64,000 bases of DNA from Camelus ferus (GCF_009834535.1 NC_045716.1:23064001-23128000); one strand, 5' to 3'. Positions 1 through 64,000 are shown, numbered from the stretch's first letter. Made by a program: numbers and translations. Notes: generated by a model from the sequence alone, not told the origin.

Positions 1-73
1 GATGGCAGGGAGGTGCCCACTCTGTTCCCCCACCCCTCGCCCACTCCACCCCGTACCCCGACCCTGTGCTCAC

Positions 74-214
74 GTCCAGGAAGCCGGNNNNNNNNNNNNN
101 NNNNNNNNNNNNNNNNNNNNNNNNNNNNNNNNNNNNNNNNNNNNNNNNNNNNNNNNNNNNNNNNNNNNNNNNNNNNNNNNNNNNNNNNNNNNNNNNNNNN
201 NNNNNNNNNNNNNN
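74..214 (-). CDS. S100A1: S100A1 coding exon 2 (N-terminal EF-hand half), almost entirely hidden by N run 88-227; exon 3 lies left of the window
   Basis: Reverse complement of 69-87 reads cc ggc ttc ctg gac|gtgag, i.e. (S)GFLD followed by a GT donor, the end of S100A1 exon 2. The start at 214 is inferred from the usual 47-codon exon and is not visible. Head-to-head position to S100A13 matches synteny. Confidence 0.8.
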
Positions 215-2240
215 NNNNNNNNNNNNNTACCCACGTCCCACCATGGAAGTGAGCTGGGGACCATGCTCGGGGTATCTGGGGTTCGGGTTCGGGTCCCACA
301 GCTCAAAGAGCTATGAGATCAGAGCCCCACCACAATTTATCTTTTCTGAGATTTTACGCAAACAGATCTAAATCTAGACTTGAACTCTGTGTCCCTCAAT
401 CCACATTCCAGCCAGAGGGAGTCAGGGCTGAGGGCACGGCGGTAGAGCAGCTGGAGCTGGGCTGGTGCTAGAGGCCTGCAGTTGACCCTGCAGTGGCTCT
501 GGGCTGCCCGGGCAGACGCTGAGGAGGGTGGGGCAGGCAGGTGGGGGTGGTCACAGGACCCGGCCGGGCTTCCTCTGGCTCTATTTTTACCCTGGACTTG
601 CCTGCCCAGCACAAGCAAGCTCTGCTCTTGGGGGTGGTGGGCTGGGCTCCCCTCTACAGCCTTGACTCTGCTGCCCACCTTGAGCAAGGAGTCAGTCTGG
701 TGCCTCCGGTCAGCCTGGGGAGGGGGTGGTAGTCTGAGTGGGCAGCCCAAGGTTCATGGGGAAGGAGCATCTCACTGCCTTTGAGTTTCCTGTCACCAGA
801 CTGGGGGCCTCTCCTGATCCTTCAGTTCTGTTCCCTCCTGAACCTGTCACTTTGGCTTCCCTCCATTACTTCTAGTTTGGTTCCTCTTCTCTGCAGAATC
901 AGTCCTTCCACTGGGTGGTGGTGGGAAAGGGAAGAGTAATGTCTGAGCCTCTTCCCTGGAGTCAGGGCTCCCAGGGACAGGGAGAGGACACATGTGAGAT
1001 CTTGTCGCTGCTGCTGGCCACTCCCACCCTGAGGCCCAGCCTGGTCGATGTGGGGACGGTGGCATCAGGGAGAATGGGGCTGGTATGTGTTGGGGAGATA
1101 AAGGCTAAATGCATGAGGTCCTCCAAGTTCAAGGGGCTTCGAGAGGGGAGGGGAAAAATGGAGAGGTCTGTTGAGAAGAGGGGATTGCTAAGCCAGGGGG
1201 CCTCTTTCCCTTGGCCTTGGGACTGTCAGCCCCTCCACAGCCTCAGGGGGTGACTCAGGTGTCTCAGATCAGGTGTCCCCATCCTTCTCCAGGCCTGAGG
1301 GGCTGGACAATGGGCCCTGATCGGATGACATCCCAGCTCTTCAATGGTGCCCTTGTGAGTGTCACCTGAACTCCAGACATGAGAAGTGGTTGTCACAGAG
1401 ACATGAGGGAGATGGAACCCAAGCTGGGGCTGATGGAGAGGATAAGAGGGTGTGTGAGGAGGGGTGCTGGTGGCTCAGTTATCGGCCCCATCCAGGGAGG
1501 GCACCTAGAGGTTGCCTGGACACCTCAAGCAGCCTGGGATTTTGCGTAGGGGCCATTCTGAGAGGACCTTGGCAGGGAGTGGGCAGACAGGAAAACAAAG
1601 GGAAAGAATGGGGGAAAGAGGAGTCTGGGGATATGGGCCAAGAAAGAGGAGGAGGAGAAAGGGGAGGTCACGTGAAGTGAGAGTTGGCAGTGGGAACAGT
1701 ACCTAGTGCCCCCCTTCCTGGTATCACATGGTCTATGCTCTGCCACCAACACCACCCACTCTCCCCCGCCCCCCAACTTCCCTAGGCCCCAAGCTTTTGG
1801 CAAGGCTGGGTGGGGTGGCAGAGAGACCAAGGCTGGGGTGGGGGGTGGGGTGGGCAGAAGTAGCTGTTCCATCTGCTCTCTTATTCTTACATCACTGGAA
1901 ACAAGGCGAGAGCTGGGTCCCCTCCCCAGCACCTGGGAGACTGAGGGAGTCTTGGGAGGGCCCTTGAGGGCTCTGTGGTAGGAGGGCCTGGTGTCCTGGA
2001 GGCTCAGCGGTTGTGTTCCCCACTGGCTTCCTCATTCACTGAGCTCCCAGATCTCCCTTTGACCTTCCCTTGCCTCCCTCACCACCTTCCAAACACTGTC
2101 TCCTCCAAAGCCCAAACTCGTCCCAGACCCACAAGGCACCACAACGCCATCCTCCCCAGACTCTTGGAGCCCTGCTGAAGTCCCCTTCCCTGCAAGCTGG
2201 CCAGGGCAGGGACTTAGCACAGATGGGACAGGATACTCAC

Positions 2241-2337
2241 TGTCGGCCTGGGTGCAAGGTGGGAGCAGGTTCCCGGAAAGACAGGCAAGGCTGCAAATGT
2301 GGCTACCGGAGCTGTGCGGGGAGACCTGCCTTCAGTC
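2241..2337 (-). other. S100A1: S100A1 non-coding exon 1
   Basis: Minus strand reads gactgaaggcaggtctccccgcacagctccggtagccacatttgcagccttg...cccaggccgaca|gtgagtatcc. This closely resembles the recalled human S100A1 5'UTR and ends in a consensus donor at 2240. Confidence 0.8.
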
Positions 2338-3049
2338 GTCCTTCCCCCGCCACCCCCCCCCACCGGCTCCACCCCTTCACAGACAGACACCCAGTGGGGC
2401 AAGGGGCCAGGAGTGGACAGAGGCGCCCTCTGTCTCCTGGGCTGGGACAGGCTGCCCTGTGTCCTCTTCTCCAGCCTTGGTTGTCTGCCCCCTCAACTGC
2501 TGGGCCCCAACAGGCACAGCGCAGAAGGAAGGGAGGTGGGAAAGGTCTTGGGAGGAAGGAACATGGAGAGGACTTCCCTGCACCCCCCACGCCCCAGTGC
2601 TGGTGTGCTGCTAGGCAGGGCAGAAGGCATTCACCTCACTGAGGGGGCTCAGTGAGGGGGCTTCTCTGTGAATAATTTAGTCTTGGGCTCCCTGAGGGGT
2701 TTCAGCCTGAGACCCCATTGAGAGACTTCAATCTAGGGTCTCCTCTGTGAAGTCAGCTTGGATCCCCCTCTGTGTTTGTGGGGTCTCAGTCCAGATCCTC
2801 TGTGGGGGTCTTGGGCTGCAGGGTCCTTGGCGGGTTCTCATTCTGAGGGGCCCTCTGTGGTGTTTCTTAGAGGGGACCTCTCAGTGTGGAGCTCCCTCAG
2901 TTTGTTCTTTTAACCTGCAGTGGCCTCCCCACCTCCCCCGACATACACACCTGATTAGAGGAGGAGGGTGTGGTGGGACTGCAGGCTCCCTGTATTGGAA
3001 AGGATGGGACCCCAGGATACCTGCTGACTGGAATCTGACCAGGCAGCTC

Positions 3050-3343
3050 CAGGCAGGTCCTCCCCTCACCAAGTGGAGGCTGCATGGGCTGGGGCGGTGG
3101 GGGGTGGGGGGGGGGGGCGGGTGGGCGGGCAGGGTTTCTGGCCCGCTTGCTGGAGGTGGGGGCGGGGGCGGGTGTGTGTGTGTGTGTGGAGGCGTGAATG
3201 GGCGGTCTCCTTTCTTCAGGATCCACGACGGAAACTTGACACCTCCGGTCTTGGGAGGGGCTCTTTCCTCCCTCCCGGAACGCTTATAAACCTCAGCCCT
3301 AGGGCTTCTGCTCGCTGCTCCCCATCTCCCTGCCCCGGTGAGT
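3050..3343 (+). promoter_or_regulatory. S100A13: S100A13 promoter and short non-coding exon 1 (~3315-3337)
   Basis: CpG/GC-box-rich segment, TATAAA at 3285-3290, donor ccg|gtgagt at 3338; the next acceptor ctgcag|g at 4286/4287 leads into the ATG exon. Confidence 0.65.
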
Positions 3344-4327
3344 CGCATCCCCTAACCCTGGAGAAAGCCTCGGGAGCCTCTTCTCCGCCCTGGGCTCCCA
3401 GGTCCCTCCCCTTGGAGCCGGCCCAGATGGGGACTCAGGAAATGGCTTTGGGAGGTCCAGCAACAGTCTTTGCCGAGGGGAGGGGGTACGTGGTTGAAGG
3501 GAGGACGAGTGGGCAAGTCCCCTTCCCCCAGCCTTGTCCCCCACCCCGCCCAAGGGCTGCGAGTGGAGGTATCGAGCCCTTCCTGGGCGCGGGCAGCCAG
3601 GGGAGCCCCATCCAGGACCCCTGTCGCGGGCAGACAGGCGCGGGAAGGGCTGTGGGGTCCTGGGCTCCGCACTCTGCCCGGCTGTCGCCGAGGGAAGGGG
3701 GTGGGGTGGGGCCAGGAGGCCGGGTCTGGCCAGACGGAGCCAGCCCTGACCACAGCTGGGCATTTGCCAGACCCTGGGCTTCTCTGCTGGGAAGAGCAGC
3801 CAGTGTGTGTGTGGGCGGGCGCAGCGCAGGCGGGTGGAGACCCAGGTCCTTGCACAAACAAGCTTTGGAGACAAACAACCTCATGACCCTTTGAGGCCGG
3901 CAAAACTCGAGAAAGGGCCCTTGGGTCTGGACTCCACAGAAGGTCCAGCAGACTGAGAGGACTTCAAGGAAGGATCCCATACTGAAAGCCTCCTCCCAGA
4001 CAGGGGGCTCTCCAGACTGAGGGGCCATCACGCAGGGGTCCCTGAGACTTCGAAAGGATCCCCAGACTGTGAGACTTAAAGAGGAAGGGGTTTCTGGAAG
4101 TGAACGTTCCTTCCCTCACCTACATTGAGGTACCTGGTCCACTGCCCCAAGCTCCATCCCTGCATCCCTGTTCCTTCCCTGCTTCCCCATGAGGTCTCCT
4201 CCAGGTAGAGGCCTGAGGTGGACACGCCAGGACAGGGGCACTCTGGTCTCTCCTGACTCTCCCTTTCTCTCCTTCCCCTCCTGCAGGTTAGCTCCGTGAG
4301 GACACCAGCTCTAGCCCCAGGGTCATA

Positions 4328-7300
4328 ATGGCAGCTGAGCCACTGACCGAGCTGGAGGTGGCCATCGAGACAGTGGTTACCACCTTCTTCACCTTTGCAG
4401 GGCGGGAGGGCCGGAAGGGCAGCCTCAGCATCGATGAGTTCAAGGAGCTGGTCACTCAGCAGTTGCCTCACCTGCTCAAGGTGAGTGGAATCTCTGGGCC
4501 TGAGATCTTGGGAGCCAGTGGCTGTAGGACGCTGTGTATGTGAGGTGACATTGCTCAGCATGATAAGGCTCAGCACAAGGTGTCATGGGGGAGGGTGTGG
4601 GGACTGCATGTGTGTAAATGGTTCTGGATGTTCTTACCTGGTGTGTGTGTGTGCATAACTCCGTGACAGTGTGCCTGTGAGTGCAAGTGTGTTATTGGGC
4701 TTTGCTCTTCCATCAGGCGATGCTGTTGGATTCCTGTTGTGTCTGCTCTGTGCCTCTCTGGTCTCATTTACCCAACACAGGGCTGGACCCAGAGCTGGTT
4801 TCCAGAAGATTCATAGACCATCAGAGCTAGAACGAGGCCAAGAGAAAACACAGTCCTGATTCCTCACTTCATGTATATAGAAACGGGCTCAGCTATGGGA
4901 GAGGATTTATCAAAAATAATTCTATGAGTCTAATCCTTGGAGTCATAGGATCTCAGTGTAGGAGGGACCAGTAAGTGGTCTGTGATTACTCCTCACCCCT
5001 TCTGGGAGTGCCCTCAATAATGCAACTGACAGGATCCTTCCTTCTCTCCTACTCACAGGCTGGAGTAGGGATTCACATTTCATCTGCTCTGGGTTGGCAC
5101 ATCATCCCAGGCTGTTAACAGTTTCTCTTACATCCTTTCTGAAAATTCACAGGCACATAAAAGTGTGTGAATATAGATTTTTTAAAAAAACACAAACAGT
5201 TCTGAAATTCATAGTCTTATCATCTTCAGTATCTCCTACACCCTTAAGACTTTCCCCTTCTTCCTTTCACAGGAAACTTAAGGCTCTCCCCTAAAAATGC
5301 AACATTCCCTGTAGTCTTGTTAAATAGTGAGTGTTTTCTTCTCCCAAATCCAACTCCCTCTGGGCCTGGAGATGCAGGTAGTGACCTCTTTGCTCTTCTT
5401 GCTGCTTCCAGATCTTAGTTTCTTCCTGTTCCTAAGACGTCCAGCTCCTTGAAGCTCCTATGTACCCGCCTCCACCGTTCTTACTGCATTCCTTCCCGCC
5501 CTTCAGCTCTGGCTGACTGATTTCCTTCTCATCACTGCTGCTGCCGTTACCTTCAGTATCCACATGGACAGCTCATCCAGCATCCAGGCCTCTCAACTTC
5601 TTGAACTCCTCACTTTCAAAGATTCTATCTTCCTGCTGCATCCCCCCCCTCCCCCCCCGTTCATTCTTCAGCTCTTATTACCAATGTACCACCTCCGGAA
5701 TCTCAATTCCAGGACTCTCTTTCTCTGTCTACCACCTCCTGTTATCCCAGTTCTATTCCTCTGTTTCGTTCCTCCTCTCCACCATTTCCTGACACCACTG
5801 GGACCTTCAGTCTCTTGACCCTATCACTTTTTCGCCTTCCATCACCTTCCCTCATGACCTCATTTCCCTCCTTACTCAGCTGGGTTCTAAGGTTCATCAT
5901 TATAATCATACCCTTAACTCCCTTGATTCTCTTTCTCTCTGTCCTCTCTCTGGGTTGGGCAAAATCCCAACTTAGGTTAAATGCAACATTTCACCTCCAT
6001 TAACTTGCTGGTGAAACCCACCATTCTGCGTCTGCACCATACAGCTGAATCTGGCTGGAGACGAGCGCACTGCCATGTTGACTTGTCTCATGTTAAATCT
6101 ATAAGCCCAAAGCCCAACAGGACCCTTAGCAATGCCTGGCTGTTCAACTACGTTTCCCTAGTGGGTTCATTGACCATCTTTCGGATGGTTATTTCACAGC
6201 TTTCCCTTTCTCCTCGAACTCCAGTGCCTCTTTCCACATTTGCTTTCTTAATGAGAAAATTTCTCATGAATTAAATAAGAACAATCAGGAAACTTCTATG
6301 TGCTCCCTCCCCCTAATCAGCCAATCCATCAGCACATTCCCTGCCTTCTTTTCTGTTACTGTGAATGATCCGTCTCTGCTCCTAAGGCCAGCCCCTCCAC
6401 TGGTGCCTTAACTCCCATCCCTACTCATCCACTTAAAGATGCTACTGTTTCCATTTTTACCTTTCTTTCTTTTGTCACATTTACCCTCTCTACTCGGTTG
6501 TTCTGATCAGTTTACAAACACGCTTTTTCAAGCCAAATATCTCCCAGCTTAAAAGAAAACTTCGCTTGACTTTGTAACTCCCTCCGGCTATGCCTTATGT
6601 CTCTGCTCCCCTTTGTAGCAAAACTCCTCAAAAGCAGTGAGAGTTACTTATACTTACTGTCTCCACTTTTCCTCCCCTGGTTAGAATGCTCATTCCCCAG
6701 CTATCTCCTAGGCTTATTCTTTATTTGACTCAGATTTCTGCTTATATGGCAAATCCTCAGCATGAGCTTCCTTCACCCCTGAGTACAGAAGTCACCTCCT
6801 TGTGCTCTGTTCCTTTGCCCTGGGATATTTTCTTTCAGAACACTTCCATCACAGCTTAGCCTCCTTTACATAATTATATGTCACTAAGAAGTAACATATA
6901 ATTGCTTTCCTTTCCATGTAGGAAACAAGTCTTTTTCCATGAAGGAAAGGAACCTGCTCACTGTTTTACCTGCAGCACTTAGAGTAGTGTCTGACTCCTA
7001 GTAGGTGCTCAATAAAGTATGGAGGGTATCTGGGAGATAGTAAAAAAGTTGAAAAAAAATAAAATTGTTGAGTGAGTGAATAAATAAATGCATCTTACCT
7101 ACTGTTCTACAAATAGCTTTTTAAAAATGTAACAATGCATATAGGCTATTTTCCCATTATAAAAAAAATGATGCACTGTATTCTAATATGTAACTCACCA
7201 CAAATTTATGTAGCTAATCCTCTATTGAGGAATATTTCTCTTCTGTCCACTTTTCCACTTTTGCAAACATTGTTATTTATGTATCTTTAAATACTTGGAG

Positions 7301-10250
7301 GAAAATATTTATAGGGTAAATGTCTGGCAGTACAAATATTAGGTCAAAAGGCAGGTTGTTCTTAATTTTTACAGATATTATCAATTTGCCTCCCAACAAG
7401 ATTGTGCTAATTTTCATGGCCACCAAGAGTGCATGTGACTGCCTGTTTCCCCTGTCCTTGCGTGAGTTTTTGCCAGTCTACTATGTAGAAATCTTGTTCT
7501 GATTTACACTTCTTTAATACTGAGTGAAATAGAACATTAAAAAATATTTTTGATAATCATGCATATTGCTTTTTCTGTTGAACTGCTTGAGTTTTTTCTT
7601 TTCATATTAATTTATTATGGCTCTTTATAGAATAAAGAAATTAGCCTTTGTCTGTTATGTGTGTTGCAAATATTTCCCCCCAATTTGCCCTTTGTCCTTT
7701 GACTTTGTTTTTGGTAGTTTTGGCCATACAGAATATAAGGAATTTTTATGTACTCAGATCTGTCAAACCTTTTCTGAATGGCTTCTGTGTTTTATGCCAT
7801 GCTTAGAAAGGTCTCCCCCAATTTAACACATTAAAAAAACTCCCAGACTTTATTTTATTATTAAAATTTTCTCACTGATGTGACACATTATTTATTTAAT
7901 TCTTCTGTATATTTTGGGTCTCTTTGTTCTGTTTCATTCATCTGTTTATTATTTATTTAAAAGCAGCCTCATTTAATTACTGTAGCTTTATAATATACTT
8001 TGATAACCTGTATGGTGGGCTCTCCCTCATTATTCTTGTTTTTCAGAATTTTACCAGTGAATTCCACATGTTTATTATTCAAGGAGAATTTTAGAAACAT
8101 TTAATCCTATTAAAAACATATTAATCATAAAAATTTAATCATATCAAAAAATCACATTAAAAATCACATTAAAAATTAAATCATAAAAAACATATTAATC
8201 ATATTAAAAAATCATAATCCAGCAGATATGTTAATTGGGATCATATCAAATGTTATTTTAGGGAAAATTGATTTTTTCACACTGTAAGTCTTTCTCTCTA
8301 AAAACAAGTCGGCTTTTCTACTTATTCATGCTTCCTTTCATATCCTTCAGTTCACATTTCTTCACAAAAGCTTGATTGATTTCTACATTTATTCCTGAGT
8401 TCTTAGTTTTTTTATTACTTAAATGGGATCTTTCATATTGTATGTTTGAACTGGTAGTAGTTTTTGTGTATTAATATTGTCACCATTGCGTCTAATAGTT
8501 TTGGGGGAAGAAATACAGAATAGTGTGTGAGAGTATAAGCTCTGAGTGACAGTCTAGGTTCAAATGCAAGGTCTAGCTTGTCATCCCTGGCTAGGTATTT
8601 AATCTTTCTGAACCTTAATTTCTCATCTGTGAAATGGACTCATAATAATACCTTTCTTATTGGATTGGTCTTGCGTTCATTCAGTCAATATTTATTGAGC
8701 ACCTACTGTGTCCTGTCCTGTCGCCGTCCTAGGCTTTGTGCCATAGTGGTGACCAAGCCTCTGCCATGTGCCAGACACTCTCCCGGGCATTGGGATTATG
8801 GTGGTGAACAAGATGGACAAGGTCCATGTGCTCATGGAGCCTTTCATTCTAGCAGATTATGAAGATTAAATGATGTAAAGGCTGTCATGTGTTCAGCATA
8901 ATGCTTGGAATGGTCAGCACTATTGTTGACATGTTAGCCATTATCACTCCTTTGTTTTTTTCTAGGTATACAGTTATATAATTGCTAATGTAATAAGAGG
9001 TGAACTTGATTTTTCTTTACTAACACTTATGCCTTTTATTTCCTCCTTTTGACTAACTTATGTTTTCCCCTCCCTCCCGACATAGTGTTAATGGGTCACT
9101 TTTGCCTTCCACTGTCAATGCTTATGGTATTTTATAATTAAGCATGATTGTGGCTTTAACAAAAGCCTTGTTCAGCATTTCTATGAAGTAGTTTTGTGCC
9201 ACCTTTAGATTTGGCAAGTCTTCTCTGCTTCATCCAGATGTTTATTCAAATGTTGAGCACCACACTCTGCCTGAGGCACCCTTGTCTGGTTTGACATCGA
9301 TCCATTGTTCAGCAGTCAACTTTTTGGTTGTGGTTGTTTATTTGGCAATACATCCTTTGATCATGATGGTCCAGCTTAGAATATCCTTTGGTTTTTGTTT
9401 TGTTTTGTTTTTTGACAGGGAGGTAATTAGGTTTATTTATTTAATGGAAGTACTGGGGATTGAACCCAGGACCTCGTGCATGCTAGGTATAGCACTCTAC
9501 CTGCTGAGCTATACCCTCCCCTCTAGAATATCCTTTGATTTCTGAGGTCTGCCAAGAGACACTTTGTCAAGGGCCCCTTAGAAAACCAGATACTGCGTGT
9601 CCTTGCCATTCCCCCAATCTACCAGGCTAGTGACCCAACTGGAAAAGTGAGAAGACAGTAGGTTATGCAAATGGGCAGCCAAGTGCTGTGAACTTCTCCA
9701 GCTTTCTGTGAAGGAGGAGGCTCTGAGGGTGGTGAGAGTGGGTTGCTCCATGCCTGCAAGGGCTCCTTGGGTGCAGTGGTATGCTGCAGCCCGCCGTACC
9801 TGCAGGTGAGGACCCATTGTGTGCATCGGTTCCCTGCTCTGCACTCAGTGACATCATGCTTGTGGTTCATAATCCTCCATGGTGGGAGTTTTTAGACCAC
9901 AGCCAACACTGTAACCAGGTTCCCTACCTCCCTTTTCTGCTTCCCCTTGGTGTTGGGCACCTTGGCAGCACTGTCTTGGGGCTGCAGCTTCGTCCTGAAG
10001 GTGCGGGGCAGGGCCTGAAGGTAATGGTGATTGGCAATTCTCCCCTCTCTCCATGTCTCAAGAGCCCTCATTTCTAACCCGACTCTTCCCTGTGGTGTCT
10101 CCTTAGGATGTGGGCTCCTTAGATGAGAAGATGAAGAGCTTGGATGTGAATCAGGACTCAGAGCTCAAGTTCAATGAATACTGGAGACTGATTGGGGAGC
10201 TGGCCAAGGAGCTCAGGAAGGAGAAGGTCCTGGAGATCCGGAAGAAGTAA
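4328..10250 (+). CDS. S100A13: Protein S100-A13, 98 aa; join(4328..4480,10107..10250)
   Basis: MAAEPLTELEVAIETVVTTFFTFAGREGRKGSLSIDEFKELVTQQLPHLLK | DVGSLDEKMKSLDVNQDSELKFNEYWRLIGELAKELRKEKVLEIRKK*; donor aag|gtgagt at 4481, acceptor ttag|gat at 10106, phase 0. Confidence 0.97.
5480..7020 (+). mobile_element. LINE-2 remnant in the S100A13 intron
   Basis: Pyrimidine-rich L2-like body ending in the L2 3' tail gtaggtgctcaataaa at ~7000-7016; family recognised by eye. Confidence 0.6.
7150..8500 (-). mobile_element. Old LINE-1 (L1M-type) fragments in the S100A13 intron
   Basis: AT-rich sequence with reverse-strand L1 ORF2/3' motifs (tttaattactgtagctttataata; aattgggatcatatcaaat). Confidence 0.6.
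8530..8900. mobile_element. MIR with an L2 tail inserted
   Basis: MIR core ccttaatttctcatctgtgaaatgg...; L2 tail cattcagtcaatatttattgagcacctactgtg. Confidence 0.65.
9391..9523 (-). mobile_element. tRNA-Ala-derived SINE (camelid Vic-1-like) in the S100A13 intron
   Basis: Reverse complement gives a gagggtatagctcagcaggtagagtg...gggttcaatccccagtac head plus A-rich tail; 14-bp TSD tagaatatcctttg at 9377-9390 and 9524-9537. Confidence 0.9.
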
Positions 10251-10311
10251 AGCGGGCTGGCCGGGATGGAGGCAGGCATGGCAGGTCTCTGTGGAACCCT
10301 ACTCCCCCCCA

Positions 10312-10317
10312 AATAAA
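10312..10317 (+). terminator. S100A13: S100A13 polyadenylation signal
   Basis: AATAAA ~60 nt after the stop codon, followed by T-rich sequence. Confidence 0.8.
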
Positions 10318-10659
10318 GTTTCCTCCTTGAAATACACGTTTCTTACTCACCGCTCCCCGCACCCCCATCACCAGTTTCTTCTCTTGAGACCAGGGGTGGG
10401 AAAGCTCTGCTCTGACCTGAGGGTGATTCCAAAAATTATGAGCCCCTTGAGGACCAGGAATGGTATTCATTGAATATTCTGCAGCATCAGGTCTTGTCCA
10501 GGATAGGTGCTCAATAAATAAATGGTTGATGAATGAATATATGAAAGGTAGAGATGGATCTCTGGGGCAGGCAAGGTGACTCATATCCCACCCGGTTCTG
10601 AGGGGCTTGATCTTGGCTCCCACTATTTTTATTCTGGGGGTTTTTGTCATTGGCTGGTA

Positions 10660-10860
10660 ATGACAGTGATGAACATGAGTTGGCTTGCCCTGTGCCAGGC
10701 GCAGTGCTGAACATTTCTTGCATTCTCTTAGTTAATTCTCACAGCCCTTTGAGGCAGGTACTATTTTTAAGTCCTGTATTAAAGATGAGAAAACAGATTT
10801 TAGAGAGGTTAAGTCACAAAGACAAGAATAGTTAGAACTGGGTTGAAATTCCAGAGCCTC
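10660..10860 (-). mobile_element. MIR
   Basis: ...aaagatgagaaaacagattttagagaggttaagtcac core. Confidence 0.65.
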
Positions 10861-11738
10861 CGTGATGGACCTGGATCCTCTCTGGATGGGTACTTGGGGA
10901 CTGGACCCTCCTCCCCTCTCTCCCTCCGTAGCCAGGGGGAAGCAGATGGATACTTACAGGGTTCCGGGTGGAGGACTGTAGGGTGAGGGTGGCGCGGGGC
11001 TGCAGGAAGCAGAACTTTGGGGCGCCCTCGGCGCTGCTCTCCCCGTCCTTCTTGGCTTGAGGGGCATGTGGTTTGCATTGCCTGCCGCCAGAGGGAGCAG
11101 GGGCGGGGCGGCCCAGCGGGCGCTGCCTTCCAGGGACTGTCACTGCCTGTCAGGTGTCCAGCTGAGGCAGCTGTTAATCCAGAGGAGCATTTAGGCTGGG
11201 AAAAGCTCCCCATCACACACCATTAAAGGGTCCCAGATTGAGAACTTCCATCTAAGTGCCCCCAGACTGAGAGACCTCAGAGGGCCCTCCAGGCTGGGAC
11301 TCTGAGGGCCCATTTGGCTGACACATTCCAAAGGGGCTCCCCAACATGAGAGACCCTAGAAAGGGACCCCCAGACTGACACCTTGAGGGACTTCAGGCTC
11401 AGTCACTCTCGGAGAAACCCTCAGATTGAGAGACCCTCAGAAGAACTCAGATTAAGATACTTTGGGAAGGGCCCCTTCATTAGACACACACTCGGATGGA
11501 GGCCAAAAGTACAGAGGAGCCCCAGTAGGAGACCCGGGGAGGGGCCCTGGGAGGTATGCTCTGATCTCAGAGTTTAGGAGAGGAGCCCAGAAATTTTGGC
11601 TCTGGGCACCGCCCCATCCTTGCCCTGACCCACACAGACTCCCCTGCCCTTCTCCTTTTCTCCTCCTCAGGTGGAGTGGGCCACCAGGTTGTGCTGAGTC
11701 TGGACCGGCTCCCTGGGGTGTCATTCTGGGTACTGGAT

Positions 11739-12130
11739 TGTGTGTGTGTGTGTGTGTGTGAGGGGGTTGCTGTTCAGTCCCTGTGTTGGGGAAGGCATGG
11801 GATTCTGAGGGAAGGAGGGAGGGGCAGGCAGCCCAACCAGTCTGGAGAGGTTGTCAGCTGCCATATAACTCGCTTGGGCCTTGCAAGTGTGCACACTGGC
11901 TGAGGGGCCGAGTGAAGTCAGGACATCACTCAATCGGTCCCCCTCTACCAGGCTGCCCTCCTCTGGCTCCTTCCTCCTGACCTGAGTCCTCATTCATCTC
12001 TCTGCCCTCAGGACTAGGGAAGGCTGGGATGTGGGATCTGGGCAGCCTTGAGTGTCACTATCCAAATTGGCCCTGAGGGAGTGGGGAGGAGGAATGCGTG
12101 TATGAGTGTGTGTGTGTGTGTGTGTGTGTG
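11739..12130. repeat. Two (TG)n microsatellites upstream of S100A14 (11739-11760 and 12106-12130)
   Basis: Directly visible dinucleotide runs. Confidence 0.95.
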
Positions 12131-12439
12131 ACACATTAAAGTACCTTAGAGGGCACTGGGGACTTCTTTCAACCCACGTGTCCCTCACCTCCCCCTAGAC
12201 CACAAAACCTGCCTTGACCAGCCTCTGCTTCTCCTTCTTTCCTGATTACTGACTCAGAGCCCCTCAGAGCCCCCTACCTCCCTGCCCTATGATTCCTCCA
12301 GGCCTTTCCTCCCAGGCTGTATGTCACAGTGTTCAAGTCCTCCCTCTCTCCCTCCCCAGCTTCCTCTCCCCATCTTCCCTCCACTCTTCTCGCTGGTCTG
12401 GGGCCAGGGGGATCCCAGGCCCAGCCCTCCAAGGGTTTC

Positions 12440-12655
12440 TCCATGGGGCAGGGGTGGGGGCGGGCTCTCGGAGCTGTGACCAGTGGAGGGTGGGGCCCAC
12501 AGAGCTGGCTCACCGGCCTAGGCAGCTGCAATATCAGGGGTGGCTCATGGGTGAGGCCCAGCCCCCTGCCTCCCCTCCCTTCCCCCAGGTATAAGAGCTG
12601 AGCTCAAGAGAGCTGGTTCCTCCAGTCCGGTCTCAGCAGCTGCCAGCAGGTAAGG
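12440..12655 (+). promoter_or_regulatory. S100A14: S100A14 promoter and non-coding exon 1 (~12620-12649)
   Basis: GC/KLF-type boxes at 12451-12464, TATAAGAG at 12590-12597, donor cag|gtaagg at 12650. Confidence 0.75.
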
Positions 12656-13121
12656 AGAGCCAGGGCTTGTCACCCAAATGGGCTGCTCCCAGCGCAGAGG
12701 GCATGCGGAGCCTGTCCCGCCTTAGTCTGCCAGGGGAGGGGCTGGGGGACCAGGTCCTGGAGGTTGGGGTGTGTGTGTGTTTGGACAGGACTGGGGTTTG
12801 GGGTGCGGGTTGGAAGAGATGGGAGGAATGAAGCTAAGTGAGGCCCAAGGAATTCCCTCTAAACAGGTTGGCCTGAGGGCTGTGACCTTAGCTCCTGGAG
12901 CCTGGACAGGGACAGGGCTTGTGTGGAGTTGGCTCCGAGCCCCTGGGTGAAGCACAAAATATCTGGGGTGCAGCCAAAGGGGATAGTTGAGAAAGAAATG
13001 CTGAGTTCTCCCCTCACCCCAGCCTCCCCTCTCCTCTGAGCAGATCATGAGCCATCAGCTTCTCTGGGACAGGCCGTAGGACGACAAAACTCTCAACACA
13101 GGACCAAGTGCACCAAGTACC

Positions 13122-14100
13122 ATGGGACAGTGTCGGTCAGCCAATGCGGAGGTGGGTCCATTCATTCCTGGCCTTTCTGTTCCCACCCTCCTCTCCTTCA
13201 CCCTGAGGGTCTGTGTCCCCCCTTGACTTCTGCCCCCTAACCCAGGCCTTGCCCTGCACTCCTGACCCTGCCGGTGAGACCCGAAGCCCCTCTCTGGTGC
13301 CCACACAGGCTGATGTAGATGGGCCCTCCCTGGAGGAGGATGCCTGGGCCACGTGCTGGGACCTGCCCTGCCTGGGTGCTGGCGGGTGGCGGGGAGGAAG
13401 TCTTGCCCAACCTGTGGCTCAGGGCAGAGGACAGCAGGGGCAAGGGGGCTGGATGCTGGGTTCTGGAGTGGGCGGGGGCCCACGTGCCTGCCAGCTGTCT
13501 TCGGCCCTGTTGGCTCTGCCTGTCTCCTGAGGAAACAGGGTGTCATAGGGTGGGTGGAGCCTCCCTGACATGGGCGATGTCCCTTGCCCTCAGGATGCCC
13601 AGNNNNNNNNNNNNNNNNNNNNNNNNNNNNNNNNNNNNNNNNNNNNNNNNNNNNNNNNNNNNNNNNNNNNNNNNNNNNNNNNNNNNNNNNNNNNNNNNNN
13701 NNNNNNNNNNNNNNNNNNNNNNNNNNNNNNNNNNNNNNNNNNACTGAGGGAGTGGGCCCTACCCCAGGCAGTACCCTGACTTCCCAAGCAAGTGCTCCAA
13801 GACCCCGCCCACGCTGCCTGGGCCCCTGGCACTGGCAACCCCCAGCCCTACCCCTTGTCAGTGCCAGGTAGGCTCAGGTCCTGCTCCCTGCTCCTGGGCA
13901 GTCTTGGGTGGGAAGGGTGGAAGGTCCTCCTGCCTGAGCTGTGGTGTCTTCCCTTCTCTCAGAGCAACTGTGGGCTGGAAGAGAAAATCGCCAACTTGGG
14001 CAGCTGTAATGACTCTAAACTGGAGTTCGGGAGTTTCTGGGAGCTGATTGGAGAAGCAGCCAAAAGTGTGAAGCTGGAGAACCCTGTCCGGGGGAGTTGA
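13122..14100 (+). CDS. S100A14: Protein S100-A14, ~104 aa; join(13122..13151,13594..~13740,13963..14100); middle exon mostly N
   Basis: [10 protein letters not shown]|gtgggt; cag|DAQ then N 13603-13743; ag|[45 protein letters not shown]. The N-terminal MGQCRS myristoylation-type motif is typical of S100A14. The end of the middle exon is inferred. Confidence 0.93.
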
Positions 14101-14735
14101 AAAGCTTCCCCTGGAATTGGAGGGGGATGCTGGGGAAAGGGGACTTTAGAGCCTATGGGCTTGGAAATAAAACTCCTCCCCACCCCCCTACACTATTCCC
14201 CAGCCCCACCTGCCTCACCTCTGCAAGGTTCAGGTCCATAATGGCCCTGCCAGGGGCCTCTATGCATTTCATCCCTGGGAGCTCCCAGGAGCTAATGGGT
14301 CCAGTAGTGCCCTGTCAGAGGAAGGCTCCGGGGCGAGTTGGGGCCAGGGATGGATGTGGAGGGATGCTGGAGGGTTGAGGATGGTGTAAGGGCCTGATCA
14401 TTTGGTGATGGGGGAAGGGCAGTGAGGAGCTGGGCTACGTGAAGTAATCTGAAGGGGGTGGGAATAAGGCTGGATATTTGTTATGAAAAAGGGTCTCTAA
14501 GAACCTACCCCTCCTAATCTCTTTCCCAACCCAAACTGTAGCTGTCTGTCCAGTGCTACCCCTCCCTGCCTCTTCTTCTGCCCCAGCCTGCTCCCAGGAC
14601 TTGTCCCTGGGCTGGGGAGGGGAAAAGAGAGAGAGCAGGCTGGGGGAGAGGCTGAGGAGGGTGACTTTGGGAGCGAGAGAACCAGCTGGGTGCTTGGGCA
14701 TTTAAAAAATGATGATTGTTTTGTATCATTTGATT

Positions 14736-14741
14736 AATAAA
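14736..14741 (+). terminator. S100A14: S100A14 distal polyadenylation signal
   Basis: AATAAA ~640 nt after the stop; a proximal AATAAA also lies at 14166-14171. Confidence 0.65.
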
Positions 14742-15025
14742 AAAATGGAAAAAGTGAAAGATGTTGTCTTGATTGGACACCCTCCCAGGGTCCATGGGTG
14801 AAGAGATGTTGGGGTGAATGGCAGTCACTGGGTGGTGTGGGCTGTGCGGGGCTGCAGTGGTTGACAATGGAAGTGAAGGGGGGATTCACTTTCCCCCATG
14901 GATTTGGGTTGAGAATGGCATCAGGCCTAAAAGGTGGGAGACCTGTCCTCTCTGAGGGACAGACTTCTCTTTGCCAGTGACCTGGCCCTCTGACAGGAGA
15001 GGAGAGCATGGAAAAGGATGTGAAC

Positions 15026-15123
15026 CTGTGCCCGGAGGGTATAGCTCAGTGGTAGAGCATGTGCTTAGCATGCACTAGGTCGTGGGTTCAATCCCCACTA
15101 CCTCCATTAAAAAAAAAAAAAAA
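15026..15123 (+). mobile_element. tRNA-Ala-derived SINE, short form (tRNA head directly followed by poly-A)
   Basis: A box (tagctcagtgg) and B box (ggttcaatcc), poly-A; TSD ggatgtgaac at 15016-15025 and 15125-15134. Confidence 0.9.
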
Positions 15124-15159
15124 GGGATGTGAACTCAGTTGTGCTGGAGCCTGGCTGAC

Positions 15160-15345
15160 TAGTAGCTTGGGAACTGTAAGACTGAGAAACAGACTGACTG
15201 GTTTGAATCCCAGCTCTGCACTCACTATCTTTGGAACTTTGGGCGTGCTCTCAGAGTGTCAGATTCCTCACCTCGAAAGTGGAGATATTCATAGTCCTTC
15301 CCTCGCAGCATTGTTAGGAGGATAGTACAGTGACACATCATGTAA
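15160..15345 (+). mobile_element. MIR
   Basis: tttgaatcccagctctgcactcact...gattcctcacctcgaaagtggagat core. Confidence 0.65.
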
Positions 15346-15809
15346 AGGATGGGTCCCCTCTGGTTTCAGCTGTTGCCTCTGGGATGTCAAACTGGCCAGT
15401 TCCCTTGGGTATCTTGGAGAAAGGGTGGAGGGGTGTTTCCAGAGGAATCCGCTGCTGCATAGGAGAGGTCCTAGGGATGGGTCAACTGGAAGTGGAAGAC
15501 AGAGACACTCTGGTCCTTTCTGACTTGAGCCCATAGAAATCAGGCATTACACCTGAAATCCCAACAGCGAGGAAGTTTCTGTGGCCAGCCAGCCAGGCCT
15601 GGGAAGCTAACTGAACTTGTCTGTTAAGGGCCCCTGAAACTGGGCCCCCAGTGACCCAGGTGAGAAGGGCAGGTGACAGTCCTTCCCTTTCTTTCTCGAA
15701 GTTGTAAATTCTGCTCAGGCCTGGTGGGGCTGGGAGGGTGGGGTTAGGGGAGTGCCAGCTTCCACCACTCCCTCTGGGGTGGGAGCTGAGGAGTGTTAAA
15801 AAAAAAGGT

Positions 15810-16038
15810 GTGTATCCCTTTAACAAGGGCCCAGCCCCGGGGCCAAGACAAGAGGGAGCTCAGTCACTACCTTCCCACCGAGCCAGCTCAGCCAGGCAGG
15901 GCCGGGAGGGAGTGGGACAGATTCTGGGAGTGCAGTGGGGAGGAGCCCTGGCGGGGCTGAGTGTGGAGCTGCTTCAGTGCCAGAGCCCAGGCCCCAGAGC
16001 CCTGCGGGAGAGGAGGTGGATCCAGAAGGCAGGTGAGC
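15810..16038 (+). promoter_or_regulatory. S100A16: S100A16 promoter and non-coding exon 1 (~15860-16032)
   Basis: TTTAACAA TATA-like element near 15818-15825; ATG-free GC-rich exon ending gaaggcag|gtgagc at 16033; would splice to the acceptor at 20712/20713. Confidence 0.6.
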
Positions 16039-19000
16039 CCCCCAGGTCCGTCCTGGGAGACATGGGCCTGCCAGAGGGGCCCTGCTGGCCTGGGAGGCCT
16101 GGAGAAGGGGCAGTGAAGGGGGCCTGAGCAGGGGGGCCTACTAGAGACTGGGCAGGAAGGTTTCGTTAATTGTTAACTTTCCCAAAAGGCCAGTTGGGGA
16201 ATGGAGAGTTCTGGTGAGGGGGTCGGCAGGAGAGGCCTTCAGCGGAGTGGAGGCGGTGGCAAGACCCCCTCCCTGGCCCAGCAGCTGACTGGGCTCCTCT
16301 CCAGGGGCTGGGCCACCAGGCAGAGTGTTCAGAGTGTTTGGTAGCTTTTGCCCACAGCTGCTTTTCCCCAACAAGAAAAGTTTCCCCAACAGAAAAAGGG
16401 CAAATTTTCCCCAACAGAAAAAGATGTATGTTGGAGGGGGTCGAGGAGCGGTAAGACCTTGGACACAGGTCTCACTGGGCTCTAGGGGCTGTATCCTGGG
16501 AGAGGTGATGGGGTCCCGGAGGAGCCAGGGAGGGCCCAGGGAGCCTGAGAGCCCGAGGACAGGAGGCAGGCACCGAGGTGGCGTCTCTCCACCTCATGAC
16601 TTGGGCAGGTCCCCAAGGCTGACCCCACTGTGCTCTGGGAGCTGTTCTGTGTGTGGGAGGGATGATGGGACCCAGGAAGAACCTGGGTGAGGCCCCCTGG
16701 AGCCTGAGCTCCAGGAGAAGGGTCTGGAAAGTGGGCAGCTTCTCCTCCACCTCGGGACCCAGGCAGGTCCTGGCTTGACGTGCTTTGCTTGGGGGAGCCA
16801 CCTGCACTCTAGAGCTTTCCCTTGCCTGGCCCTGTCCAGGTGGGTGGGGGTGAGGGCAGGGGTGCTGGGAGAGGGCACACTAGGGTGCTGGGAGTGGGGC
16901 TCACTTTCCCCATCTGCTAGAAAAGAGCTCTCTGGGTTTTGGTGGGGCCAGGGGCAGCAGTGTGTGTGTGTGTGTGCACCTAACTTCGGAGGAACAGGCT
17001 GCTTCTTCCAGTGAGATCCTCCGAAAACAGGAGTGTTTGGAGGGTAGATGGTTCGCCCAAGCAGAGGGAATCAGAAATGGCAGGATTCCTTGCTCACTGT
17101 GTACGTAAGTGTAAATGTGAATTAGATGCAGTGAGTCCTGTGAGGGTGGGGATGGCAAGACTGGGACAAGTGGGTGAGGTGCTAGCCTCTGGAACTGGGG
17201 AAAGAGCCTGAGAAGAGGGAACAGAGAATGGGGCTGCAGAGGCTGGAGAGATTAATTTGAACCAGCCTTGCAAACAGAGTAAAGCTTCACCAGCCCAGTG
17301 GAGATGGCACCTTCCCTGTGTGCTACGGGCAGTTGGGGCAAGTGAGTGAATTAAGAAGGAAATGAATGAGTGAATGAATGAGAATGAATAAAGGAGTCCA
17401 TGAATGAGTGAATAAACAAGTGAATGGTGGATAAATGAGTGAACAAATTCGAGGTAGATGGAAGGGACACAGAGAACAGCACAATTAGGCTTCAGAGTGG
17501 TCTAGGCTCCTGAGGGGAGGTGACTAGGAGTGATAGGAATGCAGGGACATTCCCAACACTTGGGAACAATTTAACACTCAAGGAGTGTGTGTGGAGATGG
17601 GAAGAGAAGGTGAATTTTAGAGAGTGTGGTGGACGTTCAGGGCTCCACGTTGAAGGGGACTGGGGAGTTGAAGAGGCAGGGTGAATGGGCGAAGCTAGGA
17701 GGGGTGGGGCCCAGAACCTGGGGGTGGGAGGGCGGGGCTGGAGTGGCTGAGACCCAGGGGCATGGTGTCAGGGCAATTTGGGCTTTTGGAGAACTCAGCA
17801 AGCTGGGCTGAGGTGGGCGGGGTGGGGGTGGGGTCCTCTTGGTTGCTCAATGATGAATCAGCCATGGAGAAGACAGTGAGAACACTTGGGGACGGTTGGG
17901 GGCCCCACTGTCCTCTGGAGGGCAAGTCCCTCCATTGCCACTTTGGGAAGTCTACAATGTACCATCCATCTCCCCGCTAACTCTCAGCCCAGGATCTACC
18001 TGTGGCCAAGTGAATGCAGGCGTTACCCCCTGCCCTGCCCTTCCCAGGGAGGGGCTGATGGGACAGCCAGCTACCTCCCCTCCCCACAACCCCATGCCTG
18101 GGGACCCTCTGGCCAGGTTGGTGGGAAGGCTGGGCAGGCTGGAGGAGCAGGTGACCTTGGCATGGGTGTGGTGGCAGAGCCCCCAGGGGAGGGAAGGGGA
18201 AAGAGGGTAATGACACCTGACCTCCCCCCCCATACCCTTCCTTCAGAAAAAGCTTCAGAAAAGCATTTGTCCAGATTGTTATCTCCAGAGTTGCCTATTT
18301 GACTAGAAGAAGGTGGTGTGGGGACGATTGGGAGGCCTGGGAGCTGAAGCCCAGCTCTCTGGGGTGACTGTGTACCTGACAGCAGGTGCTGAGATGGCTC
18401 CTGCAAGCTCACCTGTGTCTTGCCAGGTAGAGGCTGAGGCCTGGGCTCAAGAAAGGGCAGGAGTAGGCTCCCCTGGTCAGAGGAAAAAGACTCCGAGAGG
18501 GAAGATGATGGGAGGGGAGTGGGCGGCCAGTAGGGAGAGGGGCAGAGGCACACTACTGCGTAAAATCCATCTCTTTCCTTTTCCTGACTTCCCCACGGAC
18601 TCCTCACTTAGGGTACGAGGTCTGGGCTGGGTAAGGTGCTGGGGTTCTTTGAACTTCCTCCCTACTCCCAAGGCTGGTTAGAAATAGGCTTGACACCATC
18701 CTTGCTGAAATAGCTTTCAGAATCCCCAGGAGTGCTGGTCACAGACCTAGGCCACTCCCCACCCAAGGGCAGCAGGGCAGACAGTTCACAGATTGAGACA
18801 CTTTTGTCTTCATTTGCTAACGCTAGACCATTTGTGCAAAAGTCTTACAGGGGTATAAACATTGAACCACACAATTACACACAATAGAAAAAAAGTATTG
18901 GAAAAAGAAATACGGTTTCCTACAGTCCTGGTCCCACACTTCATTCTTTTGGCAGCAGACCAGGTGGATGCGGCAGGAGAGAGAAGGGGAGGATTCCTGA

Positions 19001-20739
19001 TCAGAGTTGCCCTAACCTGACCCCTTTCCCTCTCAACTCTCTTTCCTTCCTGCATCCTGATTTTGTCCTTCTGGGTCTCACCCTTCCTCCAGAAAAAGCG
19101 TCATAAAAGAAAACTCTTAGAAGGATGATGCAGGGCCCTGGATACCTTGTAGCAGGGCCGAAGGAGGTGGAATATTTATAGAACACCTACCTAGAGCAGG
19201 GCATTGCTCCAGGCAACGTGGCCGAGGGGAGATGCGGAGATTAAACGCAGGGAGGTGTTATATCCAGGATTTTAAAAAACCCTCCCCAAATCTCCGAGTC
19301 CTACTGTTTGGTTCAGAAAACACAATGGCTGCATGTAAGAAACACTCCCCATGCTTCAGGGAATGTCTGATGTCCGGGGAGACAAGACCCAGGGAAAGAC
19401 TGCAGCCACACCAGCGAGTGGGCCCCGCCAACGCTGCCTGAGTCTGTGGGAGTCGGGGAGGAGGGCGTTGAGGGCAAGGGTCAGGGCAGGCTTCCCCGGG
19501 AGGCGTGGTTTGGGCAGGCCTCAGCCAGGTGGAGAGGGCAGGGCAGTGGGCGCCGGAGGAGGGGCGGATGGCCAAGGGGGGATTAGAAAGCAGGTGGCAG
19601 GGCAGGCGCGGTGGTGGGGCGCAGTGAAGCCCCCCTCCCTCCCTTCCAAATGGAACCGTGGGATGCCCAGGACCAGATGGTGGCTGTGTCCACCTTCTCT
19701 TGCCAGGACCCAATGGGCAAGGCGCTGCGTCTCATTCCTGGGCTTGAGGGTGGGAGGGGAGGCTCATTTGCCAGGGTTCACTTGGGGGGGCTCTGGGCAT
19801 GGGCGGTGACTCACAGAGTAGATCCGCCCGCTCCCCTCACATCCTGTTATTCAGTGGGCTGTATCCGCTTGGAATGTGAGTGCCTTTTGTCCTGGGGCGA
19901 GGGGGTGACGTGTGTAGCCTCTGGCTGGCTGCGGAGGAGGCTCCATCTCCAGCTGTCTCCAGCTGGGCAGAGCCAGGCCTGGCTCCTCCTTAGGTAATGG
20001 GGTGGGGGGCCCTTGGATCCTACTGTATATTTTGGGGTGGGTATGAGGGATGATAGGCTGGCGGGCAGTGGCTAGGGGCCAGACTTGATGGATTGCCCTT
20101 TCCCAGAGAAGGGCATTCATGGCCTGAGACCCTGGACGCACTGTCCTGGAGCCTGGCTGAAGGGACTGGGCACAGCCTAGTCCCGCCTCCTGTTTTGTTG
20201 CCTGGGGCCGGGGTCTCAGCCAACACTGGGTTGGGGAAACAGTGGCTCCTGCCCCTCCCCAGCCCTGGAGGCCCATCCTAGCAGTTTCTAGCCGTGCTTG
20301 TCTCCTGTGCTTGTCTCCCGCGGCAGGGACCCTGGATGGGCCAGGTTTGGAGAGGGCGGAAGGATGGGTGCTTGCCCTCCTCCCCTTCCCATGGGAGCCT
20401 CTATTCTCTCTGGAGCTGTGACAAGCCCAGTGCCTGGGGCTGGGGAAGGGCCTGGAAAACCTGCTAAGGCGGTTGAGCTGGGGAGCACCTGGGTGAGAGG
20501 AGACATAGCTCTAATTCCAGGCCCACCCCCGCGCCCACCCTTGGGTCCACTTTTCCCTCCCCCTCCCTTCTCTCAAGGACCAGCAAGCTTGGGGAGCTGG
20601 GCGGTGGGGGTGGGGTGGGGTGGGGCAGGCAGGAAGACAAGGGCAGGGAGACCGGAGGGGCTGTGGCCTGCAGGGCCTCTTCTCATCTCCCCTCTGTCGC
20701 GGTGGCACCCAGGCCCCCTTGGAGGACTGAGGCAGTGAG

Positions 20740-21360
20740 ATGGCGGACAGCTACACGGAGCTGGAGAAGGCGGTCGTTGTCCTGGTGGAGAACTTCTACA
20801 AATACGTGTCCAAATACAGCCTGGTTAAGAACAAGATCAGCAAGAGCAGCTTCCGGAAGATGCTTCAGAAAGAGCTCAACCACATGCTGACGGTGGGGGC
20901 CCTATCTGAGGGCTTGGCCTTCTCGCCCCCTCCTTCCCCAGCTCCGAAAGCCCTTGTCCTCTCTGGGTGTCCTTCCCCACCACTGCCTCTGTCCTTTCAG
21001 AGTTATCCCCCCAAACCAGGGTCTCAACCCCATCCAGGCCTCTGTTCTCAGGTGCCCAGGACTGAGCCGCTGAGGGCTCTATTCCCTTTTCCCCAAGGGC
21101 AGCAGCTGCCCAGCCGGACCCTGGACTCTGCCTAGGGTCCTGCAGGGGGTGCTCTGCGGAGCTGCCACCCTCAGCCCTGCTCACCCCTGATTCCTCCCCA
21201 GGACACGGGGAACCGAAAGGCTGCTGACAAGCTCATCCAGAACCTGGATGCCAATCACGACGGGCGCATCAGCTTTGATGAGTACTGGACCTTGATAGGC
21301 GGCATCACCAGCCCCATCGCCAACCTCATCCGCCAGCAGGAGCAGCTGAGCAGCAGCTAG
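20740..21360 (+). CDS. S100A16: Protein S100-A16, 103 aa; join(20740..20892,21202..21360)
   Basis: MADSYTELEKAVVVLVENFYKYVSKYSLVKNKISKSSFRKMLQKELNHMLT | DTGNRKAADKLIQNLDANHDGRISFDEYWTLIGGITSPIANLIRQQEQLSSS*; GT-AG, phase 0; canonical EF loop DANHDGRISFDE. Confidence 0.97.
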
Positions 21361-21847
21361 AGGACCCGCCCCCTGTCCCCACCCCCCAGTGCTCTTCCTA
21401 GGCTTCCTCCTCAGCCTCCTCTGCCCGCCCAGACCCCCGTCCTCTCTTCTCCCTCCAGACCTTCTCCTGACCCTTGCTGAATAGGTAAGGGGGGGATGTC
21501 AGCACCCCTTTGTGAGTGTCTCAGTCTGGGGTGCCTCTCTGGGGCCCCTCTGTGAGATCTCAATGCTGTTTGGGGACCCAAGAGTTTCCCCACCTGTTCA
21601 GTCTATCTACCTTTCCAACGTCTGATGTTCCTACTTGATACCAGGTGTCTCCTGACCTTTAGAGGGCAGCTTGCTGCTTCAGGTCTCCCTGCGCCTGGCA
21701 GCCCCAGCAGAGACCTCTCTCCCCTTTCTCTCAGCCCCTCTGCTGGGTGGAGGAGACTTCCAGGGATTGCTTTCCAGCTGCCTTTGGGTCTGGAAACAGC
21801 AAAGCAAGATTGAGCCCCTTTCCTCCTGCTCAGCTGTGGAAATGGGC

Positions 21848-21909
21848 AATAAAGGCTGGATTTGAAGTTTGTGTCTCCCTCACCCAGTCCCTTTGTAATA
21901 TTCATTAAA
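21848..21909 (+). terminator. S100A16: S100A16 polyadenylation signals
   Basis: AATAAA at 21848-21853 and ATTAAA at 21904-21909. Confidence 0.65.
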
Positions 21910-22749
21910 ATCTTTCCACTCCTTGGAACCTCCTTATGCCTTGGTGATCTTTGCCCTGGGCCCCGAGGCAAGGGGGAATCTCACCAAGAAACCCCAAGGC
22001 ATAGCAAGAAGCAGAACTCAGGTTCCAGCAAGTGCTGTCAGCCCTGAGCCAGCAGCTCCTCCCCTCCTCTATGAAAGGCCAAAGGCCACCTGTCACCACC
22101 TCTGGGCCCTCACAGCCCAAACTCAACTCATATTCAGTTTCCAGGCTCACAGTGTTTCCCATTTGGTCCTCACTGCAATTACATGAGAGAGGGGCCATGA
22201 CCCTCAGTCTTGAGTCATGAATAGTGTGAGATAATGAATTCTCAGCAACAGATTATTCTAATACATAGAAGTTTGTGGGATAAGAAAGTAAGAGTGCAAA
22301 GGAAGAGGTGTGGGAGGCCAGGGTTGGAATTCGTAGCTGTTGGAGAGGACAATGCCAGCTTCTCTGTTTCTCCCCTGCTGTTGCATCAAGGGAGTCCCTA
22401 CCATGGAAAGACAGCACATGCCACCAAGGGGAGGCAAAGAAGCAGGGCAGGAAATCCAGGCTGCAGGGCTGGGTCGGTGGTTTTCAACCTGGGGCAGTGT
22501 ACTCCAACGTTTAAGAGTTTTCAAAAGATTATAGGCATAGACAGTTTTCATTGGAATCCATTTTAGATCCTTAACCTTCTAAAAGTGACCTACTTCTGAA
22601 TGGGCTTGCAGTCAAGGTAGCACGCTGGTCTTTCCCATCCCTCCTTCACAATAACCCTCCCCCAGTCAAATATGGAAGGAATAGCCTTTACCTGTCCTGG
22701 GGATCACAATGCCACCTTGACTGAAATGTGAAGAAGAATATTTTTGTGA

Positions 22750-25700
22750 TTATATATATATTTGTGATAAAAACACACACAACATCAATTTACCTTCTTA
22801 ACAAATTTTAAATGCACATTACAGTACTGTTAACTACATGCACATGGTTGTACAGCAGATCTCCAGAAATTTTTCATCTTACAGGACTGAACCTCTGTAC
22901 TCGTTCAATAACAACTCCCCATNNNNNNNNNNNNNNNNNNNNNNNNNNNNNNNNNNNNNNNNNNNNNNNNNNNNNNNNNNNNNNNNNNNNNNNNNNNNNN
23001 NNNNNNNNNNNNNNNNNNNNNNNNNNNNNNNNNNNNNNNNNNNNNNNNNNNNNNNNNNNNNNNNNNNNNNNNNNNNNNNNNNNNNNNNNNNNNNNNNNNN
23101 NNNNNNNNNNNNNNNNNNNNNNNNNNNNNNNNNNNNNNNNNNNNNNNNNNNNNNNNNNNNNNNNNNNNNNNNNNNNNNNNNNNTGCTTCTAGATCTTGCC
23201 TATTGTGAATAATGCTGCAATGAACATGGAGTGCTAGTTTCTTTTCAAGATCCTGTTTTCAGATATTTTCAATGTAAATCCAAACATGGGATTGCTGGGT
23301 ATATAGTAGTTCTACTGCTAAAAATCTGAGGACACACCATACTATTTTCCATAGTGGATGCACTATTTTACATTCCCACCAACAGTGCACAAATGTTCCA
23401 ATTTCTCCACATGCTTACCAATACTTGTTATTTTCTGTTTTCTTGTTTGTTTGTTTTATAGTGGTCATCCTAATGAGTGTGAGATTATACCTTATTTGTT
23501 TTAAATTTGCATTTCCCTGATGATTAGTGACGTTGAGCATCTTTTCACATGTTTCTTGACCATTTGTGTATCTACTTTGGAGAAATGTTTATTCAGCTCC
23601 TTTGCCCATTTATAAATGTTTTTGTTGTTGTTGTTCTTTCATTTTGGTTTTTTTTTGTAATTGAGTTGTAGTTCTTTATGTCCTGGATATTAACCCCTTA
23701 TCTGATATATGGTTTACAAATATTTTCTCCCATCCTGTACATTACCTTTTCACTCTGTTGATTTTTTCCCACAGAAGTTTTTAAGCTTAATGTAATCCCA
23801 TTTGCCTATTTTTGCTTTTGTTACCTGTGTTTGGTGACATAGCCACGAAATCGTCACTCATTACAAGGTCATGAGGATTTTCCTNNNNNNNNNNNNNNNN
23901 NNNNNNNNNNNNNNNNNNNNNNNNNNNNNNNNNNNNNNNNNNNNNNNNNNNNNNNNNNNNNNNNNNNNNNNNNNNNNNNNNNNNNNNNNNNNNNNNNNNN
24001 NNNNNNNNNNNNNNNNNNNNNNNNNNNNNNNNNNNNNNNNNNNNNNNNNNNNNNNNNNNNNNNNGCATCCTTGTTGAAAAATCACTCGACCATGTATGTG
24101 AAGGTGTATTTCTGCATTCTCCGTTCTGTTCCATTGGTCTGTATGTCTGTCTTTTTGCCAGTTCCAGACTGTTTTGATTACTGTAGCTTTGTAAAATGTT
24201 TTGAAATCAGGAAGTGTAAGGGCTTCAGCTTTGCTCTTTCTCAAGATTTTTTGGGCTATTTGAGGTCATTTGAGGTTCCATATGAATTTTAGGATAGTTT
24301 TTTTCTTCTTCCAAAAAATTCCATTGGAATCTTGATAGGGATTGCATTTAATCTATAGATGACTTTGGATAGTGTGGACATTTTAATAATATTAAGTCTT
24401 CCAATCCATGAACATAGGATGTCTTTCCCTTTATTTGTGCTTTCTTTAGTTTCTTTCAACAATGTTTTGTAGTTCTCAATGTACAAGTCTTTTTCCTCCT
24501 TGGTTAAGTTAATTACNNNNNNNNNNNNNNNNNNNNNNNNNNNNNNNNNNNNNNNNNNNNNNNNNNNNNNNNNNNNNNNNNNNNNNNNNNNNNNNNNNNN
24601 NNNNNNNNNNNNNNNNNNNNNNNNNNNNNNNNNNNNNNNNNNNNNNNNNNNNNNNTTAGTTCTAACAATTTCTTTGTGGAATCTCTAGGTTTTGCACATA
24701 TAAGATTATGTCATCTGGGAACAGAGATAATTTTAGTTCTTCTTTCCCCATGTGGATGCCTTTTATTTATTTTCATTGCCTAATTGCTTTGGCTAGGACT
24801 CCAGTATTACACTGAACAGAAGTGGTAAAAGTGGGCATCTTTGCCTTGTCCCTGATCTTAGAGGAGAAGTCTTCTGTTTTTCACTGTTGAGTATGAAGTT
24901 TACTGTGAGCTTTTCATTATGATTGACTTACATTATGGTGAGGTNNNNNNNNNNNNNNNNNNNNNNNNNNNNNNNNNNNNNNNNNNNNNNNNNNNNNNNN
25001 NNNNNNNNNNNNNNNNNNNNNNNNNNNNNNNNNNNNNNNNNNNNNNNNNNNNNNNNNNNNNNNNNNNNNNNNNNNNNNNNNNNNNNNNNNNNNNNNNNNN
25101 NNNNNNNNNNNNNNNNNNNNNNNNNNNNNNNNNNNNNNNNNNNNNNNNNNNNNNNNNNNNNNNNNNNNNNNNNNNNNNNNNNNNNNNNNNNNNNNNNNNN
25201 NNNNNNNNNNNNNNNNNNNNNNNNNNNNNNNNNNNNNNNNNNNNNNNNNNNNNNNNNNNNNNNNNNNNNNNNNNNNNNNNNNNNNNNNNNNNNNNNNNNN
25301 NNNNNNNNNNNNNNNNNNNTTCTCTTTAACTTTTGGGAAGAGTTTGAGAAGGATTGGTGTTAATTTTCTTTAATTGTTTGATAGAAAAGTGCATTGAAAC
25401 TATCTGGTTTTGGGCTTTTCTTTGTTTGGGTTTTTTCTTGATTACTGATTCAGTCTCCTTACTAATTATAAGTCTGTTCAGAAATTCTAATTCTTCATGA
25501 TTCAGTGTTGGTAGGTTCTGTGTTTCTAAGAAGTTACCCATTTTGTCTAGGTTATCCAAATTTTTGGCTTATAATTGTTCACACTAGTGTCTTATTATCC
25601 TTTGTATTTCCCTGGCATCAGTTGTAATGTCTCCTCTTTCATTTCCGACTTCAGCGATTTGAATCTTCTTTTTTTTTTCTTAGTTAATCTAGCTAAAGAC

Positions 25701-26330
25701 TTGTCAAATTTGTTGGTATTTTAAGAATTACTCTTAGTTTATTGGATTTTTTCTGTTGTGTTAATTCTCTATTTCTTTTATTCCGCTCTGATATTTATTC
25801 CTTTCTTCCTTCTGCTAACTTTAAATTTAAATTTTTTCCTTTTCTAGTTCCCTGGGGAGTAAAGTTAGGTTGAGATTTGATATTGCTTTTCTTTTTCTTT
25901 TATTTTTATTAAGTTTTTTAAAGAGAAGTTTTAAATTCACAGCAAAATTTAGGAGAAGGTATATAGACTTTCTCATATACTCCCTGCTCTGACACATGTG
26001 TAGCCTCCCCGATTATAAACATATTCCACCAGAGTGGTGCATTTGTTACAATAGATGAAGCCACCTTGACACATCATAATCACCCAAGGTCCATAGCTTA
26101 CAATTACATTCCATTCTTGGTGTTGTACATTCTACGGGTACATGTATTTGGATAAATGTATAATGACATGTATCTGTCATTATAATATCATACAGAGTAC
26201 TTTTATTGCCTTAAAAATCCCCTTTCTTCTTTTTCTAATGTAGATGTTTACTGCTATAAATTTCTCTCTTAGCACTGCTTTTCCTGCATTTCATGTTTTG
26301 GTATGCTATGCTTTTATTTTCATTTGTCTC
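22750..26330 (-). mobile_element. LINE-1 remnant (ORF2 and 3'UTR) with four N gaps and a second L1 3' fragment nested at ~25890-26225
   Basis: Minus-strand ORFs match L1 ORF2 motifs: [41 protein letters not shown]...[35 protein letters not shown]. Confidence 0.92.
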
Positions 26331-28904
26331 AGGTGCCAAGTCCTTGATGCGGTGGTTCCTTGAAACCTAAGGTGCAGGTGTGCCATGAGAAATCCCAGAG
26401 GTGGCTCAGAATAGAGCTCATTTCGCTGTCCCTGATTTGTGTCTGGAGACCAACACTTCCATCCCTCTAGGACTTTTGAACAGCTGGCCCTGAGCTGTTC
26501 TAAAATGAACAGGTGTGTGACCTCAGTTAGAGGCCTGTTTCTAGAGGGGTCTGAGCACAAGCCTAGAGCGCTGGGGAGGATGCTGAGCTTCAGTGGAGGT
26601 CAGAGAACCTTAACAACAGTCAGCGCTTGGGCTGCAGGGCCTGAAACCATAGAGGCCCCAAAGGAGCAAAAGCAGCCGCTGCAAAGTCAGGCAGCTCAGC
26701 TGGAGGCCTCCCTGGGGAGTGCTGGGGTCAGAGAAGGGTGGGTCTTCCTCTCTCCCCAAGGAGTCCAGGGACCAGACAGCCTGAACAGAGCAGGGGAGAG
26801 GGAGCCAGAAGCAGGGTCCTGTGGGGGTCCCACAGGGGAGCTGAGAAGGGTCCATCTGTCTGGAGTCTCACACTGGCCTGGTCTAGTGTCTAAACTATTG
26901 AGACTGAGGTGGGCATGCCCACTGATGCCCATCAAACCCATCTGTAGCCACACTTGTCATTCTACAGGGTGAGAATCTGGTTTATCTTGCCGCATTAGGG
27001 TAAGGAACCCAAAACCACCTGTGTCAGCTTTTGTACTTCCTGTACTTTTGGTTTTCCTTTTCATTTCGATTCCTAATAAAGTTCCTTTTGGAAAACTATA
27101 CAATCCTTTCTGCTTGTTCAATGTTAAAAGTTAAAAAAAAAAACACCAAAAATCTTTCTCATCCAAGGCTCATTTGGTCCTCCTGACAATCCTGTGAGAT
27201 AGGATTTTACAGACAAAGATATCGAGGCTCAGAGAGGCCATGTGACTCAGCCAAAGACACATGGCTGGTGACTAGCAGACTTGCCACTGATTAAGTACTC
27301 AGTATTTGTTGAGTGGATAATTACAAACTGAGGTCAACTCCTAAGGGATCATACTTATAATAGTTTTTAACAAAGGAACCTGATGTAGCCTGGGAATGGG
27401 GAGTGTCCTTGTGGAAGTGACTTCCACATGGATGTCTCACAGTGTATGAAACTGACAAGTCCAAAAACAAACTCTTGTTTTTCCCTCCAAATCCACATCC
27501 CCAACCCCACCTTCCCATATTAATGGTGCTACCATATATTCAGCTGTTCAAGCCAAATCCAGAGGTCTTCTTGGGTTCTTCCTTACCCTAATTGGTCAGC
27601 AAGTTCTATTGGTTTTACCTCAAAAGTAAATCTCAAATCTGTCCACTTGTTTCCTTCTTTAATGCCCCTCCCATCATTTTAAAACCATCACCATCTCCCC
27701 CGACTGCAAGTGCCAGTCTTCTCTGTTTTCCACATGACCTGCTTCAATCCATTCTTGAAATAACTGCCAAGGTCATCTTTTCTACTTCTTCTAAAAGAAT
27801 GCCCACGACCCATATCCTCCAGCAGCAGCAGAAGCATCAACAAAAAATTAAGCAATGCAGTAAAGTACAGAGAAGAAAGGAAAAATTTAATCACTATCCC
27901 ACTACCCAGAAATAAGCATTAATATTTGTGGAACACCATTTGACTCTCTACCAGTACAGACAGCTAGAGAGACTGACAGACTAACAGAAAAAAAGCTACA
28001 AAAATGGAACCATAATACATGTTATTTATAATGAAAGGTACTATTAAAGTTTTACTTATAGATAACAAAAGGGAAAAGTATCAAAGGGAAAATGAACAAA
28101 TTACTGAGCTTCAGATAAATATTTTTCATCATGAGAAATATTAATTTGTAAAGGATTCAGAGATGAAAAACAGCTCCTCACCACATGCTTTCATTTTGGA
28201 TAGCCTTTTTGGACTCTGCCAGAAGCATAAGGAAAATAGTATATTCACACTTCCTCCCGTTTTCCCTACCCCAATCTACCAATTTCTGATAGTTATCTTA
28301 CTTAATTTTAAAATGTTGATGTATACAGTATCTACATTCTGTTTTGTAGATTTCCAAAGCAAGTTTAGTCTTAGTTCTATGAATTCAGTGCTCACAAACA
28401 GACCTTTCAGCCTGGCCTCTTCATTCCTGCATCCTTTATTTGAGTCATCACTTCTTTCATTGGGTTTCAAAGGGCTCTTGGCTTCTGTATTCCCTGAGTC
28501 CTTTCAGCTTGAGACTGTTGATACTTTGTAGGGCATAAAATTCTCAGGTCATGCATTCTTTCTCTCTGAGCCCCGTAGACATGGATCCACTGTTGCTGCC
28601 ATTGCAAGCTGCATGGGAAAATCTCAGGCTAACTGGAGTTTCCTGCCTTGTCTGTGGCTTGCTTTCCCTCCATGGATGGTCTCTCTTCTTTTTTTTCTCT
28701 TTCCTTTTCTACCATTTTAGTGATGAAATATTTCAAGCATACAGAAAAGTACAGAAAATAGCACAGTATCCAATCATAAGCGTTGCTGAATCTGAACATA
28801 TTAAAAAAATTGCTTTAGATCACTTGCAATAAAACAAAACCTACAGATTCAGGTGAAGGCTTCCACGTGCCATCTTATATTGCATGGGCCCTTCCCATCA
28901 CTGT

Positions 28905-29431
28905 AGCCACTGTTATTCTGGTTGGTCTAAGCATTAAACTGACATGAGACAGATTAATAGGAGAAAATCAAACGAAAGTTTAATAACATGTATACATGGG
29001 AGAGACTCAGGAAAACTGGGTAACTCACTAAAATGGCCAAAACCCTCATCTTAAATACCTCCTTCAGCTAAAGACAAAAGGGGAATTTAAGGGTAGTGGT
29101 TTGGAGCTTCAAAGGGGAGGTAGACAATTCACTTGGAAATGGAAAAGTAAACATTTGGTAAACAAATGTTTGCTAAGGCAGGCAGAGACAATGGGACACA
29201 CAGTGGACTCTGATCTCTTTTCCACCACACCCAGCCTGTATTCTCTGCAGGTATAGCTGGTGATAGCTCTGTTTGGAGAACAGGCCCTTTATCTAAATTC
29301 TTTAGGCAGCTGAGGGGGAGGTAAAAAGAAAGACTTCCTGAATCTTCTGTTTCTTAAAAAAATAACAACCTAAATTAATCTTCAAACTGAAGAGACACAT
29401 TTTGGAGTGGCAAATTTTTCTCTCCCTATGC
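28905..29431 (-). mobile_element. ERV1-class solo LTR (MER4-group-like)
   Basis: Reverse complement begins tgcatagggagagaaaaatttgccactccaaaatgtgtctc, typical of MER4-group LTR 5' ends; the 3' end is degraded. Confidence 0.6.
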
Positions 29432-30469
29432 AAACATCCTGAATTATGTATTTACGATTCCTTTGATTAAAAATTTTTTTGATCACATATGTACATATTC
29501 CTAAGGAATATGTTACTTAGTGTTACATGTTTTTGCACTTTATATAAATGGTATCATAATGCATGGATTCTTCAGCAACTTCCCCTCTTGTTTAAAATAA
29601 GAGATTTATCCATATTGATGGAGTTCATTCATTTCCATTACTATATCATATTTCACTTAAAAAATATGCTCTAATTTATTTACCTATACTCCTGTTGTGA
29701 CCATTAGAGCTGTTTTCATTTCTTTTTCTGTTTCCTTTAAGACTATTTTATCATCTATTAATTAGAAATTTTTATTGTATTATAGTAAGAAAACATAATT
29801 GTAATCTATATGATATTGAGTTTTTAGAATTTATTGAGACTTCTTTTGTGTCCTAGAGCTTATTCAATATTACATGATCCACATGGGCTAGAGAAGAATG
29901 TTCACTTCCTCTTTGTTGCGTGTAGAGATCTATAGATACCAGTAGCTTGAATTTCTCAATATTATTCAGCTATTTTATATTTCTGCTTATTTTTTTTCTC
30001 CTTGGTCAATCAGTTTCCAAGAAGAGTGTATTAAAATCTCTAACTATAATTTCTTTCTTTCTTTCTTCCAGAAGTTTTGTTAGCTATTGCTTTGTATATT
30101 TTGAGGCTATATTATTGGTGTTTTTATGTTCATGATGTTTATATTTTCTTGTATTATGTTCCTCTTGTCTCATATTTTTTCATCTTGAATTCTCTTTTAT
30201 CAAATATCAAAATTGCTTCTCTGATACTTCCTATGTTTTATATTTACCTGGTGAATTTTTTCCTATTCTTTTATTTTAAATATTTAATTTTTTATATTTT
30301 AAATATTAATTTAAAATATTTAAATATTTAATTTAATTTTATTTCTCTTGTATGCAACATACTCCTGAAAAAAAATTTAAACCCAATCTGGGAAACTTTG
30401 TCTTATAAGAAATATGTTTATTTTGTTCATCATGATTACAAATACTGTTATGGAATTAAGACTTATTCC

Positions 30470-30862
30470 ACCATATAAATTTTTAAAAAACTTTTATACA
30501 GTTTTAAAGGTTACACTCCATTTACAGTTATTACACAATAATGGCTGTATTCCTCCTGTTGTACAATACATCCTTGTAGCCTATCTTACACCCAATAGTT
30601 TATACCTCCCCATCCCCCAACCCTTTTTGTCCTTCCCCACCACTGATAACCACTAGTTTGTCCTTGTATCTGTGAGTCTGCTTCTTTTTTGTTATATTCA
30701 TTAGTTTGTTGTATTTTTTAGACTCCACATATAAGTATTATCATACAGTGTCTTTCTCTGTCTGAATTATTTCACTTAGCATAATGCCCTCCAAGTCCAT
30801 CCAAGTGCATCCATCGCTGCAAATGTCAAAATTTCGTTCTTTTTCCTAGCTAAGCAGTATTC
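30470..30862 (-). mobile_element. LINE-1 3'UTR fragment
   Basis: Reverse-strand L1 3' motifs (gactccacatataagt...tttcacttagcataatgccctccaagtccatcc...gctgcaaatg). Confidence 0.8.
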
Positions 30863-31767
30863 TCTGCCATTTTTTTTTAATTTCCTATATACTATGCCTA
30901 TTTTTTCTTTCTTTTCTTTCTTGCTTTCCAATGGATAGAGGCAACTTTCTTCTATTTTAAAAGTTATACATTCTACATTTTTAAAATGTTATGGTTGCTT
31001 TCATTTAAGTCCATGTTACTCCTCTGAATAATTTCCAGTTGTATCATTCATTTTACATTTCCATTAAAAGGAAAAGTACTTTTTCACACCCTCATCCCTG
31101 TAGTCTTGCTTTTTCCTCTCTCTCACATCCCCTCATCTTGAAAGTTCCTGTAATTCAGGCTGATTCTTGCTTTGTGTAAGTCTCCAAGCAAAGGCTAGCT
31201 GGCTTGTCCTTTAAGGGCTTTTCCTGAGGCTGATAATAAAATTCTGTGCCAAGGCCTTTTTGCTTACAGCTCATCTGCAGACGGAGTCCAGCTGCAAATA
31301 CAGTCTGTAACAACTGGAGACTGCTCGCCAACCAACCATCCCATCCTCTTTCTCCTTTCCCCTTTGGCCTTTTAAAATAATCAATTTGATCATATTCTTT
31401 AACCAATTCTACTCCCCATGTCTCAGGGATCCTTCTAATTTACGTCTCCTCTGATTTGAGTCCTTTCTCTAAGAGTGTTTTTAATGCAGGTCTTTTTCCT
31501 GAGGCCTGTTTTGTCCGAGAATATTTTCATTCTACCCTCACATTTGAACCACTATTTGGCCCTAGCCAAGATTTCTTTACACATTCAAAACCATTGTTAC
31601 TTTGCCTTCTTGCTTCTAGTCTTTCTGTTGGGAAGTCTGATGTCAGTTTGATTTTGTTCCTTTGTATTGCTTTTGACATCTATTGAGATAATCATATGGT
31701 TTTGATTTTTCATCTGTTAATGGGGTGACTTACAGTAATATATTTTCTAATGTTAAAACCATATCTG

Positions 31768-31927
31768 GATGCGGCGGGTATAGCTCAGTGGTAGAGCATG
31801 TGCTTAGCATGCACGAGGTCCTAGGTTCAATCCCTGGTACCTTCATCAAAAAACAGACAAATAAATAAAACTATCTCCCCCATCAAAACAAAAAACAAAA
31901 CAAAGCAAAAAACCACCAAAGACAAAA
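31768..31927 (+). mobile_element. tRNA-Ala-derived SINE
   Basis: Head gggtatagctcagtggtagagcatgtgcttagcatgcacgaggtcc; 14-bp TSD taaaaccat(a/c)tctg at 31754-31767 and 31928-31941. Confidence 0.9.
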
Positions 31928-32343
31928 TAAAACCATCTCTGCATTCATGGCATAGGCCCAATTTAGTCATGATGTATTTTTCTTAAGTGTAATGCTAGAT
32001 TCCATTTGCTAACATTTTATTTAGGATTTTCAGTCTGTAAGCAGATGTGAGATTGGCTGCTAATTTACTTTCTCAGATGGTACATTTCTGTTGTTAGAAT
32101 CTAGGATGCTCTACTTAGTACACAGATTTGACTGTGTGTAACAAATACTAAAAACAGCAGTGGCTTGAAGGAGGAAGAAGTTGATTTCTTTGTGATGTAC
32201 TATCTGGAGGTTTGAGGTCTAGGGCTGGTTTGGTGGCTCTGCTCAGCTATCCCTAGTTTGTATTGTTCAGACGTCTCATCTGTATTCTAAGCAGCAGTAT
32301 GAAAGAATGGGGTGTTCTCTGCCATTCAGGGCATGAATCAGAA

Positions 32344-33296
32344 GTTTGGAATCAGAGCCAGACACGAACTTAGGTTTGGCTGATCATTGCTCAAAAGTCA
32401 GTGTTCCAGAGACGAGGGTTGGTGGAAAAACTATATATGAAATAGATAAGCAACAAGTTTATACTGTATAGCACAGGAACTATATTCAATATCTTGTAGT
32501 AACCTATAATGAAAAAGAATATGAAAAGAAATATATGTATATATATGTATGACTGAAACATTATGCTGTGCACCAGAAATGGACACATTGTGAACTGGCT
32601 ATATGTCAACTAAAAAAAAAAAAAAAAAAGACAGATGCTTTATTCAGGAAGCTGGCAATCTGGGAAGATGGTGGACTAGTATCCCCAAAATCACCTCTGA
32701 GTTTCCAGTTAGAGGGAAGAGGATTTTATAGGGAAAACCTGGAACTTTCAGGGGTGTGCAGGTGGGGGCTATGTGCAGAGCAGCACAGTCAGCTCAAAAC
32801 TGGTCCAGCAGTGGTCTGGTCAGCATCACCTTGATTGTTTTAAGTGCAGTTAATCAACAAACTCCAGTTTGTTCCCATTTCCTTGAGGCCAGTTTCTGGA
32901 GTTATCCAAGCCAGAGACTGAGTACTGTTCAAGATGGAGCAGCTTGTTATGGCTATGGTCTGATCATGCAGCTTTTCCCTTCTGGTAGTGGTTTTAGTAT
33001 CAGCAAAACAACTCAGGAATGTGCATCAGACACTTATCTATGTCCTTAGGGAAGGACTAAGGAGTCTGTGACTGCTATGTGGCTGACCTGTTGCTTAAAT
33101 TGTTACCAGTTCTCCTGGTCCAACTGATAACTTTTGTTACTATGTGTTCACATTCTTCCCATCCTTAACTCTTGAGCTGTTTTTTTTGTGACTCACAGGA
33201 GGCCTGGGACACCAAAGCTTGTCTACAAACACGAGGCAGGTGGAGAACATGGTGGGTCTGTCTGGAGAAGGTCCCATAGGGTCCTGCTCAGTTACA
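32344..33296 (-). mobile_element. ERV1 LTR (MER21/MER34-like) interrupted by an L1 3' tail (~32426-32629), itself inside an MLT1-like MaLR LTR (~32100-33360)
   Basis: One terminus ...gggtcctgctcagttaca at 33296; reverse aataaag (ctttatt ~32638); L1 3'UTR with poly-A in the middle; MLT1-like flanks resume at tcacttctg...cttagtcacgtggctacacctagctg. The left boundary is approximate. Confidence 0.65.
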
Positions 33297-34790
33297 TCAC
33301 TTCTGTCTACTTCTCTTGCTCAGAGCTTAGTCACGTGGCTACACCTAGCTGGGAAGTGTGGCCTTTATTTGAACTTACAAGTAAGGGTTCTTTTGCTATG
33401 AGAGACAAGAGGAGAACAGATGATGGGGCAACCAGCAATCTTTATCACGAAGGTTATTTCATATCTGCCACATAAAGTAAGCTGGGCACTATTTCCTTTT
33501 TTTCTGGAGATACAGATTTTTTTTCTTGATTATCTGATAAACTTGCCCACAAAACCCATCTTAGTCTACTGTATTTTTAATTTTTACCTTTATTGTGTAG
33601 ATTTATACTACTGATCAATTTCTTTAATAGTTATAGGTCTTTAGATTTTCTCTCTCTCAATGTTGGTATATTATATATATTTATTTCCTGCAAAACTGCC
33701 TATTTTATGTAATTTTTCAAATTTCAATCTCAGTTGTATCTGGGGGTGGTGGTGGGGATTCTGGTTAATCTGTTTTAAGAGTCTCGGTTTTCAAAGTCAT
33801 TTTGCTTTTGCCAAGCACCTCAGGCCATTGCCAGTATAACACCACTTTTTATGCTAATTTCTTATTCTGAGATTTTCTGAACCACGCCAGCCATGTAAAC
33901 TAAAATCCCAAATCTGCATGAAGGCAGACCCATGGGTAAAATTTCTCCAGGAAAACCGTTTTCTCTGGATGATTTTTCCATCCAGAGTCCCGGATCAGGC
34001 TATGCAATCTTCCTTGTGATCTCTTCTTGCTGGTGGGAGATTTTTCTTTCAGGGCGATTCCTCCACTAAGGGAGCAATTCTTTGAGGGTCTTTGCTTCAC
34101 ATAGGGGGCTTTCCAATTCCTGGCTATTTGCAGATATAAAGACTCATTTCTTCTCAACTGATCCCTAAAGACTGAAGCCCTTTGTTTCCTGAGGCTAGAA
34201 ACCACCCCTTCCTGAGGACAGCTGTAACATTAACTCATGCTGCTTGGTTTTCAGCTCCTCCTTTGCTTTGAGTCTCCAAAGATTTCCTTTACTTTTTTGT
34301 GAGTTTGGCAATAAATTAGAAAAAGTATGACTGTTTCAACCAGATGGAAATGGAAGTCAAATTCTTTTTTCTCAACACAGTAACTTCATCAGAATATGTC
34401 TCAGTTTTGATAAATTCTGGATCATTCTTTCCTTGGAATATGCTGAACAGCCAAGGATTTATTTTAGATTATTTTATTCGATTTGCTTCATTCTCTTCTT
34501 TAGGAATGCAGATTACATATTGATTGGATTTTTCTGTTTTCCACATTTCTTCTTCTTTCCATCTGATATTTTCATTGTTTTGCTTTTCCTTTCTTTTTCT
34601 TTTTTTCTTTTTTTCAGGACCTCATGGACACCAAGCATGGGCTCTACCACTGACCTACACCCTCAACCCTGTCCATTTCTGCTTTATGATTTTCTTAAAC
34701 CTATCATTAGGTTCCTGATTTTAATTTCCATTGTGTTTATTCTATTTTAGCATATGACCTTCATCTGTGTAACATTTGAATTTTTTCAAT

Positions 34791-34922
34791 TTTTTTGTTT
34801 GTTTTGTTTTATTTTTAAATGGAGGAGGTAATTAGGTTTATTTTTTTAGTGGAGGTACTGGGGATTGAAGTCAGGACATCATGTCTGCAGGCTGGCACTT
34901 TACCACTGAGCTTACCCTCCCC
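34791..34922 (-). mobile_element. tRNA-Ala-derived SINE (diverged)
   Basis: Same head and aggtaattaggtttattt tail in reverse orientation. Confidence 0.8.
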
Positions 34923-35719
34923 GCTTTTTATTTCTTATCTGAAGTCTTCTAATTCTCCCTTCTCCTTTTGCTATATAATCTTTTCTCTGAATCCTTGTAT
35001 CTTTTTTAAAAGTTATTTTTAAATTTTCTTGACCATTATCCTTTCTGATTATTGTTGACTTTGAGCAGAGCTAGCTATCGCCTGAAGGGTGGTGCGCTGT
35101 AGAGCGGGGGCGGTGTAGGTGGGCTGGAGCGGTCCCTGGGGTGTGTAGGGGTACATATCTCCTCTCACTTTCAGTGTTTGGGAGGTAGGGGTGCATCTCA
35201 GTAAAACTTGGTGGCATCTAGTCTGACATCCTCTGCCTCCTCTCTTGCTTCACCCCAGTTCACCTCTGGTGGCATCCTTGACCAGGAGGCCATGTCAAGG
35301 CAACAGGAATGTCATGCCAGCATGGCTTCTTCTCAAGCTACCTTTTCCCTGATGCCCTGCGGTGACAAACTAGGTCTCCGCAGGGAGTCCTCTCCTAAGC
35401 CTGTTCTCAACCTCCAATATTAGTGTTTCAATCAAAGGGACATTGGATTTCCCTTCCAGGAGGTGTTCCACCCAAGGGTTTGGGCAGTGTGTTTCTGCTT
35501 TCATAGAATGCCCTTGCTTAGGTCCACACATAACTATATTTGGCAGGTGCTCTTCATGATTTGTGGCTTGCGGTTATACCAGTTTCATCAAACATGGTCT
35601 TTTTCATCTCCTCTACTTTTTTTTTTTTTAATTCTTTGGAGGTTCCAAAGTGGAGAAACAAAAAACACCTCTACTCTGCCATCTTTCATTGAGAGCGTGT
35701 CCCAGCGTCATGCTTAAGC

Positions 35720-36260
35720 CCTAAGTTAGAGTCTGTCACTCTTATTACTTAAAATCCTTCCATGGTTTCCTGTGGTACTTGGAATAAAACCCAGGCTCCT
35801 GACGCTGGTCTCAGAGGCTCTGCGTGACTTGACCCCCACGGGCCTCTGCAATTCCATCTGATGCCATTCTCTCCCTCGCCACCCGTGCCCCACCCACACC
35901 TGTCTTCTTTTGCTTCTTTCACACTCCCAAACTCCCTCCTGTCTCTGGGCCACTGCCCGGAACGCTCATCCCCGACTAACCCGTGTGGGGAACTCCTCAT
36001 TCCTCAAGTCTCAGGTGAAATGTCTCCTCCTTAGCAAGCCCTCGCCTGACCACCCTACCCAGGTGGTGACTCTTTATCACAGCACCCGTTTGTTTTCATT
36101 CACAGCCCTTACTACAGCTTGTAATTTACACTTATTTCCTGGCTTCCTCACTTGATTACAAGCCCCACCAGGGAGAGGAATGCATCCATTTTTTTCCACC
36201 AGTGTGTCCCCAGGGCCCAGTGTAGTGTCACGACCTAATAAACATTTGTGGCATGATGAA
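35720..36260 (+). mobile_element. LINE-2 3' fragment
   Basis: cttaaaatccttccatggtttcctgtgg...tcaagtctcaggtgaaatgtctcctcc...taataaacatttgtgg, an L2 terminal region. Confidence 0.7.
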
Positions 36261-36307
36261 GAGGGAATTGGAAAGTTGTACCCTTGGGAACCACATTGAA
36301 GAGTTTA

Positions 36308-36347
36308 CTTTTTAATTGTTTAATTTTATTTATTTGGGGGTGCTTGT

Positions 36348-36411
<64 letters not shown>

Positions 36412-36491
36412 TGGAGATACTGGAGGTTGAACCAAGGACCTGGTGCATGCTAAGCATGTGCTCTACCACTGAGCTATACCCTTCCTGCCTC
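36308..36491 (-). mobile_element. tRNA-Ala-derived SINE with expanded (TTTA)n tail
   Basis: TSD gaagagttta at 36298-36307 and 36492-36501; (ttta)n at ~36347-36410. Confidence 0.9.
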
Positions 36492-38440
36492 GAAGAGTTT
36501 AAATGATGTGGTGGTCAGTAGAGAGACCTGGATGGTCTTTGAGCAAGTGAGGGTCAGAATGGATAGTTCTGATCAGAATGGAGGAGGGGAGAGACTAGAG
36601 TCCTGGAGGGGACTGGTCAGGAGGTTGCTGTCCCAGCACAGCCTGGGTGAGCCTGTTGCTATGGGCGCAGAAAGGAAGGGTCGGCCAGGTGAGCTTCCAG
36701 GGAAATGCCCAGCAGCACTGGGTGTGTGCTCGGTAGGGACTTGTGGCTGGCGAGGCTGCCTGGCTGGATCCTGGGTTCTACAGAGCCAGGCGGAGACGAT
36801 GCCCGTGTTGGGGCTTGGATGACTAGGGGAGCAGTGAGAGCCTGGGGCTGGGAGGGCGGGGCTGCCCGAATGCCGATTCACGCCCTTTCATTCTAGGAGT
36901 CATCTAAATTGAGGAGGTGATGGTGCCGTGAGAAAGATGGAGAGAAAGGAGACAGAGGGAAGACAGCAGGAGAGAAAGGGTAGAAAACTAATGTCAGGGG
37001 TAGGGAACAGAAGGGGACCAGGGACGTGGCAGAGAAGGAACTTCTGGTGAAGGAGAAGCAGGCAGTCGGGGTAACTGAGCTCTGCAGCCGGGCCAATCTG
37101 AGTTCAAATCCCAGCTCTGCTCTTAATCCCCTGAGCTTCTGTTTCCTGATCTATTAATCACAGGCATGGCCCACATTCTAGGCTGGTGGGGAGGATTAAA
37201 TTAGATAATGTACTACTTAAAACAATCTCCACACAGAGTAAGCACTCAGCACACTTGAATTTCTTCCTTCCCACCTTAATGCTGCCCTCCTTCCTTAGAA
37301 GCAGATGTTTATCTGGTCAGAGGGGGGACAGGTTCAGAAAGTAATTTGTTATTACTTGACTTAGAGATGATCTTGTTCCGAGAGACCAATCTTTGTGCAT
37401 CCTTATGACTGCGTGGTAAACTCAAACAGTCTGGAAATCAGCTCAGTTTCTTTCCAGAAGGAACGTTTCTGTGAGGATCCAATACAAACCAGAGGCTGGC
37501 TGGTGAATAGAGAGCCAGGATGACTGGAAGTGAATGCTCTCGACACCGTGCGTTAGCTTGGATGACGATGTGCTGGTGTGTCTACTCCCAGGCACGAAGT
37601 CCACCCCCTCACCTATGGGATGGAGCACCAGGAGGCACTGAACTAGGTCAGCCTAGGTTGTCACCGAACTCCGCTATATCTGCAGCTGGCCTTAGATGTT
37701 TTGCCAGTTAGAATGGGAGAAATATGATCATTTCCAAGCTAGGAGGAAGAATGAAGCAAGTGAGTGGATTTTCCTTAATTTTAAGCTTTTCTTTATTATT
37801 TTTAAAAATTAAACTGTTAACACATGACACTAGCAGATGACAAAATAAGGGCTCAAAAAAAGCCTATCAGTGTTGACAGGGAAACGAGGAGCTGATTATC
37901 GCCCTTCGTGTTTTAGTGGCTATGCGGGGCTTGGTAGTGGTTGTCCATTGCTGACGTGTCAGACGACCCCATCTCGGCAATGACCTTGGTTCTAGCTGCC
38001 TGCCATGGTTTCTTCTTCTACTGCTGTATCTAACAACATTCACTGAGTGCTCGCTAGGTACTTTACACGGGCTATCTCATTCGATCTGTGAGGCGGGTGA
38101 CAGTAGCCTCATGTTACAGAGGAGGAAACTGATTCCTAGAGGGAGGTTAAGCAGTGCTCATAAGGTGACATGGCTAGTGTACTGACTGCGGTGACCTGCT
38201 TCCTTCTTTTGGAAAGAGACCCTTGACCATAGGGCCAGGTACCTCACCCACACTGGCTGCTCATAGCTCCCTGACTCCCTGGAAACAGGGGTTGCTCCAT
38301 AGCTGAGTACATGAACCAAGCAGGACCAATTAGGGCTCTTCCTGGGATATATGGACACTGGGTTTACGAAGGTAGAACAGTCTGTGGCCATGTTCCTTGT
38401 TATTTCGAGAGACCCTACTATAGTAAGAGTGAAGCCAACA

Positions 38441-38941
38441 TGTAATAGAAGAGAACAAATCTGACTCCATATTTGGTCTCTTCCTTTGGCTTCAACCCTG
38501 TGTTCTGTTTCCTGGGCTTAGTTGTGCTGGTTCTGCCCCTTTCGTAAAAGAATGTTGAATATAGCCTGAAATATACAGGATAGCCGATTCTCAAGGCTCT
38601 GACCTTTAAGGGTATTAATATTTTTCCCATTCATATAAAGATAAAAAGCTGCAGAATAGAAAATAACATTGTTTTGTTGGAGGTTTACAGGGACACGATG
38701 ACCTGACCCACGTGGACAGTTGCAAGAACAAAGGATTCGGACACCAAGAAGTTTGCAACGACCACATCCCCTCCCCTTTTTAGCATAAAAGGAGCCTGAA
38801 TTCTGACTTGGGGAAGATGGTTCTCCAGGACATTAGCCCTCCATCTTCTCGGTCTGCCAGCTTTCCGAATAAAGTCATTATTCCTTGCCTGATTTATTGA
38901 CCTGTTGTGCGGCAAGTAGAACGAGTTTGGACTCAGTAACA
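38441..38941 (+). mobile_element. Intact ERV1-class solo LTR with 4-bp TSD
   Basis: TG...CA termini (tgtaata...gtaaca), TSD AACA at 38437-38440 and 38942-38945, TATA-like cataaaa at 38784-38790, AATAAA at 38868-38873. Confidence 0.85.
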
Positions 38942-41900
38942 AACATATAAAGAGAGACAAACAGCGATGAGAGAAGGTTAGATGGGTGGATGCATGGTGT
39001 TGAGTGTCCTGTTCTAGCCCCCAAGGCTGTGGTTCATTGATCCTGTGAATTATTGCAGTGACCTTAACAGTTATGTAACATAATACAGCCCCCTCCCCAC
39101 TTTTTTTTTTTTTTTTTTGCTTCAGTGAGCTTGCCTGGAATTTCTGTCTCTTAGAGCTGAACGGTCTTGATCCCTAGAGCCAGAATGTGGTGGAGTCAAG
39201 ATTCAAACTCAGAATCCAACATCTTACCTTCTCTGCTATAACCATTTCCTAGTATTACACCCTAATCTCTTAAAACGCCTCTCTTTAAACCACTTCCTCA
39301 TGAGCAATATTCTATGCTTTTCAACATCACTGCTTACATTCCTGAGTCACCTTTTTTTTTTTTTTTCCCCCTGAAGCTGCCTTTAGTTCTTTTCTGAGAT
39401 TTGGGAAGTTCCCTGGGTTTATCAGAACGCATTAGAACACATCTCTCAAGTTGGGTGTTTCCGAGAAGGTTGTTAACCACTCTGCTTTCTGCTGATTCCG
39501 GTTATCACCCCTTTCTCCAGCTGACTTGTTCTGTGCTTAGCATCCATTCTGGAAAATGGTGGAACCCTGCTTCAGACCCAGGGCTGCCTGACACCCAGGG
39601 CTGTGTGCTTTTCAGGCATCAGATCTCAGGAACTACAGGGCTCTGTACTGACTCCGTGAGGAGTTGTGGGTGGAGGAGGCCTGTCCCCCCCCAGAGAGTA
39701 TCTGTGTTCCTGTGAGCCTGCTGTCATCAGGACAGGGACGACAGTGGGGGTGGCTGGAGGCTAGGGACACAAGGAATGATTTGTTCCTGACCAGATCCCC
39801 TAGTAGGGGCACAAAGTCAGTCTGCACCTCTGCAGCAAAGGGGATGACAAACGCAATACACATGGCAGATTCAGAATAACCCAAACAGTGCGATAACGCA
39901 GGGGATAGTTAGATAAATTATTTAATGCAGTTTGTTAAGAGCAAATATCTCAAAGCATATTTTGGGGATCAGAAGAATAATAAAAGGGCTCTTTGTAGTG
40001 AAAAAGTTTAAGGTCAATTGTTGGTGCAGCTCCCCTAAGATCGCACAGTCAGCCAGGGGAAAGCCAGGGCTTAAACCTGGGGCCCCAACAGTGAGGCCAT
40101 TTCTCTTTCTGCTGAACTGCCCCGGGGACAGTGGGTAGGTTGGCAGAGCTTGGCAGTGCTCAGCCCCTCACTTCTGCTACCTAGTTCCCTCCTGCCCTCT
40201 CCCAATGTCTATTAAACAGTTTACAGGCATCTGTCTTTCGTCTCAGCAGCCCACCTGGGTTTCCCAGCAGGACCTGTCCAGGAAATACCTTATACATCGG
40301 GCGGGTGTGAGAGGTGTGGGTGTGGGAAGGCTCGATGGAGATGAATCAGCAGGGCCTCCTTCCTGAGTCAGGAGCAGGGCAGGGCACGGGCTGGCCGGGC
40401 GCGGACCGGAGGGAGGGAAAGAGGGAGCGCAGGGAGAGACCAGCCCGCAATGACACATCTTAACCACCGGGGGGCAGAACAAGACGGGAAAAATCCAGAA
40501 GCCGCTGGTGGGAAACGTCTGGCGCCTGGAACCGGGCGCAAGGTGGATGGACGGAAAGCAGAGACCCTGCTTCTCAGGCTGGGCCTGGACAGAGTCATGG
40601 CCAGGTGTGCCCACTGCCTGTCTGCGCCCTGGCTTCTCTGCCGTCATGGAGAGGCGGAGAATGGAGAGTGGGATTGGACTCTCCGGGTCAGTCTGTCCAA
40701 CCTTCCCGTTCTGCCAAGGAGATGAGAATTGCTCAAGATCCATCACACAGCAAGTTAGTGGCAAATTACTGTGATTTTCATAAGTCTCAGGAATAGCGCC
40801 ACTTAATGGACACTATCTTGGCCTCAGTTCTCATTTAGGGACAGGTGTCCAGGTGCTGCCCCTGAGCAATCAGGAGCTCTCTCCCTCTTCCATCTTAGTC
40901 CCTTTTACCTCACTGTCCCTTTGTTTCCGTGACTCTATTTTTCTCTGACCTTTTCTCCCAGTTTCCATCTGACTGCCCCTGTGTCTCTTCCTCTGCCTCC
41001 TGTCTCCATCCCTGCCTTCTGGGGAGTTTGCTCAGCTCCTGGCTGGGTCCCCAGAGTGAGATGTTTCCTGCAGTCACTCCTCAGGGATTCATAGCTCTCT
41101 CAAGCTCTGTTTTCCAACCCAGTGTCTTAGTTCCGCTCATGGGATCCAGAGAAGTGATGATTTGGTAGCATAATCAATGGTGTGATGTGGGGAGGTGAGA
41201 AGGCCCCCTGGCTCCTAAATACTACCCCCAGCAACACCCCCCCCCCGCAATTTGGTAACCATAAACTGGTTGGCACCTGGTGTGGGCAATCCCGCCCAGT
41301 GAGCTCACCATGTGGGCGAGAGAAGACAGTACATGAGTGATTCAATCGAGAGCAGAATGCTTTGAGCACACAGGACAAAAGGAGTGCCTGGTAGGGGTCA
41401 GAGCAGGTACAGACAGAATCTGGTTGGGCCCAGGGAAAGCCCTGTGAAGCAGGGGACGTTTTACTGGCCTGTGAAAGCAGGGTGGGATTTCAGCAGGAAG
41501 GGATGTGATGAGTGGGCGCATTCTGAGTAGAGGGGTGGGCATAAGCCAAGAGTCGTGGCCACACCAGGGGCACGTGCCCCCAAGGGCTTAGGTGCAACGA
41601 GCAAGGCAGTTAGTGTATACGCAGGGGAGGCTCAGTGCAGGTGGGGGCCAGGGTCCAAGCACCTCACTGCTGGGAGGAGCTGCGGGGACGCCACTGTGGC
41701 TTCTGAGCAGAAGTGGCATCTGCCGAAGTCCTCAGTTAACATGGAAGGAGTCCTCCAAAAAGCAATGCCTTGCATCCCTTTGGTCCTTACCCTCAGGGTG
41801 AACAATTTTGATTCCAAGCTCTACCTGAAATAGGTTTTGAAGGGGAGGAACAGTAGCCTGATAGGTCAAAGTGCCTTGGGGAGGAGGGGACACTGGGCGG

Positions 41901-43199
41901 CTTTGCAAAGATGTAGGAGAGGATGCTGGGGGCCCCCAAAGTGTGACTTCATTTGTGCTCTCAGGCTGCCCCTGAATCCCAGGGCGGCCCCAGGAAGAGA
42001 GCAGCCTGGCGCCACAGCTGATCCTCTGTCGATTCTCAGTCTGAGCTTCTCTGTGGTGTCCCGATCCAAAGGTCCCGGGCCTGGGAAGGGTCTGTGTGCC
42101 AGCGCCCTCGCCTCCCAAGCTGGGCTGGGGTTTCCGCCTGCTGCCCCAGGACTGAGGCTGCCCTGGCCCTGGGGGAGGAGGGCGGTGCTGGTGAGTCACT
42201 GCCTGGGCATCTGGGCCTGGAACCACGGGTGAGTCACCTAGGACCAGGGGTGCTGGGGGAGGGGAAGGAGGCTAGTGGACATCTGGAGGGGGGAGGGGAG
42301 CTGGGCCCACAGGAAGGGTGGAGCCCAGACTGGCCCGGGGCAGTAGGCGAGGGGGCCTGGGAAGGGGCGGCAAGAAGCCTGCTCTTCCCTGAAAACCCCT
42401 CCCCTGGGCTGGGTCCTGAAAGGCCTCAGTGTTTGCCTGTCTCTCCCTATGGGGAGGGGCCTTTAGGAGTGGGCTGAGGGAGGCCTCACCCCAGGCCTGG
42501 CCCCCTGGCTTTGGGAAGTGGTCAGGCCCTCCCCCCCCACTCACTCACCCCTCAAGCTGGAGAAGAGGAGACCAGAGTTTTCTCTTCTTCCTTCAGACCT
42601 CCTGGGGCTTCCTTCCACACCACACAGACTGCTGCTCACCCCAGCTGATGGTAAACAGCCATCTCACCTCTCACTGCCTCCCTGTCTCCTTCCAGACCCC
42701 TTCCAACACAAAGGGGGTCTTTTGCAGGTACTTTTAGGCACATCAACTTTCCTCATTACATCATTAAAAGGTATTGTGGTGCCAGATATTAAATGTAACT
42801 GTGTTTCCCTCATTCCCTGAGGTCACCCCGCCCTCTCTTTCCTGATGCCCCCCAGCTGCTGCTAGCCCCCAGCGCGCACACATGTACATACACACACAAA
42901 CACACCTGTGAAGTCCCAGTGTGCACCTGCAGCCTCTGATACACCAGTGAGCCATGACTCATAGGCATGTGTCATGAGAACACGGCCTGGTCTGAGTCTC
43001 TAGGCCCCAGGAACAGGGGCTGCCTCCCCACGCTGTGGGCCCAGGATCCCCCTTCCCCTCGACACCTCCAGCTTCTCGCTCCTCACCGTGGCCTGGGTGG
43101 GCCTGGGGGCTGCCCTTGGCCAGCCTAGAACTGTCCCCAGCTGGCGGTGGGGCTGGCGGTCTCTGGGAAGGAGGGGGCTGGGAGGGAGTAGGTGGGGGT

Positions 43200-43355
43200 G
43201 GCAGGAAGCCAGGCTTTGGCGAGATCAGGTTAGGGCAGGTTTGGTTTCCTTGAATTCCGTGTTGGGGGCCTGTGGGTGGCATATAAATCCTCACTTTGGG
43301 CACCTGGCCCTTGCTTTCCGTCCTGAGTCTCTCTCTACCATCAGGTCTGGTGAGT
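43200..43355 (+). promoter_or_regulatory. S100A2: S100A2 promoter and non-coding exon 1 (~43312-43349)
   Basis: CATATAAATCC (TATAAA 43282-43287), donor ctg|gtgagt at 43350; flanking sequence resembles the recalled human S100A2 promoter. Confidence 0.85.
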
Positions 43356-44585
43356 AACTCTGTCCTGCTGAGGGCTGGGTGGGGAGGACCCCCGTCGGTC
43401 TCTGCCTTTGTGCCTTTGTCTCGATCTTTGTCTCATTCTGATAGCATTGCTGGAAGAGTCCTGGGGCCTCTGTGAGTCTCTGCACTTGAAGGGAACCTCC
43501 TGTGAAGTGTCAGACTGAGACTTTCCAGGCTCCTCGGTGAGGTTTCAGTTTAGGGATTACTCTGAGGCCCCCTCTTGGGGCTCCCAGTCTGGGTGTCAGT
43601 CTAGAAGCCCTTCTTGGAGGTCTNNNNNNNNNNNNNNNNNNNNNNNNNNNNNNNNNNNNNNNNNNNNNNNNNNNNNNNNNNNNNNNNNNNNNNNNNNNNN
43701 NNNNNNNNNNNNNNNNNNNNNNNNNNNNNNNNNNNNNNNNNNNNNNNNNNNNNNNNNNNNNNNNNNNNNNNNNNNNNNGCAGGACTCAGGAACAAGAGCC
43801 AAGGCTCTCAAGTGCGTGGGCCCTCCTGGGTCCCTGCCCTGAGTAGCGGCCTAGCTCTGCCCACTGCCGCTTCCTGTCCTCTCCCACCTCCTGAAGGCAG
43901 GGCTGGCAGGATGGGCCCCTGGGTTCTCCCTGCCTCTGACACCAGCTCCTCTGGCCTCCCCCTGGACCCGCCTAACCCTCCTGGGCTGGTCTGAGCATTC
44001 TCGAAGCAGGACCTTGGAAAAGATGACCTCCGAGGTCTGTCCTTATGTCCCAGATTCTTTCCTGATCCCGGGGCCCTGGGCTTTTAATTTCTTTCATTCC
44101 AGCCCCAGTAAGATCCTTCCTGGGGAGAAGGGTGTTCAGTTGCCTCCACCCTACCCATGCCCCATCTGCATAGAGCCAGCACCGCCGCTTAGGGGCCTCC
44201 AGTATGAGGGGAGACACATTCCCTGCCCTATGAGAGCCCCGAGTCCCAGGGAGGACATGTGCCTGCCCCGGGGAGCTTCCAGTTAGATGAGAGAGCGACA
44301 CCCTCTGGCTGAGGAGGGAAATGACCCCTCAGGGACCCTCCTACCCCTGAGGGGAGCCAGCAGCCCCAGTGAGTAGCCCATGGAGGTGCCTGCCTCCCCA
44401 GCGCTGGCACAGAGCCCACTGGCCTGTGGAAGGAGCTGCAGAGAGATGATCCCAGATGGGACTCAGATCGCCCTGCCATTTCCCTTCCACAGACACTCAA
44501 AGGGGGAGCCCTGCCTCGGGGGTGGGCCCCAAGTGGGATCAGAGGAGCCCTGAGGCCCTTCCGAACACAGCCAGCGGAAGGGTGA

Positions 44586-45853
<1,268 letters not shown>

Positions 45854-45924
45854 TGCAGCACGCTCGCCTCCCTCCCGCGGGCCTCGGGGGCCCAGGAGGA
45901 CTCTCTGTAGTTAGTTTTATACTC

Positions 45925-45930
45925 AATAAA
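45925..45930 (+). terminator. S100A2: S100A2 polyadenylation signal
   Basis: AATAAA ~70 nt after the stop; a second AATAAA at 46001-46006. Confidence 0.8.
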
Positions 45931-47576
45931 CTTTTTCACTTGTTGAAAATATTGTTTTTGCTTGTTGACCAATATCGCTAACATTTTAAAAATTTTGCCA
46001 AATAAAGCTATTTTAAAAGGGCAAATACCATCCACCATCACTAGCATTTCATAAAAAGAAAACTTCAACAAAAAGGAAGGATATAGTTTCAGAATGAAGA
46101 ACAGACCTTGACACTCAATATTACAAACAATCAGTTGTTCTAGGATCAGCTCGAGGGGCATTAGTCTAACCAGCCTGGCAGAGCTTTGCATTAAGGACTT
46201 CCTGTCAGATCGCAGGCCATAGGCAGTGTCCCTGTTTCTAGCAAAGCTGTGTTTCTTTTTCTATCTGCTTTCTGATTGGCTAGCTCCAGTCTGGGTTTTT
46301 TCTTCTCCTGTTGGTCTCTGCTGAAAGCTCCTAGGAGCCAGTTCGTACCAACATTCGTATTTTTTCTACTCTGTTGCCTAAGATTGTAGCCTAAGTGACT
46401 GTATATTATTCCGCACCCTCTGGTGCATCAAATGACAGTTTGGCCAAATGCTTTGCTGTCTCATAACAAAACCACCAACTTTCCAGTTTGCAAAGGTTAG
46501 GGTGCTCATATTTTATTCTTTCGTCCCTTCATCCAATTCCACATTTTAGGTTCTTTTTTTCTTTTCTTCGATGGAACCCACTTCAGTTACCAGATTCTTT
46601 ACTAGTTAGGAATGTATTCACTTGTAAGTTGCAGAAAACCTAACTAACAATGGCTTCAATAAATGGACATTTAAATGCCTCAGACAATAAGATGTCTGTG
46701 GTGTGCAGTTCAGGTTTGGTCCAGTGGCTCAAAGATGCTCTTCCAGTTATTGCTGCATCACAAACCACCCCAACGCTTGGTAAATTAAACAGTGAATTTA
46801 TTATCTCTCAAGGTTCTGTGCGGAGACTGGGATCAGATGATGGGGTTCTCATGTGGGAGATGGAAGGTGGGGCTGGAGTCATCTGAAAGTTCAAGCTATC
46901 AGCATCCAGGGTGGCTCATTCAATGTGTCTAGTAACTGATGCTGGTTGCCAGCTGGGAGCTCAGCTGGGACTGCCGTTTGGAATGCCCACTCAAGGCCTC
47001 TCTGTGTGGCTTGGGCTTCCCAGAACACGGCAACTTGGTTCTGAGAGGGAATGCCCCCAAAGCAAGCATCCCAAGATGCCCAAAGGGGAGCTGTGAGGCT
47101 TCTTAAGATTTATCACAGAAATCCCAGCACATGGCTTCTGCTGCATTCTGTTGATCAAGCAAGTTATTGAGTTTGGCCCAGATTCAAGGGTAGGAGAATT
47201 AGGCTCCATCTTCTAATGTGAGGAACAGCATGCATGAAATTGATGGTGACTGTCTTTGGCGATTACGTACTGTAGTCTGCTTTCTAGCAACCACAGTTCA
47301 CATCCATTCCGTGTGCAAAATGTACTCACTTCCTTCCCCAAATCTAAAGTCTTATTCCATGGAGGCATCAACTTGAAGATCCAGGATCCTGTTATTTAAG
47401 TCAGTTCTAGATACGGATTTGGCTTCTCAGGTGCAGTTCCTCCACAACTTCTCAAGACCAGGTCCTCAAGAATGATTCCCTTTGATCTAGAGATTTGCAA
47501 ACAACACATTCACTGTACAAAGATGAGACAGTGATCAATAACTCCAATAAACACTCCTATTCAAAGAAGGGTGATG

Positions 47577-47713
47577 GGAGGAGGGTATAACTCAAGTGGT
47601 AGAGCACATGCTTAGCACGCACGAGGTCCTGGGTTCAATCCCAAGTACCTCCTTTAAAAAATAAAATAAAATGAACCTAATTACCTCTGCCCCCCAGAAA
47701 AAAAAACAAAAAC
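47577..47713 (+). mobile_element. tRNA-Ala-derived SINE inserted in a MaLR internal segment
   Basis: Head gagggtataactcaagtggtagagcacatgcttagcacgcacgagg; tail aacctaattacctc plus A-rich end. Confidence 0.88.
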
Positions 47714-48205
47714 GAAAAGGGGTGGTGGTGGATTGGAGGCACAAAGTGGTCACTGGTCCATAGCAATTCTGAAATTGTGTCAGACACATGCCACCAGATT
47801 CTTGACTAGGACCCAGTTCTGCTTTCTATAAATGGTTCTTCTTGGCCCCACCCTCTAGGCTCTTGGTTTCATTTTGAATTAACTCTTTCTTTTCTATAAG
47901 AAATGTCTGTGTTTGTAGCTAAGTGGATTTCTCAGCCTGTTTCTTGCCCATAGCTTCTTTTTGTTTTGAGCAGTCTGTAGTCCTTTCAGTCCCAGATAAT
48001 ATAATTCCTTTAAAAATGTTGTGGGCTTCCTGTGTATCAACTTACAATTCACTTGATTAGACAAAAGCCATATTTACAAATCTCTCTGAGAGGTGCCTCT
48101 CTGTATCTTAGAGTCAGGATGCTGTGAGAAAATGCCCTTATGATTTTTAAAGGCCTTCTTGTCTGAAAGGGTCAAGAGGCACACTTCTAAAATTATTGGA
48201 AGCCA

Positions 48206-48343
48206 AGGGGGAGGGTACAGCTCAGTGGTAGAACACGTGCTCAGCATGCACAGGGTCCTGGGTTCAATCCCCTAGTACCTCCATTAAAAAAATGAATAAA
48301 TAAACTTAATTACCTCTCCCCTACAAAATTAAAAACAAATAAG
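48206..48343 (+). mobile_element. tRNA-Ala-derived SINE
   Basis: 18-bp TSD with 2 mismatches: taaaattattggaagcca (48188-48205) and taaaattattagacgcca (48344-48361). Confidence 0.9.
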
Positions 48344-50392
48344 TAAAATTATTAGACGCCATACTGTTTGTCTGAGAAGATCTGAGACGTGCCCTTAAAC
48401 CCTTTTGAAGTCTCCTCTGACGTGATCTCACTCTGAAACCCTTTACCATGGCATGGCTTCGGATTTGATCTTTGCCCTGAGGCTATTTATTGCTTTGAGA
48501 GCCATTTGCTGCCTGGAAAGGCTGTCTGGGGCCCTCTATATTTCCTCTAAATTCTGCTCAAAGCTGAAGAGTTTCTTCTTTAGTTCATTTCTTTCTTCTC
48601 ATATCTTATCACAGGCAGCCAGAAGAAGCCAGTTGGGACTTTCAGGATTCTGTCTAAAAATCTCCTTAGCCAACCCGTGAGTTCATTAGGTAATCTTTCT
48701 GTTTTGCACGTTACCATGGATACTAGCGTTTCCAGACATTCCAGTACGACACAATAGGGGTCTCCTTTTCTTCAGTCTCCAGTAACAACTTCCTCGCTCT
48801 CCTTCAAATTATTACTAGCAACCTCCTTGAGGTCTTGAGGTCATTCTAGCTTGCACCCATTCATTGCCTTGTCCCAAAGCCAATTACACCCACTTTAAGT
48901 TTTTGTAATAGCAGCCTCTTTCTCTTTCAGGTCTTTGATGAAAGTTTCCAGGAGCCAGCCAGCTCATGCTGATTTGCTAAGCTTTTCCTACCACTTCCTC
49001 TATCACTGCACCTAGGTTTCCATTTGGTCTGCATCCCAAGATACATCAGGGGACAGTTTGATTGAATATTTTGTCATTTTCTAGCAAAGCTTCCTGATTT
49101 TTCAGCCTGTATGTATTGGGTCCTCATATCTCACTATCTTCCCTCCTCCACTTGGCCAGTTTCACCTTTTAGATTCTTTTGTTTGAGGACTCCACTTTCA
49201 GATGTAAAAATCTCTATCAGTTAGGAATTTATGCAGTTTTGAGTTCCAGATAATCTAATAATAGTGGCTTTAATTGCCCTATATAACAAGAAGTCCGGGG
49301 TAGGCAGTTCAGGGTTGGTTCAGGGGCCCAGACGTGTCATATGACACCCATTGTCTTTTCATTTTTTTTTGCTCTGTTATCTATAGCATGTATGCTTTTC
49401 CCCTCATGAATGTTGCTTCATGATCACAAGATGGCTGCTATATCTCCAGGTCTCACTGTCCATGTTCCAGGTTGGAAGACAGAGGACAGGTAAGGTGCAA
49501 AAAGCTTTCCTTCAAGAGACTTTTGCCTTCTTATCACGCAAGAAGCACTCTCTCCAGGGATTTCTACTTCCATCTCTTTGGCCTTAGCTATATAATATAG
49601 CTAGTCCTAGCTACAACCAACTATTTTGAGCTGGGCATCGTGACACTTTGAAAGAAAAGAAAAAGGGTTTTAATAATAAGGAAAGGGGGGCATGGATAGT
49701 AGACAAGCAGTGAACAAGATTTTCCTGAATTGTTTTCTTACTTTTCTTAGTCCCCTGGAAGCGCTGATGCTTGGATCTGCTTACAGAGTAGCTCAGACAA
49801 GAGCTCCCCAAAGGTGGAAGGAAGTGAGGAGGTTCTGGGGCAACCTGCCTGTTCTCACTGCTCTAACTTAGCTGCACGTCTGGAGCTGGTGAGGTGAGGC
49901 TGGGCAGGCCCCAGCAATGAAAAGAGAGGTGGCCGGGGTCTCCACTAGGCCTTTGCAAGTAATCCTTGTAGCACTCGGAGGTGTTGTTAGTTTCTGCATT
50001 TCATGGAGGAGGGGCTGGGAGATTAAATCAAGAGCAGTGTTGGGAATTGACCTGGGTCTGTAAGAAACTTACCCCTATACCCCTATGGGATGGGGATGGG
50101 GTGGATGGGGTAGTGGTGGGGTGCCTCCCCTTCCTCCAAAGCTTGGTGTGCGATGAAGGGGACCTGGGTGAGCAGAGTCCAGATGCTCTTGGTCTCTTGA
50201 TCCTGAATCCAAGGGGAAGAAGTGGGTCCGCTTGCCAGCGACTCGTTTACTGTAGTCTGATTGCTCACGTGGGATCCTGGGGCTCATTTCCAGGCTCTGG
50301 GGCTCTTTGGGTTGGTGGACACTGGCCTGAGTTGACTGCCTCTGAAGTTGCCCCTGGCTGGCTAGGCACTGCCTGGGGCTAATTTCCGTCTG

Positions 50393-50503
50393 TATATTAG
50401 GTTTACTTATTTTTATTTTTGGAGGAGGTACTGGGGATTGAACCCAGGACCTTGGGTATGCTAAGCCTTGCGCTCTACCACTTGAGCTATATCCTTCCCC
50501 CCT
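50393..50503 (-). mobile_element. tRNA-Ala-derived SINE
   Basis: Reverse-strand head gaaggatatagctcaagtggtagagcgc...gggttcaatccccagtacctcc. Confidence 0.85.
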
Positions 50504-52159
50504 TCCTTCTATGTATTAGACAAACTAACAAACTCGTAACTTTCTTAGCTGGTCTCAACAATCTTCCCTCATCCCGCCTCTCCCCACAAATCTGCAGAGA
50601 GCAGGAGGGTCCGGGAAATGGTGCTGTTCAAAGGCCTGCTGGCCAGATTCTCTCTCACCTCCTCCTGAGTCGCGGCTGGGAGGTGACCCTCAGGAATACA
50701 TACTGCACCTCCCATCACATCCTGCTGTCACTTTGTCCTGTGCTCTTTGGGGTCTATCCCTGACAGCCTATCGACCCTCCAAGAAGAGAGAGACTGAAAG
50801 CAACAGGTGGGTTCTGAGGCAGGAGAATGACTGAAATGGGGCTCCCCACGTGCCCACATTTAAGTCCCTTGATCCATCTCCCCACCAACTCAGTGCTCCC
50901 ATCTGGGAAATGGGGACAATCAGGCAATGACTGGGCATTCAGTGAGGTAGTAGGTCGAAGCCCCCCAGGCTCTCCTAGATCCCCAACTCAGATCTTCTCC
51001 CCCTTCAATTCTGTAGCAAAAGCCTCCTTGACTCCAGCCCCAGTAATCCAATACTCCTTCCCACACTGTCCCCACACTTGCCTCAGATGGTGAGAAAGGA
51101 GGAGAATCAGACTGAAGAGGTTGATTGGCCCCCTGGGACTCTGGACTGGGGCTAGGGTCACCCTGTCCCTCCGGCCCAGGTCTCTTTGGCACAAGCCCAT
51201 GAGTGTCTGGGTGCTCTGGGGCCCTTCATCTTATTTCTCCCTGAGGGGCAGAACCAGACACCGACCTTCAGGGGGCAAGGCAGTTTCCCAGGAGCCTTTG
51301 TAAGGTGGTGGTGGTGACAGTGGGAGCCAGAGGCAGGGAGAGATGGGGAGGAGAGAGGGACAGCCCTGCCAGGTCAGAGAGCACCTGCTCCCACTCTCCC
51401 ACACTCACCTGGTTCCTTCTCTTCCAGATGTGACGCACTTCTCGGGGGTCAGCTCCACATCTGCAGTAGGGCAGCTTGGGAGAGAGGCCAAGGGCATTGG
51501 GCTCCGTCCAGGGTAGAGAATCGAGTGGACGGTGTGGACAGCGGAGGGTGGGAAAGGAGGGGGATGGCCCCTGTCTGGGTCTCGGAGGGCTGGCTGGTGT
51601 CACGTGCATTTGGAACCACAGCAGAAGGGGGTTTCTGAGTAGACGCTGGGAAGGAACTCTCAGCAGGCCAGGAAGATTCCAGTCATGGCCAGAGGAACTT
51701 GGGAAAGCAAAGGAAGAGAGGCTGCAGCTCTGCCCACCGCCTGCGTGGAGGCAGAAGCCTGGAGACAGTGACCTCGTGGGAAAGGTCTGGTTCTCCCCCT
51801 GATGCCCCGCAGTCTGAGCCTCTCCCAGTGGACAAACAAAGGTGAGGCGTCCCAGGCAGGTGCAGCCAGGCCGTGAAACGTGAAAAGCTGAAGGAGAAGG
51901 ACCCGGGCTGGGAAGAGGCTGCCCAGCTCTTCCCTGACCACCCAGATAAAGCTCTCCAGGTCCCACCACCACTTCCCCCTTAGCCCTGCTGTATGGTTCT
52001 TCCGAGCACTTCCATCGCCAGTCTAGCAGACATGTGTCTGTTACTTCCCTGAGGTGGTCCTCGCCACAGAGCTTGGGTTTTGTCTGTTTTGTTTACAGCT
52101 GTACCCCCAATGCTCATGACAGGTGCCTCTAAATATTTGTAATAATATTAATAATGAAA

Positions 52160-52400
52160 GGCTCTCACCCTGCCGCTAATTAGTTATGTGACCTGGGCAA
52201 GTTACCTACCTCTCGGTTAACATGTTGCCCTTACCGTGTACCAGCGCTATTTACCTATGAGCTTTGTAAATATTAACTCATTTAAGCCTCACAGCAATCC
52301 TGTGGAGTGGTGGCCACGATTTTCCTCGGCCAGCGACAGATGGGAAAAGGAGGCCCAGAGAGATGAGGTGACCTGCTTGAGGGAGGTGGCTGGTGGCGGA
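52160..52400. mobile_element. MIR fragments
   Basis: tagttatgtgacctgggcaagttacctacctctc and gatgggaaaaggaggcccagagagatgaggtgacctgc. Confidence 0.6.
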
Positions 52401-54450
52401 GCCGGGCTGTCATAGGTGGGAACAGTGCTTGACCTAGAACCGAATTAATTGCTGGTCCACTCTGGCCCCCACCTCTGTCCCCTACTCCCCATAATTCCTT
52501 GCCTATAAAACAAGGTTAATCACAGCTCTCCCCTCCTTGCCTTCCCCACTGCCCACTCCCTTCACCCACAGGGGCCGCATCTTCAGCGAGCTGGCACAGG
52601 CGAGCTCTGGGTGCGGGGCCCGGGGTGAGGTCCAGGTGGCGTGAGCTCTCTGGCTGCCCCAGGGGCATTTGGGGGTCTTCAGAGGCCTGGGTGTTGACTT
52701 CTCGTCCCCCTCCCACACTCTGCTGGGTCTTGCCTTCTCTTCCTGTGACGTGAGGGGGGGTGTGTGTCTCAGGCCCGGGGATGAGGGAGGGAACAGGGAA
52801 ATGACACCGACGGATTTTCATTTCTGATAACATGGTGGCTTGTGCGGGCTGCAGCTAAGAACAACCAAAAATCTGGATAAAATAAAAACATTTTTTTTCA
52901 AAGCATTGGCGAGCTCACAAGGCAGCAAGTATTGAGGAGATCATAATCTAAGTGAAAGCAGACTCCAGGAGGTGGGCAGGGTGCCGAGGCCCTCGGGCCC
53001 TGAGGGCATTGGCCAAACCGAGCCCAAATGACCTTTGGCTTTGACAGTTTGTGACAGTTTGTGGCATGAGGAAGGGCCCATTTGAGGAGGGGAGACAAGG
53101 GGGACACCGCCTACCTCACAGGGCTACCTGCTTGAGCCAAAACCCAGAGGCAATGTACCCCCACCCCACAGGAGTGCAGGGAACTCGGCCTTGGCGCCAA
53201 GGGGGGCCAGGAAAGGCCTGAGGAGCTCTGGCTACAGGCCACCCGGGCATGAGTCTGCACTTGGTGTCGGGGGGGAGGGTGGGGTAACCAAGAGAAGGCA
53301 GCCTAGACTTCTGGAAGCACCCCTAGGATATCCTCCTAGGCCTCAAAGACATCCCTCGGGCGATCTGCCCAGGGAAGGAAGCAGTTCTCAGCCCAAAGCG
53401 GCCAAGCACCATCGGTCTGGAGATCAGGCAGGGAGGTGGTCTCATGGCCTCAGTGTTGTCATCGTAAATAAGGGGGCTTAACCAGATGCCCTCCAAGACC
53501 CCCTCTGGCACGGGGATTCTCTGGGGGTGAGGCTAGAGTGTGTCCCCACTTTGTCTTTTGGAGTGTCTCTTCAATGTGAAGGGATAGAGGATGGTTGTGA
53601 TGAATCACTTGTCTCTTCCAAGCTCACTGGAAGGAGACAGGCAGGAGGCTGTGCAGAGGGAAAATGAAGAGGTGGTGGTGTCTGCAGCCCAGAGTGGGCC
53701 TTTGATGTGTGCATGGCTAGGTGGGTGGGTGGGGCCTGTAATAGGGGTTGCCAAGGAAGGAAGCAGGGGAACCCCTGGGGACACCCTCAGCTTGACCTAC
53801 TTGGACCCCCATAATTGCTCCTTTCTCTCCTTGGAAAGCTACAAATAGGGATGCCTTGTGGCTGGGCTCTTAGAGCTGAAACACCAGCACCGGGGGTGAG
53901 TGCCGGCTGCCTGGGTCCTGCCCTGGGCTGGGTGGTGAGTGGCCGTGGTCCGGCTCCTGGCCCAGGGTCTGGCCTAGGGGGCAGAGGGATGACCACAGCA
54001 GGGATTGACGAGGCGAAGGGAATCAGATATGGTGGATTCAGGGGTGTCCTCTTACAGCGAGGAGTTGTTGGGGAGCTTGGGTTTGGGGGTGTGCAGAGCT
54101 GAGGTCTGGCCGAGCGGCGCGGGCAATGAGCTAAAAGCTAAAGGTGCTGCTATCACCCTCCCTGCCCCCACCGCCTCCTTCATTCCTGTCAGCAGGTTGA
54201 GACGGGCTAGGGCCGTGCGGAGGAGAGGACTCCTTCCGGTCGCCAGGCACGGAGCCTCTGAAAGAGCAACAGCAGTGGCGCCAGGCAGGCTGGCAGGAGC
54301 TGGGAAGGGCGGCCAGGCACCTCTGCAGTTCCCTGTTCCCTGACATCGCGACCCTTCCTGCCCCCTGCCCCAATCCTGAGCTGTCACAGACAGTTAGACC
54401 TCAGGCAGGGCAGGGCCCCTCCCACTCCCCCAGCCCTGCACCTCTGTCCG

Positions 54451-54470
54451 CCCCCCCCCCCCCCCCCCCC
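54451..54470. repeat. Poly-C (C20) tract upstream of S100A3
   Basis: Directly visible. Confidence 0.95.
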
Positions 54471-55408
54471 GCCAGCCACAACCAGGCTGGCCATTTGCTC
54501 CACAGGGCCCAGCAGAGGGGGAAACATCAGGGAGAGAGCCCTGGCCCAGGCTGCCTCGTGTTGCAGGACTCCTGTCCCCTGGGGGAACCAGGCGTGAGTC
54601 ATAGGGCTCACATGGAAACAACACATGCCTTCCTGGCTGCCTTATGGTTTCCCCAGGCTGGAGGCAACTCCCTGAAGGGTGGTGGGTGGGGCCAGTGGAA
54701 TGGCGGGGGTGGGCCATTCCAGGAAGGATTTCCCCTTTAACAGAGCAGGGTACCCTTCTGCAGAGCCTTCTGTCTCAAGACCCCTGGGGTCAGGGGGATG
54801 GCCTCAGGTGGGGCAGATCACACATTGGTAGGTGCATACCTGTGTTGGTGAGGTGGTGGGGGTTCTTCTGAGATCTGACCCTCCCTGAGAATGCCCAGCC
54901 TTGCCAAGGGACCGAGGACGGGGTACATGGGGCCAGGGTCTCCTAGTACAGGTTCCTAGAGAAGGAACTCTGGGGTCGGAAGGGGAGGAGGCTTCTAGGG
55001 CCAGGGCCTGTGTCTGATGGGGTGGTGCAGAGTGGGACTGAGCCCTCGCTGGGTGTTGGGGTGAGAAAAGGTGGAGAGAATCAGGGAGTCCTCAGGAAGC
55101 CCCTGGGTGGGGTGTGCCAGCTAGGGGGTGGGCCACTCTCCCTGAGGGGTTTGCAATGATGTTGGGGAGAAAAAAGTCCTCGGTCCAGGGGAAGAACAAG
55201 TGTGGAGGGGACAGTCGGGAAATAGATGAGGAGGGGCCAGTGTAGTCAGGGAGGGCTACTCAGAGGAGGGGGAGTTTGTGGGGCTGGAAGCCTGGAGGAG
55301 ATTAAGTCAGATCTGGGCACAGTCCCTGGGACACACGGAAGGCAGGGAGGAGCAGGGGGCTGACATGGCCTCTGCCCTGAGTCGTACCCCTGTTCTGTGA
55401 CAGTGAGG

Positions 55409-56181
55409 ATGACCAGTCCTCTGGAGCAGGCGTTGGCTACAATTATATCCAGCTTCCAGAGACATGCTGAGCGCTTCGGGGACAATTATACACTCTGCCA
55501 GGCGGAGCTCAAGGAGCTGGTACAGACGGAGCTGCCCACCTGGACCCCGGTGAGCTCCTGGGGTGACCATCCCACGGGAAGCACTGCTAAGACTCTGCAA
55601 AGAGAGACCTGGAGATGAGTTGAGAATCAGACAGCCAGGGGGTGGAGGCCGGATTGTGGGGAGGGGGTGCTAGGAAGCGGGTTAACACAGCAGGAATCTC
55701 AATTTCCCCACCTGTGAAATGGGAGGACAATCATCACACGGGTGGCCTGGCAGGGCTGTTCGGAGGACCTAGCGACAGCACTGGGAAGAATGCCTGACAC
55801 ACAGTAGGCACTCAGTAGCACAGAGCAGGTGCTCAGTAAATGGCCTGAGAAGGAGGACTTGGGAGGGGGACGGACACAGGTGAGTTACCAGAATAGAAGG
55901 GGTGTGGATTGAGCGGGACCACCCAGGATGGTGGAAGGGAAGCTGAATGTGTGTACGAGACTGTTCTGTCCTCCTCAACCTGCCTCCCCATCCCTCCTCA
56001 ACCCTGCCCTGCACAGACGGGCCTTCGGGAGTGTGACTACAATAAATTGATGAGTGTCCTGGACACCAACAAAGATCAGCAGGTGGACTTCGCGGAGTAC
56101 ATGAACAAGCTTGCCTGCCTCTGCATCTACTGCCACGAATACTTCAAGAACTGCCCCCCAGAAGCCCCCTGCTCTCAGTAA
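55409..56181 (+). CDS. S100A3: Protein S100-A3, 101 aa; join(55409..55549,56017..56181)
   Basis: [47 protein letters not shown] | TGLRECDYNKLMSVLDTNKDQQVDFAEYMNKLACLCIYCHEYFKNCPPEAPCSQ*; Cys-rich C-terminus and R51 are diagnostic; acceptor cag|tgagg at 55403, donor at 55550, acceptor at 56016. Confidence 0.96.
55700..55850 (+). mobile_element. MIR in S100A3 intron 2
   Basis: tcaatttccccacctgtgaaatgggaggacaat...gcctgacacacagtaggcactcagta. Confidence 0.65.
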
Positions 56182-56523
56182 TGGGCAGGGCTGCCCTGGG
56201 GCAGGGATCTGGGTCTGCTTAGGACCTGCTCCATCTCTGCCCTGAGCTGTCCTGGGTCTGTCAGCTCCCCTTCCCTCCTCGTGTCCCCTCCATCCAGAAT
56301 CTCCCAGGTTTGCCCCTGATCTGTGAACCCATTTATCTGCGAGTCCAGGAGGCATGAGGGGACCTCCCCAAGGATCTCAGTGAGTGACCAGTAGAGCAGC
56401 CAGCCGCTGCCTCCTCACTGTGGCCCATGTTGGCTGGAGGCGGGGATCTGCTTTGAGACTGTCCAGGCCCACAGTGTATGTGCAGGAATGAGACCATGGC
56501 GAGAAAGGTCCTGTTTCTCTCCT

Positions 56524-56529
56524 AATAAA
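56524..56529 (+). terminator. S100A3: S100A3 polyadenylation signal
   Basis: AATAAA ~340 nt after the stop. Confidence 0.75.
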
Positions 56530-56742
56530 GAACTGGCATCACTTGGCTTTGTTTGGTTCTTCTGAGAGGATAGCTGGGGTCAGGTCAGAGTCCTGCCGAG
56601 GCTTCGCTCCTCTCTTGGCCACTGGAGGATGGGAGGCTGAGGGCAGTTTCTGGCCCTGCGGAAATGAAATGTTTTCAATATCCAGCAGGAGGGGCTGGGA
56701 TCAACACAGGGACCTTGTCTGTGGGAGGCTGGTGGCTGGGGG

Positions 56743-56744
<2 letters not shown>

Positions 56745-56801
<57 letters not shown>
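56745..56801. repeat. (CT)n microsatellite between S100A3 and S100A4
   Basis: About 28 uninterrupted CT units. Confidence 0.95.
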
Positions 56802-56804
<3 letters not shown>

Positions 56805-57859
56805 GGTCTTTGAAGAAGCAGCTCCCTTGGGCTGTCCACCTGACAGGATGTTCTGGGAGGAGGGTGGAGCTATAGGGGAGGGAGTGGGTCTATTCCCCCC
56901 GCCCCGCTGGGTTGTGGGAGCCCACAGTGCAGCACTAATGGGATTAGAGGTCTGACTAAGATGTTGCTCCCTGATCAGCAGAGGAGGGGTGCCCTGCATT
57001 GGAGGGGGAAGGGGACCCCTTCAGGCAGACCCCATCCCAGAAGCTACAGGCACCTGAGGGACTTAACCCCTTACTTCGGACCCTCCCTCAATCCCTGAGG
57101 TCATACCCAGACCGAAGAGGTTACTTTGATCCCTGCCTCCCCCATTTTGTGCCATGTTGTCTCTAACTTTCCACCCCAACTTGCACTCATCACTTTTGTC
57201 ACCCATCCCAACTCTCAACTCCCTCTTCTGACACCTTCTGCCTCACCTCTGCATCCTCTCTTGGTCCCTTCAGTCCGTTTCTGAGCCCCCAGGCCTGACT
57301 CCCCTTCTCCATTCCATCACGACTTCACCCAAAACCTTCCTCCATGGACCTGCTTGTGGGGGTCCCAGCACCTCCTTGGGTGTCAATCTGTTCCTCCCCC
57401 GAGACCTGCAGCTCCTGTCCTGGGCGTCACCCAGCCTGGCAGAGAGCCTTTGGGGGAGGGGAGAAGGACAGCCTGAGTTGTCCCCAGCACCGAGCCTGGG
57501 GTCCCTTCCCTGTGTTCCTAGGCAGCCTCACTCCAGGGCAATTTCCCACCTGTTACCCACCACCCCCAACCCGTTTCCTCTATGCCGGCTGCTCAGTGGG
57601 ACCACACCATCCCTGTCCCTCACGCCCCAGGCACAGACTGCCCCTTCCTCTAGCTCCCTAAAACTCAGGCTGAGCTGCGCACGTGGGGGTGCCCACCCAA
57701 CCAGGGCCCCTCCCTGTGCCCAGCGGAGGTCTGCCATTATCCATCTCTGCCTGCTCAGGGCAGGAAACTGGGTTTGCAGGCTGGGCTGGTGGAGGGGGCC
57801 CGTGGCATTTACCACATCAGCTCACGATAGGAGGGCTGTCTCCCGCTCTCCCCCATCCC

Positions 57860-57976
57860 CTGCCATGGGCAGGGCCTGGCCAGGGTATAAATAGGTCACA
57901 CTGCTGGGCTCTCCCCACTCTTCCTCTCTCCCCAACCCTCTCTCCTCAGAGCTTCCTCTCTCTTGGCCTGGTGAGT
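57860..57976 (+). promoter_or_regulatory. S100A4: S100A4 promoter and non-coding exon 1 (~57915-57970)
   Basis: TATAAATA at 57886-57893; pyrimidine-rich exon ...aaccctctctcctcagagcttcctctctcttggcctg|gtgagt (donor 57971), matching the recalled S100A4 exon 1. Confidence 0.85.
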
Positions 57977-58869
57977 TGTGGTCTCCTGACTGGCTTGCAA
58001 GGGCTGTTGGGGCAGAAGAAGGGGAAGCTGGTGGGGACCAGATGACTAAGTGGATCCAGATGTGAGATTCTGATGCAGAGGCTCTGGGCTGGGACATGTG
58101 CGTGTGTGTGGTGGGCATGCACGCGTGTGTGCTTGCAAGAGAGAGAAAAAAAAAAACACAAAAGAAAAAGTGTGCAGGTGGCTGGGTGGGAGCCCTCTGT
58201 GTGGTTTCGTGACGCTGGGGCTTGCAGATGCTGTAGTGTGTTTTAGCGCATGTGTGACTGGTGGGCATGCACCTTGGCTTGTGTCTGCTGGGTTGCACAA
58301 GCTCGTGTGTTCGCCCTCGGATGTAGGGAGCACGGTGAATGCAGAAGGCGACTGTGGACTTTTGTCTGCTTGTGTCCTAGGAGCCTCTGCCCTGCACGCA
58401 GCAGCCTAGCCCAAGGGAGGGTGGCCTCCTGGTCCCTCCCCTGCATCCGAAGCCTCTGCCACCTCACCCTGCCCCTCCCCATGCTGGGCTCTAGGCCGCT
58501 GGTTTTTTCCGCTACGGGGCCCCTGGGCAGGCCTCCAGCGGCCTCACCCCGCGCTGGGAGGGAGAATGGGTTAGGGTGGGGCTGCTGTGGGCTGAGCCAT
58601 GGGAGTACACTGGATAGAGTGAGGGGTGGAGAAAGCACTCTTGTTGAGCTGGCTGCCTGAAACCCAGAGCCTGTGCACTGGGCCCTGCAGGTGTTCACTG
58701 CCCCAAGCATGAATTTCCCGCACCATCTCCCCTCCAAGCCCTGCTTTTCTAGGCAGCCTCTCTAGCGGGAGCAGGGTCGCACCAAGTGCTCCCTGAGGGA
58801 TGGGAGTCGGGTGGGCATTCAGAATACATGACTGGGGGTGGGATAGGGAAAACAGGGGTGTCTCTGTGA

Positions 58870-60343
<1,474 letters not shown>

Positions 60344-60456
60344 AGGCTCCTCGGGTGTGGGTGAGGGGCCTGCCGGCTGGGTCTTCCCTGTCAGGCAGTG
60401 GGCACAGTGCCTCACCCCGGCTCCCCTAGAGCGTAAGCTCAGTACTGAGCAAGTTC

Positions 60457-60462
60457 AATAAA
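60457..60462 (+). terminator. S100A4: S100A4 polyadenylation signal
   Basis: AATAAA ~115 nt after the stop. Confidence 0.8.
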
Positions 60463-62115
60463 GATTCTTGAACACTAGGAGGCTGATGGTCTGAGAGAGT
60501 CTTGGGCGTGGTGTGGGGCTTGAGGGGTATGGGGGGTATGGGCGGCTCTGGGAGCTGAGCTGCAGTTCTGTGGGGAGTAGAGAGCAGGCTAGTGAAGGTG
60601 AGGGAGGGACGTGGGTGAGCGTGCATGTGTGTGGGGGACAGAGTTGACTCTGGATGGAGCTGAAGGCAAGGAGACGGACCCCCAGAGGCATGGAACAGCC
60701 CAGCTGTGGGACCTCAGCCAGCGCACTTGCCCATCCCACCTCTCCTACCTTGCCTCTGGCCGGACATCTGACTGCAGCGGGGATGGGATGGAAGGTCACA
60801 TCTGCTTTTGGTTGGGGTCTGGAATGGAAGTGGACACCCTAGGGGTGGGTGGGGGGAAAGGGCTGAGTCACAGGGAAGAAGCAGTGAGGCCAGAGTGGGA
60901 TAAGAGGAGGGCTCAGTCTTGACATTTACAGCCCGAGCCCTGTCCTGCCACCCCTTCCAGTGCTCTGGCTTCGAACCCCAGGATGGATAAATCCTTCCTG
61001 TCCATGGTCGGATCAGGGAAGCAACGTGGCGGGAGAGCTGGCTGTTGGCTGCAGCATGAGATATGATCGTTCTCTCAGCCATCCACCTCTGTCCCAAAGA
61101 CCCTGGGATGAGCTCTGTTACTAGTTAGCAGCCATGCTTCTTCAGCAGAGGACAAAGGACCTTGGAAGGGATGAGTGGAGGATAGTGGCTGGGGTGGGAA
61201 TAGGGAGATGGTGGGAGGTGACCATAGTTTTAGGGACAAAATTCCAGACATAGGATCTGATCAATGAAATTGAGATTTTTTCCACCCAGAAAAGATCAGG
61301 CATGATGTTTCCCTTCAGGTTGAAGGCGAGCAACTCCAGCAGGCAGTGGGTGGGATGGGCATCAGACTTCCAGGCCACGCCTGGGAGGTACGGGGACCCT
61401 AAAGAAGAGGTGAGTAGAGGCAGGTCCAGAGGCAGGGAAGGTCTGGTTCCCTTGACCTTTCAAGCTTCCTCCTTTCCTTCTCATCGCATTGTGTTTTTCT
61501 CAAGTTTCAGTGGAGTGGGTAGATGACTCAGAGGTTCCCTCAGGGTGTGACTACAGAGACTTGGGTAGAATTTTGATCCAGGAAAAATTCTGCCGCCTCC
61601 CCCTCCTTCCCCAACCCCGGCCCCAGGCTGCCCATCTTCCAGGGAGCGCCCTCCCTTGAGCCTCCTCCTGTCTTACTCTCTACTTCGGAAACTCCTGTTG
61701 CTTAGCAACCGTCCCTGCTGCTTCTCTAGCCTTGCTGGCTGGCCTGGGAGTGGAGTGGGGGCAGCGGGGAGCACCCAGGCAGGCTGGGGAGGGGCGGCAG
61801 CAGCGGTAGGCGCTAAGCCCCTAACTCAGCTCCTTCCTCCTGCTTGGACTGGTGCCGGCAGAGCAATGCTGAGTCTCTCCTGAGACACAAGCAACTCTCC
61901 CTGATCCCTGCTCCATCCATTACTGCACCCTGGACCTGCTCACCCTGGTCCACGGCCTCTCTCCCACCACCCAGCCCTTCCCTTCCTCAGTCTCCTCCCT
62001 GGTCCCTGATTCTCAGTTCTCCATTCTGAGAGTCTCTGACAATTCTTTCCTGGGATGATGAGTGAGGTTTAGAAGAAACAATTCATTGAAAAGCCCTTTC
62101 AAAACGTTAGGCTCT

Positions 62116-62254
62116 TGAGGGGAGGGAATAGCTCAAGTGGTAGAGCACATGCTCAACATGCACGAGGTCCTGGGTTCAATCTCCAGTACCTCCTCTGAAA
62201 ATAAATAAATAAATAAGTAAACCTAACTATCTCCCCCAACAAGAATTGAAGAAA
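62116..62254 (+). mobile_element. tRNA-Ala-derived SINE
   Basis: Canonical head and tail; TSD aaaa(c/t)gttaggctct at 62101-62115 and 62255-62269. Confidence 0.9.
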
Positions 62255-62276
62255 AAAATGTTAGGCTCTACTACTT

Positions 62277-62712
62277 AGCCATGAAAAAGAATGAATTATA
62301 ATGCCATTTGCAGCAACATGGATGGGCCTAGAGACTATCATACTGAGTGAGGTAATTTGTACAGAAAAAGATAAATATCATATGGTATCACTTATATGTG
62401 GAATCTTAAACATGATGCAAATGAACTTACTTACAAAACAGAAACAGACTCACAGACATAGAAAACAAACTTATGGTTACCAAAGGGAAAAGGTGAGGGA
62501 GGGATAAATTAGGAGCTTGGGATTAGCAGACACAAACTATTATATATAAGATACATAAACAAGGTCCTACTGTAGACCACAGGGAACTATATTCAATATC
62601 TTGTAATAACCTGTAATGAAAAAAATATATTAATGTCTGACTGAATCACTGTGCTGTACATTAGAAACTAACACAAAATTATACATCAACTATACTTCAA
62701 TTAAAAAAAAAA
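62277..62712 (+). mobile_element. 5'-truncated LINE-1 (ORF2 C-terminal end, 3'UTR, poly-A)
   Basis: atgccatttgcagcaacatggatg...(MPFAATWMGLETIILSEV, the L1 ORF2 terminus), typical 3'UTR and A-tail followed by a target duplication. Confidence 0.9.
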
Positions 62713-63139
62713 TCTTAGGCTCTATACTTGCTAATGACCTTGACCATGCCCTTGGCGGAAAACGTCTTCCCTCACTGATTTCCATCTCAAGATGTGTCTA
62801 TTCTGCTCCTGGAGTGGGTGGGAAGAGAACAGCCTAGGGCGTGGGGGGGGGTACCCTGCATTTGTCCCACATCTCCTGGGTCTTCTTTCCAGGGCAGCCT
62901 GGCTATTGTCCCATCAGATTGTGAGTTCTGATTTTTGGTTGAGAAAATAAAGCTTCTGGGACTGAAGGTCTGTGTGTCTTGGTGAACTCAGTGTGCCTCC
63001 ATCCCTTCTGTTTGGAAACAAGGAGTATGAGATTGGCAGAGGGGGGTTCTCCCCAGCTGCACCCCAGGAGGTTCTGACCTGGGCCTCCTTGTCCCTGGCC
63101 CCTTCTCATTGGCCCTTTCTCTCCGCTGGTATCCTGGGG

Positions 63140-63228
63140 ACTGGAGCCAGGGGATAAAGGCAGAGAGCAGTGGGAGGGAGCCTGTTTCCACTCTGTGAGT
63201 TCTTTGGCTCCCTCTGTCCTTGGTGAGT
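63140..63228 (+). promoter_or_regulatory. S100A5: Probable S100A5 promoter and non-coding exon 1; coding exons would lie beyond the window
   Basis: GATAAA at 63153-63158, then a short exon ending gtccttg|gtgagt at 63223, the same architecture as S100A2/A4 exon 1. The window ends in a pyrimidine tract suggestive of the next acceptor. Synteny places S100A5 after S100A4. No coding sequence is visible. Confidence 0.5.
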
Positions 63229-64000
63229 CCTTCCTTCTGATCTCCCTGCTCATCTGTATGGTGGGGTAAGCTGGTGATGAGGCCAGAGGGTGACCAGCTC
63301 CAGTGACCTCCACCAAAGAAGGCCCGGCCCGATAAGTGGGCATGCGCTCAGGGAGGAGAGGGAGAGTCTTTGGACCTGTGGCTTCCGGAATCTCTCGAGA
63401 AGCAGCTCTGGGGTGGAGGTGGGGATCAGGACCAGCCAGGATGCTGCTGCAGATGCCCAGAGACCCTTGCCTTCTTCCACTGTGGTACTGGCTGAGTCTC
63501 CTGGAAGTGGGGGCAAGCTGAGGGTTTTGGGTGGTGGGAGATGAATGAAGGGTCCAGCTCAAGAATTGTGAGGCGGGCTTTGGGCTGAAGGGAAGAGACA
63601 GCAGTGCCTTCCTCCCTTCCTTGCTCAGGACTCTACACAGACTTACCTGCAGCCCCTGAGTTCCCTGGGTGTTGGCTCCTTCCTCCCGAAGGGGGAAGCG
63701 GTTTTCAAGCCTGAGTCACAGGAGCTCTGACTTCCTCTTCTTTTGGGTGGGTGTGGCTGTGCAGATGGACTGGAGGGCCCCATTCAAACCCAGCCTCTGG
63801 ATGCAGCTCTCAGAGTGACCCTGGAGGTTTCAACAAGCCCACCCCCTTTGCTGCCTTGTGGCCGGTCTGTGTGTACAGGTCTCTGGGCCAGAGACGGGAG
63901 ACCAGCTGGACAAGTCCTATCACCTCTCCCCGGTTTCCTTTGAAGATCTTATCTTCCAGCTCCAGCCCCAGTCTCCTCTAACCCCTGGACTCTCTCTTTG

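Follow-up and report, generated by a model that had tools for sequence, protein, structure and literature searches.

Camel S100A3 lacks one of the two cysteines that form the Cys30-Cys68 bridge of the human protein. Is this a camelid peculiarity, a sign of decay, or a change that an otherwise working orthologue can accommodate? The question arises from a first-pass annotation of a 64,000-nucleotide stretch of Camelus ferus DNA (the window), which described a strongly diverged S100A3 without Cys68, proposed that this cuticle protein had undergone accelerated evolution in a probable fibre-bearing camelid, and suggested a branch-site dN/dS analysis as a check. Here, we examine the identity of the gene, the distribution of the bridge among mammals, and the rate and mode of change on the camelid stem.

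Gene structure and identity

The window contains an intact camelid S100A3 orthologue located between S100A2 and S100A4 (Table 1). S100A3 is a Cys-rich S100 protein of the hair cuticle that binds Ca2+ and Zn2+. Its reading frame is open, starts with Met, and joins 47 and 54 residues into a product of 101 aa (P0001) that is 100% identical to the RefSeq S100-A3 of Camelus dromedarius, C. ferus, and C. bactrianus. The Pfam family PF01023 (S_100) is recorded for this protein, and it aligns with S100 structures from end to end. In HMMER searches against the PDB, the top match of each camel exon is human S100A3 (E = 2e-25 and 2.5e-15), whereas the S100A4 matches are far weaker (E = 6e-10 and ~1e-6), and the S100A2 and S100A6 structures also fall behind human S100A3 for each exon. 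For exon 3, the S100A3 chains score 90-92 bits versus 42 bits for S100A4. The flanking genes identified by tblastn of P0001 are S100A2 (44751-45859) and S100A4 (58894-60331), and the order of S100A2, S100A3, S100A4, and an S100A13-like exon is that expected for the S100A cluster. A pseudogene copy is ruled out by the intact reading frame, the GT..AG intron, and the syntenic position. The gene is an ordinary one that is already annotated in RefSeq, and its discovery is not new. The window also includes runs of N, either assembly gaps or masked sequence, at 88-227, 13603-13742, 22923-23183, 23885-24064, 24517-24655, 24945-25319, and 43624-43778, none of which lies over S100A3.

Table 1. Positions of S100A3 features and neighbouring S100 exons, counted from the first nucleotide of the window
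Feature	Position	Strand	Evidence or remark
S100A13-like exon	4346-4468	+	tblastn of P0001
S100A2 coding exons	44751-44885, 45728-45859	+	tblastn of P0001
AG upstream of S100A3 first coding exon	55402-55403	+	sequence read
S100A3 first coding exon, aa 1-47 (helix I, pseudo-EF-hand loop, helix II)	55409..55549	+	translation; HMMER alignment to 1KSO residues 1-47, E = 2.5e-15
Codon 14, TCC (Ser)	55448-55450	+	
Codon 23, TTC (Phe)	55475-55477	+	
Codon 30, TGC (Cys, retained)	55496-55498	+	
S100A3 intron, 467 nt, phase 0, GT..AG	55550..56016	+	exon mapping against P0001
S100A3 second coding exon, aa 48-101 and TAA stop (Arg51, helix III, canonical EF loop, helix IV, Cys-rich C-terminus)	56017..56181	+	translation; human residues 49-101, E = 2e-25
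Codon 51, CGG (Arg)	56026-56028	+	
Canonical EF-hand loop, codons 63-74 (DTNKDQQVDFAE), 12 residues	56062..56097	+	
Codon 68, CAG (Gln), EF-loop position 6	56077..56079	+	most mammals TGC/TGT
Codons 77-78, AAC AAG (Asn-Lys)	56104..56109	+	CGC TCC (Arg-Ser) in other Laurasiatheria
Codons 83-93 with proposed (Cys)3His Zn2+ site	56122..56154	+	all four residues present
Putative AATAAA polyadenylation signal, ~345 nt past the stop codon	56524..56529	+	sequence read
S100A4 coding exons	58894-59028, 60161-60331	+	tblastn of P0001

Retained and replaced residues

Relative to human S100A3 (HMMER alignment to 1KSO), the camel protein is identical at 72/101 residues and differs at 29/101, with 16 of the differences encoded by the first coding exon (residues 1-47) and 13 by the second (48-101). 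The first-pass count of about 29/101 was exact, and its companion figure of about 2/101 for S100A4 agrees with the ~2 differences, one per coding exon, that we observe in the aligned parts of the camel and human proteins. The residue inventory given there likewise agrees with the translation at every item, including the seven cysteines (30, 53, 81, 83, 86, 93, and 99), Ser14, Phe23, Gln68, the sequence RHAERFGDNYT at residues 18-28, and the retained sites. All EF-loop ligands are present (D63, N65, D67, D71, and E74, at loop positions 1, 3, 5, 9, and 12), as are Glu33 of the pseudo-EF hand and both partners of the putative second bridge, Cys81 and Cys99. The proposed zinc ligands Cys83, Cys86, His87, and Cys93 (4/4 present) presumably form the Zn2+ site, an assignment reportedly made by Unno et al. 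2011. Arg51, which is found in camel and in 53/54 mammals overall, is the site at which citrullination by PAD3 triggers tetramerisation (PMC7014782).

Gln68 and the recurrent loss of the bridge

The replacement at position 68 is genuine and old. The alpaca locus (L001), which comes from an independent assembly, also has CAG at codon 68, which shows that Gln68 is no sequencing error and arose before crown camelids. A faulty codon had been named in the first-pass annotation as a way in which its claim could fail. With CAG in alpaca and an identical protein in three Camelus species, a sequencing or assembly error has virtually no chance of being the explanation, and we found no support for sequencing error, assembly error, or a pseudogene. 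Because position 68 is Gln, the Cys30-Cys68 bridge cannot form in camelid S100A3.

To place this loss among mammals, we aligned S100A3 sequences of canonical length from 54 species, taken from clusters at 90% identity; a homologue search with the full P0001 gave 39 hits. Position 68 is Cys in 43 of these species, Gly in six (pig, goat, sheep (Ovis canadensis), oryx, Rhinolophus, and Hipposideros), Gln in three (camel, alpaca, and Mustela), Arg in one (Lutra), and Asn in one (naked mole-rat). Position 30 is Cys in 52 and Ser in two that have kept Cys68, a sloth and a wallaby. Counted on the accepted mammalian tree, Cys68 has been lost independently at least six times: in camelids, pig, caprine/hippotragine bovids, mustelids, rhinolophoid bats, and the naked mole-rat. 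With the two losses of Cys30, one bridge partner has disappeared at least eight times in the 54 species, and the bridge is thus dispensable and lineage-variable in S100A3. No lineage without Cys68 has lost Cys30, Arg51, or His87.

The Cys30-Cys68 pair is absent from camel and from 12 other sequences of the 54 (alpaca and nine others without Cys68, and two without Cys30), and the bridge is therefore not a defining feature of the orthologue group. Judged by its sequence, camel S100A3 appears to possess the testable defining features of this group, save the bridge itself. The earlier claim of bridge loss holds with respect to Gln68, the impossibility of the bridge, and the retention of Cys30, but it does not hold as a camelid peculiarity. 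The first-pass annotation had itself said that widespread loss of Cys68 in mammals would count against its reading, and with at least six losses among 54 mammals, the loss is largely of that kind.

Other cysteines also vary within this alignment. Cys14 and Cys23 tend to go together: both are absent from all strongly diverged lineages, namely camelids, felids, ruminants other than Bubalus, hystricognath rodents, armadillo, sloth, wallaby, moles, and hedgehog, while the few discordant species (Bubalus, Hyaena, Mustela, and Lutra) have Cys14 without Cys23. This distribution suggests that the two residues may be functionally coupled and that Cys23 may have been lost first. At the proposed zinc ligand 93, ruminant sequences (P0042, P0031, P0028, and others), which also have positions 26-27 deleted, carry Ser and felids (P0076-P0079) carry Val, with Gly or Ser in hyaena and meerkat. 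By residue content, the metal site of ruminants, felids, hyaena, and meerkat would resemble the human type less closely than that of camel does.

Accelerated replacement on the camelid stem

For analysis of substitution rates, we assembled a codon set of the window and 11 further loci (alpaca, pig, cattle, caprine, rhinoceros, canid, Phyllostomus, pangolin, mole, rabbit, and cheetah), giving an alignment of 102 columns and 12 taxa with rabbit as the sole outgroup. By the method of Nei and Gojobori, dN/dS is 0.09-0.20 among conservative lineages and 0.3-0.6 between camel and these lineages. A GY94-F3x4 likelihood model, implemented in our own code on the accepted species tree with six branch classes, gives omega values of 0.09 for the background, 0.62 for the camelid stem, 0.16 for crown camelids, 0.42 for the ruminant stem, 0.54 for cheetah, and 0.50 for crown bovids. 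The camelid stem carries ~13 synonymous and ~36 non-synonymous substitutions, and its omega differs from the background (2ΔlnL = 16.4, p = 5e-5) but not from 1 (2ΔlnL = 0.95, p = 0.33). Intron distances are 0.29 for camel-rhinoceros, 0.32 for camel-pig, and 0.35 for pig-rhinoceros, and since they show no camel excess, the acceleration is not an effect of mutation rate. The accelerated evolution proposed at the outset is therefore borne out.

The camelids are not exceptional in this respect. They differ from the 54-species consensus at 27-28 residues, fewer than ruminants (30-36), about as many as a sloth (28) and a wallaby (27), and slightly more than cats (25-26). The description of the camel gene as strongly diverged is correct in that 29/101 residues differ from human and the stem is accelerated, but ruminants and cat show similar acceleration. 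By itself, the rate shift cannot separate relaxed constraint from positive selection.

Origin of the derived codons

At codon 68, 3/3 nucleotides changed from the ancestral TGC to CAG. Position 6 of the EF loop is Gln in camel S100A2 and Asn in camel S100A4, and Gly, Gln, Asn, and Arg are residues common at this position of EF loops. The C68Q replacement therefore makes the camelid loop resemble that of an ordinary S100 protein. The likeness to S100A2 raises the alternative that a micro gene conversion brought in Gln68 in one step, which would explain the triple change. Over codons 68-72 (56077-56091), where S100A2 reads CAG GAG GTG GAC TTC within its exon at 45728-45859, 4/5 derived camel S100A3 nucleotides agree with S100A2, namely all of codon 68 and the change of TTT to TTC at codon 72. 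However, the possible tract spans only ~15-17 nt, agreement with S100A2 breaks down at codon 69 (GAG to CAG) and in either flank, and TTC at codon 72 is also found in pig and rabbit. The derived nucleotides match S100A2 at 6/24 positions in exon 2 and 6/17 in exon 3, which is not above the expectation for a paralogue, and Gln in Mustela and Arg in Lutra suggest that a stepwise route to Gln68 exists. We consequently regard such a conversion as improbable. As a donor, S100A4 fares no better, since derived camelid nucleotides match it less often than S100A2, and large-scale conversion from either gene is rejected, as the comparison of derived nucleotides contains no large tract.

A second cluster of changes lies at codons 77-78 (56104-56109), where 5/6 adjacent nucleotides changed on the camelid stem and differ from every other laurasiatherian sampled. 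The pattern resembles a complex or multi-nucleotide mutation, for which no template turned up among the paralogues.

In human S100A3, the C30A+C68A double mutation reportedly abolished Ca2+ binding and slowed citrullination (Unno et al. 2011, J Mol Biol 408:477). Mutant structures of human S100A3 exist as 3NSK and 3NSL, and Ala68 in 3NSL is consistent with this mutant. If the result transfers, camelid S100A3 could be functionally impaired rather than normal. Camel S100A2 also has Gln at loop position 6, however, and the human result therefore need not transfer.

Relaxed constraint or positive selection

Within camelids, the derived sequence seems to have come under purifying selection again, although counts are small. 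Camel and alpaca differ by two non-synonymous and three synonymous changes (dN/dS 0.17), with 11 mismatches in 467 nt of intron (2.4%) and 3.1-4.0% divergence in the 1.5-kb flanks. On these intron and flank yardsticks, 5.8-9.7 non-synonymous changes would be expected under neutrality versus the two observed, and the Poisson probability of the deficit is 0.07 with the intron and 0.02 and 0.004 with the flanks (7.6-9.7 expected). A binomial test of camel-alpaca constraint, with only five coding differences, gives p = 0.06. This renewed constraint, the intact frame, and the kept functional residues together argue against a decaying gene. Relaxed constraint with partial loss, in which the gene would have drifted in near-neutral fashion as in ruminants and cats, losing the disulfide and two other cysteines to leave a degraded form of the 10-Cys protein, is nonetheless a possibility that we take seriously, although we think it the less probable course. 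A stem omega of 0.62 that is not different from 1 (p = 0.33) is compatible with near-neutral decay, acceleration occurred in parallel in ruminants (0.42), cat (0.54), and crown bovids (0.5), and every highly diverged lineage among the 54 mammals is Cys-poor, with 6-8 Cys. The loss of Ca2+ binding said to follow from breakage of the human bridge (Unno et al. 2011, as cited above) would also fit. Yet the gene still has its reading frame and splice sites, along with Arg51, Cys81/Cys99, the zinc ligands, and every EF-loop ligand, only two residues differ between camel and alpaca despite 3-4% flanking divergence, and camelids, unlike ruminants and cats, have kept Cys93.

Positive selection on the camelid stem is suggested but fragile. 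We fitted branch-site model A with our own code, and since branch lengths could vary only by a scale factor, the likelihood-ratio tests are approximate. When the camelid stem is taken as foreground, 2ΔlnL is 11.2 (p = 8e-4) for 12 taxa and 7.9 (p = 0.005) without the ruminants and cat, with omega2 = 4.6-7.4 on 16-27% of sites, while tests on other foregrounds are not significant (pig or rhinoceros, 2ΔlnL = 0, p = 1; ruminant stem, 0.22, p = 0.64; cheetah, 2.9, p = 0.09). The sites with the highest posteriors (NEB) are codons with several changes, namely 68 and 77-78 but also 13 and 18. Multi-nucleotide codon changes are reported to produce false positives in the branch-site test (Venkat, Hahn and Thornton 2018). 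When all 11 multi-change codons are removed, 2ΔlnL falls to 0.27 (p = 0.61) while the stem omega stays at 0.61. With double and triple substitution rates added tree-wide, which improves the two-ratio model (2ΔlnL = 21.3), the stem test remains nominally significant (2ΔlnL = 6.7, p = 0.01). The branch-site check suggested by the first-pass annotation thus comes out in favour of selection with every codon included (stem p ~0.001) but not after removal of codons 68, 77, and 78 (2ΔlnL = 1.96, p = 0.16), and the signal is fragile because it rests on these three codons, which could equally well reflect complex mutational events. That selection on the stem moved sites 13, 18, 68, 77, and 78 to give a bridge-free, S100A2-like EF hand with a free Cys30 and Ca2+/redox behaviour suited to camelid hair is, in our judgement, doubtful. 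The subsequent conservation of the derived sequence between camel and alpaca would agree with such retuning, but omega over the branch as a whole is below 1, the gene is short at 101 codons, and the same cysteine was lost in lineages with very different hair. We think it unlikely that selection on the stem reshaped S100A3 into a protein free of the bridge, with an EF hand like that of S100A2 and with Cys30 put to another use, for example in intermolecular cross-linking or metal binding in the cuticle. Were this so, the repeated independent loss of Cys68 in mammals, always alongside a retained Cys30, would represent convergent functional tuning and not drift.

Hair and the literature

The proposed connection with fibre-bearing animals did not survive the comparison across mammals. 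The lineages without Cys68 include pig, mustelids, horseshoe bats, and the naked mole-rat, and because this spread covers very different coats, no association with fibre traits is visible and such an association is rejected for the 54 mammals. S100A3 has been detected in the fibre proteomes of sheep and goat, with abundance differing between fibre types (PMC9539809). As goat and Ovis canadensis have Gly68, a form without Cys68 is probably deposited in sheep and goat hair.

In the literature searched, we found no work on camelid S100A3 and no camelid expression or protein data; no paper paired S100A3 with alpaca, and for camel, papers were judged mostly by title. A dedicated evolutionary study of S100A3 (Minato, Unno and Kitano 2019, Gene 713:143975) is cited in PMC7014782, which reports from it that S100A3 and PAD3 co-evolved and were jointly lost in cetaceans. 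Cetacean S100A3 is absent among our homologue hits, consistent with the joint loss as described there (PMC7014782). Given the study of Minato, Unno and Kitano (2019), part of the recurrent-loss pattern may already be published.

A protein that probably works without the bridge

The explanation that we consider probable is that of an intact orthologue that underwent a burst of replacement on the stem followed by renewed constraint, with a dispensable bridge and a protein that still works. In the common ancestor of camel and alpaca, a fast episode of replacement at an omega of ~0.6 altered ~27/101 residues, including 3/10 'human-type' cysteines (C14S, C23F, and C68Q). Thereafter, the new sequence stayed near constant, leaving two amino acid differences between camel and alpaca. 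Gln68 is a normal residue for S100 paralogues, including camel S100A2, and its effect on the EF hand would likely be benign. The Ca2+ ligands, Arg51, the zinc-site residues, and Cys81/Cys99 have persisted without the Cys30-Cys68 bridge. Most likely, camelid S100A3 is still an Arg51-citrullinated, Ca2+/Zn2+-binding cuticle protein, presumably expressed in the camel hair cuticle.

The comparative pattern is of some value to S100 and hair biochemists. Either the behaviour of the human mutant is not general, or selection in S100A3 maintains something other than Ca2+ binding by this EF hand, and the natural variants at position 68 (Gln, Gly, Asn, and Arg) are material for testing the role of the bridge.

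Comparison with known S100 proteins

Human S100A3 (PDB 1KSO, 3NSI, and 3NSO) is also 101 aa long and has the same structure of two coding exons. It shares with camel Arg51, Cys30, Cys53, Cys81/Cys99, Cys83/Cys86/His87/Cys93, and the EF-loop ligands, whereas C14S, C23F, and C68Q are among the 29 substitutions that separate the two, and the pseudo-EF loop (residues 18-28) differs at 7/11 positions. Alpaca S100A3 (P0040) is 99/101 identical to camel, differing by Q7E and A97T, and has the same codon 68, Cys pattern, and intron length of 467 nt. The paralogues S100A2 and S100A4 have the S100 fold and the EF-loop framework in common with camel S100A3 (~42-45% identity) but are without its Cys-rich C-terminal CxCxxCH...C...C motif.

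Among the orthologues that lack Cys68, the losses are independent events with varied replacement residues (Gly, Gln, Arg, and Asn). Pig and horseshoe bats have Gly68 but are otherwise conservative, with nine differences from the consensus versus 27-28 in camelids. In ruminants, Cys93 has also been lost and the pseudo-EF loop has a deletion of two residues, whereas camelids keep Cys93.
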